64,000 nt of DNA from Klebsormidium nitens. Its lineage: Eukaryota > Plantae > Klebsormidiophyceae. Where the stretch lies: positions 124,001 through 188,000 of the forward strand of contig DF237026.1 of the NCBI GenBank assembly GCA_000708835.1, written 5' to 3'. Positions 1-64,000 of the stretch are shown here, piece after piece (the first letter of the stretch is position 1; every line of letters starts with the position of its first letter). The notes below the pieces were generated by a model. That model was given only the letters and a program-made list of their open reading frames with translations, had not been told where the DNA came from and made no database searches. Position numbers and translations under genes: made by a program.

Positions 1-643
1 TGCCGAGTCGCCGGACACCCGATCCGTCCAATCCGCCAGATCCGCCCATCCCGGTCAGTCCGCCGGCTTTGGTGTCTGAGCAAGCAAAGCATTAGGCCTG
101 GGTCCGTTTTGACGGACTCAACTATCTGGGTATACGCCACGCTCCTTGGATTCTGACCGTCGTCTTCTCATTTGGAAGCTCGTGCTTTTTTTCAACCGTT
201 CTGTTGTCGACTTTCGCCGGTTGTCCGGTTTGCGCTTCTCAACCCTGCTGCGCGCAAGCTTAGGGGGTCGAGTTCCTGTCAGAAATACTTCCAAAAAGGG
301 CGTCGCTGCCTGACTGTTCCTGAAGCCGGACCAGCATTGATCTCGTTTGGCACTTCTCTCGTCCCTTCGTACCCTCTTTGCACATTATGCTTCTTGTGTG
401 CTAGCACGGGAAACGGAGCCTGACAAGACACAAGTGCCAATGAGGAGATTGCTGATGCTCATCGCGTCGAGTTTGGGGTACTTTGCGGGCCTCTTGTTGG
501 GACACTGTTCTGTCAACGGTTGTTTCGAAGCAGAACGGACCGTCAGATAGCATGGATAAGTCAGCGCAACTCGCAGCTGCGGAGGCCGTTCAAAGGCTCG
601 AACACGGTGCACTCCTGACTGACGTCGTGATGGCTGCGTCCAG

Positions 644-1705
644 GTATTGGCTGTATGCCGCGGTTAAGAAAAATTGTTACCTGGTAACCAACGACGAGAT
701 GCGCGACCACATCTTCCAGCTGCTCGGGGACAACTTTTTCCCCAAGTGGAAGGAGCGCCATCAGGTGAGCGGGCGGTTTTTGCGGATTCTCTGTTCCGGA
801 GTGGTTGCCTGAGTTTCTAGAACCCCAGGCTCAGAAAGCTCGGAATGGTCAACTTTTTCCCTGAGTGAGAGGAGCGTCACCAGCTGAGCCGGCACTCCTC
901 GTCACAAGTGTGAACATACTGCTACTTACTTTGAGAAACTTCAACGGACGGAATAGTGACCTGCAAAATCAGGTCGTTTTGAGGGTGCATCATTACAAGG
1001 ATGGAGTCTGAGCATTTTAGCGCCTGCGGGCCTTTTCTTTTGCTTGCTGGGCCAACCTCATGTCCGCGAAGCTCGTCAACTTTGTCCCTTCGTCCGCACA
1101 GGTACGGTTCACAATGCACGAGGACGGCGATCTGTTCGAACTCCCGCCGCCGTTCTCCACCTGCATCCAGGTACGGCACGCCTGTGTTCTTTTGCTGTCA
1201 TATCGGAGTTTTCAACAGCTTTGCAGCAGGCAGACTGCAATCTTGACTCAGCAATCAGTTGCGCAACAAACCATCCCTATTTCCCGGTAGTCATATCCGT
1301 AACGGGTTTGCACAAGCAGGGTGTGAAACGCTTTTTTGAAGAGAAGTTCCCGACGCAAGAGGTCTGCTGTAGGCGTAAAGGACCGTCGACAACTCCGGAC
1401 GGGGCGGTGGTTCGCCTTAAATCGACCTGGTTAAATCATTTCCTTTGCTCGACGGGTTTGCTATATTCGTAAACCTTCTTTTGTCTCTTTATCTCTCCGA
1501 CACCGGCTCCATAAAAAGAGACTTAAGGTGCTTTCAGGTTAAGACCCCCTCGAACATGGTCTTCATTGAGTTGCTGAGGCCCATCTTGTGGCCGGTGCAG
1601 GAATCGCTCGAAGGTTCGTGGTACTTCCCGATCAGGGATTCGGACGAGTGGCTATGCTGTCATAGACGGCGGCCCACGGATCAAGATACTGCATTAAAAC
1701 CGTAG
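644..1705 (+). CDS. PRORP: Proteinaceous RNase P, 3' exons only (gene starts left of the window)
   Basis: Exons 644-764, 1102-1170 and 1601-1705 have GT/AG ends and matching phases. They give YWLYAAVKKNCYLVTNDEMRDHIFQLLGDNFFPKWKERHQ-VRFTMHEDGDLFELPPPFSTCIQ-ESLEGSWYFP...*, matching the PRORP NYN-domain motifs VTNDEMRDH and PPPxSxxIQES. Confidence 0.93.
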
Positions 1706-3633
1706 AGAACGATTCTGCCTGAGCGTTGAAAATTTTAGCTAGCGCCTTTCTACCGTACGCAACACCATGAGGATCTATGTGACTCGGCGCTTTCCGAATC
1801 AGAAAGGCCGTCTTTTGCGACATACGGTTTGTACTGGCAGGCTAATGCACATGACCCATGTGGCTTTCATTACATGGATGCGGACGGTACATGTTTATTA
1901 GTATCCTCCTAGAGAATTCAATGAACGTGACTGAATATTCAGTTTATAGTACGATTCATGATTCCTGGCGCCCTTTCCGGCCGGTCAAACTGCATCCGTA
2001 TATTCGGTCCCATGCTGTTCGGATGCTTTGAAATTGGACTCAGTTTGGAAGATCTCAATCTTTTGATATGTAAGTGTATGCTGCTGTACAGCGCGCAGCC
2101 GTCACAAACCGTCCCCCCGGCCTGTTGTTGATGTTGGTGTTTTTATACACCTCATCATAACGGCCCGCGGCTCTTCTTGCGCGAAGGCTTCTAGGACGCT
2201 CTTTTAAAAAAAGGCGGCCGGGCCTTGGCAGGATTCTCGATCAGCCGCGGTACCATGAAAGCTAGCTTGGCTCTAGCTAGGCCTGACGTGTACGCGAGAC
2301 CCAACAATGCTGTCCGACCGGTCATACGGGTCCTAGCTTTGACGGTCACAGCGTTTTTAGGTTGCGAGTGCTTCTCATGACCTCAAAGGGCCGGGTTGGC
2401 ATGGTGCTTTGCGCACAATTCAGCATGCATCATTGCCTGTACGAAGCATCGGCGGCACAAATCGAGCCTGGCGGCAATCCAATTTGATTCGAGATGCTTT
2501 TGGCGTGAGCAGCCCCTTCCCAACTGGGCACGAGTACTTTCGAGGTTGCAGTAGCAAACACTGGCTGTCAGGTAAGTTGCCGTCGTGACGCAAATGTCGA
2601 CTTTTCCTCCATCGAAGCCGAGATAGCCAATAGAGTGATGGCCAAAAGTGTTGTCTGTCTCTAGGCGAGTTGACATCACGCGGTGTCCCTGATTCGGGTG
2701 AGCGTTGAAAAAGGGCAGGTCGATATGCCGAGTTTATCACAGACTCCAGGCTGGTGGGTGACTCTGCGCGAAGGTGGGGAGCCGTGCATCACTTTCGCTC
2801 GAAGGAGGCGATGTGTCGATCTGCTCAGTGCGGTTAACTTCTTTTTGTGCGTTTCAACATTATGAAAGTTTGCTTGAAAGTAGGCGAAGATTGCCTCCTC
2901 ACGAGAATGTTTTTCAAGAAGTCTGTCTTTCTCTGTGCCACTTGGTTCTCAATGCAATTAGCAACGAGATGGATGAGAAACTTATCTTTTGTTTCGACCT
3001 TTCGTTTAGAGGTTCTGTTGGGCCGAGCCTGATTGCTTCCTCCCCCCCTGTTCTCTTCTCTAAGGCGGACTGTTTGTTTCTGCTCGTGCGAATTGGACAG
3101 GTTGATCACGTCGGTGCCCCTATTACTGAGTACGTGTACATTCGTATCTGGCCGGATGTCACAATTTAATGGTGAAAAACCAGTCTGTCTGCCACTGTTC
3201 CAAGTGAAATGAGCAGTCGGATCAAAGAGGATCAGGCCGTGAGAAGCTTCCGTCCACCCCCCGTTGATGACTTTTCACTAGCTCGGACATATATCTACTA
3301 AGTCCTCTTGTTAAGGACCGCGCATGCGTCTTGATTTGTGTGACCAGGACCACTCAATTCGAAAATCAGCCCAGTAGAGAAAATCTAAGTTCAAACCGTG
3401 ATCGCCCCACTTCCTTCTACGAAAGTAAGCCGCAAAATATGCCGCAAAATACCTTTGGGAAACTGCAGCAGTCCTCACGTATCGTTTCATTCACTTCGTC
3501 GGTGTCTCCTCCGTGCTAAGTCGCCCGATGATCTTGGAACCAGCCGCTCTCAACACCATGAAAACTTTCTCTATCCCATCCCGAGTCGCTCATCGACTCC
3601 TCAATCGACATTGGGGAGTCCGTTTTGTTTTAG

Positions 3634-6600
3634 GTACCGGACGCACCATTGTCCAGATCAGCCCTACCGGTCAGCAGACCCTGTTCGCCCAGATTAACAC
3701 CGGGGAACCTGTTGGACTTTCCACCGCTCTAGTTGTTCTCCAGAGCGGCTGGGTTATCGTCGGGAATACGCCCACAATTGACGGCACGTCCGCCACCGTC
3801 ATGCGAGGTGGGTTTCGGAAAGAGTTCCGAAGATTTGACTGAAAGCGCTTTCAGGACCGTCCTGCCTTTTCAGAAGCATTCCAGTGTCCTTGTCTCCAGC
3901 TTTTAGCAGTCAGCTCCCGACTGATTGCTTTCGCGGTCGACCTTAACTTTCTAATTATAGCGTGCCCATCCATTCACAGCTTTGAATATTGTCCTGACTA
4001 AATGATTGCATACGAAGATATGACGACGGCTGTTCCAGTCGTTCAATGCTGGCAACCCACGATGCGAGCCCCAAGCTAGTGCAGTCTGACCACGACCCGA
4101 ATGTTCGGTCAATCTTCTAATCTATGTGGCACTGCTGATCATGACAAAATGTATTTTCCCCACAATCGGTGGAGTGGAGACTTTCGAACCGACTTTGACG
4201 CCCGGTTTCTCCCCAGGTTCCATCTTCGTTTTGGACGCGTTCGGCAGTGTGCGGGCGGAGCTGAAGAACAACTTCATCAACGGGCCTTGGGGAGCCACAG
4301 TCGCGGTAAGGAGTCGAGACCTCAAGACTCATCTTCTATTGCAATCGCATTCTGCAGTCGGGTCATCTAACTTTGGTACTACCATCGACGTTCCCTCCAG
4401 TCTCTGCGGATCCTCCCTTTTATGTTGACAGGGAATTGCATTGGATGTTCATCTACCCATCCGAAAGCTAGATCGCTTTGACATACTGTGAAAGCTTGTT
4501 TACACTCTCTCAGCTTCGATCGTGGTACGATGATCCTTGTGCTCTGTCTTTACACCGACGCCCGCGCTTGAAGTCCTGTCTCACTTTCTAAGTTTCCGTC
4601 TCCGCTTCCGTTGTCCTTTCCGTTTTCGTTCCGTTCAATTTTGAATACTATATCCGGTCGCTCCTGATTGGCGGCGCCCAATGTCTAGGACTTTGGCGGT
4701 AGTGCTTCCCTTTTCGTAAGCAACGTGATCGCGCCTGCCAACGGGACAATCGTGCGCTGGAGTCTAAACAACATAAGAAGCGCGGACGACCCCCGTAACC
4801 GGCCCCCCCAGTTAACTAACCCGAACATTGTCGCAAACAATATCGGCGCGGCTCTAGACCCGGCGGCTGTGGTGATTGGTCCGGTGGGGCTGGGCTACGC
4901 CAACAATCAGCTCTTCGTATCCGGTGAGACCGCGCCACGTGTCATGTTACTGTTCGCTCTGTGCTTCTTTCTCGTAAAGGCGTGCACGTGTTGGGTTTCG
5001 ACGACCGGCTGATATGAACCCTACGCAGCTGAACTGAAGATTCTTGACCGCTTGAAGCATGCGTTCTGCGCTTGGCGCGTCGCAAGTTTTCGGTAGACAG
5101 CCCTTGGTTAACCAGTCTGCCTAACCCTCAATCGGTACCCCACGCGCAGATGAGGTTCACAACCGGGTTCTCCAGTTCAATAATGTCATCGTCGGTAACC
5201 TCAACCCTAACCCGGTTGTCGTGACCTCCGACAACGCCCTTCAGCAGCCCATCGGCCTCACTCTGACGCCCAACCGTGAGCTTTTGCAGACGTCTTCCGT
5301 CTCGGCTGATGTCTGCGCTGTCCCCGCAAACCTTCAGTTTGATCTAGCTGCTCGTATGCTCTTCGTCCCGCTGACCTCATCAATGTCCACGGAAAGTGCC
5401 ATGCAAAATGCGATCCCAAAATAGATTTTAGAACGGGGCCGCATTTCTTCGATGCTTGAGATTGCAACGAAATCAGTAACCGCTTCTCCGGTACGTCCAT
5501 CTGGGTTCGCGCCAGCAAAATTGGCAATGGGGGAGGGATTACTACTACTTGGGTTTCTTTCCGATGAGCCCAATCGCTCCTTCTGTCCAGACGGTTCTGT
5601 ACATCTCGATCGGATCATCGAATGAGATGCTGAGCACTTTACTACTGTAGACGTCCATTACCCGGGTTTGCTTGAAGCGCCCAGTCAAACCGGATCGTCG
5701 CAAAGTATGTGCGCTCTTAATAGAGGCTGCTCGAAATACTCCTGAATGGGTCTTTAATCCCCTATGTCATTTACAAGCTCAAATAATTGACATCTCACTC
5801 CTTCCGTGACTTTTTGCAGAGAACCAAGCACTGATCGTCAACAATCTGAACGGGAATCTGGTTGACTTCACGATCCCTGGTAAGCGCCCACACCTGCAGA
5901 CCGTTTGATATCCTTCGATCTTACTTTCAAGCATATCTGGCTGTTTCTAACTACCGAATGTCCGATACTTTAGAGGAGCCTTTCGTATTTTCTTGTCACT
6001 CTACTGCTGTCGGTTGCCTAGCATTTCACTATGTCGCAAAAAATCAACGTCTTGCCAATAAGTTTGTGACGATGCCCCTTTTGGACGTGCCAAACCCAAA
6101 ACCCTATAGCCACGCAGCAAAACGGGTTTCCCCTAAGTTTCCCCCTCTTTGAAGTCAGTTTGGATGCAAAGCCAAGATTTGCGCGCCGCTCTTTTCAATG
6201 GATTACCATGTGAAAGTGCCTTTGCCCCGCGTCAGAATAAAGCATATCAGATCTAGAGAGAGGCCTCCATTATCGACGAAAGCAGAGAAATCTCGGATCG
6301 GCCCACACGGGAAATAGCAAGCTCTGTATATCTCACGCCAATCCAGAAAGTGTCATCAGAGTCTCTAGAATCAAAGTCGTGCAAAGGCTTGTAAAATGCA
6401 ATGCGCATGTCTGTGTCAGCTTTGAGTATGTATCGGGAAAAGGTACCTACCTAGAATGTCCAGATTGGGGAATCAGAACTTGACGCTGCTTCATCGAGAA
6501 CCTCCAGAAACAGGTCCTCGGGTCTCAACGATTCTGGTATGCCAGCAAGAAACTGACGTCCTTTATGCGTGTGATTCCATACATAAACTGATACCTTTGT

Positions 6601-6756
6601 TGATGTGCAGCCCGCGGAGTCCAGCTGGCGACTGCGACCGTGTCCAACTTTGGCGCGAGGAGTCTTTTTGGTCTCGCCGCCACGATCAACCAGTTTGGCC
6701 AGAGGAAGGTGTACTTTGTCAACGACGGAGATAACACGCTCAACGTGCTGCAGTGA
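3634..6756 (+). pseudogene. Beta-propeller/NHL-like protein, tandem copy 1; exons 2-7 intact but no recognisable exon 1 (5'-truncated, possibly a pseudogene)
   Basis: Exons 3634-3807, 4217-4305, 4689-4923, 5150-5275, 5820-5879 and 6611-6756 splice in frame and end ...FGLAATINQFGQRKVYFVNDGDNTLNVLQ*. Exon sizes match copy 2 (174/89/235/126/60/146 vs 174/89/241/129/60/146). No counterpart of the signal-peptide exon was seen in 1706-3633. Confidence 0.7.
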
Positions 6757-7429
6757 TCAGCCGTCGAGTTGCAGAATTTTCTCGTAAAATGAGTGACGAC
6801 CTGCTTTTTCAGGCTAGAGCGTTTTGTTGTCGCAACGAACATAGTAATTGTACATAAGAATCTCCGGTTGAAAACTTTGTTTAGGGGCGTAACGGACTGC
6901 CATACGCACTCACGCAGCAGAAACATTCGATTAGCCGGCTTGAAACTTTCAGATTAGGGAGTCAAATTAGCTGCCTCCCACGTTAAAACATCCGTGTATA
7001 CATTAAGCTTGAGTTACATTGATTTGACGTGGTCGACGCTCTTTGGAGGGCTTTACAAAGAGATGGCGCAAAACATAATGCCCCAGCCACGGCCAAAGGT
7101 TGCATTGCACAAGTATTCTTGGTCGCAACAGAACGACCGGATTCTGGTTTATCTGCAGCAGTTGAAGTCGACGCTATGTATTAGTGGGCCTAATATCTGC
7201 CGTAAATAAGACTGTGCAATCCCGCCAGCCGCGCCAGATCAAATACGAAGCTACTGGCTCTCCGATCCCTTTCCGGCCGCTCTCTACCAATTTATATAAT
7301 GGCCCTCCAATTGCGCACATCGGCAATCAATTCCTGTCTCCAAGTGCTCTTCAGAACCGCCCAATCAGCTAGCGCCACGTCCGCCCACGACTGCAGCTTC
7401 AGTGCTCAAAAGCTCCCCGCTCTAGTTCA

Positions 7430-7795
7430 GGGGCCGTCAACCGGGCGGTAACCAGTTCTTTCCCCCGGTCTGCCTTACGGGCCAGTACCATCGCGTGTAA
7501 TCTTGGGTTTCACTATTAGCAACTCCCCGGTTTGTTTCAAAATCTCTGGCAACAAGACGTGTACCAATCCAAACGATACCAATTCCAAGGTCATGCAGCT
7601 GAATTATCTCGAACGATCCCCCAAGTCACGTTGGGCCCTTCCGCGAATACGACCGGAAACGCGCCCGGGGCTAAGTGCGAAGCATTACTGAACTGGGACG
7701 TTGCCGTACGGACCCGTCTGGGCGGCTTGGCAGCTCTTCAACGCGTGCTCCGACCAGTGTCTTTCTGCTCTGGCTTACGAACTGGCGTTCGAAGT
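7430..7795. repeat. Dispersed duplicated block, homologous to ~9441-9676
   Basis: The 31-nt run CAGTTCTTTCCCCCGGTCTGCCTTACGGGCCAGTACC is nearly identical at ~7453 and ~9463. Further similarity lies between ~7631-7795 and ~9512-9676, with a ~110-bp insertion in the left copy. Confidence 0.8.
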
Positions 7796-9440
7796 TCTTC
7801 ACAGCGTGAAACCACAGTCTGGTTAAGGGCTATTTAATGGTCGGTTAGGTGGGATTCTAACAGACGAGACTGTTTATTTAAGCCCTGGTTAAGGACCTGT
7901 TAAACAAGGCTTTTTTGACGGCAAAATTCTCCTGTGCTGGGACGCACAGCCGGGAGAAGGCTACCAGACAGCGACGCATCGCGCCCGCTCGCTTCTTCGC
8001 CTTACAGAGCACTTCAGTACCGGCAGCCGTGACTCCACGACTTGCGCCCGCTTCTCGTTCCGCTTTGTTCCGCCGCGACATCCACATTTTGTTCCACACG
8101 ACCCAAAGTGGGGTGGTTTCCGCACATGATCAATCCTGCCAGCGGCATCTCGGTCGGACTTGTTTTGCGGCAAGAGCCGCCTTTCAATCCTGTGGCACGT
8201 GGAATCTCGAAGTCCAGAATGAAACACTGCCAAATTGCGGGAGACATGATCAAAAGGGGCATACTAAGTCGACCGCTCCTCACGAGTAAGCCCGAGTCAG
8301 ACACCAAAGTGGCTTTTGGTGAAGAGGGCTTGTCTTTACATGAGTCCCAAATGAAAACCTTCCGACCTTACTTCGACAGCTGATCACAGAAACGACGCAG
8401 CGTCTCTGCCTCAAAATAAGCCGGGCAAGCCGAAAAGCGGAAAGAGCGGAAAAGTGGAGAAGCGGCCGCCCATTCACCGCATCTCTTCAGAGACGTTTCC
8501 TTGTTCCACTTCTGAAACTCTACCCGGTGCACCTTGGAACCTGCATCCCCACCGATACGTCAAATTTGGGTTCTGGACGATCCTGATTTCGGTTCGTTAC
8601 TGCGCGCATTTCCAGGAGCTAATTCTACCGCAATCTTTGGACCATCTCGTATCACACGGGAATACCGTTGTATCAGCTCGGGCACCTTAAACTCGCACCC
8701 AAGGTATTGCACGGCCAGTCTGCAAGTCATTGTGTGCGACATTTGCGGAAGTCGACGATATACTCCATCCGCCGCCTTTGGGGGAGCGATTGAACTCTCC
8801 GTCGAAAACAACATCTTGGGTACGAGGTTAAGGGGCCCGAGCAGGCTGCGTACGTCTTTGCCCCGCCCTGCTTAGCCAGACCCAAAGATCTTCAGCGGAT
8901 TGGACGGCCGGAAGCGGAAGCGAACGCAACGGAGAAAGCACAATTTGTGCCTTAAGCTGCCGGGCACTGCAAATCTTACCGTCCGCTAATTAGGTGGCCA
9001 TGCATCATTCTGGATCACTGGATCTTCGAGAAAGCACATCGGCCAATCGCTGCGGCGCACAACCGCGCTTTGAAGTTGATGACGTGTCAGTGTGTGCAGT
9101 CAATCGGCGAAGTGTGCTCTGCGTTTTGACCTCGAAACATGCAGAGCTGTTCGAGGGTGCTCTCACCCTTCCGAGGAAGTGGGCACCCTCGTTTGTGAAT
9201 TGTCCTGACTGTTTCCTCAGTTCATCTCATGATAGTGTTCCGGTTGCGGAGTACTTGGACTGGCAGCTAATTGCGGGGACGCGAACTGCGGAAAATTGCC
9301 TACGAGGACCGCGAGAATATGTCGCGTTGCTAGATCTTACGTGGTTGCGAGGTCTCAGGACGTGACGAGACGACACGGAGCAGCGAAGCTTTGAGCTGGA
9401 TCGTAACTCTCAAAGAACCTAGTGGCTCGGGACCCGATCA

Positions 9441-9791
9441 GGGCGGTCAACCGGGGTGTAAACAGTTCTTTCCCCTGGTCTGCCTTACGGGCCAGTACCG
9501 TCGCGTTTCGGGTCTTCCCTTCCGCGAAAGCGACCGGGAAAGCGTCTGGGGGCTAACGGCCGAAGCATTCCTGAAGAACTGGGTCCGTTTGAACCCGTTT
9601 GGGTGGCTTGGCAGCCTTTCAATACGTGCTCTGACGGGCGTGTCTTCCTGCTTTGGTTCCGAACTCGCTCTCGAAGGATGATGGCAGGACGTACAGGCAG
9701 GAGTTCACAAAGTCTGAGCCGGCGCCGGGCAAGTCTGCGGAGCTGGGGCACCGTGCATCACTTTCGAAAGAAGGAGTCGACGTATCGATCT
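9441..9791. repeat. Upstream block of copy 2; left part repeated at 7430-7795, right part at ~2714-2822
   Basis: CCGTGCATCACTTTCG...GAAGGAG.CGA.GT.TCGATCT is shared by ~2782-2822 and ~9751-9791, in addition to the match to 7430-7795. Confidence 0.75.
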
Positions 9792-10724
9792 ATTCAAAGC
9801 AGCCTTCTTGTCCCGCATTTCCGATGATGATTGGCAGTGCCCCGTAAGCAGTCAGATACGGTTGATGCGGCGTTTGCATATTTTGGGCTTCAATATCGAA
9901 TGGTGCTGAGGAGTCGTATCAAGTGATCGATGTGGCGATACTTTCGAGTTCCGGCATCGATGGACGCAGAGAGGACACGTGGAAGGAGCGGCGTAAGCTG
10001 CCCGAGGGCTGCTCACGTTTGGCAGATTCGGACACCCTTATTTGGTGGACTGACGCTGCTATACATGGTGTTTCAATCATAGGTAATATTGCGTAATTTG
10101 AGGTGCGAAGTGCTCGAGGCAGCAATTTGCGGAGATCTGGATCTGGTCTGGGCGTCGGCTACGATGCGAGGACCTTGAAACGGAAGCTGATGTTGCGCGA
10201 CGACTATATCCTACCGGTGTGAAGTTCAGCACGTGACGAGATGCCCGAGACAAAATGTAAAATTCATTGAAGCACTTAGTGACTTCGGGCATTGCTTTTC
10301 TAATTGGCTTACTGAAGGTCTATGGTTCCATAAGAGCGCCCCTAGCAGGATGCGGTAGATTCCCTAGTAGTGAAAGAAGATGCCGAGCGACGAACAAAGC
10401 TCTTGTTCCGAATAGACGACGATGCTGGATTGCATCCAGGTTCGATGTGCTCTGAAAGCCTCGGGCAATCAAATGGGATAGTCGAGGTAACAGTCAGCAG
10501 CATACCTTCCAGTATCTCTTGGTCAAGCTTATCCCAAGCTAGACGCATGTGTTCGCAAAGGCTTCTGTTGACTGGACTTCGTAGAACAAGCAATCAGCAA
10601 GTGATCGAAACCTCACTGCTTCAAAAGCCCTGAAAACTTTGCCCTTCATTCAATTCGTCGATCCGTCCTTCGCCTTCAGCTACCACAAAACTTCCCCCGG
10701 TTCCTTTGTACGGCCCCTTCCACC

Positions 10725-13700
10725 ATGGCGCGCTTTTCCGGCGTCCCTTTCTTGCTCGTCCTGCTGGCGTGCGTCGCCGCGAGCTCTGCCCACCGGGCCA
10801 AGCAGACCGCCTTTGTGGCTGGGCTCACCAACAAGACTGTGGCGTCGACTGTCCCGTCCAACGGCGACGTTACTCCGTACGGATGCTTTGTCGTTCCGCG
10901 GACGGTTGGGAAGCTGCGTCGGGACAACGTTCTGGTCAGCAACTGGAACAAAGCGTCCAATCTGCAAGGCGAGTGACTGCTGTTTCAATATCGCTTTCTT
11001 GTTTCAATATTTTCTTTTACTATTGTTTATCTTCTTGTTATTTTCTTTCATGATATGTATAAGTGCCGATTGCCGATCAAGGCTGACATGGTAGCCTTTG
11101 AAGTCCACGTTAAATTGCCTGATTGTTGCACTTGCTCAATGGAGCTTGGTTGATATGTTTTCTCTGCCATATTTTTGAGAAAGGACCGCCCGTGTCTGCT
11201 GCAACTGTGATCGTCAACAGTGCTTGATTGACTATGTGCTTCCCCTTACGAACGCAGCACCTTTCCGTTTGTGTCTGGCAGAATGATTAAGGGGATGTTT
11301 AGAATGTCTGACTGTATCAGAATGAGGAATGTCAGAGCACTCAAAGACTGAATAGGATCCATTTCATGAGAGAATTTCGACCACCTCTCGCTAATGGTCC
11401 TTCCAATTCGCGGAATCGATTGAGTCTTTTCAAGAGTATTATAATTGGTTGAGATCCCGCACGCGTTTTGGACTACAGCAGATTGATGTTAACCGCTCGA
11501 TCAGACCCTTTCCAGCAATGAAAGTAAATTTCGAAAACTGATCAACCCGCCTATCTCTATGCAGAACTCTGCCAGGTGTTATTCAAAAAGTCTGTATATT
11601 TCTTGGCCTTCATTCTATCGCCGTTCCTCGATTGTAAGGTCGCCAGATGTTTTGGAATCAGCCCCTTCCAACACCTTTGAGTTGCGAACAGTCTCTATCA
11701 CGACTAGTCTAGCCTTTGCTCTTCCATTTGAGTTCCTGGTCAATCATTGCCCATAACACTCGCTTCGCTTTTGTGTCAGGTACTGGCCGTACCATTGTGC
11801 AAATCACCCCTGGCGGGCAGCAAACCCTCTTCGCCCAGATCAACGCCGCGGAGCCCGTCGGGCTTTCCACCGCTCTAGTTGTTCTCCAGAGCGGCTGGGT
11901 CATCGTTGGGAATACGCCCACAACGGACGGCACTTCCAACACGATCATGCGAGGTGAGGTCCGGAAAGAGTTTGGAATTTTTGCATTCTTGATGGCTTGC
12001 AGGGTCGTCCTGACGTGAGCTTTTAAAAAGCATTACGATCTAGTGTCAGCTTTGAGCATTCTCCTGACTGACTGCCTTTAGGGTCGACTCGAACTTTCTG
12101 ATTTCAACGTTCCGATCCCATCCAAAGATTTGCATAATCTCCTCAATTGATTGCATGCGATTGATTAAAGACAGCTGTTCTAGTCGTTCCAGTGGTAGCT
12201 CAAAATGCAATCCCAAAGCTGGGGCTGTCTAGACACGTTCGGAACATTTCAATCAGTGTCCTCAATGTGGGCACTTCTGATCACGACAATTCATGGATTT
12301 TTTCCAACAATTGCTGGATTGGAGATTTTTGAACCGATGATGACGCCCGGTTTCTCCCCAGGTTCCATCTTTGTCTTGGACGCTTTTGGCACTGTGCGCG
12401 CGGAGATTAAGAACTCGTTCATCAACGGGCCTTGGGGAGCCACAGTCGCAGTAAGGGGCTGAACCATTTCACCGTTTGAGATTTGTGGTCGGATGATCTA
12501 CAGTACGTACTTTTCGCGCCCTCAGAATGCTTTCCAGCTCCCCTCATTGAGATTCGCATCCCAATCATAGTTCCTTTGTTCCGGTTCCTGAAGTTCGGCG
12601 TTTTCAAACGGAAGAGTACTTTACTTGGTCACGTACCCCATCCCAGAGACTACCGTTACGACATGCAATATTTGTTCAAGCTCTTGAAGATTGCCAAGCT
12701 GCCACCACGCATATGACGCCCAATTGCCGTCCAATCTCACCGTTCCCGTTCCGTTCGCATTCCTGTTTAAGGTTTGCGCTTTTATCCCAGTCCCTTAGTG
12801 AGTACGAACCTACGTTCTCCAAATCCAAGGCCAGCTTTAATTTGCGGTCAACTTATCACTCCATCTTCACAACTACCTTCGAAAAAGTAGTCCGTCCTCA
12901 ATGATGGGTCGCCCCTTCTCATTTCCAGGAGTTCCAATCTGCCAGCATTGCCTACCTTTTCGTGAGCAACGTTGTAGCGCCTGCTAACGGGACGATCGTG
13001 CGCTGGACTCTCACCGACATAATGAGAGCCGACGACCGCTCTAGCCGGCCCCCCCGGTTCACTGACCCAACCATTATCGCGGACAATATCGGCGCGGTTC
13101 TTGACCCGGCGGCTGTGGTCATCGGCCCGGTGGGGCTGGGCTACCGCAACAATCAGCTCTTTGTATCCGGTGAGACCGCGCCACGTGTCATGTTACTGTT
13201 TGCTTGGTTGAATATAGCCGTCAATGATCGGGCCGCGAGACTGCTGCACTGGGCTTCTCTCCGTTTTCGATCGAGGCGTGCCACGTGGCACGTTCCTATC
13301 CGTCTGATTCTGACATCCTCTGTACACAATCACTGATCATCATGGGCTGGGTTCTGCCCCGCTGATTTTTTGCCCCGCATTCAGGTGGAGGATTGCAATA
13401 TGTCTCAGATTCGAGTCACCGGTCAAAGTCCTCTGTACGTACGGCATGATTCAAGCGTTTTAAAGAATATGACCGTTCTGCGTTTGAGGTGCCACACCAA
13501 GCATGAAAAACGATCCTTGCTAATTAACCAGCATGCTCAAACCTCGATTCGTACCCTACGCGCAGATGAGGTCCACAACCGGGTTCTCCACTTCAATAAC
13601 GTCATCTTCCGCGGTAACCCCGACACCAACCCGGCTGTCGTGACCTCCGACAACGCTCTTCAGCAGCCCATCGGCCTCACCCTCACCCCCAATCGTGAGC

Positions 13701-15121
13701 TTCTGCACACGTCGTTCGTCTTGGCTGACGTCAGCACTGTCCTCGGAAGGTTTCAGTTCAATTTAGCCATCTATCTGCACATGGTCTTCGTCCTGGCTGA
13801 CATCATCACTGTCCAGAGAAACTTTTACGGAAATTGTATTTGAAGTTAGCTTCTAGAACGAGGCCGGATACCTTTGATACTCGGGATATCGTGACGACTT
13901 GATAACCGGGTTTTCCCGGTCATTCTGAACTCTCGACAGGAACATGGGACTGAAAAAGTCACTGCTGTTGCGTTTCTTCCTGAGCCCAACCGTTCCTTCT
14001 GTCCAGTCGGTTTGTACTTTTCGGATCTGCGATCATTGATGCTGAGCATCTTAGAGTCTATTACCCGGGCTTGAATGAAGCACCTACTCAAACGGATTCG
14101 TCGCAAAGTAAGTGCGCTTCTAGAACAGGCTGCCCGGAATATTCGAATTGAGTCATAATTTATTTCGAAATTGTTACAAGCTGGAACATTCGACACCTTA
14201 CTCATTTCGTAAGCCTTTGCAGAAAACCAAGCACTGATCGTTAACAACCTGAACGGGAACCTGGTTGACTTCACTATCCCGGGTAAGCGCCCAAGCCTTC
14301 AGACCGTTTGATTTCCTTCGATCCTAGTTTCAAGCGAGCTGTCTGGCCGTTTCTGAACCACCAGATGACCGATGCTTTAAAGGAGCCTGTCGTATTCTTA
14401 CGGTGACTCTAATGCTTTACTGTGGCCACCTTGCCTGACGTCTCAATCCGTTGAAATACTTAACGCCAGTAAGCTTATGATGATGCCCGTTCGTCTTCCC
14501 CGAACCCGAAACCCTTTGGTCGAGCAGCGAAAGGCAATCTCATGCTGTTCAAATCTGTTTGCGTGAGGTCACAATCTACTCTGTTACATGGCTTACTATA
14601 TAAAGAGACCTGTGCACTTCGTCGGATGTGAAACAGTGTCAAATTAGAGAGGCGTTCTTGAATCCTTTATCTACTACCCCAAGCCAGAAATGCTCCGAGC
14701 GTTCTACATGGAACGTCCCTATTTACAGCAGGCCACGGAAACAACGATCAATCTTCAGATAACTTTAAAACCGCCTCCAACAAAAACTCCGGCACAAGAC
14801 CATTTGCGCCTTTAAAACTGGCCCCGGATGTAAGATCACTGTTGACTGGATTTCCCCCTTTTCCAAATCGGCGCTGATCTTATTCCTCCGTTCCTGTACT
14901 GAAGTGGCCTTAAAAGACTCTCGATTCACCGTTAAGAAGACAAGAGACACAAACCGATACCTTTGTTATGCGCAGCCCCAGGCACTCAGCTGGCGACTGT
15001 GACCGTGTCCAACTTTGGCGCGGGAAGTCTGTTCGGTCTCGCTGCCACGATCAATCAGAATGGCCAGAAGAAGGTGTACTTTGTCAACGACGGAGATAAC
15101 ACGCTCAACGTGCTGGAGTGA
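10725..15121 (+). CDS. Secreted bacterial-type beta-propeller (NHL-like) protein, 360 aa, tandem copy 2
   Basis: Exons 10725-10968, 11780-11953, 12362-12450, 12929-13169, 13566-13694, 14223-14282 and 14976-15121 total 1083 nt in frame. Signal peptide MARFSGVPFLLVLLACVAASSA. Motifs STVPSNGDVTPYG, VLVSNWN..NLQGTGRTIV, INGPW, DPAAVVIGPVG and LFGLAA...VYFVNDGDNTLNVL. Confidence 0.88.
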
Positions 15122-17094
15122 GCAGTACATTACGGAGAAGTCGGCACTAGGAGCTGGTATTTTTGAGACAAATCTTTCATGGCTACAGCGAAGGTCACTT
15201 GTCGATTTCCTTGTACGACGATTGCGGTAAAGGGCGCGATGAATGACAGTCGCTGCGTGCTTACAACCAACATTTTGATTTGGAAGTTTGAGATTTTGAT
15301 TTGGAAGTTCAAATAGGTCCAAACTTCCGTCGCCCATGGGGATTCGATTGAGAATTCGCTAGCTCACTTGTTTGTGCGCCAGAAACCCAAACAGGATCTG
15401 GAGAAACGACTGTGTAAGAGAAACCGGGAGTTGCCAACGTCGGCCGCCGTGGAACATACGTGATAAGGATGCTTCATAGTCGTGGGTGGCAGTCGAATGC
15501 ATGATAGGTGCATGACAGCCGAATGCATGCCATTATACGTAAAAGCCTTTTGAATCCTTGTAGGAGTACATTCAAAATTGGCGATTTCAATGAAAACTGC
15601 TCGTCTTAGCAGACGGCCTTTGCTTCTTACCAGAGGGACTGTACAAGTCGCAGTGGAAACGCAGTGCGCAGCGTACCGTTATGCTTGAAAAGCCACGAGG
15701 AAGCAGTTTCTCGTGACGGGCAGAAGCCGCTGCTCTCCGAGACGTCGTAGTTATGTCAGCCCAATCGAGAAGGCAGGACTCAGAAGTACCGGCTTGTCTA
15801 CCGATTTGCTGTGGGCTGAATCTGGAAAGTCGGATTGGCTAGCATTATTGTCGATCTTACCCAAAAGTTGAGCGGATGCGGCGCCACTGAAAGCGGCAGA
15901 GAGTTATCACTCTATGCTGGCTTGTTGCTCAGATTCGTTCGCTGAAGTCCGCCTTTCCACAAAGGGGCTGAAAGTCAACCCTTTCTGCGCATCTCTCGGT
16001 CGACCAGGCTTTTCATACCCAAGCTTTGCTTGGACGATTCAACGGCATGAGAAGGTCAGGTTCACGAAAAGTGCAGCGTCTACAAATCGAGACTGTGAAC
16101 GCACTTTGCCAACCCTAAACTTTCTGCACGGGCTGAGGACTGCGTGCTACAGTACGAGGTGGACTCGGTGGGCGGGGAACGTTTCCTTGCGGGACACTGA
16201 TAGCGTGGCGACAAAGGCTCCTGAAGTTTGCCACGTCTGCCCCCCAAGAGGCACTGATTAGTCAGAGCAGTTTTATAGAGGGTGCGGCAACCACGGGGAG
16301 CGTTCTCGTTGAGATGCGAGGACGCCAGAGACGTAAAAGGATAGAAGGGCGAGCCTTTCTAAGTTCTAGATGGAGATGGTTTCCAGTATAGAAGCGCACT
16401 TAAACAAGTTGGCCGTGCACTTCTCGTCGTTCGAGGAGATTCGATCCTGGTAGTGGATAGATACTGACTAGCTCATACATTAAGGCATTTGAAAGCATGA
16501 TTGGAGCCATCGTTCTACGAAACGATCGCGACACTGCAAAAGATCATGCGTTAATGTTCCTAGTGGCGGCATGTCTACATGTTCCATAATTGCAGAGCAT
16601 GTGCATGTCATGCAGTAATGAGAAAGCAGATTTTGAACATCGATCACGTGCAAAGGCCGTTGCACTGCACTAGTACCAGCGCACGTCAAGCACAATGATT
16701 AGTGGCGCGCGGGGCCGCCGCTGCAGACACTGAGCCTCAAGTTCTAGAGAGAGTCACAACACACAGCTTGAAGATTGATCAGCTTGCAGATTGAAACCTC
16801 TGAAGTTTCTAAGCAAGCGTAACTCCTACTTTCATCAGTAAACTCGTCAATTGATTTGACTATATCCAGCTTCCTACAAATCTGCATCGATTTGTTCTCG
16901 GCACTGCATGTTCTCGGTTCCTTCGTGAAGGCCTGATACAAACATCTTTATCAAATTAACAGCCTGCGGGTCAACTGCTTATTCTTCAATTTAAGTAAAC
17001 CTACTCAGCCTCCGCACAAACATCAGTGGATTCTCAACACGGGTACAATTGGCTCAACCCCTCACAAGCACTACAGCCTTTCTGAAAGTCTTTT

Positions 17095-17841
17095 TCAGGC
17101 AGTGTTGCATACCAGACTGCCTATAGCTGCTAGCACCCCCGGAATTCCACTGGGCACTAATGCCCCGGCAACAGCACCTGCAACTCCTATCGCCCCACAT
17201 AATGACTTCGACTTCGCATCCGCTGAAGACGTTTGTACGTGAATCGTGCCTCCTACGCCAACATTCGGCGGTGTCGAGTCGGGCAAGATCACCCCCCTGA
17301 TGCAGCGATCGCCCCCAGAGGTTCCCTTGTTCTTTACCTTGCCGCCGTTCGAATCAAACGGCCCGATTGGATAGGATGTAATCGTCATCACCTCAGGCAC
17401 CGTGTTTTTGAAACACCGCACGCCGCTACACACCCCCACGGGAATGTTCTGCGACGTCACGAACTTCACCTTCTGGGCCGATAAGACGTTATCGACCGGC
17501 GCCACGCCGGCACTCGCGAGCGAAGACACCGACTGGAAGTTGACGCCGAAAGCGCCCCCGCTACCGCCACCCCCGGCAATGCCGTTATGGATGATGTTGT
17601 AAAAGTCCTGGTCGGTGATGCTCGCGTCGCTTATCGTGGTCACCGTTTGCCCGGAAACGACGATGTCCACGCAGACGATTTTCTTGCTCAGGCAGCCGAA
17701 GCTGTCAAACTTTTGGCCGCTCGCCCAGTACTGGTCCACGCACTTTTTGGCTGGGTTTCCCTCATTGCCCACAATTTGGGCGGAAGCTACCTGTGTGCAG
17801 GCTAGTAAGGCGACTACTAGGAGAGCCAGGACGCGAGCCAT
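17095..17841 (-). CDS. Intronless secreted Cys-containing protein of unknown function, 248 aa
   Basis: Single ORF with GC3-rich codons and signal peptide MARVLALLVVALLACTQVASA. Paired Cys residues and a hydrophobic Gly/Ala-rich C-terminal segment bracketed by two Cys. A CTGCAG acceptor just upstream of the ATG suggests a 5'-UTR intron. Confidence 0.85.
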   Translation of the reverse strand: MARVLALLVVALLACTQVASAQIVGNEGNPAKKCVDQYWASGQKFDSFGCLSKKIVCVDIVVSGQTVTTISDASITDQDFYNIIHNGIAGGGGSGGAFGVNFQSVSSLASAGVAPVDNVLSAQKVKFVTSQNIPVGVCSGVRCFKNTVPEVMTITSYPIGPFDSNGGKVKNKGTSGGDRCIRGVILPDSTPPNVGVGGTIHVQTSSADAKSKSLCGAIGVAGAVAGALVPSGIPGVLAAIGSLVCNTA

Positions 17842-19590
17842 AGCGCCGAAGTCCTGCAGAAGCGAAACTTGTGAGGCTTTAGGACTTCAGGTCTAGGGCT
17901 TGGGTTTTAGGATTCAGGTATTGGAGTTTGGAGGTAGCTTCAATGCTCGGAAGAGCTGTACATCCTTTTTGGGTTTCTTGATTCACTGAGGATTTTAAAT
18001 CGAGGGGAGTCAAGCTGATCCTTTGGAGTAAGCTTCGGAGCTCGAGAACTGCGCACTTGCACAATGGAGTGCTCTGTGATCAGAAAAACTAGGATAGTAT
18101 TTGATGAGTGAACATCTATTCAAGGGGAGTAGTGATCTGACTGCAACGGAGATGATCTGCAATTGACTCGCTTTCAGAAAGAAAGACCAATCTTGATTAA
18201 ACTTGGCACCTTGTTCAAAAGAACTAGAAACGGGCTAGAAACAAACCGACACCAGTGCTAAGTTCAGTGTACGCTTTGACAGACACAGAGGTATCGTTTC
18301 CTTAGAACGTGCCTTTCCAGCAAGCACGGGGGGCGCCAGAATGTGGCCAGCTGAATCAACCACAACAATTGAGCAATGCGCAAGCTCAAAGTCGTCACTG
18401 TTTCGGGGTTTTCTGCTCGGGGGTAGGTTCTAAATCTCAGCTACTAGTAGGAGGGAATCAGAAGAGTCAACTCTACAGTCCAGATTATATCACATACCAC
18501 AATACGTACTGCTTTGAACCAGAGAGGGCATTCATGATTCCTGTACTAACAAAGTTGTGGACGTGAGGCTTACCTTAATTTAATGGTGTGTCTCCTAGCA
18601 GCTTGCTGACAAAGGTGATGCCGTGATGGTTTTCCAGGCCGCCCAAGCTCACCAGTTCCCGCAGGAACGGCCGCAATGCGAACCTATCTCCGACAGCTCT
18701 GTATCAACCAGCTGGCCGGAGATCAGCTTGAATAGAACTTGGAAGTGAATCTTGAATAAGTGCTTCTGGTGTGAGGTTACTTCAAGCACAGCCTGATCAC
18801 TTCAATAGCTCAAGCACTTAGTACCAGCTTGCTTCTGCAACTTGTGTGTACTTGAATTAGAGCTAATTGAAAGGTGTCTTTATTACAGTATCCAAGTTAA
18901 TTGACAACGCTGGGAACTCAGGTATCAGGTTTGCAAGAGGTAAGCGGGGCTGCAAGTCTTGCGGTTCTCCGAAGCCAGCATGCAATCTGCTCGCAATCTC
19001 CAAGCGGAAGGAACTCCCTTGCGTGTACGTCCAAGTCACCGTCGACAAACCTACCGTCAACAATATCTGGGCTGGCCGCTGCTGCAGCTGCTGGGCGGCG
19101 GCATCCTTGCATATCGTATACGTACCAGTTGTAAGACTACATAGTGCAGACTACAGCATGGCATTCCTTCTACTTAGGTTAGGTATAGTAGGCACCACTT
19201 TCCAAGAAAAATCTCATGTCGACACGCGTGCGAGGTGGCAACATGTTGGTACAATAATATCAATATTATCTACCGCAGGTACTTATTGCTGACTTTGCTG
19301 GGGGTTCCCTCTGACCTCACCTACAAATCAACCGGGGCACAGAGATGGCCCCGGTGAACAGTAAGCTTTTTGGGGTTTGGTAAATTACTGGCTTTTGGGG
19401 CCCGGTGCTAGTATCCACTGTCGGTGTACACTACTAATTGTGACTGATGACGTCAAGGCCCTAGTCGGTACTGTCCCCCGTTCGCTGTTCATAAGTAGCT
19501 GCCATGGTCGGAGTCGGGGATCGTGCCCCTGGCAAGATACCGTGATTTGTTGAAAGTGGCTATTCACATCAGTTTCATTCATACCGTAGA

Positions 19591-19786
19591 CGTCTCGATT
19601 CCATGTTGACTATTAGAGCATGTTGACTATTAGGACAGTGCTCGGGGACGGAAACAGACTAAAAACCTAAACCCAGAATTGACATGCTCCGCACCCGTAC
19701 CCACCCTAAACACCAAGCCAACCCTGCCCGTCCCCCGGGCGCCCTCCTTAGTCAACGTAGCCCTTAGTCAACATGCGATCGAGACG
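19591..19786. mobile_element. Foldback (MITE-like) element with a telomere-like core
   Basis: 22-bp terminal inverted repeat with 2 mismatches (CGTCTCGATTCCATGTTGACTA / TAGTCAACATGCGATCGAGACG). Each inner arm is doubled (periods 17 and 16 bp). Core AAAACCTAAACCC...CTCCGCACCCGTACCCACCCTAAA. No target-site duplication seen. Confidence 0.7.
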
Positions 19787-20764
19787 AGTGTTCAAGATTC
19801 ATTCCTAGGCTAGCAACATGCACTGGAGTTTGGACAGCCTGCTCGATCATGATCTTTGCAGGTGGCGGTGCTCTGTCTCTGTTCTTCGTTTGACAAGATA
19901 CTAATGTCGCCGCTGTACTGAGAAATTGATGAAGCTTTATGTAGGTATAGTCCCAGATGAAAGAGCTGATTGACAGCAAAAGGTTACAAGACACTGCTGG
20001 CAAGAAATCAAATTTCTGGCATTGGCGGCGGAGCAGTTTTGAGCATGGGCCCATCTGCGCCCATTGTGCAAGGGGAAGCGGAAATTGTAGGTCTTCTTCA
20101 ATTCGATGCACTTTTAATTCCTTTCTTGAAATCCTGACGACCACGCATTGAATCGTTTGAACAGATGAAAATGCTTACGTACCGCGGATTTTCTGGCTTG
20201 AGGGAGGTAGTCAGGCTCTTTTGAAATGCCGGCAAGCCAGACTTGCAACAGGAATAGATATCCTCCTAGACAAGTTTGCGTAGATGGAAGAGTTGGTAAA
20301 CAGACACTGCTTGCAAGGCTGCAAAATTTGCTCCCGTCTTATGGAATTCAATTGAAAAAAGTATTGTTGAGAGTCTGCCCCGTGGCGCATGTAGCACCAC
20401 CAGCAAGATGTTCAGAAGAGCAATCTGCCATTATTATAGCAGTTCTTGCAAGCATAAGCGAGCACCTGGCCACATGCGTTTTAATATTGCCCTATCATAT
20501 CCCCCGTGCCTACGGAGGGCATGTCAATGTCACTTTCAAAAAGATCTTTCTGATTGAACGCAGCTAAGAGTGGCAAACTTTGGCAAACTCCAAGCGCCAT
20601 GGAACACCAAAGCCGGTATGCATCCAAACAATGAATGAAAGGTGTCCAAGGTAAGTAAAAGATTGGTGAACCAGGTTCAATGATTCGACCAGGTTGGGGA
20701 TGCAAAGCAAGAACCAGGAAAGGATAAGATTAGTCTGTTTATTAAAAGCCCTGTTTCTTTGCAG

Positions 20765-23700
20765 CTTCTCGCTGCGGGCGATGCCTCTCCCAGTCTTGGC
20801 CTGGCTCTGCAGGCCGTCTTCTCTGCGCTCCATGCGCGGGATGAGGTGGCGGCAGGAGACAGCAATAGCAGCCTGCTTGCAAGAGTTGCGGGTGGAAGGA
20901 TGTGAGTGATCCACAAGCGCTCGGAGCCATACTGTTGTTTGCTGATTGCTGCAATCCAGGCTCTCAGTAATTCTGTTCGTTTTTAGCTACTGCAATGTTC
21001 TCCCACTCGGTCTTCTTGCCCGTTGTCAACCATAAGAATGATCACCTGCTGCTGAAGAGCTTGGATGTCAGACATTTCTTACAAATCCTGCTGGTCCGTG
21101 AATAGGATCAAGCAAGGTCCAAGGTCTTTAAGCAAAGATTATGACAATCAGAAGACAGCAGCATGAAGGGGCACGAGAGTTTGCTAGTTGCAACTCTGTT
21201 TGTGAGAAATTGCTCACATTTGGGTTGAGACAGATGCTTGTACAACCTTTGCAAACAGCTTCGGTGGTTGCACCCCATTTGTCCAGGTCAGATTGTTCAA
21301 GGAACGTTCCCAAACAATTTCAGATCCTTGCAGATCCCTTAATAGCACTGCTGACATTTTTTTCAGAGTCCTTATGGTCCCTTACCCAAATCTCAAAAAA
21401 CCCCTTGCCAACTCTTGGCCAACCCTTAGCCGTCCCTTGATAAAGCAAAGCCAACCTGAATGAAGAATTCATCAGACCCTAATTGAAGCTTTACGTCCCC
21501 CCAGGTGGCAAATCTTGGCGGCGGGAAGCATTCTTGATGAACAATGGCGGGTGACTCCGGACAATTTGGAGCAGACAATTTCATACTGCTTGAAGATCGT
21601 GTCCCAGTCTAGTCGCAGCTCCTACACCACCAGTCTGCCATCCTCCCCCCCGGCGGGCAACGGCAGCACGACGGCATTCCAGGGAGAGCCCGCATTTGAC
21701 CGGGCGCTGATTGAAGCTGTGAGTAAAAATTGAGCAATCTTTTGTCGTGGCCAGTCTTACACCCGATCTTCGGTGCAATTCAATTGCTCAGAGCGCAGCA
21801 CCTTGCTGCTTCTTGTTGGGTGCTTCAGATTGTTCTGTTGCAGTTCAGCCAGGGCGCACCTTCGGCGGATCGCACTGCCTTTCCATCTAGCTCTATCCTT
21901 TTAGCGGATCGATGCCGATTGAAGCCATCTTTGCGGCTTGCTTTTGAAAAGGTACTTGTAGCCAGTATAGCGAGTAACTACTTTTCAAGGTCATCAGTCC
22001 TCGGCTACGCCTCTGACAATTACAATCGGGAACGGAGTCAAGTGTGCCCGGACGTTCAAATCATTTTCTGTGTGATTTCGTGGTTGCCTGGTCGGACCAG
22101 AACCCCAGCAGACATGCCAGAGCGGTTTGCAACCCTTTTGCCACCCCTAACTGATTCTCTTTGACTCACTTGTCGACACCTCCAGAACCGCATCCAGCAC
22201 CAGAAGTCCAAAGCAACTCCGCTCAATTTCTCAACCCGCTCACTTCAACAGCGATCTTTAACCACTCTCGACTTGACAGGTGTCCACTCTGGGCCGCTTC
22301 TGCTGGGAGGCCCGCTCCGGCGACCGCGTCTCGCGCGTGGCCTCACCGTTGAGCAAGCTGTTCCAGCACGTGGTCGCCACAAATCCGCTGAGCCAAACTT
22401 GAACCAATCTCCAGTCGACAGGTGTCCACCCTGGGCCGCCTCTGCTGGGAGGCCCGCTCTCGAACGTGGCCTCACCGTTGAGCAAGCTGTTCCAGCGCGT
22501 GATCGCCACAAATCCTCTGATTCAAAGTTGAGTCTATGTTGAACCAATCGACAGGTGTCTACCCTGGGCCGCCTCTGCTGGGAGGCCCGCTCCGGCGACC
22601 GCGTCTCGCGCGTCGCCTCACCGCTGAGCAAGCTGTTCCAGCGCGTGGTCGCCACGAATCCGCTGAGCCCCGGGACCGGGCTGCTGCTGGTGCCCCTGCT
22701 GCAGTTCTTCCTGGACCACGGGGATGTCGTCATGTACGACCCGGAGCCTGCGGTGCAGACGTTTTTCAAGACTTGTCTCGTCAGGTGAGTTCTTTATGTT
22801 GACCTTATTGCGGGAGTGCTTTTGTCTCGTCCCTTCTTTCTCTTAGAGTGAGGTTTTCATCCTTTCTCCCTGCGTCTTTCCCATCAATGGCTTCGAACCT
22901 ATTTTCCTGAAGCACCAGTTTCGTCCTGACTGCTCTGAAATCTGTGCTGCAGTTGGTCTGTAATGTGTCTGTCGACAAGTGCTTCGCCCCTGATGCATTT
23001 CGCCACTCTTCTCTTCATCCTCTTTTCGTTCTTGCTCTCTCTCACTATTAATTTCTCGCTTCATACTTTGTCGGGAAGTGCAGTACAGACGTTACAGCCG
23101 TCTTCAGTTCACAAACGCGGCCCCTTCAGTTCACAAACGCGGCCCCTTCAGTTTGCAGGTCTCGTGTACTTTTGGAATACTAGGCAATAGATCAAATGCA
23201 AAACTCTTGCGAGAGGTTCTGCGTTCGGCAACGTGCGTGCAACAAGTTGCGGCTTGATGCCATGAAAGAAGAGGAGTTGACCTACAGAACACACCAGCAA
23301 CACCGTTCCTGCCTTTCTTTCAACATAAAGTCGGTCGATTTCGGCTGCCAAAAAGCTTGGGAGAAGGTCGGATGTCCAACGACCAGTTCGTTCGTCGCAG
23401 AGCAGACTCAAGCGGCAGAAATTGTCAATCGAAGCCCAAGTTGACAGGAATCAGACGCTGGTACCGTAAGCAAAGACTATCTTGATAATTACGTCAACAA
23501 ACGTCATCACCTTTCGCCCCGCAGAGAGTACTCCGACAAGCAAGTTGCAAAGGCCGCCCTCCTGTTCCTCTCCGAGAACAAGGCAAAACTGAAGGCCCTG
23601 TCCGCGCCCCTGTTGCCGCGCTTCTTTCCGCTCCTGCTCAAGGCCGTCGGCTGGGGAAATGACCCCGAGCTAGACAAGGCCTTTCAGGGCCTGCTGCCGG

Positions 23701-26700
23701 TTCTGCTGGGACCCAATTCCACGTTGGCGCTTTTCCGGGCAATCGTCGACCTCCCCAGTGAGCGCTACGATACAATATACAGCATTTTTTGTTTTCGAAA
23801 GTAGTGGATGAACGGACAGGATAGACTCGGGAGTGTCATCAAAGAGCAGATCGGAGGTAGAGGAGAAAAAGCTGAGCAGGCACCGCGAGAGCCGTTACTC
23901 TTCGCTTTATTGAGGGGACGCCGAATATTAATATTTTCGTGGTAAGATCAGAAGACGACCTTGTACGACCTGATTGGGAACCGGAGCAACAGCAGGGGCG
24001 TAGGCAGATGCGTCTGAAGTGACGTCAGAGAGCGACTGTGGCTGCCAAACAACAGTTTAACAGCCGCGAAATTCAAGGGACAGCTTTCAATCCAGGGTGA
24101 TTGCGAAGCCCGGCACTCCAGCCTCTTTGCCTGCTGATGAGACCTCGTTGACATTGAGTTAGATGTCTGAACCCCGTGTCTCTCAATGACGCTCACGTGT
24201 CAGCCACTGTCAAACTGACGCAAAAAGCTCTATTTTAGGGGGCTTCCCGATCTTGATCGTATCTTGAGAATCCGGTTGAAGATATAACGAGACTGAATTT
24301 GTGGCGGCTCCTTCCAACGGCCCTGTTCCACGTGCTGCCAAGGCCCACGGCGAGCTAGCCAATAGTAAGACGGGAACCCATGTTGACCACAAAAAAGTTT
24401 TTAAAAAGATCACTAACCCGCTTAACCCTTTCCTACCCAGCCTTCAGTTCTTGCCCTGGAGCACGCGGATCGCACGGCCAAGTCCCCAAAAAATCGGCCG
24501 TTTGTTAGATGATGAAGCATGATCTGAACATTGTCTGAAAGGCATCAGTAACCCAGTGTTTGACCCCGTTCCACCGAGTGTTTGACTCCGCTTAACCCTC
24601 TCCTACCCAGCCCTGGTTCTGGCGCTGGAGCACGCTGACCGCGCAGCCAAGGACCCCGAGAAGATGGCCGCGTTAATGGAGGCCGCCTTCATGGGTGGCA
24701 TGGGTGACGTCAGCAGCCCGCGCGTGACGCCCCAGTCGCCGATTCGCCGCCCCGAGCTGCGCTCGGCGGCCCTCGAGGCGCTGTTTGCGGAGCTGGCGCG
24801 CGATGAGAACGACGGGGTGCTGGTGAGGGTTGGTTACGTTTCTGCTCGGGTTTTTGAAAATAGATGAGAGGCTCCAAGAGGTGCAAAGGAGGGGTCAAGG
24901 AAGGGTTTGACGGAGGGTTTGAGCAGGGGCTTCAGCGAGGTTTAAGCAAGGGGACGGACAGGGTGGCTATAAGGCCAGCAAGAGTTGATTCAGTTTTTCC
25001 GACTGAAACGATTGATACGACTGATACGATTCTTCAATTGAGAGTTTAGTATTAAGTTTCCGCTAAAAGAATGTCCCCTGTATGGAAGGATTACTGGCTG
25101 TGACGATGGGCAACTTGATGCCGGTAACGGAGGAGAGTCGCACTTCTTGCAGCAGTCAATTTCAAAGCCGAGTTTTGTCTAATGTCACTGCAGAAGTGTA
25201 CAGGTATGGCGCAAGGCCGCACCTCAAGGGCAAAGCACTGATGCGGAGAGAGATGTGTTTCCGCTACATCGTTCCTCATCGCTCGCCTCAGTTTGTTCCG
25301 ATTCCGATACCGCCTGTCAGAGAAGAGAAAGCCGACAAACTTGAGCTGAATCATTTTAGTCAAATGTCTGCGAGAAAAGCCTGCCTCAAAACTCGCGGAT
25401 TTGTATCCACCACTCACTGAAGCTCCACTGCTAACCTGTCTCTTAACTACGTCTAACCAGTGCCTCTTTCTGCAGCCCAAAGCGTGGGCATCGCTCGAGG
25501 CCGCCGCCGCGGTCCAGAAAGAAGTCCGGGGATCCCCCTCGCCGCGCCTGCTCCACGCCCTCCAGCTGGCACCCCCTCTTCTGGACGCGTACATCACTCT
25601 AGTTCTTGAGACGTCCGACGAGAGCGTGTTCACACCGCTTGGCGCACTGGTCATCCAGAGTGTGAGCGCGCTCTTCCCGAACGAAGCGTTCCAGGCTAAG
25701 GTGAGAAGCAGGGTCCGAAAGTCTGAACTGTGGAGTCCTTAGAAGAAAAGATCTGAGCTAGGTTGCCTTTCAAAGGAGGGCTGCTTTCGTAGACGTTTTG
25801 CAGGTTCTGACGAAGGCAAAGGTTGCTGGCTTCTGCTGGCTGCTTTCTTGCGAAGTTGCTGCCTCTTTATTGCTCCCATATTGTCAGACTGTCTCTGTCA
25901 TTTCGAGAAGCTTCATAACGAAACGCCAAAGTGCAACGCGTCATGTGGACATTCACAACCCGTCTGCGCTAACTTAAGATACCAAGCAATCATCCTTCTG
26001 AGGACCGATTACTCTGGTTGCGCACAGCTGTCAACCAATTCTGTTAACCTTCTGCTTTCCGCCTTCACCCCTCTCACAAAACACGGTCGTTTTTCCTCCC
26101 CCCAGGTCCCCTGAATCTGCTCCCGCTTTCTGCTCGCCGCCTTCCAGCGCCACCCCCCCCTCCTGCCCCTCCTTGAAAAACCCATCCTTCATCGTTATTA
26201 CAACTTTCCTTTGAATTTTAATCCAATTTTCCGATCATAACGCCTTTCAGCCCCCCAGAAGACCCTCTTATCTCCCCCCAGGTCCTTCGGGTCTGCTCCC
26301 GCTTTCTGCTCGCCGCCTTTCAGCGCCACCCCCTTTAAGACGGCTTTCTCTTTGAAACATATTGTCGTGATTCCTAATCACCGGAACCCACCCCATAACA
26401 CTCCTCTCGTGCCCCCTAGGTCGTCCGACTCTGTTCCCGCCTTCTGCTCGCCGCTTTTCAGCGCCAACCTCCTCCTGCCTCTCCGTAGAAAGCTCATCCC
26501 AAACCCTGATCTTTGAATCCTCTTCACCCTCCAATAAAACATACTCTTTTTCGTCCCCCCAGGTCCTCCGCACTTGCTCCCGCTTTCTGCGCGCGGCCTT
26601 TCAGCGCCACCCCCCCCCTCCTGCCCGTCCTCAAAAAGCTCATCCTTCATAGGTATCACAGATTTTTCTTGGATCTCTTATCCCAAATTGCTGATCATAA

Positions 26701-28622
26701 CGCCTTTCAGCCCCCTCAGAAGACCCTCCTATCTTCCCCCCAGGTCCTCCGAATCTGCTCCCGCTTCCTGCTCGCCGCCTTTCAGCGACACCCGCCCCTT
26801 CTGCCCCTCCTCAAAAAGCCCATCCTTCAGACCATCTCGCCACCGCCCACCTCCCCCGGGCAGACCGAGCTGGCAGTCCAACTAGTATGGGCAGTCGGGG
26901 AGTACCATATGGGGGGCTCGGGTGAACACGTGGCAGCGCGTCAGGTGTTTGAGGCGTTGGAGCTGTTGCTGTACGAGAGTCTTGCCGCTTCCAGGTGGGA
27001 GTTTGATTGTGTGCTCTCCCTGTTTCTTCCCTTTGTCCCAGAGTGTTTTCGTTGTGCGTTGGGCCTGATGTTGACGTTGGAAAGCTGAATGTCAAATCAT
27101 GCCTTACTGCCGCTTTTCGGCATCATGTAAAATTGAAACCGGTTTCTTTCTCTTCGCCGACCAGTCAATCGCTGCCATTTTGCCTCCTCTGCGCCTCGCG
27201 AGCTTTGCGTTCAACGTCTTTCCGAAGCATTTCATGACTGATTCCAAAACACCCACTTTCCGGCTCCTACAATCCTTGGACCTGCAACTGGCAGAGCGTC
27301 GCTGGGCTTGCTTCGCATCGATTCCAGAGTTTCAAACTTTGCGACTACCTCGGACGTTGCGGCTCCCCTCGGTTGAAGTTCATTTGGGCTTTGTTAGCTT
27401 TCTTTCTGAGCATTCAACGTTCGACCAGAAAGTCTCATCTTTATCACAAACGTTGATTGCCCTGATTCTTTGACACCCGACTCCCCCAACCGCAGTGCTG
27501 TCCATGCCGAGAAGGCGGAGGGAACGCGCCGCCCTCCCGCGAGCGACCGTCCTCCGCTGACGTCACCCCGGCTGCTGTGTGTCGTCATCACGGCCATCAC
27601 CAAGCTAGCGAACGTGCACCGGGAGCTCGCCTCCAGGGCGCGCGTCTGCGTCGCAAAGGTCGGATCTCAAAGACCCAGCTCTGTGCTGACGTCATCCCGA
27701 CGTTTGTAGTTCGTTCGGTGTTGGACTGCAGCTTGTAAGGGTCAGTAGGCAAATGCATCGTACTTGGTTGTTTGTGAGACGCTACCGGAAAGTTAGGACT
27801 ATGTTTAGACCTCGGCGGCACCGTTTTCAGCTTTTTTTCGGAACACCGAAGACTGCCGGACATTCGATGGAGATGCTCAAATTGGAAAGATTAGATGCTC
27901 GCTTGTTACCCTCTTCGTTTGAAGAGCATTCTTCTGCAAGCGCTTGAGCCAACACTCAGAACTATGTTGCGACCAACATCGTCTGGCACGCAGGCCACGA
28001 GCTTGTGTCAGTCTTTGCAGTAAGGTTGTCATGTGTTATATTCCCTTTTTCCGAAGTTTCGAGGCGATGCTCTTTTGATGCGCGCTGCCAATTTGATTCA
28101 AAGTTAAGAACCGAGGCTTACTCAGCAAAGCAGCTCAAGACGTAGAGAGGGTATGCTCGTCAGAATCTTCGTCTAGCCCTGGGGTAAAGCCGTCGCTTTC
28201 AACCCTGCAGCGGAGACCCGTCGAGATGAGGTTGGATTTTAGAAACACTGCGCAGAGTCTATATACCAGCCTGGCGCATGTTCAGAAACGTCTCTTGCCT
28301 GCTGACGTCAATTTGCTGGCTGACGTCAGCCCGCCGTTTTCTTCCTCCGCATGTGGCCTGTAGCCGCCATATGGCGGACGCCCCATGTGTGGCAGAAGCG
28401 TGGCGCAACATCAAAAGCGCTTCTTGCCCGCTGACGCCAGTCAACCTGCGCGCTGACGTCAGCAATTTCTGTGCGTTTCCGCAGGTGGCCCGCAGCCGCC
28501 AGACGGCGGACGCCCACGTGTGGCGCAAGGCGTGCGAGTGCCTGGGCCTCATGCAGGAGCCCGCGGTCTGCGCCGCGCTCTTCTCCCACGTGCCCCAAGC
28601 TGTCGTCAGCAGAGCTTCGTGA
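20765..28622 (+). CDS. AP5Z1: AP-5 complex subunit zeta; 5' end unresolved
   Basis: In-phase exons 21505-21718, 22555-22784, 23525-23757, 24611-24822, 25476-25700, 26744-26994, 27496-27658 and 28485-28622. They give LLQFFLDHGD, FFPLLLK, VDLP, DENDG, FLLAAFQRHP..LKKPI, TELAVQLVWAVGE, ELLLYESL, RLLCVVITAITKLA and VWRKACECLGLMQEPAVC, all matching plant AP5Z1 motifs. Upstream exon 20765-20901 (possibly also ~21152-21286) is tentative. Confidence 0.9.
22262..22640 (+). repeat. Tandem triplication across an AP5Z1 intron/exon (acceptor) junction
   Basis: GACAG|GTGTC.AC.CTGGGCCGC..CTGCTGGGAGGCCCGCTC starts at 22280, 22422 and 22555 (the real exon). Spacings are 142 and 133 bp. Confidence 0.92.
24400..24680 (+). 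repeat. Duplicated acceptor junction in AP5Z1
   Basis: CCGCTTAACCCT.TCCTACCCAG|CC...CTGGAGCACGC occurs at 24441 (decoy) and 24611 (real exon), 170 bp apart. Confidence 0.9.
26080..26830 (+). repeat. Five-copy tandem array spanning an AP5Z1 acceptor junction
   Basis: CCCC(C/T)AG|GTC...GCTCCCGCTTTCTGCTCGCCGCCTTTCAGCGCCACC begins at 26106, 26282, 26420, 26563 and 26744 (the real exon). Spacings are 176, 138, 143 and 181 bp. Confidence 0.92.
28300..28530 (+). repeat. Duplicated acceptor junction of the last AP5Z1 exon; decoy AG mutated to AT
   Basis: CCGCAT|GTGGCCTGTAGCCGCCATATGGCGGACGCCC at 28353 vs CCGCAG|GTGGCCCGCAGCCGCCAGACGGCGGACGCCC at 28485. Confidence 0.85.
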
Positions 28623-31036
28623 CGTCAGCAGCTGTTATCAGACGTCACAAGCGAGACAAACCCTTCGCATTCTGCGGCTGCCATCTGCCTTCTATCACGG
28701 GGTCCAAGCTCCATCACCAGAGCTCTAGTGATCGGCAGAGCTCGATGACGTCAGCGGATAGGCCGGGAGGCGGTATCTCCTCTTAGCGGCTGCGGGCCTC
28801 ATTCCTGCACTCTGCGTCACCAAGCGCGGGAAACGACGAACACGTAAGTGCGAGCTGACGTCATCACTCGCGGCTGGCTCCTGCACACAGCAGCGCATCT
28901 GAGCAAGTTCGGAGGTGCGTTGCTAATCTGCTCATTGAACCTGCTGGTGTCAGAACGGATGGAAGGAGAACGCGGACTGCAGTTTGCAGTCCGAGACCCC
29001 CACACCGTGTGGTACTGGTCAGTTTGCGCGCGCTTGAAGATTTAAGTCGGACTGGCTACGCGCGCGACCTAGCATAACCCATAGCACCGTAAATCAAAGC
29101 CTGCTGTTGACCGACCTCCCCGACTTCCACCGAGCGCTCAAATGCAGGCGGACCATGCAGGCGTTCATACCTGGCAGTCGACGAAGAAACAACCCGGTGA
29201 CCCGGAACGTAACCAAGTCAATCTAAGTTGCGTGTGCAGAGTACCAACCGGTGTGGGGGTCCAGAAATGAAAACTGGAGTCCATGTTCTCCTTCCATGCG
29301 TTCTGTCAGGAATCACTGCAGTCTGCTTAATAGGATGTGTATGCTCACGCTGACGTAGACGGCAGCTCGGAACTTCCAGGTCTGCTACTGACCTGCGTGC
29401 TGTGTTTGCGCCCTTGTATCGACGAGGCGCATGTCTAAAACAGTCTCGAATTAGCTGCTCTGTCTTGTGTCTTATTGATCGGTCGTTTTAAACTTCAGAA
29501 GGTTTCCACCCAAAAACGTGTAGGTTTGGTTGTATAGTCGTATGTACGTTGGAGGAATGTGGGCTTTGGATTGACCGGGTGCAGCGCTCTCCTTCTGAAA
29601 ATGTGCTCTTGTAGAATCGAGCACGTGTGGAGATTCATCAATTTCCCTCGCAGGTGACCCAAGGGCCAAAAGGAAAAGGATATCAGTACAGTTGACAAGG
29701 CTTGAGAGGCACGGCAGTACAAGACGCTGTACTTGCTTGTACCCCTGACTCGGTCGTCGAGGGATAGTGAAACGCTGCTTCATGATTATGCATATGTGCA
29801 GAACTTTCGTCGATACTGTAAGTTCGATGTAAGAAGGTTGGAATCAACGCGAAGGGACGTTCTCTATCCCCCACTTAATGTAAGTTTCGAAGAGTGGTCC
29901 TTGAGTCAGGTTTCGAGGAGCAGCAGCTTGATTCACGGTCCTTCAAGGGCGCTTTGCACATGCATGGTACGGTATCGAAGCATCATCCGGGCAGTGCGTC
30001 AAAGTGCAAGTGGCAGTCGCAGATTTTCACATAGGGCATTCAGCTGAGTCCGCTGGCATGTTGGATGTGCCGGGGTCCGGCTCAGGCTTTGGTCAATGTT
30101 TAGCAATGATCAAGTAGGGCGTCCTGTTTAATTCCGATAAGATGTTCCTGGTGCCCATGTACGATCAGATTGACGTAATAATCAACGCGCCGGCAGCCAT
30201 AAGGTAGAGCGCTAGCATGCGAGTTGAAGTCTGGAAAAGCTAGCTCGTTTTACTGAATAGTATGCTCTTTAGACTGGAATCTTCTGAAGCTGTTCACCAT
30301 CAGTATATACATGAATCGACGCTTGCAGTGGGTGTGGTCCACGATCAATCCGAGCTTGTGACACAATTACTAATCTTTGCTGGCCATGATGATCATTGTG
30401 CGGCTGCATGGCGGCCCCTGGGGGCATGGTGCGCAACCTGGCCGACTGCACGGCCCTCAGTATCATGCAGATTTGCAAAGCCGCGCGGGATCGCGAGGGG
30501 CCCCAGAAGAGCGCCATCTTAAACTTCAACAACCTAGTCAGTGCATGCGCGACGCGATCATGTATAACCATGCCGCGGGTGCGAGCCTGTGCGACGCATC
30601 TGCAGTAGCTATGATTGCATGCACTGATTCATGCTTTGTGTTGAAATTCAGGACGGCCCCCTGCCAGACTGAAGCTTTGATTCAACTTGGTTTGATACCG
30701 GCATGGTAAAGATCGAGCACTCAGCCCATACAATTTCTGATTGACACATCCGACAACCATGACCCGAACTGCTGGCAGGAGACTCGCGATCGATCGATTC
30801 AGTCAACTACTAACAAGCTGATTGGTTCGAGTCGGTCATTCCTTAGTCGCTGTACAACATGTTGAATCAGATCAATTTGCACACTTTGTCTGGCACATGC
30901 AAACCAAAAATTGGCTGTCACATAGAACATTAGAAGCCTGCCTGCCGGGACTAAGACCTGGGAAGCCAGAATGATTGCAATGAATGGCGCACTGATTCCT
31001 TCCTTACCAGATCACGAATGAATGCCCCCTCCCTGA

Positions 31037-33318
31037 CTAAGATGACTTAGGCATGTGTCTTAAATGCTCCTTGATCATCTCTTTCTCGTGGTCAATCCAC
31101 GCCTCGTCCTCTTTGCTGATCGGCGTCATCTTCCGCCTCTTGTCAAGCTCCTGCAGCAGCCCCTGCTTATACTGCTCAAGCGAAAGGTCAGAAGTCGGCT
31201 CTTCTAATTTCCCGAACAGCGACTGGCCAACCTGGTTCCGATGCAAACCCCCAAGTTCTTCTCTGTCCTTCAGGTCATCCGGCGGCCCCCTTGTCACCGG
31301 GTCCCCATTCTGATCTAGCTCGATCTCCCTCTCCCGCTCTTCCCGCACTTTTTTCCGTTGCGCTTCTGCGGACGGCCCGCCCCCTCCTTCCCCTCTCCGT
31401 AGGTGATGGTCTGCCTTCGACTGGCTGTACAGCGGAATCGGCGTCCCCCCCGGAGTGGACAATGTCGCGCCGCCCGAGCCTACAAAACTGGTGCCACTGG
31501 GCCCCCCATGGCCTTCTCTTTCGTGGTGGGGGGTTTGACTCCCGCTACCTTCGTGTCTATGGTGATGGTCTGAGGATGCAAAACTAGGCATGGGAACAGG
31601 CGTTCCCCCCGGAGTGGACAGCGTGGCCCCACCTGAACCAACTAATGAAGTTCCACTGGGGCCCTCATGAGCTTCATGGGTGTGAACTGGCTCCCCGCCC
31701 TGGTGCGAAGCACCGGACGCACTTTGGCTGGGAGCGTCCGCACTTGCTCTATCAGAGGCCTGCTCTATCGGGGGACGATCCTTCCGAGACAGCAACACAT
31801 AAGCTGCAGCAGCATGACTTTTGGTCAGTTTGAGCATTACTGGAACGGCCAGCGTTACAGAAAACCCTTGTACTTTGCAATTTGACAGATGGCGCGGTAG
31901 ATTAGGTTGCTAACTGGACGGAGAAATGTAACAGGAAAGATCTTCAAGTGGAGGAGAGCACAACGCAGTGGTTAGAAGATAGGGAAAGGCATGCACCCAG
32001 TGCACGTATTGCATGTTCAAACGAAGAATTGTATTGGACCATTGCGTTCGAGCTGAGCGCGGGGAAAGCGCACTGTTTGACATGCCACAGGGACTGCAGC
32101 AACTAAAAAGTGATTAACTTTCCAAACAAGACGCCATTTTGAGCAGCTTTCGAAAACCCCTTCCTTGCGGTCAAGGTTCCAACGCACAGCATTGCCTTAT
32201 CAACGAACAACTTGAAAATGCACAACACTCCATGATAGCTGGACAATTGTGAGTGGGATTGGGAAGTGAGATAGACTCGGCATCAGCGTAGCTAAAGTAG
32301 ATGCACCTATCTTAAGGCTGAAAGCTTCTGAGAATCTTGTATGGATCCTTGTGGCGGGCACTCACTCCCCACAGCCACATTTCCCAAGAGCAGAACGGCG
32401 AGAGGCTTCTGCAAGCGCTTCAGTCTGGAGTTCATCATGTCGAGAAATTGAAAGGCCCTTGTCGATGATGATGCCGGGGGGGCCTCCTTAGCCGGGGGGC
32501 CTGTCACTCTTGCAAATTCAGCTTCAGTATCTACAGGTAAATCTGCAGGAGGAAATTGGCAGGTTGCTGGGACGGAAAACTTGAGTTCATAGAAATATAA
32601 ATTCCTGAATTGTGGCATATGGTTGTGAGCGGGATAGCGGTGATATGCTGTTGAAGGGGTGTCTTTCATCAAATAGTGAGTGGTGAAAGAAAGGCTGATG
32701 TCACCTTGCAGGACAAGGCATTCGTGCTCTAGAGTGCTTATATTACGCTCAAAATAGCGAAAGAACCAAGAAAAACCTAAAAATGGAAATCCGAACAAAG
32801 TTCTGCTCCGCACCCATCCCCACCCTGAACCCCCTTAGTACCTAACCCCACCGGTCCCAGTGATATAATCGGAGCTCAACATAGAAATCTAGAAGCCAAT
32901 GCATGAACCACCATGCTCTGAGCTACATCAGCAGCTTGTGATCACCAGATTACAAATACTGGATGTTGTGCCCTGACGCCCTACAACTAATTTGGAAAGC
33001 CCTGTTCAGTATGAAGCTGAAATGCCCCGAATGCACTCAATCACCTTGTTGCAACGCCCTGGCGAGCCTTGCCCTGTGCTTCTGCCTTCTCTTGCCATTG
33101 GCATTGGTGTTCTTGCCGCCCATTGGCATTGGCATTGGCAGAGCCACACAATCCGAGTCCACACGTTGCTTTGAACTTTGATTCAGCAACTAGAAACGGC
33201 ACTTAAATTTGAAGTAGGTACGATACTGGACGTAGCGTACTTGACTCGCAAGCGGCCATTTGGGCCCAACGGATTCCGCTGATCCAACAGGGCGGAGCAG
33301 CGGGTCTTCAGGAATCAT
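31037..33318 (-). CDS. Hypothetical low-complexity (Gly/Ser/His/Glu-rich) protein, ~375 aa
   Basis: Tentative exons 33318-33241, 33189-33045, 32542-32366 and 31764-31037 join with consistent phases (0, 1, 1). The last exon lies in a 266-codon ORF with a duplicated GPSGTSxVGSGGATLSTPGGTP motif. Intron 1 is only 51 nt and the last acceptor is ambiguous, so the 5' model is uncertain. Confidence 0.55.
32771..32860. mobile_element. Degenerate copy of the telomere-like core element
   Basis: AAAAACCTAAAA...GCTCCGCACCCATCCCCACCCTGAACCCCCTTAGTACCTAACCCC matches the core of 19591-19786. The arms are degenerate. Confidence 0.6.
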
Positions 33319-33332
33319 GCAGGGACGCGGAT

Positions 33333-33363
33333 GGGCGCCCCGGGGCGGAGCCCCGGGGCGCCC
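33333..33363. other. Perfect GC-rich hairpin, 14-bp stem with a 3-nt loop
   Basis: GGGCGCCCCGGGGC-GGA-GCCCCGGGGCGCCC. Confidence 0.9.
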
Positions 33364-33466
33364 AAGCGCCTCCGGGCAAATTCCTGCCTAAGCCTACGGT
33401 ATTCGATAATAGTCAACCAGCGACGCGGCTGTGTTGACATTGTGTCGACATTGTCCACCGATTGGG

Positions 33467-33657
33467 ATAAACTTTAATAGTAGGTAGTAAGGAACTAAGG
33501 TACACGAGTACGGGTGGGGTTAGTTTGGTGGTTAGGGTGGGTTCGGGTGCGAAACAGGTGAGTTTGTTCTTAGCGTTTTAGTGTTGATTAAGCCAAGAAA
33601 TTGAGTACTTTCAGTACCTAAGATCCTTATAAGCTATTACCTACTAGTAAAGTTTAT
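33467..33657. mobile_element. Foldback element: telomere-like core (minus orientation) with ~40-bp AT-rich arms
   Basis: Left arm ATAAACTTTAATAGTAGGTAGTAAGGAACTAAGGTAC pairs imperfectly with right arm GTACCTAAGATCCTTATAAGCTATTACCTACTAGTAAAGTTTAT. Core GGTTAGGGTGGGTTCGGGTGCGAA. Confidence 0.68.
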
Positions 33658-33680
33658 GATTACCGGTATGTCCATTCCGA

Positions 33681-33844
33681 TCGATGTAGTGAACAGTAAC
33701 AGCCAGTGAACAGTAACGGAGACGGGTAGGGTTAGTTAGGGGGTTAGGGTGGGTACGGGTGCGGAGCGGGTGTTTCCTTAGGTTAGGGTTTTTAGTAACC
33801 CCAAAATGCTTACTGTTCACTGGGCTTGCTGTTCACTAGATCGA
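33681..33844. mobile_element. Foldback element: telomere-like core (minus orientation) with doubled GTGAACAGTAA arms
   Basis: TCGATGTAGTGAACAGTAACAGCCAGTGAACAGTAAC ... GGTTAGGGTGGGTACGGGTGCGGAG ... TTACTGTTCACTGGGCTTGCTGTTCACTAGATCGA. Arm periods are 17 and 16 bp. One end is also present as a fragment at 19348-19380. Confidence 0.72.
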
Positions 33845-34712
33845 GAAATACGTTTAATGTCCACCGTGCCAGGAAATGCAGAGGGTACCTACCGGCCTAT
33901 GGGTACTACCTATGGGTATATATACTACCTACCCATTTGGGCCAACTTAGGTTTGACAGTCTTTGACTGCGAGGGACTCCGGGACACACCGTCCTTCGAC
34001 AAGTCAAGAGTGCCAGAAGACACATACAGACAGAAGACTCCACCAAATGCAAACGCCAGAAAATCATACCTCTGCCAGCCATCACCTTTTCATGTTACCG
34101 CTCCTTCTCCTCACAGCATTATTCCTGATTTCAAAACCCGCAGACAGTTCCCGGCCGCCAGAAGGTCGAGCTGCATTGCATAATTCAAGGGGAAATCAAG
34201 TCCGAGCCTTCTCAAAAGCATGGTGTCCACAAGCTCTCTGCTGGTAAGAGGATCTGAAAACTTTTACCGTGTTTCTTTTACTCTAGTCAGTCTACTCTTT
34301 GTTTCCCTTCCTTCATAGAGTCGTTATGGTGCTTAGTAGGGAGTCCTCAAAGTAAAATGCATATGGTGGTTTCCCGGTGGTTTCTTTTGATACTAGTGAG
34401 TGCTTGTACATTGAGTTGGGTCAGGATTAGTTTGCTCTTGCCAATCTTTTTGCCTTTCCTGAGCATTAAGTACAGCTTGGAACAATGGGGAAACAATACA
34501 TGGGTCGGCCACATGGGTCCATTGTCTTCAACTTGTGTAAGCGAAGCGTGTAGTTGAAGCTGGATATTCCGCATCCTATGATTGTAGTTACACACCTACT
34601 ACAGTAGCATCATTGCATGTAAGGGGAGTCGATTTTTCCTTACTGTTTGAGGATGGTTAGGAACGGTGTCTCTGCGCTGCCGTTGAATGTGCTGACATTC
34701 TACCCCTGCAAC

Positions 34713-36356
34713 ATGTTTGACGTGAGGCTTGCTCAATCTGACAATCATCTTGACACCAGCTCTGACAATCATTTTGACACCTGCGAGAACTCGGGTGCGT
34801 CGCCCTGCTGTTGCTGTTGCAGACCTTGCTGGTGCTTGTGAGCTGTGCAATTGTGGCTGTGACTGCCCAGAACTACACCGAAGTGAAGCTGCAAGTCATT
34901 GAGACGGCCACTCCAACTACCATGCCGGATGAGGGCACCTACGGCTTTGGAGACTCAAATTACTTCAGGTAGGGGCACTCCATTGCTTTCTCCAATGATG
35001 CAACAATCTTGTAGGAGTTTCAATCCTGGCAGATCAAGGTGCTGACTTCCTTCGAATTGCGACTACGCTTCAGGAATCAGCTGACAGACTTCCGGAATGG
35101 AACCATCTTGGGCCACAGTCAAGGCACCTGTCTCGTTACGGCATCAGACAACATTCGCAAGTACTGCGAGAGCGAGTGCACCCAATTCTTCGTCTTTGCT
35201 GCAGGCAGCATCAGCATGGAGGTGGGTTCATGAAGCTCTATGCAGCTTCGAGACTCTGAGCTTGATCGGCACCATCAATGTGAGCATGTAAATCTGTCAC
35301 AAAGAGGCTTTCAGTAAGAAAGCGCTGTGTGGGCAGCCGGAGAACCAGAACATATTGACTTGTGAACTTGCAGGAAATTGAAATTGAACGCAAGGAAGGT
35401 GTTACAGCTGTTACCAACCTAGATTGGAAGGCAACAGAAAGTCTTGAAGCCCCACGCACGTATGTATGCTTCCCTCATGCACTTCTGGAAAGAACACAAG
35501 TCGCCCTTTTTCTAAGAACTCAGTGGACAAATTAGAGGGACCCCGTGGAGCCATCTGGGTCCGTACATGAACTCTTCTCTTGGAGTGTACTTCAGGAGGC
35601 GAGTTGCCCTTTCAGTATACTCTAGAAGAAGATAATCCCTAGTCATGTCTTCTTCAATCGGCCTCTTAGTCTCTGCTGGATCTGTTTGCCCTGCAGGGCC
35701 AATTCTTGAACACGCCATCTTCCCTTGCGGTGACTGGAGGGACCGGGATCTACTCTAGAGCCACCGGCGTCTGCGTGCAGAGCACTCTGAGCAGCGATGG
35801 AAATGGCACTTTCCAATACGGCTACAATTGCGAATTCTCCGTTCTGAACCCTCCTATCCGTGACCCGATTCCTCTTGCCCTGACTATTGGGGCCCCCCCT
35901 GTAAACGGAGCGTGCTCCGCTCGCGCATACCCTAACCAGGTATGCCAAAGTGAATGATCGAGCGTCAGACAATCGAAGACGACATTGCTGATCTACGCCG
36001 CTACTTTGACCGGAGCTCAAGAAATGTTCAGAAAGTGTGCAAGTCAGCTAGTAGTCAGAATTGTAGAGATTCTCCCGGGTTGTCTTGTTATCGATTTTGT
36101 GACCACACCCTCTATCTTCGAGTTCAAAAGTTGTCAGAATGAAGTAACGGACTTCGCTTCGGTGCCCAAATGTGCGATGCGCATTGAAACTGGTGTGTCA
36201 TACTCGCGTTTGTTCCAACGGGTAAGCATTCCAAGCTATATGCCTTTGACGATAATGTCGTGTTCTGCGCAGTGCTACGCATCAGACCGCAGGTCCTCCA
36301 TCTGCTGCCCGGCCGAGTGCCCTCTCGCCCCTACCATCACTGCGGTCTGCGCTTAA
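34713..36356 (+). CDS. Secreted allene-oxide-cyclase/dirigent-like beta-barrel protein with a Cys-rich tail, ~209 aa
   Basis: Exons 34713-34721, 34823-34968, 35074-35221, 35697-35939 and 36273-36356 total 630 nt in phase; the start exon is tentative. Signal-like MFDTLLVLVSCAIVAVTA. Motifs GDSNYFRNQLTD..GTILGHSQGTC, GSISMEGQF and LAVTGGTGIYSRATG resemble AOC/dirigent barrels. Confidence 0.75.
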
Positions 36357-39149
36357 GCCTTCTGTCGTGGAGTTTAAGGAGTCGGCTGAGACATTTTTGT
36401 TGTTTAGAGAGAGGTGCTGTCTCGTAATCTGCTTTGAGTCAAGAAGAGGGACGATGCAGTGCGGATTAGGAAGTTAAAAAGTGATTCACTCGTTGAATAG
36501 TCTCAAGATTGGCGCTCGATTCCAATTTCAAATATCAGACCTTGTCCCCCCTCGGGATCCACCGTCATGGGAAACGATTAAAATCCCATTTCAACAATGG
36601 AAGCCACGGGACTGAAACTCAAATGTGCATCTTGCATTACCGGAAGTACGTCTTTGAATGGATGTTCTCTGATGCTGGCCTGCGTTTGTGAGTCGGACTT
36701 CCTTTGACTCAAGATGTTGTCGTGACATCCACTTGCAGTCCTGAGTTTGCCCATGGCGTTGAAAGAACAGATGACAGTCGGTTTGCTCTGCACCTTGGAT
36801 CATGATACGTGACCTGAAGCGCGCGGCCCGGCGGCCCGCGCCATGCAACAGCTAGCCAGTGCGAGCCTGTTCCGATGGCCGATGGAGCGATTGCGGATTA
36901 CCTCAGTTCCTGCAACGTGACCACATTCCTGCTATTAGCACTGCTGTCCGGAAGCGCTCTACTATAATCACTATAAGCGAAGGAAGGGATCGAATGCACT
37001 GCTGTCAAAGTAAGCGGAATTATTATAGTGATCATCATGAGTAGGCTACCGTCCCCTGTTAGTATGCATGAGTGTGGCGCCCTACTATAGTATATCCTAA
37101 TTGACTTCAATTACAACTGGCAATGGAAGCTTTAGGCGCCTGATCATATCATGCAGCGGCGATCCCCACAATGAAATATGTCCAAACGCATTCTCGACCA
37201 TGCGCATGTGTCATGCAGGAGGCCGGGTCACTGTTCAATGCAAGACTGTTGGCGGCCATGACATTGACGCATATTTGGTGCATCTCCCTTACGATATGTC
37301 GTCTAGGGCCAGCCGGTCCGGGAGCTCTGTACCATAATTGACAGCTTCAGTCCTTCACCATTCACTCAGCCATACGTCAACTGGCAAAGAAAGAGGTTGC
37401 ATGTGGGCTTTTGATCAGAATTCATGCCTCATACTCTTTGATCGTCCATGTGAATACTGACCACGAGTCCAGCTTGCCAACCTCACTGATTTGCATCGGC
37501 CCATGCGATGAATGCAGTTGCAACCTCGGCTCTAATCCATTGCATGATTGACGTACGGCCGTCGGACACAACCACCTGATTGTGAGGGCCGGGATGCTCC
37601 TTCCGTGCCATGTCGGACTCGTTCCGGCCGCTCGATCTCTGTCGAACTTAGCATGTGACAGTGTGGCAAGTAATATTACTACACTGGCTGTGGGATCAGA
37701 CTCGGATGCATGCAACGCTGATATCTTCGAGCTGGACCCGGACCAAAACCCCCGAGAACAGACTGCGCAGGTTGAAATATTCTTACTCAGTCGTCTGATG
37801 AAATGCCCGACTCCACTCCACAATTGTCATTTCTCTTGTAGACAACAAGAAACGCAAGTGCCGGACTTTCTTGTTCGCACACAAATATCTCAAAGTTCGG
37901 CTCATACTAGCTTGCCACTTGGCGTCTCTTTCGAAGTATTAACCGGTCTATTGGCGCCTGAACGGGACAACAAGACCTCAAGTCGATCAAAAGGGACGGT
38001 ACTACACAAAAAGGAACACCTATCGCTCTTTCCAAGCGTCTTCTGATTGCCAAACATCCTCTTTCGAGGGTTAGTCTAAGCCTCTCATGTACGTGTGTTG
38101 CGTACAAATAAACGGTTGCGGCGCATGTCTTTTCGTACGAAGGGTCACTTCCCTCGGCCGGTTGCGTGCGGCAAAGGGCAAGCAAACCCGCAAAGAATCT
38201 TACAAGCGAGCGTCTCATCAAAGCGAGCGTCTCCTTTAAAAAGTGGCCGGCAAAACGGGTAAACCTAAGTCACATAAATGCGCATCCCTTGTGCGCATAC
38301 ATACGTGGACCGGCTGCTTAAAACACCTGTACCACTTCGAACCTAGTGACGGATCCTGTACCTTGGGTACAGGTGAGATCAGAGGCCAAACAAAAGGCTT
38401 AAAAAGGCCACAAGCATGCTGTAGAGTGTTCCCAGGCCTCGCAATCCCAGGGATTTCGAGAATGTGAGATCCGAAACATCCTTTAACTGGAAGTCAATCA
38501 CCGCGCTCATGATGTCCACCGTTCGGAAACAGAGCCGGCTTTCGCAAGAAACGCATAGGTGCCGCTCATGGGGTAGCTGTACGAGGACTGGTTCTGGTAG
38601 TACGTGGCACCGTCTGACGTCACGGTCTTGACGTCCGTGCTGAATGATGTCAGCTGGTTCCACGTTTCGGCAATCCCGGTCGGGTCGTACGTCTGGTTGT
38701 TGCTGAAGCTGTACTGGGCAGTGACCTGCAAACAGATAAGGTGACAGAGTCTACGCGAAGACTTCCTTCCACGTGAAAGAGTAAAAGTTTTCCACATGAA
38801 ATTATCAGTTTTTGGAAGGAATTTGACGGCATTCGTATGTTGCCAACCGCCTTTTCTAGGCTTGACAACCACTCTGGTTCATACTGCACCACGAAAAGAC
38901 GACGAAACGAGCGAGGGCGCGCTAAAGAAAAACCCTGAGCTTGGGGTCTCAAGCTGACGTCATGGGTCTGAGGATGAAGTCGATGTTAGGATCGGGTTCA
39001 GCGACTGGTTTGAACCTTCAAAGCGAAAGCTACTCCGCGATGATATTAGCTTTCAAGAATCGTTTATGCTCCTCTGTGACGTTGGTGCTGGGGTTAGCAC
39101 TACGAATTTAAACCAACGGTATGACACAAAAGACTGCAGCACCCTGTAG

Positions 39150-39490
39150 GGAGCAACGTGCGGTGATGCTGAGGGGGACGGTTTGATATGGATTCCCAGA
39201 TTCAACGATTTAACGATTTAACCCAAACGCTGTTGCAGCCTAAAGTCAGTAGCTTACGGTGGTGCTGAGGGCGACGTCCGTACTAGGGGTCGCTCTGGTC
39301 AACTGAATCAACGCTGTAACCCGAGATGTGCCGTAGCATGACGTGAGCAACTTACGGCGATGCTGAGGGTGACGTTCGCACTATGGTTCACTGAGGACAG
39401 CCGAAACCAACGCTGGAACCCGAAAAGCTCCTGCAGCATGACGTCAGCAACTTACGGTGGTGCTGAGGGTGACGTTCGTACTAGGTTGTG
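39150..39490 (-). repeat. Four-copy tandem array (~98-100 bp period) spanning an exon/intron donor junction
   Basis: Minus-strand CGTC.CCCTCAGCA.C.CC|GTAAG has its donor GT at 39455 (real), 39355 and 39257, with a degenerate copy near 39160. Confidence 0.85.
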
Positions 39491-41811
39491 CACTGTCCCA
39501 GTCGCCGAGAAGGTGCGCTGTGCGCTGACGGCGTTGCCATTCACGTTGATAAGTCTAGGTCACTCGCAATGGGGCTGCTGACGAGCTCGGACGTCAGCGC
39601 CTGGCCCTTGGGGAGGGTGGGGTCCGTGAAGCACCGCACGTTTGCATCTATCTGCGAGCGGATAAAGAATTAACGTGCATTTTGAGAAACTGGCGGCGCC
39701 AAAAAAGTCACGGATGCGGTTGTTCTCGACCTTTCTGCGTGCCGCCATACCCAGGAACTGGTAATATGGAAGGAAGCAATCCGCCAAACGGTGACTGGGA
39801 AGTCGACTTAGTGCCAGGACTGGAGACTGGACAAGGACTACCGTATCCCAAGTACTAGAAGCGGGAGATCCGAATCCATTACTCCCACAGACAAATATGC
39901 GGAGTCAGATAACCCTCATTTGGGGCGGGATGAAGGCCAGTTGCTTTTCTTTGCTTCGGCGTTGAATGGACAAGTTTTTCCTGGACAATTTCGTTGTTAC
40001 CAACGAGAAGATGGTCTGACTATCAAAGAAGGGTCAAAAGGCTTTTCTCGAAGAATTTCGTTGTCACCAATGAGAAGACGTCTGACTATCAAAGAAGGGA
40101 CGGCAATCTCAGGTCATTTTGACATGCATAGAACTATCTACAAGAACCCTTTCGTTCCCAATTTCCGATTCTAGAAGAACGCAAGCAATCAGCACCGGCT
40201 GCGGCGGAGCTAACCAAACTTTATAATGTCCTGCATAAACGGTTCCGTGGAACTAGAACGCCTTTGGCAAATCAGGACGGAAAATCTGGGACGTGAAAAG
40301 TGATCCAGAGAGGCTGCCTACCAGCCAGTAGTAGCCAATGGTTGAACCGATGTCGAGCGTAAAGGTATGCGGGTTGCCGTCGTTGAAATAAAACAGGAAG
40401 GGCGTGTTATCCACAGCCATGGGGGGAAGCAGGAACGCACCGATGGCCACGACAGGGGACCACAGAGCGTGGTTCAGACCTCCGGTGTAAACTGCGAAGG
40501 GGAGCAAAAACGTGCTTGTATGAAAGAGGCGGTGGCAAATGAAGGAGGTCTAAGCTCATAAGTATCTCTGAAATTTGTAACACTTATTTACTGGCTCAGA
40601 AAGGAAGGGCGCTGACAGGAGCAGGATGACACCGAATGACTACAAAGGTCTCAAGCACATTCGAGGTCGAAAAGATACACATATCATAGGAGCAAAAATA
40701 TTCGGAAAATCAGCTTTTCTACTTCAAATGTCATGCCCTCTGGATTGCCACGCCTCAGTTTTCGGTCGAATCACACGTGGCGGAAGGCCACCGTAGAAAG
40801 ACAATCATTTGATGGAAAGATGAAATCTCTCCGAAGATTTTGTTGGTTTGTGGGGAGATCAGTTATCTCCCTGACTGATTCAGACCACTTACTCGTGGCA
40901 AAAGGCCAGACCACGCCAACGACTTTCCCGTCCACCAACACACGAATCTGCAGGAGGATTGCCCGACGTCCGTCACTAAGATCTTCAAGTTTTGAGTCAG
41001 ACAGTCAGAATCCGCCTTAACAACAGAAACGGGTTCAGTACAATGGCCACAACTGGCCAGTTCGAGGACGGCTGCTTCAAACCGTGTAAAGGAGTGTCGA
41101 AGCGTGCCGCAGACAATCACAGAGCCGGAATGTTTGCACACACCGCTGACCTTTGCAGACCTTCATTGCTCCAAGCTTACAAAAAGCTCTAGCACTTTGA
41201 GGATACAAGTATAGCAATGAGATCAAAGCGAGGGTGCTTTCAACCTTGGTCTGTTCGAAGTCAGCCCAGGTCGGGAAACGCATTCTGCTAATACGAACTT
41301 ATGGTAGAAACCAGCTTGCACCATCGCAATCACCACCACGTCTCAAAGTCCCACAGATTCAAACTTCTCTGCGAGTTTGCATCAGATAAATCTTCGTTTT
41401 TCCGGTTTTGATCCAGAATTTCCGGACCCGGTACAAGCAGAATCAAGTTGTTGCGGTGGTGGCTCTGAACTTGTTCGCTACGACAACATCAGGACTTTCG
41501 ACGAGATTTGCAAGTCTCGGCCAATCAATCTGCGAGTGATCGAGTACTCCGTCGGAACTAGAACGTGGTCTCTGCTTGTAGCGGCTAGCGAATGGCTGCG
41601 CACCTCTTTGAACGCCCCCGTTGGGTTTCCGCTCCCTGGGGGGTAGGTGTACCAAACTCCTGCTCGTTGGTGCCAGGAATGCAACCGGCCCCGGAGCAGA
41701 CGCCTGCCCAAAGCAGAGACCAATGACGTCAGCATGACGATGTCAGATTGAACGATACAACCTTATATGCCCGTCGAAGGTGTTAATACTCCCGCTCGAT
41801 AGCTCCGGTGC

Positions 41812-42023
41812 TGCAACCGGACCCGGAACGGACGCCTAACCCAGAAGAACAATTGGTGGGTTCGGCATGACACCTCGTGGTTTGTGGGCTGGTTACTCAA
41901 CCGGGTAAATACGATAACCAAGTCGGCCCCAGGAAGCTGTGTGACAGAACGAACCAGCGGCAGGGTTTGTGGTGCTGAGCAACTGGTGGGGGTTTGGTAC
42001 GATTGCGGGGTCATTGCTTGGGG
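41812..42023 (+). pseudogene. Degenerate inverted fragment of exon 2 of the neighbouring ZIFL-like MFS gene
   Basis: 41874-42023 aligns by eye with the reverse complement of ~51645-51795. It reads FVGWLLNRVNTITKSAPG vs LVGGLLNGVITVTKSTLG, then frameshifts in the GELCD codons. Confidence 0.8.
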
Positions 42024-44579
42024 TTGTCAAAGTGAGCAATACGCGCAGGGTGGCGCGAGTCTGAGCAGGGTGATCAGTGCTGCAAAAAGTGCTTGCATCT
42101 TAACCTCATTTGGATGAGCGAAGTTTGAAAATCAGACTTGGAGCTAGCACAAAAACTATTAAACGTGGGTTGATGGTCGTACGCTGCTCATAGCGTCAGA
42201 GGAATCTGTCCAGTGGGCTTCGGAACCTTGCACGGAGCAATTCCCGTTTTGGACCCTTGCCTGCTTTGGATTTGAAGAACGGTGCGTACCTCCTTCAGAT
42301 CCTAGTGCGCTGAAGGGAATCCCACTCCATCATAGCACGAACGGTTTTGAACTATTCACGGTCTTTTGAAAACTCAAGCCGATGACAATTACTGGCACTG
42401 GTGCATAAACACTAGCGCCAACTGAAATGATTATTTTCTTATTGTTCACCTTCTGCGCCGTAGTAGACCAACGACTGCCCGCAGCGTGTTGGTCGGAATC
42501 GTCAGCGCGTTGGACAAACTGCCGGAAAGAATCAGATTCAGAAATTTAGACGACCTATGTATGCCACATCTTTGTTACGTGGCAGTCGCTAAGCAGTCTG
42601 AAGATTGAGCTTGGAAGCATGTATTTTCGCTTTCAGTGGGGCTCGGATAAAACGGGAAACACCAAAGACCTCGCAGAACCCAAACCTCCTGAACCCGCTG
42701 GAACTGAAAAGCCCTTTGAAAAGCGTAGACGAGGTGTCGATCCACCACGCATGCCTACAGCCCGGTTTGATAAAGTCGCGAAGAAAAGCGAAGCACATTC
42801 CGGGAAGTCAATCTACCTAACGATTGAGCAAGCAAACAAAATAAGCCATGTTTGGCCCTGTTCGCAAAGTGATGAACAATCTAGTTGGTAATTCGGTGGT
42901 TCCTCACCGGATGTGCCGGGCTGGATACCAAACCAGTAGCCTGCAATCCAAAGAGAAAGACGGTTGATAGAGGTTCAAAAGTAGGCCAATCAAGTTGTGT
43001 GAAAGACTACGAGCCAATCAGCCAGTTGAAGCGTGCTAAGTGGAGTGTTTTGGACACATATTCAGCAATAAGCCAAAGAGTGAAATGGAGGTTCAGACCA
43101 AGTCCATGGAGACGAATTCAAGATTTTCTGGATGCTACGGCAGGTGCCTTTGGGAAAAGAATCCCGGGAAATGAGGCTGCAAAGGGGAAGCAAATGAAGT
43201 CCACTAATCTGGCAATAGAAACTGTCAAAAGAAACTGAGGTTTGGATTAAGGAAACCACCAGAAAGAGCCGCAGCCCACCTTGGGAAAAACTTACTCCTG
43301 CTTTCGGCCCGCGTACTGTCACATGGCCGTCATTCATGCATTCTGAACATCTAAAAAATAGTCCAGAAATAGCAAACCATGCAACCCATTGTTGGGCTTG
43401 GCGAATGTGCGTACTCATCGTCAGTGGTCCAGAACTGATCAGTGGAAGGCCCTCGGCGCTCCCAGCATTGCTCCCCACCCCGCTCCGACTTCCAAGCAGA
43501 TTCCCTGAGCTTCCTTGCACGCCGTAGACGTTTCCGGGGATCTCATTGACGCTGCTGCAGCTGCCCTTTCCCCTGTTGTTTCCTAGAGCTGCTGAGTTAC
43601 TCGGCAGGGGGAGCAATGTGGGGCCAACCAAGCCCCCGGCTGCTGCCAGCGTCTGCACAAGCTCGCTTTGCACTGTGTCGCAGAAGTGTTTGCCAGTGGG
43701 CTCTAGCTGGGACGGCAGGCCAGCAAAGGATAGGGGCAGGAATGTGAGACAGAGGAGACACAAGAGAAGATTCATGGTGGCCATTCTAGTTGTTGCACGC
43801 CGTGCTGCAGAGCTGCTGCCAGAGGCAAAGCTAGCAAATGTGATGGGGCTATGGAACGCTTACTAATGCTGCTCGAGAAGACTAGCGGAGGCAGCTGAGA
43901 GCCGTTGACAATAGCTGCAGAGGAAGAGAAGACCAGAAAGAAGAGGACTAGCTCCTGCAGAAGCTGCTCTGCAGTAGAGCCTGGGAATCAATGGCACTGA
44001 CGAGCTTCACTGGGGCCTCCAGTCCCCACATTGGACGTGAGAAGGGAGGAGTGGCAGGAAGTGAGGACCACCATGGTTGGCACACTGTTCCACCACTGGT
44101 ACCAGAGCGGCAGACTTGACGAGGAAGATGACAGACATCAGATGGTGTCAAACTCGGGGCCACAAACGGCAACGCATCGGCACGAATCCATGCACCCCAC
44201 ATATATTCAAAAGGCGCTGTGGAAGGCGCAACGTTCTTTCTATCGTTTGACGCCGGCTTTTAAGTTTTAACACCATGCTTCTGAAATAACCACCTTGTCC
44301 CGTGCATTTCGTGTGGCTTGGAATCTGGATATGGTGTGGCAGAAGAGAAACCCTGCGTGAGTGACAAGCACGGACTCGAGAGAAGGTTGGACCAGAGAGC
44401 AGGGCGTTCACGGGAACAAGGAGCCGCGTTGCACGATAAGGGCGCTGCTGGATGGTTGCAGAAGCAGGGTGGCCACTTTGAGAGGGGTTTGCAGCGCGGG
44501 GTGGACTTGGCGTCCACGAAGCTGCGTAGGCTGAGTCTAGAATCTACTAGAGGCAGTCTTTGAAGTATTCTCAGGCATC

Positions 44580-46692
44580 ATGGCTTTGGCAGGCTGCAGC
44601 CGTGCAACCCTCCCTGCTTTCAGGGCGGTCGCTTTTTCCCCTGCCAGCAGCCACGCTCCCAGGAGCGACAATGCGGCATTCAGCCCCATCTCCCATAGTT
44701 CTTCCTTTGTCGCTCCTCTTAGGGTTAGGTCTGTGCCCTCTGCTCGCAGCAGACGGCGGCCTGATGGGGGGAGGGCTGTGCCATCTGTGGTAGCGGTGGC
44801 AATGCAGGATACAGAGGGGGGTGATGGTCCCAAGATTTATCCTCCCGGCCTGGGCAGATACGAGTCGATGATCATCTTGAGGCCTGACATCACGGAGGAG
44901 GAACGGCAAGCGTGAGTACCTAATGATTCTTGTCTTAGCTTATGTTTATTACAATGTGGACCGTTATCATTGAGGAACGGTTTTCCAAAACTGGTTGGTT
45001 CGTCCTTGTGTCTGTGTATGGGTCCAGCGAATTTTGGTGATGCTTTCTAGGTGGTTCCTATCATAACACATCCGGGGCGCGTGAAAGTTCCTCTGTTTGG
45101 ACTGCTTTTCTGGCATTGCAGAGCGTGTGGTGCGTCCAACGGCACGTATCGGTCAGCATTCCGGGTCTGAGCGGCAGTGTAACAAAGGGCCGATGCTGCA
45201 TTTAGTACTTGATTTGAATCTCCTGATGCAAAGGGTTGAGGAACCGGCTTATGTGTGTATGCATAGAGTTTCAAGCTGTCACATGCTTTGTTTGCTGTGT
45301 ATGTTTTCTGCAGCATGTGATCAGCGGTAATGGCAGATGTAGGTGTTGTTCTCGTGACCACTTTACAGGAGCCGCTGTTTTACCTGCTCAAATTTGTCTG
45401 TGCTTTCGTTTTCTTTTGGCAGACTCTATTGGCTCCTAACTTTCAGTCATCCTTTTTTCGGAAGTTTTCTGTCAAGTTGCTCCATCGAGAGATGGAAAGA
45501 AATGCAGCGAGCTAAATAGGGTTTCATCTTTTAAGCCAGCAAAGCCTCACAAATAATAATGCGGAGTCAGTCAGTTCCTTTCGTTGAAGGGTGCTTTTAG
45601 CGATTTCTGAGGGCCAGATTCGGTGGCCGCTCAGAAGCTGATGCACTGCTAATATGCTAGTTCGATTGCTGATCATGGCTCGCTCTAAAAGGGCGCAGCA
45701 AGAAGAAGTGGTTGCATACATGGCTTTGAAGGTATGCCTTTCGCTCGTAGGTTTATTTATGGATATTACCCCCCTTTTGTCATGGGCTGGACTATTCACT
45801 CTTTGGTCGTACTTTTGAGAAATTCGCTAGTCCAATATTCAATCCAATATTCAAGATTCGTCAAGCCAGCTGCTTCGAACTGCCTGACAGACGTCTTTGG
45901 AAGTTGGCTCCGTTGTCTGCAGAGATCTTTGCAATCCTTGGTCGTCCTGGATCGAGCAATCCTTGCTCGCCCTGGATGAGCACGTTGTCTCCTCACCTCT
46001 TGAACGATATACATGTGGAGTAGCTTGGATAGCTTGCACTGGGCGCCCCCCAACAACATTCCTGCTGCTGAATCTTGTGAACTCAATATTTTGTTGTTCA
46101 AGTTTGAGGAGCCAACAGACCCAAGGTGCAAAAGGAATCATCAGCAGATGATGTTGCCCTTTGCCCCTTAGAGAGAGGTGATCTGTAGTAGACTGATGTG
46201 TCGCCCCCATTTCAGAAACGATCTTCCGATCACGGCTCTTCACCAGTCACAGTATTCACCTCACCTCCTCAGTGCACGTGGAGCTGCAATGATTCATGCG
46301 CCGATCAGCTAGCTTGCTGCAATGGCAGCATCAAGCCTGGCTTCTTCGCGTCTTGCTTTCATCCCCCGGATTTCCACACTAGGAGTGAATGTTTACCTTG
46401 AGCAAAGCAACTTCTGATGGGTAACTTTCTTGGTTTCAGTTTGAGCGAGCGGTACGAGGAGACTCTTATCGGGACTGGGGCGCTTGACGTGGAGCTGTTT
46501 AACCGGGGGATGCAGCCACTGCAGTACCCAATCAAGAAGAGGAGTACTGCTGGGCTCACAACCAGATACCTCGACGGGTGGTATTTGCTGTTCACATATG
46601 TTACCAAGCCGGAAGCGATCAAGGAGCTCACGAGCCAGTTCAAGTTCGATGACGATGTTATTCGGGCGCTTACGTTCCGGAGGGATATGTAG
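44580..46692 (+). CDS. PRPS6: Plastid 30S ribosomal protein S6 (bS6c) with transit peptide, 194 aa
   Basis: Exons 44580-44911 and 46440-46692 give PPGLGRYESMIILRPDITEEERQALSERYEETL...VELFNRGMQPLQYPIKK...YLDGWYLLFTY...DDDVIR, the plant plastid S6 signature, after a Ser/Ala/Arg-rich N-terminus. Confidence 0.95.
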
Positions 46693-47765
46693 AGGGGATG
46701 GACGAAGTTGTAGGACGAGTTGACGACGTAGAAAGGGTATTGAAGCACGTGACCAGCATACAGTACGCAGCATGTTTGTAGCTCGGGCAGCCAACCAAGT
46801 CTGGTTTGGCTGTCAAAGAGCCACGTAACACTGCAACGCATCTTGGCAGATTTGCCTTCACTCCTGTACTGCAAGGTCGTTGTTTTTGTGCTATTTCTCA
46901 GCTTTCATATTTACTTGCCGGCCCGCAGGTGAGACACTGATTCGCTGTCGGAATGCATTCAATTTCCCTAAGCTCTAACTTCATTATGGATTGTGTAGCT
47001 GTGGCTGCATTTGCAAATATGGCGCTTGTTTGAGACGATCTGCCTACATTCCCTGGGCCTGAATTTGAGAGGTGGACTTCAAGAAGCATGTGCCATGCTG
47101 TACACGCTAGTCTTCGGCAATGGATGATGCATGGGCTGTTTGGCGCATCTGCGATCGGCTGTAACCAACAACGTGTTATCCGCGAGGCTAGTGACCTTTA
47201 ATCTGAATGGCTTCCTCTTCACTTCAATTTCTTGCTTCAAATCGAAGTTCAATGAAAAAAGCATCCGTTGCGCTTGATCGACAGCGGCGGCATGCATGTA
47301 GGTGTCAAAACATATCAGAAACGTTCACATACAAGAACCGGCAGAATGATGGCAACTTCTAGTTTATTAACGCCCTTAGCCACCATGGCCATGGAGCACG
47401 CGGTCTCCGGCATGTACCCGGGATAGTTTTCTTGCCACGGCTGCCAGTCATGTCCAGCGATATGCAAGGCCTAACCTATATGTACGCTAACAAGCATTCA
47501 ATCTAGCATGGTATGCATGAGCCTGAAGGGCAGATCAGCGGCAGAGTCTGGAGCTCCGGGCCTCAGGGCCAAGTGACTTCCACGCGTTATTATATTACGT
47601 ACCTACTATATAAATGGAGTATCTGCCTGCAGTGCATGGGCCGCACTAGTATGATTGCTTATGAATTCCATGCATGATATGCAATAATATACTCTTATGT
47701 GCGGATGGAACATGCGCAGACTCGAGATGCGCCGCACACAAACACAAAATACATCACAAGCTAGC

Positions 47766-48502
47766 TAGGGTGGGTATCGGCCGAGTCAAATTTGACTCGG
47801 GTTGCGACAATTTTGTTATACCCGGTATCGAATATCGTCAGCGATACCGGCGGTTCGCGTCACGCAGACTCAGGATTCTGTTACTCGTACGGTACAATTG
47901 CTCGGATTTTTTTGCTCGGCCGTGAGTATGTGTCATGGAGTTGTAAGGTAGTGTTATGTTTTACACTTTGCAAGAAGCATCAAATTAGGGCTCAAGTAGG
48001 AGGCTCATGCAGCATATAGAAGCTTTTGACATGCAAAAAAAAATGTTGGGAGGGCGTCATTAGGGGTCCTTTGAAGCCCCAAATTCATGTATTGTTGAGG
48101 ACAAATCCCAAGAAGTAGCATACGAGGCGCAAAGTAGGCCGCCATTGTTGGTGCTTGAAAAGCGCCTTCTCTTACACTAGCCTTAGAATCTTGTGCACTA
48201 TCCTTTCGGTCTTGGTACCGCGGTACTCCACCGTGGTTCAAGTCGGAAGTTTCGATCAAGACCCTTTATTTCAAATTGGTCGATCGCGCAGACTCCGACG
48301 GTACGGTACCGCCGGAAAGTATGGACTTTACCGTTGCGCGACTTGTCAGAAGATTGCCGATTTGTGAACTCGGAGCCGATTCTACAATTTCACCGAGTAC
48401 GGTCGTCAGTACCGGTTACGACAATTGTCACGACGCGTGACACCGGTGTAACAAATTTGAAACCGTATTGTAACCCGGTCGATACCGCCGAGACCCACCA
48501 TA
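47766..48502. mobile_element. Possible non-autonomous hAT-like DNA transposon
   Basis: Termini CTAGGGTGGGTATCGG and CCGAGACCCACCATAG form an inverted repeat at 14/16. Subterminal regions are rich in ACCG/CGGT motifs and palindromes, including a perfect 20-mer at 47781-47800. No 8-bp TSD and no transposase. Confidence 0.45.
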
Positions 48503-49518
48503 GGTTGCTTGTGATATATCATATATGCCGGACCGTACGCTGATCTCCATGCATATATATGCAATACCATTGCAGCTTCACTGAGTGAGCCGCCAGTGGT
48601 CACTCGCTGGCCCGTCGATGACGTTGAATTTACAAGTTACGGTGTCCAACCGCGGGCGACGCGCGCTCAGCGCGCTGCATGATCGAGCTCAGGCCGCGCC
48701 TGGGCCCAGCACTGAGCCATCCGGATTCAAGATATATTAATGACATGAGTCACGGCGGCACTATATCATTAATCGATTCACATAAATCATGGACGCAGAT
48801 ATTCATGAACCTGTTATGAATTGCGACATATCGCTCGATACACATGTACTTGTCTGCCCGGGGCCGGCCCACTGCTCAGATATGGTTCGCTTGCCAAGCT
48901 TTAAGGGCGCGCGAGCGCTTAGTATGTGCAAGAAATGATTGACCGTGACCTTCATCTGCAAGCCCCTAAATTTTGAGAAGCCTGCCAGCCGTAGTGGCAT
49001 GCCAGCATGCCATGCCGCCCGGCCCGGCGGCGGCCTCGGCTACAACGTCCACACGCTCATGCAAAGGGCTCAAGTCAAGCAAATCAAAACTTCATCAATT
49101 ACTCAGAAAACACGACTTCAAACATGGACGGTAAGAAGGCAGACTGGGAGGCAGAGGGTTAAGTAAGTGAAGAGCCCGGCCGGATTTGTGCTGGAATACG
49201 CAATCGCTATCCAACGGTGAAGTCGAGCTGACAGAGAGTACTTCGCTTGCAGCAATAAGCGTGCAACTGATCCTGGCTTGCTGCCTCAAATGTACAGAAA
49301 GTTTCGCGCGCCAGGCCTCGTATCTACGCTGATCCCTCGAGCCACATTCCGATCAGGCCCGGCCGAATTGCATTGGCAATTCAAGCCCAAGCCTAAGCGG
49401 CTTTGAAAAAGAATGTCAAAGCGTGCACCGATAAAACAAGCATCGCAAGAAAAGCCCAAGTTTTGCGTCGCCTCTGATCCACTATGTATACGCGAGCCCA
49501 ATCGACTATACGGCCCGC

Positions 49519-52500
49519 TTATGACGAATTCCGCTCGGATTTTGGGCCATCTAAATAAGGCTTCGCGAGCACCGCCAGAACCAGCGTCCCCAGCGTCAGC
49601 ACCGTGATGCACTCCCACGGAATGAACTGCGAGAGGGGGATGCGCAGCGCCACCGAGTATGACCACAGCGACCCCCCCAAAAACGGCCCCGCCGCGCGCG
49701 CAAACGCGCCGATCGAGTGGCTGAACCCCGTAACCGCACCCATGTTTGAACTATCCGTCGAATTGCTGACGAGGACCATCGCCCCCGTGAACCCCATGCA
49801 CGCCGCCACGTTCTTTTCGATCAGCAGGCCCGCGACCGCCCACCACTGCCACGTGGCATTCGACGTCAGCAGCGACGTCAGCGGCATGAGGAGCGTCGCA
49901 GGGAGGTAGAGTAGGGTCCCGAGCGCGAAGCACGCACGCGCAGAGGGCGGGTTGAGCTTGAGAAAAACTAGGGTGAAGAGGAAAAGGACGGCGCCGGTAA
50001 GGCCCCCCAGGAGGCCGATGGTGGAAGCCGCGTAGCCGAGGCCGCCGCTCGCAGGGGACGCCGCGCCGAAGATGGGGAAGAGCTCGTCTGAAAGAGGACA
50101 ATTAAGGGTGTCATGGTTAAGGACTTCGGACAAAGGAGAATTGAATGGCTTGTCCGAAGGGAGGGGGGGAGAAAGGTGGCGCACCGAAAATAGGGAACAG
50201 CTCGTCTGCAAGACGGGGGGACGCTAATGTTAGAGACTATACATCGAAAGCCAAGAACGGGGAAGGGCTTGTTTGGAACGGTGGGGAATGGTGGCTTTAC
50301 CAACGACACTGACAGTCGACTGAGGGTCTGAAGACTTCAACTTGCAAGGTAGTCGTCTATAAGGAGCAAGGGAAGAAGCCAGTTCTTGAACTGCTGAGAA
50401 TCCAGCCTGCCGAAGCTTCGCGATGCGACTCTGTCTCTTACAGGACAGAGTGGCCAATTTGACTCGGGAAGCACTTTGAAGCAGTTTGAAGCAGCACTCC
50501 TGTTACGTCAGCATTTCAACTTGGGAAGCAGCCCATCAGTCATTCTCTCTGCTCTGCCCTTCTAACGTCAACCGGCAATTCCCTGTTGTACCGATGTCGA
50601 CTCGCATACACCTCGAATCTGTTTCTGAGAACCAAGCGTCACCAGACAAAGCAAGACCCGCAGGCAACCGAACCGCATAAGCTGCCACTACCGTTCAGTC
50701 ACCGTCGAAAGACAGAAGCTGCCAAAAGAGATTACTTCACCCTCACCTCCGATGATGTGAATGAAAGCAGTCATCCCATACGTCCCAGAAGCAATCCACA
50801 CGTCGGGGTCCTGCCAGTAGAACCGGTCCTTCGTGGCTGCCGCCCCGCCTTTGATTGAACTTGAAGCCCCGACCTTGTCGGGACCCGATTCTAGATCCGG
50901 TAGCTTCTCATACCGAACGCCGTCGACTTTCGTCCTCCCCTTTGCTGCGCCCTTCCCGTTTCCTATTCCTGTGAGCAAAACTCCCAGTTTCAGCTCGTCA
51001 TGCTTTCCATCATTTGCTAGGCTATCCGTCTTCCCTCGCCCACTCACGGACGGCTCAGCCGCTTCCTCTACGGTTCCTGCAAGCGCGTTTTCCTCCAGTC
51101 TAGTTCCCCTCGTCGCTGCCCCCCCGCTTTCCACCGCTCTCCTCTCCGTAGTAGTGTCAAAGTCCCCACTGAGCATCCCATGCTCGCCTCTTGACACCAG
51201 CTCCACTCCGTTCGCCCCACCGTTCACCTGAGCCACGATTCTAGCTACGGCGGATTCGCTGCTTCTTCCCACTTTGCTTTTACCGCTTGAACGAAGCTTG
51301 CTTTCCAGAGGTTCTAACAGAAACCCCCTCTCCTCGTCCCCCTCCGACCTTGCTCTAAAATCCTCTAAGGAGGCCTCAAGTTCACCAGACTGCCCTTCGC
51401 TAACAGACACACTCCCGGAACCCTTAGCCGGTTTTGTCTCGACCAGCTCAAACGTCTCGTCCTCAATCTTCGCAAACCCAGGTTCCTTAACGAGGGTCTC
51501 CCGCAGGAAAAACGTCGCGACCGCAGCGACGCCAGAGAAGAACGCGGCTCCAGCGCACGGGAGAATGAACGGGTACGTTTTCAAAACCGCTGGGCACTTT
51601 TCTATTCCGTACTGCTGACAAGGGCGTGCCCCCACGCCCCCAATGACTTGCCCCGCAATCGTACCGATGCCCCACCCGAGGCTCAGCACCGCAAACCCCT
51701 GCCGCTGGTTCGTTTTGTCACACAACTCCCCCAGGGTCGACTTGGTCACCGTGATAACCCCGTTCAGTAACCCGCCCACTAACCTCACGAGACACGCCAT
51801 CGTGTAGCTGCCGGACAGTCCGAAGAGGAGAGCGGACACGGCTGCGACGACGTTCCCAGAAAAGAGGACGGGTTTGCGCCCGGTGCGGTCCGAAACGGAG
51901 CCCCAGAAGAGGGAGGTGCAGAACTGGGCGAAGGGGAAGAGGGATGCGAGGAACCCGGCATAGCGGCCGACGAGGTGGGGGTTGTGCTCGGCGACCCCAA
52001 AGTCTGAAAAACAAAGAGTCAAACTTTAGCTTCCCATTTGAATGGACCACGAAATTGTGAAACAAGGGGTACGCTTCCAGTTGAACTGCACCTCAAGATC
52101 TGGAGTTGCGCTCTCCCACTTGCTCGAAGTTAGATTGACAATCACAACGTGGAGCAAGGTCAGCAACCCAAAATTCTGGACAAGGGAACCTTCCGCTAAC
52201 AAAAGGAGCGACGAAGTGGTGATTGTGGCACAGTTTTCTACTCTGTTCTTGCTCACTGGAAGGCCAGAATCTGCGAGGTCGGTACTTTCGGGGTGGTGTG
52301 GGCTTTGTCAACCAGATTGCGGAATCTAACGAGGAAGGATTGCTCAAAAATCAACAGAGGGTTTTCTTGCCTTTGTCGAAGTTTGAGAAATGGAACATTC
52401 TCCTCTGCAAAAAGTCCATCTCAAACAAGAAGATCCTCTTCACCAATGCCAGAAGTCTCAAGAATCGGGAAGGGCATATGGGCAACACTTTGAAACCACT

Positions 52501-53261
52501 ATTGCTGGATGGCAAGAATGGCTCAGATGGTCAATTGGACCCTGCTCCAATCAAAAGACAGGTAGCGCTTATAAGCATGTCACTCAGATGGTATCTGTTT
52601 CTCCTTGGACCTTGCTGGATTGCTTCAAGTACATTCAAGCTTCTTCTGCTTAGAACCATACCACCTAAACATCGGCCTCAATCAACCAATGCAACAAAGC
52701 CTCCCTATGTTCAAGAGTCTGGATTGAAGACTGCTTCGCTTCAAGCAATCATGTGGCCAAAATCTGTAGGTCCTACTTATCCAGTGATGTAGTCTCCCCC
52801 CTGGCAAGTATGCATGCTTGGCATGCACGATGATCACTACCATGTTTCAGTTCAGCCATGAGAAAGTCCGGAAAAGAAACCTACCATACACCCGACGTGC
52901 ACAACCACCACCCCCATCAAGATAACGAACTCCAACATCTGAGCGAAAATCCAACCAGCTAACTTGGTAGTACTTCTTCCAATCCCTACAAGCTTTCAAC
53001 CTGAAGGCTCCTGATTCAACATCCAGACATCAAAACAAGACGGCCAAAATCATCTTTGAAAGTCCTAGAGATGAATCAAGCAAAAGCCTCTCTCTCACCT
53101 GTGACCATGAACACAATCAGCGGGAACAGCATCGTCACTTGAAAGCCCTGACTAAGGTGGATCAAAAAGATGACCACCATCTCAGTGCTCGGAAGGGGGG
53201 TCGTCGCAGGATCCGCCCTGGCTCCTGCTCCCACCACCTTTTTCCAGCTCCAGCGCCCCAT
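49519..53261 (-). CDS. Major facilitator superfamily transporter, ZIF/ZIFL-like, ~662 aa
   Basis: Exons 53261-53099, 52003-50747 and 50087-49519 are in phase. Motifs LFPLIVFMVTDFGV, GRYAGFLAS, FWGSVSDRTGRKPV, CDKTNQRQGF..LSLGWGIGTIAG, YPFILPC and MGAVTGFSHSIGAFARAAGPFLGGSLWS. Confidence 0.9.
50060..50225 (-). repeat. Duplicated acceptor junction of the last MFS exon
   Basis: Minus-strand TTGCAG|ACGAGCTGTTCCCTATTTTCGGTGCG at 50205 vs TTTCAG|ACGAGCTCTTCCCCATCTTCGGCGCG at 50087 (real), 118 bp apart. Confidence 0.85.
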
Positions 53262-54025
53262 AGCAACGAAATAGTTCTGGCGCCGATGTGGCGCCACGCA
53301 AGAAAGTAACTTAGCTACTGGGTGGCTGGCTTAAAATCCCCATTGAGGCGCCAAATCATTGCAGGAACATTGCTGAGAGCTTGTAGCTTGATCTGGTCGT
53401 GACGTTTGCGTCGCTCGATCTTTGGCAGCCCTGCTTCTTGAAATATGAACTTGGAAGTTCTAAGTTACTAATCTAAGCAGGCAACCATATTATTATTGGC
53501 ATGAGCACGGGCCTGCGCCACGTCGCCAATTGTCGAGCTGCAGGCGCGCCCTTCTGATATGATCCGCTCGAAGTCTGGCCGCGGAACCGAAAAGCAGTCA
53601 GTCTTCGGAAACGGAATCTCGTTGTAGGCCAAGTCATCCCACGTGGACGCGGCGCGCATCCTGATTGGTCAAGAAGAGGTGATTGACAGCACTGGAGTCT
53701 GGGACGCGCATAATGCGCAGGAAGTACGCGTTACGCATGTGTTGTTCCTTCTTAACTTCCGACCCATGGACACTGGAAAGCTAGCTCTATTAATCGTGCC
53801 GAGACGCCTACCAGACTGGCTAACTGCCAACTTCTTAACCTTTTAGCGTGACGCATCGACGATTCAGTCTCCTTCCCACGTTGAACCCTAATAATTTGCC
53901 CGTCATTATTGCTCAATCACGGAGAGGCAGCCAAAGCAGCTTCCACTGTCCACTTCTACGGCTCCCTGCAGATGAAGCACACGGCTTCACAAGCTGGAAG
54001 GAAAGGAGGCCTACTTTGATCTGCA

Positions 54026-57000
54026 ATGGCGGGCGTTCCTGCGCCGCGGCCCAAGCCGGAGCACCTCCTGCTCAAATGGGCCGGCACGGTCTTGGAAAAG
54101 TCTGAGGATGAGTGGACCGACGTTGACGCGTTCAGAGATGGGAGGCTGCTGCTAGAGTTGCTTGATCGCTTGTGGCTCGGGGGGAGTTCTAGCAATCAGA
54201 CAGACAGCGATACCATTTTAGAAGCAGACATTCCCGGATCCAAGGTGGACACAATCTTTCAGGATGAAGGAGGAGGGTTCCAAGGTGGGGTCAGGATAAG
54301 CAGGGAAGCACAGCCTGAGCTGACACTGTGCGTGTCTCCAAAGACTCTGGCAGCAAAGGGCAAGGCTGCCGGTGTCAATCTGGACGTCTCGACATTGGAG
54401 AAGGTGAAGGAAGGGGATGGCGCGGCGCTCCACGAGACGCTGTTGTCCATGTATCGGCCCTGGATCATGCAGAATGGGCAGAAAGGGGTCAGGCGGGTGT
54501 CTAAGGGGCAGGTTAGTGAGACCGCAAAAGTGAAGAAGACGGCAATTGGGGATGAAAGTGTGGAAGCTAGCAGTGGAGCTTCCGAAGGGGGGAGTGGGCT
54601 GAAGGTAACAGGATCAGAGAAGGAGGATGAGACTCAAGCAGGGGCGGGCGAGAATTCGCTCGGTGGTTCACAAGGCCAAAGTAAGTTGGTGGCGAGGGGG
54701 AAAGAGAAAGTGGGAGCTGGAGCTGCGAACAATCAAAAAGATTCTGAGAGAGCTCCAGAGGCGCTGGAAGGGGCACAAAAAGATGCACCAATGGCAAGAA
54801 AAGAAGAGGAGAGAGCAGAAAACGCGGTGGTTGCGGCGAGGGCAGAAACACTTAGGGGCGGCGCAATAAGTGCTGACATACCTCCGGGGGCGGCAAGTGT
54901 CGCATCGGCAGCCGGTGAGCCAAGCCAACCAGGGAAGAGAGCGAGGGCGAACGTTTTGAAGCAGCTCAACACGAAAGCAAGAGCTGGGTTAGTGGCTGGT
55001 CACATCGAGAAGATTGCTTCACCAACGTCAGCTGGCGAGTTCGTCGGCAGAGCTGGGGACAGGATTCAGAGTGGGGTGTCTCCAGCTTTGGTTGAAAGTG
55101 ATGGGGTTCAGGCTGCAGATCTGGTTAGGGAGGGGGCAGACGCAACCAGCGAGGAAGAGAAGCAGGATGTCGCTGTCACGACGAAAGGGAGCCCCGCAAA
55201 TCCGGAAGTTAAAGATGCAGAAAGCGATGGTGGCTCATCTTCATCGCTGTCGGTCCAGGACAAGAAAGTGATACTCAGCGACAGTGCCAAGTCGGAGACC
55301 CTGAGTGGGTCCGCGACAACGGGGTCAGCGAAACAGACAAGGTTTGAGAAAGCGGCGGAGCCAGACAGAAATGGCGACAGTGGAGACGGCGCCAAGTGGC
55401 GGGCTCCCCTTCCGCCGCGATCAGCGTACAGTGCTTCAGACGGCCAGCTGATGTCGGCACGGGCCTGGCTCGCCGACATCATCGCTGGTGTCAGCGCTGA
55501 TGTCAGCGAACGTCCCAGCCCGCCCGAGTTTGAGAGCGGGGTCGCGCATGTCCGCGCCTGCGAGCTGCTGCTTGACACCAATTCCGACTCCGAGCTGAGG
55601 CGATTCGGAGTTGACGAGCCGGTGTCAATGACTGAGAGGCGGGTGACATTTGTGTATGAGCAGCTGAGGTCGCATGGTGCAAGGGTGTCGAACCTGAGGC
55701 GGCGGAAGAGGTCTAGCGGGGGAGCGATCGACGGGGAAAAGCTAGGGGCGGAGGCAGAGATCGAGTTGGCTGAGACGCTGATGTCAGCGGCCGCGGAGCT
55801 GGGGTTGAGCGTTCCGAGGGCGGTGGAACGGATCAGGTGAGCTACGATATCACTGCTGAAATTTGTCGAGCGTTGAAGGATTTCTTGACTCTCCAGCGAA
55901 GTTGTTGTGTTCTTTCCCTGCAATCGTTACTTCACATTCTTTTGGATTGGATTGAGCGGTTCAGAACGACCATGCAAGAGTTGCCCTGAATGCCATTGGA
56001 CCCTTGAGGACATTGTTGAGAAATCAGGGCAATCCCGTTCTGAAGTCGAGCAACTGCAAAACGTCTTCTGTCAACCACCTTTTGGCAACAGAAAGGCAGC
56101 TTCCGACTGCATATAGTCCCTCCTGTCGAAAACTTCACGCCGCTGTCGACTCCGAGGAAAGTCGAGAGCATCCACCCTTACAGCTCTTTCTTCTCTATCT
56201 GACGACGACCTCAAAAGATACCAAAGTCACGCACACGGGTTCCGATGCAACTGTACTACCAATGGGATCTAATGGAGGGCATATTGAATTTCTCACTCGA
56301 CACTCTCTGCTTCATACTGCAGGGAGCTGACTGGTGTGAAAGAACACCCGTACGATTGGGAAGACGCCCTCCAACTGTGGGTCAACGCAGTCCTGGCGGA
56401 TCACCACAGCAGGACACCTGTCAAAGACGCGAAAGCCGACGAAGGGTGAGCTAATGCTCCTGTCCTTTCTGTTTCCTGCTCTTTGAATCTGTCGAGGGCA
56501 TTAACGAAGTGCGGCGCGGGCAAATCCGGGAAACTCTACGTAGATACGAGAGTCGAGTTGAACGGTGAGGCTTTCGAGGACGCCTGATGGAGTAGCTTGG
56601 TCGACAATGACTCGTTCTGAACCCAAGGCTTGACGGAAAGGAAGTGAATCCAGATGTGACGTCATTGCGAGACTTCCAAGAATGTCATCAGGACGATGTC
56701 GTCTCAACATGTTGGGAGTGCCAGTAACTGATTGCCGTCTATCTCGTTTGAAATTTATTTGAAACTCAGCTCTGACAATCATGGGGTCGTGAACCAAGCG
56801 TTTGACGCGTAGATTTCACCTGTATTCCTGAGACGACGGGAGCCTGGAATGCAAACACTCAAATCTCAGGCCCTTGACGGGAGGAAAGGATTGGTAGGCA
56901 GCAGCCTCTCGCCTGTTCCTTGAACCGCATGCAGTATCAAATGATATTGATTCCCAACCTTTTGATTCTCGAACCCGGTCCAGAAAGTGACGAGAAAGAA

Positions 57001-60000
57001 CCGCAACGGTCTGCCTCTTATTTCGAGTCGTCAGAGGCGTCCGTCATGAATCTCCATCCTCTACCTGACGATGCATTCGCTGGCCAAGACTTCCCTTCTT
57101 GCCGTGCCAGAGTTTTGATGAAACCTCATCCCAGCGAATTCCCCCATGTTTCGCTAGGCTGCTCTGCGTCGACGACCTGTTGCCAAGGAAGTTTTTCCCC
57201 GTTATTCCGGATGTCACCAGCTCGCCTGTCAAACAATCATGTTTCTCCCCGTGCCAGACTGTACGTGGACGTTATTCCAATGTCATTTTACCCTAGAACA
57301 TCAAAACCCTTTAACCCAAACCCTTTTTCCTGCCAGGTTGCTCTGCATCGACGACTTGTTGCCAAGAATATCGTCTCCGCTCATCCCGTACGTTAGTAGC
57401 TCGCCTGTCAAACCTTCATTTACTCCCCTTGCCAGACCGTACGCGGACGTCATTAATCCTCATCTTAGTCCTGGTATTCTCAAAACGTTAACCAAACTCT
57501 TTTCCCGCCAGGCTGCTCTGCATCGACGACTTATTAGTTGACCTCAGCGACGGCCGCGCGCTCGCAGTCCTCCTCCACTCCCTCTCCCCCACGCTCATCG
57601 ATCCACGTGGCATCCCCCTCGACCGCCAGCTGTCACGCTCCGAAACCGCCCACGTCATCGGCTTGATCCAGCACGCCGCCCGCACGATCCGGGTCCCCTT
57701 TCCGCTGACGCCTGCTGACCTCATCTACGGTCACGCTGGCGTCAAGCCCGCCCTCCTCTACTTTCTGGCGGCTATCTTCCGGACCTTCGAGCAGAAAGAG
57801 CCGTTGCTGCCCGTCGTTCGAAAAGTTCCGTCGTCGAAAGGTGCGAAGACGGGGAGCGAGCCTGGAGCTGTCCGTTCCGGCGAGACGATATCCGCAGGCC
57901 CACCTGATTGGATACCGGAACCCCGGAAAACCGAGTCGCCTCATCGAAGAGGATCCTCGGAAATCCCTGATCCGCGCTGGGAAATTGAGGCCCCTGCAGT
58001 TAGCTCGTCTTCTGGGCGACCAGAAAGTGGACGAAGTCAATTGGGAGGTCGCTATTTGTCTTTCGGTCGCCCTGCAAGCAAAGAATCAACCTCGCCCACG
58101 GCCGACATTCCGGTTGAAACAGTTGATTCCGCTCGGAGCACGCAGGACAGCATGAGTGCGGAAACCCCAAGCGGTGGGGTAAAAGACGGGTCCCGGCGAA
58201 GAAGCAGTTCAGTCGAAAAGCGGGCGGGGAGCGCTTCACCGGGCAGCCAAGATGTAGGGGAGACGCCGGCGAAGCAAAATCCCCTCGGCTCCAGAACGAC
58301 GTCAACGCGTTCCTCCAGGACCACGTCAGCAAAACCTTCCAGGTTGACGTCACCCGACTCCTCCCGGCTGACGTCGGCACGCTCTTCCGGACGGTTGGCC
58401 GTCAGTCCGACCATGATCTCTAGCGGCGGGGTGGCGAACCTGGAAAGCGATTTCCAGCCCGGTGCTGACGTCACTGGATTCGTCAGCGCGCTGCCGAGTG
58501 CATCGATGACGTCAGAGGATGCCCGGGCCGTCCGGCAGGCGAATCTGTGGGCGCTGCTGAATCGAGCGGAGGCGAACGCGGCCACCGCCGCGGCGTCGCT
58601 ATCGCTGGTCCGGGAGCGGCTCTCCGAGGAGCTCTCCGCCAGAACCGGGCCGGAACGGAACCCAAACGGATCGCCGACAAGGACCCAGATGGTGAAGAGT
58701 GGGGTGGGAAGAGGGAGCAAAGAGAAAAGCGGGTCGGCACGGATGTCGGCAGAGGTTGGAATGGTGGGAAGGGCAGAGGGAGCGGTTGCGAGGGCCTCTT
58801 CCGCTCCGGTTCCGCTGGCGGAGTTCCGTTTCGAGGGCGGACTGGAGGACGAGGATATGGTGCGCATTGGGGAGCCGAGTGCGGTGGAGCTTGGTTCAGA
58901 GCCGAGCGGAACTAGGATGGGGGGTTTGGAGATGGCGGACCGGGAAAACTTGGCGAATGCCTCAGAGATGAGTTCCGGGCAATTGGGCAGTATGAATGCG
59001 CGAAGTTCGGGCGAAGGAAAAACGGACGTCCGGACAAGGACGAAGAAGTTCTCATTGCGGACGCACCCGTTGGAAAGGTTCGAAGCTGTGGGCAGTGACC
59101 GGTTGGAAACGGTCGGAGGAGCCGCAGCGGGCGAGCGGGGAGCGGACGAGGCGGAAACGGAAACGACGGCGGAATGGACAAAAGCGGAACGAGCTGGAGC
59201 GAACACAGGGTCGCTAAGTTCATCCCAAATAAAAGAAAAGTCTGATGCCTGGGCAAGGGAAAGTAGAGCGAAAGAAAGCGCTGATCTGCCTCGTCTTTCG
59301 CTGGAGTCTCCAAGAGGCAGCGTTTTCAGAGTGCTTGACGCTTTGAAAAGCGCTTCGAGTCCCGTCGAAACCCGCAGCCTCAGTAAAGTAGGTGTTCCGC
59401 GGTTGGATCTTCCGGGGGAGTTCACGAGCCCCGTAAGTTTAAGCCCCCGAACCGAACGGTCCTCGGGGCGAAGCACCGGGCTGAAGTCCTACAGGACACG
59501 TGGCAGTCGTGTGCTCACCGAGCGGTCCGTCGAGGCGCGGCGCAGCCTCGAGGTGCAGTTCCGGCTGCTGGAGGAGCAGAAGGCGGAGTCGGACCGGAAA
59601 CGGAACGAGGGCTCGGAGGTGCGCAAGTCGCTGGAGGAGCGGAGGGCCGCGCTCGTGCGGAGGTCGCAGGAAGGGGTTGCGGGTTTTGCGGGAGGGTTAG
59701 GGGGTTTGGTTAGCGGAAACGAGAGTTTTGCGACCGGGTCTGGAGGTCTAGTGTCCGGAGGCGGCTCGATCCTGCGCGTGTTGTCCGAAAGGCTGAGCCG
59801 GAGCACGGAGGGGAGCGAGGGTGACGTGGCAGAGGCTCGGAGTGACGTCAGCGGGGTGATGACGTCAGAAGCGGCAGACCGGAAGAGTGACGGGAATGGG
59901 GCGACAAGCTACGTTGGGTCAATTGAATTGGCGGTATCAGAGGGCAGAGGATCGAGCCGGGCAAAGAGTGAAGCTCGAAGCGAAGATGCATCGAACGAGA

Positions 60001-63000
60001 ATGACAGAAAATCAGACAAGCGGCGGACTCCGGAGCTGCCACGTGGCATCCTGGATGATGCGGCCCGGGGCTTGGACGTCCGAGCTTCGACGGAGAGTGT
60101 GTCCGAAGCTCGTGCCTCGGAACAGGGCTCTGTACCTCCGCTAAACGTTCCCGCGGGACCTTTAAGGCTTTCCGCCGGTCCGCCGATTGACTCAGCGGAG
60201 CTGCGGGGTAATCCTAGCAATCCAATGAGCGTCCGGGAAAGTTCTAGCCGTCCTGCCGATGCTTTGAGGACTTCAGTTGAGACCGAGCGGAAAGAGATTG
60301 ACTGGGGCAGCCTTGACTCGGACAGCCCCGTCCGGCGGACGGAGTTTCCGTCGGACAGCGAGAGTTCCGGTCGGTTGGGGGGAGGTGCCGGAGCGGAACG
60401 GAACCCTTTCCAGGAGAAAAAGGCGGTCGACTGGGGAACGCTGCTGACCGGGGACGGGCTTGATTTAAGTAGTGACGTTAGCCGGCTGGACGACAGCATG
60501 GAGTCAAGAGGTGGGGCGGGGACGGAGCCGGATTCCGCCGGGGTGGAACCGGACTCCGCGGAGGCCGTCCGGAACGGGGAAGGTTCGGAGGAGCAAGGTG
60601 GCAGCAGCTTGTGGGGTGATGAGGGACACGTGTCGAAATGGGACAGGCGCTGGAGTCCGGAGAGTATGCACGCTGACGTCATGCACTTGGAGGCGGAAGA
60701 GAAGGAAGAGAGGGGTGGAGGGGAGGGGTTGTGGAAAGAATTGGATAATGGTGAGGCTTACTCATTACGTCATTTATCGAGCGGTATGAATTTAGAAGTC
60801 GTGCAAGAAATTGAGGAGTCTCCCGTTTGACGGAAGCCTCTACCTTCTTCGCTGGAAAGAGTACGTTCCCATTCTCCTTTCTCGTCGCCTCAAAAAGAGG
60901 GAAGAGACTCGTTTGGGCTTGTACGAAGAAGCTTTCGTGCACATCAGCTTGCCAGTATTACGTAGACCCTGGAAAGCGCACAATTGTCTCCTTCAGAAAT
61001 TCTTCCGAGCAATTCGTGTACACGCATTCGACGACTGTTTGGATGAGCTTGTCTTTAGATTGAAACCGTGAAAGAAGCGCGCCTTTGATTGCAACAACTT
61101 CTGCGCAACTCTGTCTTGTCCAATGATGCCAAGCGGAACCCAAGCACCGCAAACAGATAACAGCGTATGCATGAAAGGCGTGTACTGGCACGAATATGAA
61201 CCCTTCTGACCGCTCGTCCTCCGCAGGTCTCTCGTCGCACGAGGACGAGAAGGAGAAAGAGAACGAGAACAAGAACGAGAACGAAAACGAAGCCGAACCC
61301 AGCCTTCTTCCCGAGCGCCACTTGCGCAAGCCGCCCAAACCTGTCGCGCTCCACTTGATCGACCGCGACGACAGCGAGAAGCGCGCGCGCATGCAGCGCG
61401 CGCTCGACGAGAAGCGCGCGCATTTTCTTTTGGAGAGGCAGCTCCAGCAGGCCGCGGCCGCGGCCGCGTCGAGCCGCCGGCCGACTGACGACAGCTCCCA
61501 AAACCCCGAAACCCTTTTGGTATCGGATGTTCCTTCCGGGAAGCGGCGATCGAGCGGCTCTTCAGCGGAAGGCGACGGCGGACATCCGGCGGAAGGCGAC
61601 GGCGGACTTCCGGCAAAGGGTGGCGGCGGATCGCGGTCAAAAGGCAACAGCGGCTCGTCAGCACACGTCAGCCGCAGGGGTTCGGGGGTTTTGGACGGTC
61701 CAGCCGACGGCGGCTCGTCCGGAAAACCAAGCCGCCGGGTTTCCGGGTTGTCCGAGGATTCTGAGGACAAAGCGGGCCGCAAGCTCTCGGGGGTCAGTCC
61801 GTTTTACGCGGCGCCCCCCCGAATGTCCAACAAGAAGCTCGTCCGGAATGCGCTGAGCACGGTGTGCCTGGCCGGGGGGGCGCTCAAGCTGGAGAGGGAG
61901 CGCGCGCTTATGGTGAGCTGGCGGAGCGCTTATTTGACGTACGTCGAAGTACATCACACAAAGTTGCTAGAGTCTGATAGATACAGATGGTGCTGTGAGA
62001 GTTGCTTATTGTTGGCGGAGCAGCAAGATGCATTGACGCGGGAGCATGTTAGGGAAAGTTGATCACGGAGGCCCTCGTGGCGTCTCTCTGATCAGATGCC
62101 AAAGCTTCAACTCTGCTGAAGAGAACAGGCGACATAAGGCCCAAGGATCCCAGTCATATGCGATTAACCCTGCAATTGGATGTCAAAAACTTCGCTTGTG
62201 AGCTCGCTTGAACACCCGAGTTACTCCGTTTACACTTCCCCATTTTTGACGTCCTCCTTGATTCGTTATCCGCTTAGTACAACGGCAATGTGTGCGCCTC
62301 GTGCAGGCTCTTGACGCTTTCGACGGCGACAACTTCGTAATCCTATTCAAGGACGACAAAGGGACCAAGTTCAAGGGGTTGTACGTTTTGTCAGCGGATG
62401 GAAAAGAGGTACCCATCTGTCTTCTCCTCCCATGGTTTTTCTCTTTGCGGTCTCGATGCAAGCCGTCCAGTAGTTTCTGTAAGAGATGTAACTAGAATCC
62501 GTATTCAAGTGCGATGAGCACGACCGATGAGCACGACCCTAGTCTATCGTTGCTTTTCTACTGCTACAAGCTTCGCAGTTCTTTCCTACCCTGTTTCGCC
62601 TGATTGCGACCGCCAGCATTCCGGAAAATGGAGTGCTGAGGAGGGGTTTCAAAATCTTTCTTTTCGTCCTCTTTCTTAATTTCTCGGCCGTTATTCGAGG
62701 CAGTAAAACCGTTGAAAACCCAATTTCTTGTCAAATTTTGGCTGCTGCCCGTTGTTCGCCTGTCCTGTCCGGCGCAAAACGATTCCTTCTTTCTCTTTTA
62801 CTCCAGCAACAATCGTTCCCGTTCGCAAAGGTAGCCGGTATCGAGGCGATACCTTTTTTCACCACCGGTTGTAGAAAGAGGTTCAGTCTCTAACGCCAGA
62901 ACCGTACACAACATTCTGGGTCGGGAGCTCACTCCAAAATGAAATAGCCAGTTCGGCGGGAAAGCTCAGTCAGGAACATGCAGCTTTCTGACTACTTTGC

Positions 63001-63179
63001 AGATTGACCGCATCTACGGCTCTGGGCCGGAGAGCCTGCGATCGGACGGTGTTGCTCACTACCTCAAGTACGACTCGGGGGCCAAGGAGTTCAAGCCGCT
63101 GCAGACGCAACAATTCACCACTTCGACGTGCGCAGTGGCGCCGTCGAACAGAGCTCCGGGCAAGCGCCTGAGCAGGTGA
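54026..63179 (+). CDS. CAMSAP/Patronin-like microtubule minus-end protein (CH-like + CAMSAP-CH + low-complexity/coil + C-terminal CKK), ~2045 aa
   Basis: Exons 54026-55836, 56323-56445, 57512-60750, 61227-61912, 62307-62408 and 63003-63179 total 6138 nt in phase. CH motifs EDALQLWVN and DLSDGRALAVLLH. The C-terminus SNKKLVRNALSTVCLAG...NFVILFKD..KFKGLY...IYGSGP....YLKYDSGAKEF matches the CKK consensus (SNK.II.NAL...CLAG, NFLILFRD, GP, YKYNS..K.F). Confidence 0.88.
57130..57535 (+). repeat. Three-copy tandem array (175-179 bp) ending in the acceptor of CAMSAP-like exon 3
   Basis: (C/T)AG|G(C/T)TGCTCTGC.TCGACGAC occurs at 57158, 57337 and 57512 (real). The units also share AGCTCGCCTGTCAAAC and GCCAGAC.GTACG.GGACGT.ATT. 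Confidence 0.9.
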
Positions 63180-64000
63180 TTCGATATGCATAGCAGCACG
63201 CCGCAAGCTAGGAGCGAGGACGCAACGAAGGAGAAGGCATGGCGGCAAGCCAAACAGGATCTGTTGGCAATTCCGGCCAGGCCCGGCTTAGGTAGCTCGA
63301 GCTTTCTGAAATACATTTAGCCCGCCGAGCACCTAAGCCAGACTTGATAAGATAGGTAGGATATGAAGCACTGTGCACGCGCTTGATCTGCATTCGACCA
63401 GATTCTGACCCCGGCTACTACTGATTAATCCAGTCCGGCCTCGGGCCGGGTGCTTGCTTATTTTACCTTATCTCCCTCATACTCCGGGCCACGTAGTATC
63501 CAACGCCAGACGAAATGCATGGAGCTAGGATTGCTTACTCCCTTTCTTGTCTGGCAAACCTTCCAAGCTGACGTTACTTACCTGCATGTCACTGTTGCAA
63601 TCAAGTTGGATATGGGGGACAGAAGGTGAATCAGAATCTGCATTCTCGTCACGGCGTGCCGACAAGTTGGCCTGAAGGTACTTTATAAACCCATGCACGA
63701 GCCCATTGACAATGTCTCACCAGCCCCCCCCCCCGGGGTGTTACTGGAGTTGATCCACAGTAAGGTGATGTTCCGGACCCAACGATATTGGGGTACGCAA
63801 AGTCGATAGTCCGATCGGAACTTATCAGCATGCAAGAAACAGTCTGATCTTCGATCAATGTTGATTCGATCATAGCATGACTGCTTATGCTCCTACAGCT
63901 GTTGGTCAGCACCTGGGACCGTCTACGAGTCTAATACAGGCTTCAACTCAAATTTCCATCTGACATCATCTGGTCTCAGGCTTCAGGCGACGTGACGAAC

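Follow-up and report, generated by a model that had tools for sequence, protein, structure and literature searches.

Gene structure and transcripts

The window analyzed here, a stretch of 64,000 nucleotides from Klebsormidium nitens, contains a six-exon gene on the + strand (54026–63179, Table 1). Its 6,138-nt coding sequence forms an uninterrupted frame of 2,045 amino acids, all five introns are bounded by GT..AG, and an in-frame stop occurs three codons upstream of the ATG at 54026. Pfam, AlphaFold, protein searches and the ESM Atlas were queried with in-frame exon pieces, and the spliced coding sequence, CKK domain and CH domain were used in local comparisons only.

Table 1. Coordinates of the exons and other features of the Klebsormidium CH + CKK gene within the window
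Feature	Position	Strand	Content
Exon 1	54026..55836	+	aa 1–603 plus 2 nt
N-terminal CH-like segment	54047..54520	+	aa 8–55 and 99–165, separated by an unconserved loop; possibly a CH that is divergent or split
Exon 2	56323..56445	+	first helix (helix A) of the CAMSAP-type CH domain: HPYDWEDALQLWVNAV / HPYDWEDALQLWVNAVL
Tandem repeat, 179 bp, 2.2 copies, 77% match	57152..57532	+	copies the acceptor of intron 2 along with ~21 nt at the start of exon 3
Exon 3	57512..60750	+	aa 645–1724; remainder of the CH domain (57512–57791), then a long, mostly disordered region
Exon 4	61227..61912	+	aa 1725–1953; conserved pre-CKK helix (KPPKPVALHLIDRDDSEKRARMQRALDEKRAHFLLERQLQ), then first third of CKK (61793–61912)
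Exon 5	62307..62408	+	middle third of CKK
Exon 6	63003..63179	+	last third of CKK to ~63137, short basic tail, TGA stop (63177–63179)

RNA-like Logan contigs from four runs in four studies were spliced exactly at 60750/61227, 61912/62307 and 62408/63003 (junctions 3–5). At junction 2, the loose contig end at 57511, seen in contigs of four runs, corresponded to the end of exon 2, and exon 3 itself was covered continuously by contigs of four runs. Two decoy copies of the acceptor, generated by the 179-bp repeat, are located inside intron 2; in the transcript contigs, splicing goes to the last copy alone, at 57512. Use of junction 1 is indicated only indirectly, by the length of one 6,538-nt contig (X6), in which exon 3 is preceded by 2,079 nt, equal to exon 1, exon 2 and ~145 nt of 5'UTR, and by the donor and acceptor, whose position and phase are kept in three orthologous loci (the exon 1 donor, AG/GT, in L001, L002 and L005). 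Thus, of the five junctions for which the preliminary description had asked for RNA-seq confirmation, the last three were reproduced exactly and the second was supported, and evidence for the first was indirect. The 3'UTR reaches ~63430, the X6 contig continuing 143 nt beyond 63290. A search with a degenerate 38-nt pattern over the exon 5/6 junction revealed no spliced copy in JGI metagenome contigs.

The X6 contig extends from CH through CKK with the predicted splices present, and a 4,802-nt contig (X7) likewise joins the CH exon to all CKK exons with the predicted splices. CH and CKK are therefore parts of one polypeptide, encoded by one transcribed mRNA of ~6.5 kb. It is almost inconceivable that the exons for CH and those for CKK belong to two separate adjacent genes, a possibility that had been raised in the preliminary description in the form of separate transcripts. 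A gene boundary could conceivably lie concealed in exon 3, which is long and disordered, and nothing else in favor of such a division was found, whereas each of the two contigs bridges the CH exon and the CKK exons, the frame stays open over all codons and orthologues keep the same arrangement.

The CKK domain

The Pfam CAMSAP_CKK family (PF08683, DUF1781) matched three consecutive exon pieces: the end of exon 4 (profile positions 3–40, 24.5 bits), exon 5 (36–73, 22.9 bits) and exon 6 (72–117, 30.9 bits). These matches were colinear and free of indels, and together they covered positions 3–117 of the 119 in the profile. In local phmmer comparisons, the spliced CKK domain (aa ~1914–2035) aligned as a single unit over the two junctions, with scores against single-exon CKKs of up to 104 bits. 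It ends ~10 residues ahead of the stop, and the protein thus carries the C-terminal CKK domain by which the CAMSAP/Patronin/Nezha family is defined, as the profile comparison suggested in the preliminary description was expected to reveal.

The CAMSAP-type CH domain and the linker

The second family feature, a CAMSAP-type CH domain toward the N-terminus, was also present. The start of exon 3 matched CAMSAP_CH (PF11971) with 34.4 bits (cutoff 27) over positions 13–84 of the 85 in the profile, and CH (PF00307) with 31.6 bits; including helix A, the domain spans aa ~612–738. The motif PYDxEDAL was common to the Klebsormidium protein and the CKK proteins of Cyanophora, a chytrid, Hydra and a mite, and the Klebsormidium protein had both PYDxEDAL and LSDGRAL in common with CKK proteins of Cyanophora, a choanoflagellate, animals and a chytrid. 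With CAMSAP_CH above its cutoff, a complete CKK and single contigs running from one to the other, the gene can be regarded as a full-length CH + CKK gene, as had been proposed from the letters of the sequence.

Outside these domains, conserved blocks were detected by tblastn against L001, L002 and L005 in exon 3 (~aa 960–1020, 1273–1426 and 1556–1725). The conserved blocks of exon 1 comprise aa 8–55, 99–165 and 462–603, with a divergent low-complexity linker between them. Apart from the CH matches, neither CAMSAP_CC1 nor any other Pfam family was found over exon 3 at E<=1. We take CAMSAP_CC1 to be the Pfam family of the CC1 spectrin/spectraplakin-binding region in metazoan-type CAMSAPs (CAMSAP1-3, Patronin). 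Because no CC1 region was found, the protein was assigned to the CKK-defined family and not to the metazoan subfamily. Pfam matches to wHTH-HSP90_Na-assoc, TRASH_HVO_1752_C and DUF7223 were all under their own cutoffs and were dismissed.

The overall organization is that of animal CAMSAP1-3, Patronin and PTRN-1 (Nezha): a PF11971 CH domain near the N-terminus, then a long linker in which helical blocks occur, and finally PF08683 at the extreme C-terminal end. The CKK is of equal length and contains an Asn equivalent to N1492 of HsCAMSAP1 (an Asn also found in Naegleria and thus non-discriminating), and the whole protein is similar in size or somewhat larger. In contrast to the animal proteins, the algal protein has a much longer linker, in which no CAMSAP_CC1 region was detected, and ~460 extra N-terminal residues that may include a second, divergent CH-like module. 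CKK identity to the animal proteins is low.

The N-terminal CH-like segment

The preliminary description had also noted an extra CH-like segment at the N-terminus. The corresponding residues are present, and their assignment as CH was weak. Pfam CH matched the segment at E=0.17 (12.5 bits) and over profile positions 2–45 only, i.e., half of the profile, and hhalign, at a probability of 5%, aligned it in register with helices A–C (first half of the CAMSAP CH domain). In the ESM Atlas, CH clusters scored 0.87–0.89 for this segment. An AlphaFold2 model of the N-terminal 170 residues had a low pLDDT (42.7) and a helix pattern compatible with CH, and a PDB profile search with the segment returned only a chance match to a sigma factor. 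Taken together, these comparisons only weakly support the possibility that aa 8–165 are a second, divergent or split CH domain.

Conservation in related algae

Orthologous loci were identified in related algal assemblies (L001–L005, five contigs from four samples), in which all six exons and introns were kept, and five orthologous ORFs (P0003–P0007) all ended at the same exon 4 donor. Identity across orthologues was 89% for exon 2 and 71–92% for exon 5, the splice sites of the latter being retained. Values of dN/dS, calculated with L003 excluded, were 0.05–0.06 for CKK and 0.14–0.18 for CH at dS ~0.8–0.95; purifying selection is strong on CKK and CH alike. In the word-indexed protein search, the CH-region query matched only two exon-3 ORF calls, and the exon-4 query matched only unspliced ORF calls.

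Phylogenetic distribution and origin

In the CKK tree, Klebsormidium, Tetraselmis and P0131 formed a green clade (UFBoot 99, SH-aLRT 96), in agreement with the earlier view of this locus as a green-lineage gene. Other relatives were found in Cyanophora (CH + CKK), Rhodelphis, chytrids, blastoclads, an oomycete, a brown alga, a choanoflagellate and animals; further Archaeplastida with a CKK are thus Tetraselmis, Cyanophora and Rhodelphis. The spliced Klebsormidium CKK aligned end to end with those of Cyanophora (104 bits) and Tetraselmis (102 bits). The Cyanophora paradoxa protein (EukProt EP00741_P003923, P0037), the best full-length CKK match, is the only other archaeplastid protein in which our Klebsormidium CH profile detected a complete CH domain at the same position (38.7 bits). 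It differs in its length (1,606 aa), in having insertions within CH and in lacking a match to the N-terminal CH-like segment, and in the tree its CKK is not sister to that of Klebsormidium. That position is occupied by the Tetraselmis striata protein (TSEL_010705, P0022), a green-lineage protein of 1,425 aa in which no CH was found by Pfam or by the local profile. When the Tetraselmis CKK was used as a query, the word-indexed protein search returned only itself and one brown alga, and the ESM Atlas search gave nothing usable. Three proteins from the exhaustive search (P0012, P0032 and P0093) were false positives, being repetitive proteins with many short matching stretches. Two close exon-6 matches (P0008 and P0009) belong to CKK genes with introns at different positions and are of no help in dating the loss of the family.

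The clade with Tetraselmis and the spread of the other relatives indicate that the CKK was inherited vertically in the green lineage and is not a contamination. Contamination, or recent horizontal acquisition from a protist, fungus or animal, might be considered since animals are where the family is best known and since no entry for the protein of this locus was found in protein collections, even by exact look-ups of the exon-1 and exon-3 ORFs. Such an origin is highly improbable, however: besides the grouping with a chlorophyte, orthologues on five further contigs, drawn from four samples, share its six exons and its introns, the locus sequence is 100% identical across runs of four studies carrying two organism labels, and its GC content and intron style are like those of the rest of the window. 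Vertical inheritance also fits the suggestion, made in the preliminary description, that a streptophyte alga kept an ancestral gene.

CKK domains outside animals had already been reported, and the CKK had already been proposed to reach back to the last eukaryotic common ancestor. With this proposal and with CKKs present in Tetraselmis, Cyanophora and Rhodelphis, the gene is less novel than the preliminary description implied. It is not a new kind of system; a known ancient family is extended into the lineage leading to plants, and its interest is mainly evolutionary.

In a review from 2019, CAMSAP is still presented as confined to animals (PMC6678760). Plants have been described as lacking CAMSAP/Patronin and relying on the unrelated SPIRAL2 (PMC10980349, PMC5839793), and in one table the CAMSAP entry is blank for both Physcomitrella and Arabidopsis (PMC5371999). 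Consistent with these papers and with the absence from land plants assumed at the outset, no land plant was present among the 30 named proteins, of 138 matches in total. SPIRAL2/TORTIFOLIA1 shares with the Klebsormidium protein only a presumed job, the protection of free microtubule minus ends, and is unrelated in sequence: SPR2 combines TOG/HEAT repeats with a p80-katanin-like domain at its C-terminus (PMC10980349, PMC10756542), and Pfam scans of all exon pieces detected no family of SPIRAL2-type repeats or C-terminal domain.

Klebsormidium, Cyanophora, chytrids, choanoflagellates and animals all have the CH + CKK architecture, which would therefore be at least as old as the Archaeplastida/opisthokont ancestor. 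We tentatively propose, as a plausible scenario in which our confidence is limited, that this architecture was not an animal invention, that it survived in early streptophytes, and that it was lost only after the split of Klebsormidiophyceae, at about the time when the plant-specific SPIRAL2 took over the control of minus ends. Klebsormidium would then be a living intermediate, with a lineage-specific extra N-terminal CH-like module. Because a streptophyte alga has a CH + CKK gene that is expressed and constrained, the timing of the family's loss along the path to land plants is narrowed; together with the Cyanophora and chytrid proteins, this gene shows the two-domain architecture to be ancient. 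If Klebsormidium is indeed such an intermediate, the hand-over between two unrelated minus-end systems could be studied in this alga.

Proposed function

This transcribed gene of a streptophyte green alga probably codes for a functional protein of the CKK-defined CAMSAP/Patronin family, with a role at microtubule minus ends that is inferred from the family. The mode of CKK binding, at the intradimer site between two protofilaments, is reportedly known from the work of Atherton et al. in 2017 and 2019. By analogy, the Klebsormidium CKK would wedge between two protofilaments at this site and thereby bind microtubules, most likely with a preference for free minus ends. The protein would decorate and stabilize non-centrosomal minus ends, and its CH domain and coiled-coil blocks would dock partners.

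It is also conceivable, though somewhat unlikely, that the protein is a lattice binder and general microtubule-associated scaffold with no part in a minus-end system. CKKs of this kind exist outside animals, as the Naegleria and Phytophthora domains attach to the lattice and show no preference for minus ends (PMC6868217), and the closest solved structure to the exon 6 part is the Naegleria gruberi CKK (PDB 6QUY/6QVE; 27.7 bits for 6quy versus only 12.5 bits for human CAMSAP1). The exon 4 part of the CKK, on the other hand, was slightly more similar to mammalian CAMSAP3 (18.8 bits) and CAMSAP1 (15.8 bits) than to Naegleria (14.1 bits). Moreover, minus-end preference was proposed as the ancestral CKK state, and the Naegleria CKK, which lacks this preference, carries a large loop-4 insertion (PMC6868217). 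No large loop of this type is present in the Klebsormidium CKK, because the domain maps to the Pfam profile without indels.

A main role at centrioles, basal bodies or flagella and not at cortical arrays, such as the anchoring or stabilization of minus ends that the basal body does not template, with loss of the gene alongside changes in that apparatus, is unlikely. All named non-animal relatives (Cyanophora, Tetraselmis, Rhodelphis, chytrids, blastoclads, the oomycete, the brown alga and the choanoflagellate) have flagellated stages, and animal CAMSAP proteins are placed at ciliary structures in part of the literature. This sample of named relatives is small and biased, however, and Physcomitrella has flagellated sperm, yet this moss is listed without CAMSAP (PMC5371999). 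In addition, ordinary cultures, in four studies, were the source of the RNA-like contigs, and expression is therefore not confined to zoospores. With this gene, a plant-lineage CKK becomes available for testing directly if recognition of minus ends was the ancestral state.

Gene structure and transcripts

The Klebsormidium nitens gene at 54026-63179 (plus strand), made up of big open frames with short stop-containing stretches between them, was confirmed to encode a CAMSAP/Patronin-like protein with both CH and CKK domains, as the preliminary description had proposed; the evidence comprises six exons, Pfam domain matches and spliced contigs. When joined, the exons form an unbroken coding sequence of 6,138 nt (2,045 aa), and an in-frame stop occurs three codons ahead of the ATG at 54026. 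Pfam and other searches were run on in-frame exon pieces, and the spliced sequence was used in local scripts alone.

Features of the CAMSAP gene and its surroundings in the window
Feature	Position	Strand	Joins
Exon 1	54026-55836	+	canonical GT..AG
Exon 2	56323-56445	+	canonical GT..AG
Exon 3	57512-60750	+	canonical GT..AG
Exon 4	61227-61912	+	canonical GT..AG
Exon 5	62307-62408	+	canonical GT..AG
Exon 6	63003-63179	+	canonical GT..AG
Tandem repeat (intron 2)	57152-57532		
Major Facilitator Superfamily transporter gene	49519-52022	-	
ORF with Ser/Ala/Arg-rich leader	44580-44915	+	

Part of the gene stretch was contained in 18 public sequencing runs from six studies, whose RNA origin is labelled as a guess; the ten best runs covered ~0.52-0.65 of sampled words, near the exonic fraction (~0.61). 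Contigs of four runs (four studies) aligned to 57300-63290 with zero mismatches. Of the five junctions proposed, 3-5 were exactly spliced in these contigs (skips 60750/61227, 61912/62307 and 62408/63003), and junction 2 was evident from a loose contig end at 57511 that reads the final 30 nt of exon 2. Junction 1, which lies outside the aligned stretch, was supported by length and by conserved sites: a contig of run X6 continued for 2,079 nt ahead of exon 3, corresponding to exons 1 and 2 plus ~145 nt of 5'UTR, and the donor (AG|GT, phase 2) and acceptor were kept in three orthologous loci. Single contigs of X6 (6,538 nt) and X7 (4,802 nt) extended from the CH exon through all CKK exons, which places both domains on one transcript and rules out two separate genes. 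Unspliced intron-5 pieces (62395-62957 and 62435-62718) were present beside the spliced form in contigs of runs X1 and X5 and could represent intron retention or pre-mRNA; retention would cut the CKK short after its second third.

The 179-bp tandem repeat inside intron 2 (2.2 copies, 77% match) carries extra copies of the acceptor together with the opening ~21 nt of exon 3, so that two decoy acceptors arise, and 'LLC[IV]DDLL' follows each of them. The last repeat copy was the sole acceptor used in transcript contigs.

CH and CKK domains

CAMSAP_CKK (PF08683) matched the end of exon 4 (profile positions 3-40, 24.5 bits), exon 5 (36-73, 22.9 bits) and exon 6 (72-117, 30.9 bits), and these matches were colinear and without indels, in agreement with the complete C-terminal CKK described from the sequence. 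The spliced CKK could be aligned in one piece over both junctions with uninterrupted CKK domains (local phmmer, up to 104 bits), which confirmed the intron phases. The CAMSAP-type CH was also recovered: the initial 100 residues encoded by exon 3 matched CAMSAP_CH (PF11971, 34.4 bits, cutoff 27) and CH (PF00307, 31.6 bits), and CH helix A, HPYDWEDALQLWVNAV, is encoded by exon 2. An alignment of CKK proteins showed PYDxEDALxxWxN and LSDGRAL to be common to Klebsormidium, Cyanophora, a choanoflagellate, a mite, Hydra and chytrids. Besides the CH match at its start, the long exon 3 had no CAMSAP_CC1 or other Pfam family.

An extra CH-like segment had been noted at the N-terminus. Its quoted letters are present, residues 8-55 and 99-165 are kept among orthologues, the order of helices in an AlphaFold2 model fits CH, and ESM Atlas feature matches to CH clusters (0.87-0.89) provided leads only. 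As a CH domain it is weakly supported: Pfam CH had E = 0.17, confined to profile positions 2-45, the model had a pLDDT of 42.7, PDB sequences gave no match, and in hhalign it aligned in register to the CAMSAP CH over the first half of that domain, at just 5% probability. A divergent or split CH module is possible.

Orthologues and selection

Unspliced exons of the same gene (P0001-P0007) were detected in related algae (JGI, Logan and ENA assemblies). Exon order and splice sites were kept in all five orthologous contigs (L001-L005); L001 and L005 contained all six exons, and contig ends cut the other three. Identity to the window protein was 89% in exon 2, 61-71% in the CH part of exon 3, 64-92% in CKK exons 5 and 6, and about 31-61% (mostly 40-57%) in exon 1, exon 4 and the exon-3 linker blocks. 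The low dN/dS of both CKK (0.05-0.06, with dS 0.84-0.95; versus L001 and L005) and CH (0.14-0.18; versus L001, L002 and L005) indicates that the gene is functional. In L005, a zf-RVT (reverse-transcriptase zinc-binding) ORF was located at 13677-14420, ~1.3 kb downstream of the CAMSAP gene; the matching window position had no counterpart.

Relatives and origin

The exon-6 alignment served as the best contiguous probe for an exhaustive profile search, which yielded 138 proteins at E <= 0.001, many matched at the extreme C-terminus. P0012, P0032 and P0093 were rejected as highly repetitive false positives with many short matches via a 'TTSTCA.APS' tail; one such protein (948 aa) had 14 copies of '...NLTTSTCELSPP...'. 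Names were looked up for 30 of the 138 matches, and 16 of these carried an organism name. They included Archaeplastida (Cyanophora paradoxa, Tetraselmis striata, Rhodelphis marinus), chytrids (Spizellomyces, Gonapodya, Geranomyces, Phlyctochytrium, Chytridiales sp.), blastoclads (Blastocladiella, Allomyces, Sorochytrium), an oomycete (Thraustotheca), a choanoflagellate (Mylnosiga), Hydra and a mite; the brown alga Scytosiphon came from a separate search. No land plant was among these named matches. Several chytrid NCBI entries were already auto-named 'Calmodulin-regulated spectrin-associated protein 1'.

In a maximum-likelihood tree of 79 CKKs, whose deeper nodes lacked resolution, the four Klebsormidium-type sequences formed a clade with the chlorophyte Tetraselmis and a metagenome cluster (UFBoot 99 / SH-aLRT 96). 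This grouping favours vertical inheritance within the green lineage over contamination or horizontal transfer. With a local profile of the Klebsormidium CH region, Cyanophora (38.7 bits), the choanoflagellate, the animals and two chytrids each showed a full CH in the corresponding place, and the Tetraselmis, Rhodelphis and oomycete CKK proteins showed none; Pfam alone found CAMSAP_CH among CKK relatives in the choanoflagellate only. This distribution indicates that the CH + CKK architecture predates animals.

Other CKK genes, with intron positions different from Klebsormidium, were found in the Logan and ENA contigs L006 (387-1307; 52-58% identical to the Klebsormidium CKK in aligned parts, contig GC 51%) and L007 and L008 (7781-8300; 40-49%, GC 62-63%). 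More CKK lineages of algae or protists therefore exist that are still uncharacterised.

Predicted function

CKK domains sit at the intradimer site, wedged between protofilaments, and in the human protein residue N1492 adjusts minus-end selectivity (PMC6868217). By analogy, the Klebsormidium CKK very likely binds microtubules. It retains the N1492-equivalent Asn (LVRNALS vs IIHNAIS in the tagged HsCKK chain of 6QUS), and a minus-end preference is plausible. However, Naegleria CKK also keeps this Asn, yet is not minus-end selective, and exon 6 is nearer to Naegleria than to human CKK (27.7 vs 12.5 bits), whereas the exon-4 part leans slightly to mammalian CKKs and a Naegleria-type loop insertion is absent; lattice-only binding appears less likely than not. 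Every named non-animal CKK relative comes from an organism with flagellated stages, which hints at a centriolar or flagellar connection, but no CAMSAP is listed for the moss Physcomitrella, whose sperm are flagellated (PMC5371999).

In the literature, SPIRAL2 is contrasted with CAMSAP (PMC5839793), CAMSAP is listed for human and fly only (PMC5371999) and is still called animal-restricted (PMC6678760), and a CKK has been proposed for the last eukaryotic common ancestor (cited in PMC6868217). A search for CAMSAP with Klebsormidium, algae or Archaeplastida returned nothing relevant, and an earlier listing, e.g. in Atherton et al. 2017, is possible. The Klebsormidium gene is well supported as a new member of a known, ancient family, and its phylogenetic position is informative. 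The preliminary interpretation of the gene was largely right; it went too far on what the protein does, on when the gene was lost and on the additional CH domain.

Neighbouring genes

The plus-strand ORF with a Ser/Ala/Arg-rich leader and terminal ...GLGRYESMIILRPDITEEERQA recalls a plastid-targeted ribosomal protein S6; this piece had no Pfam match. The upstream neighbour of the CAMSAP gene, the transporter gene, has at least two exons, with MFS_1 matches of 69 and 20.9 bits.
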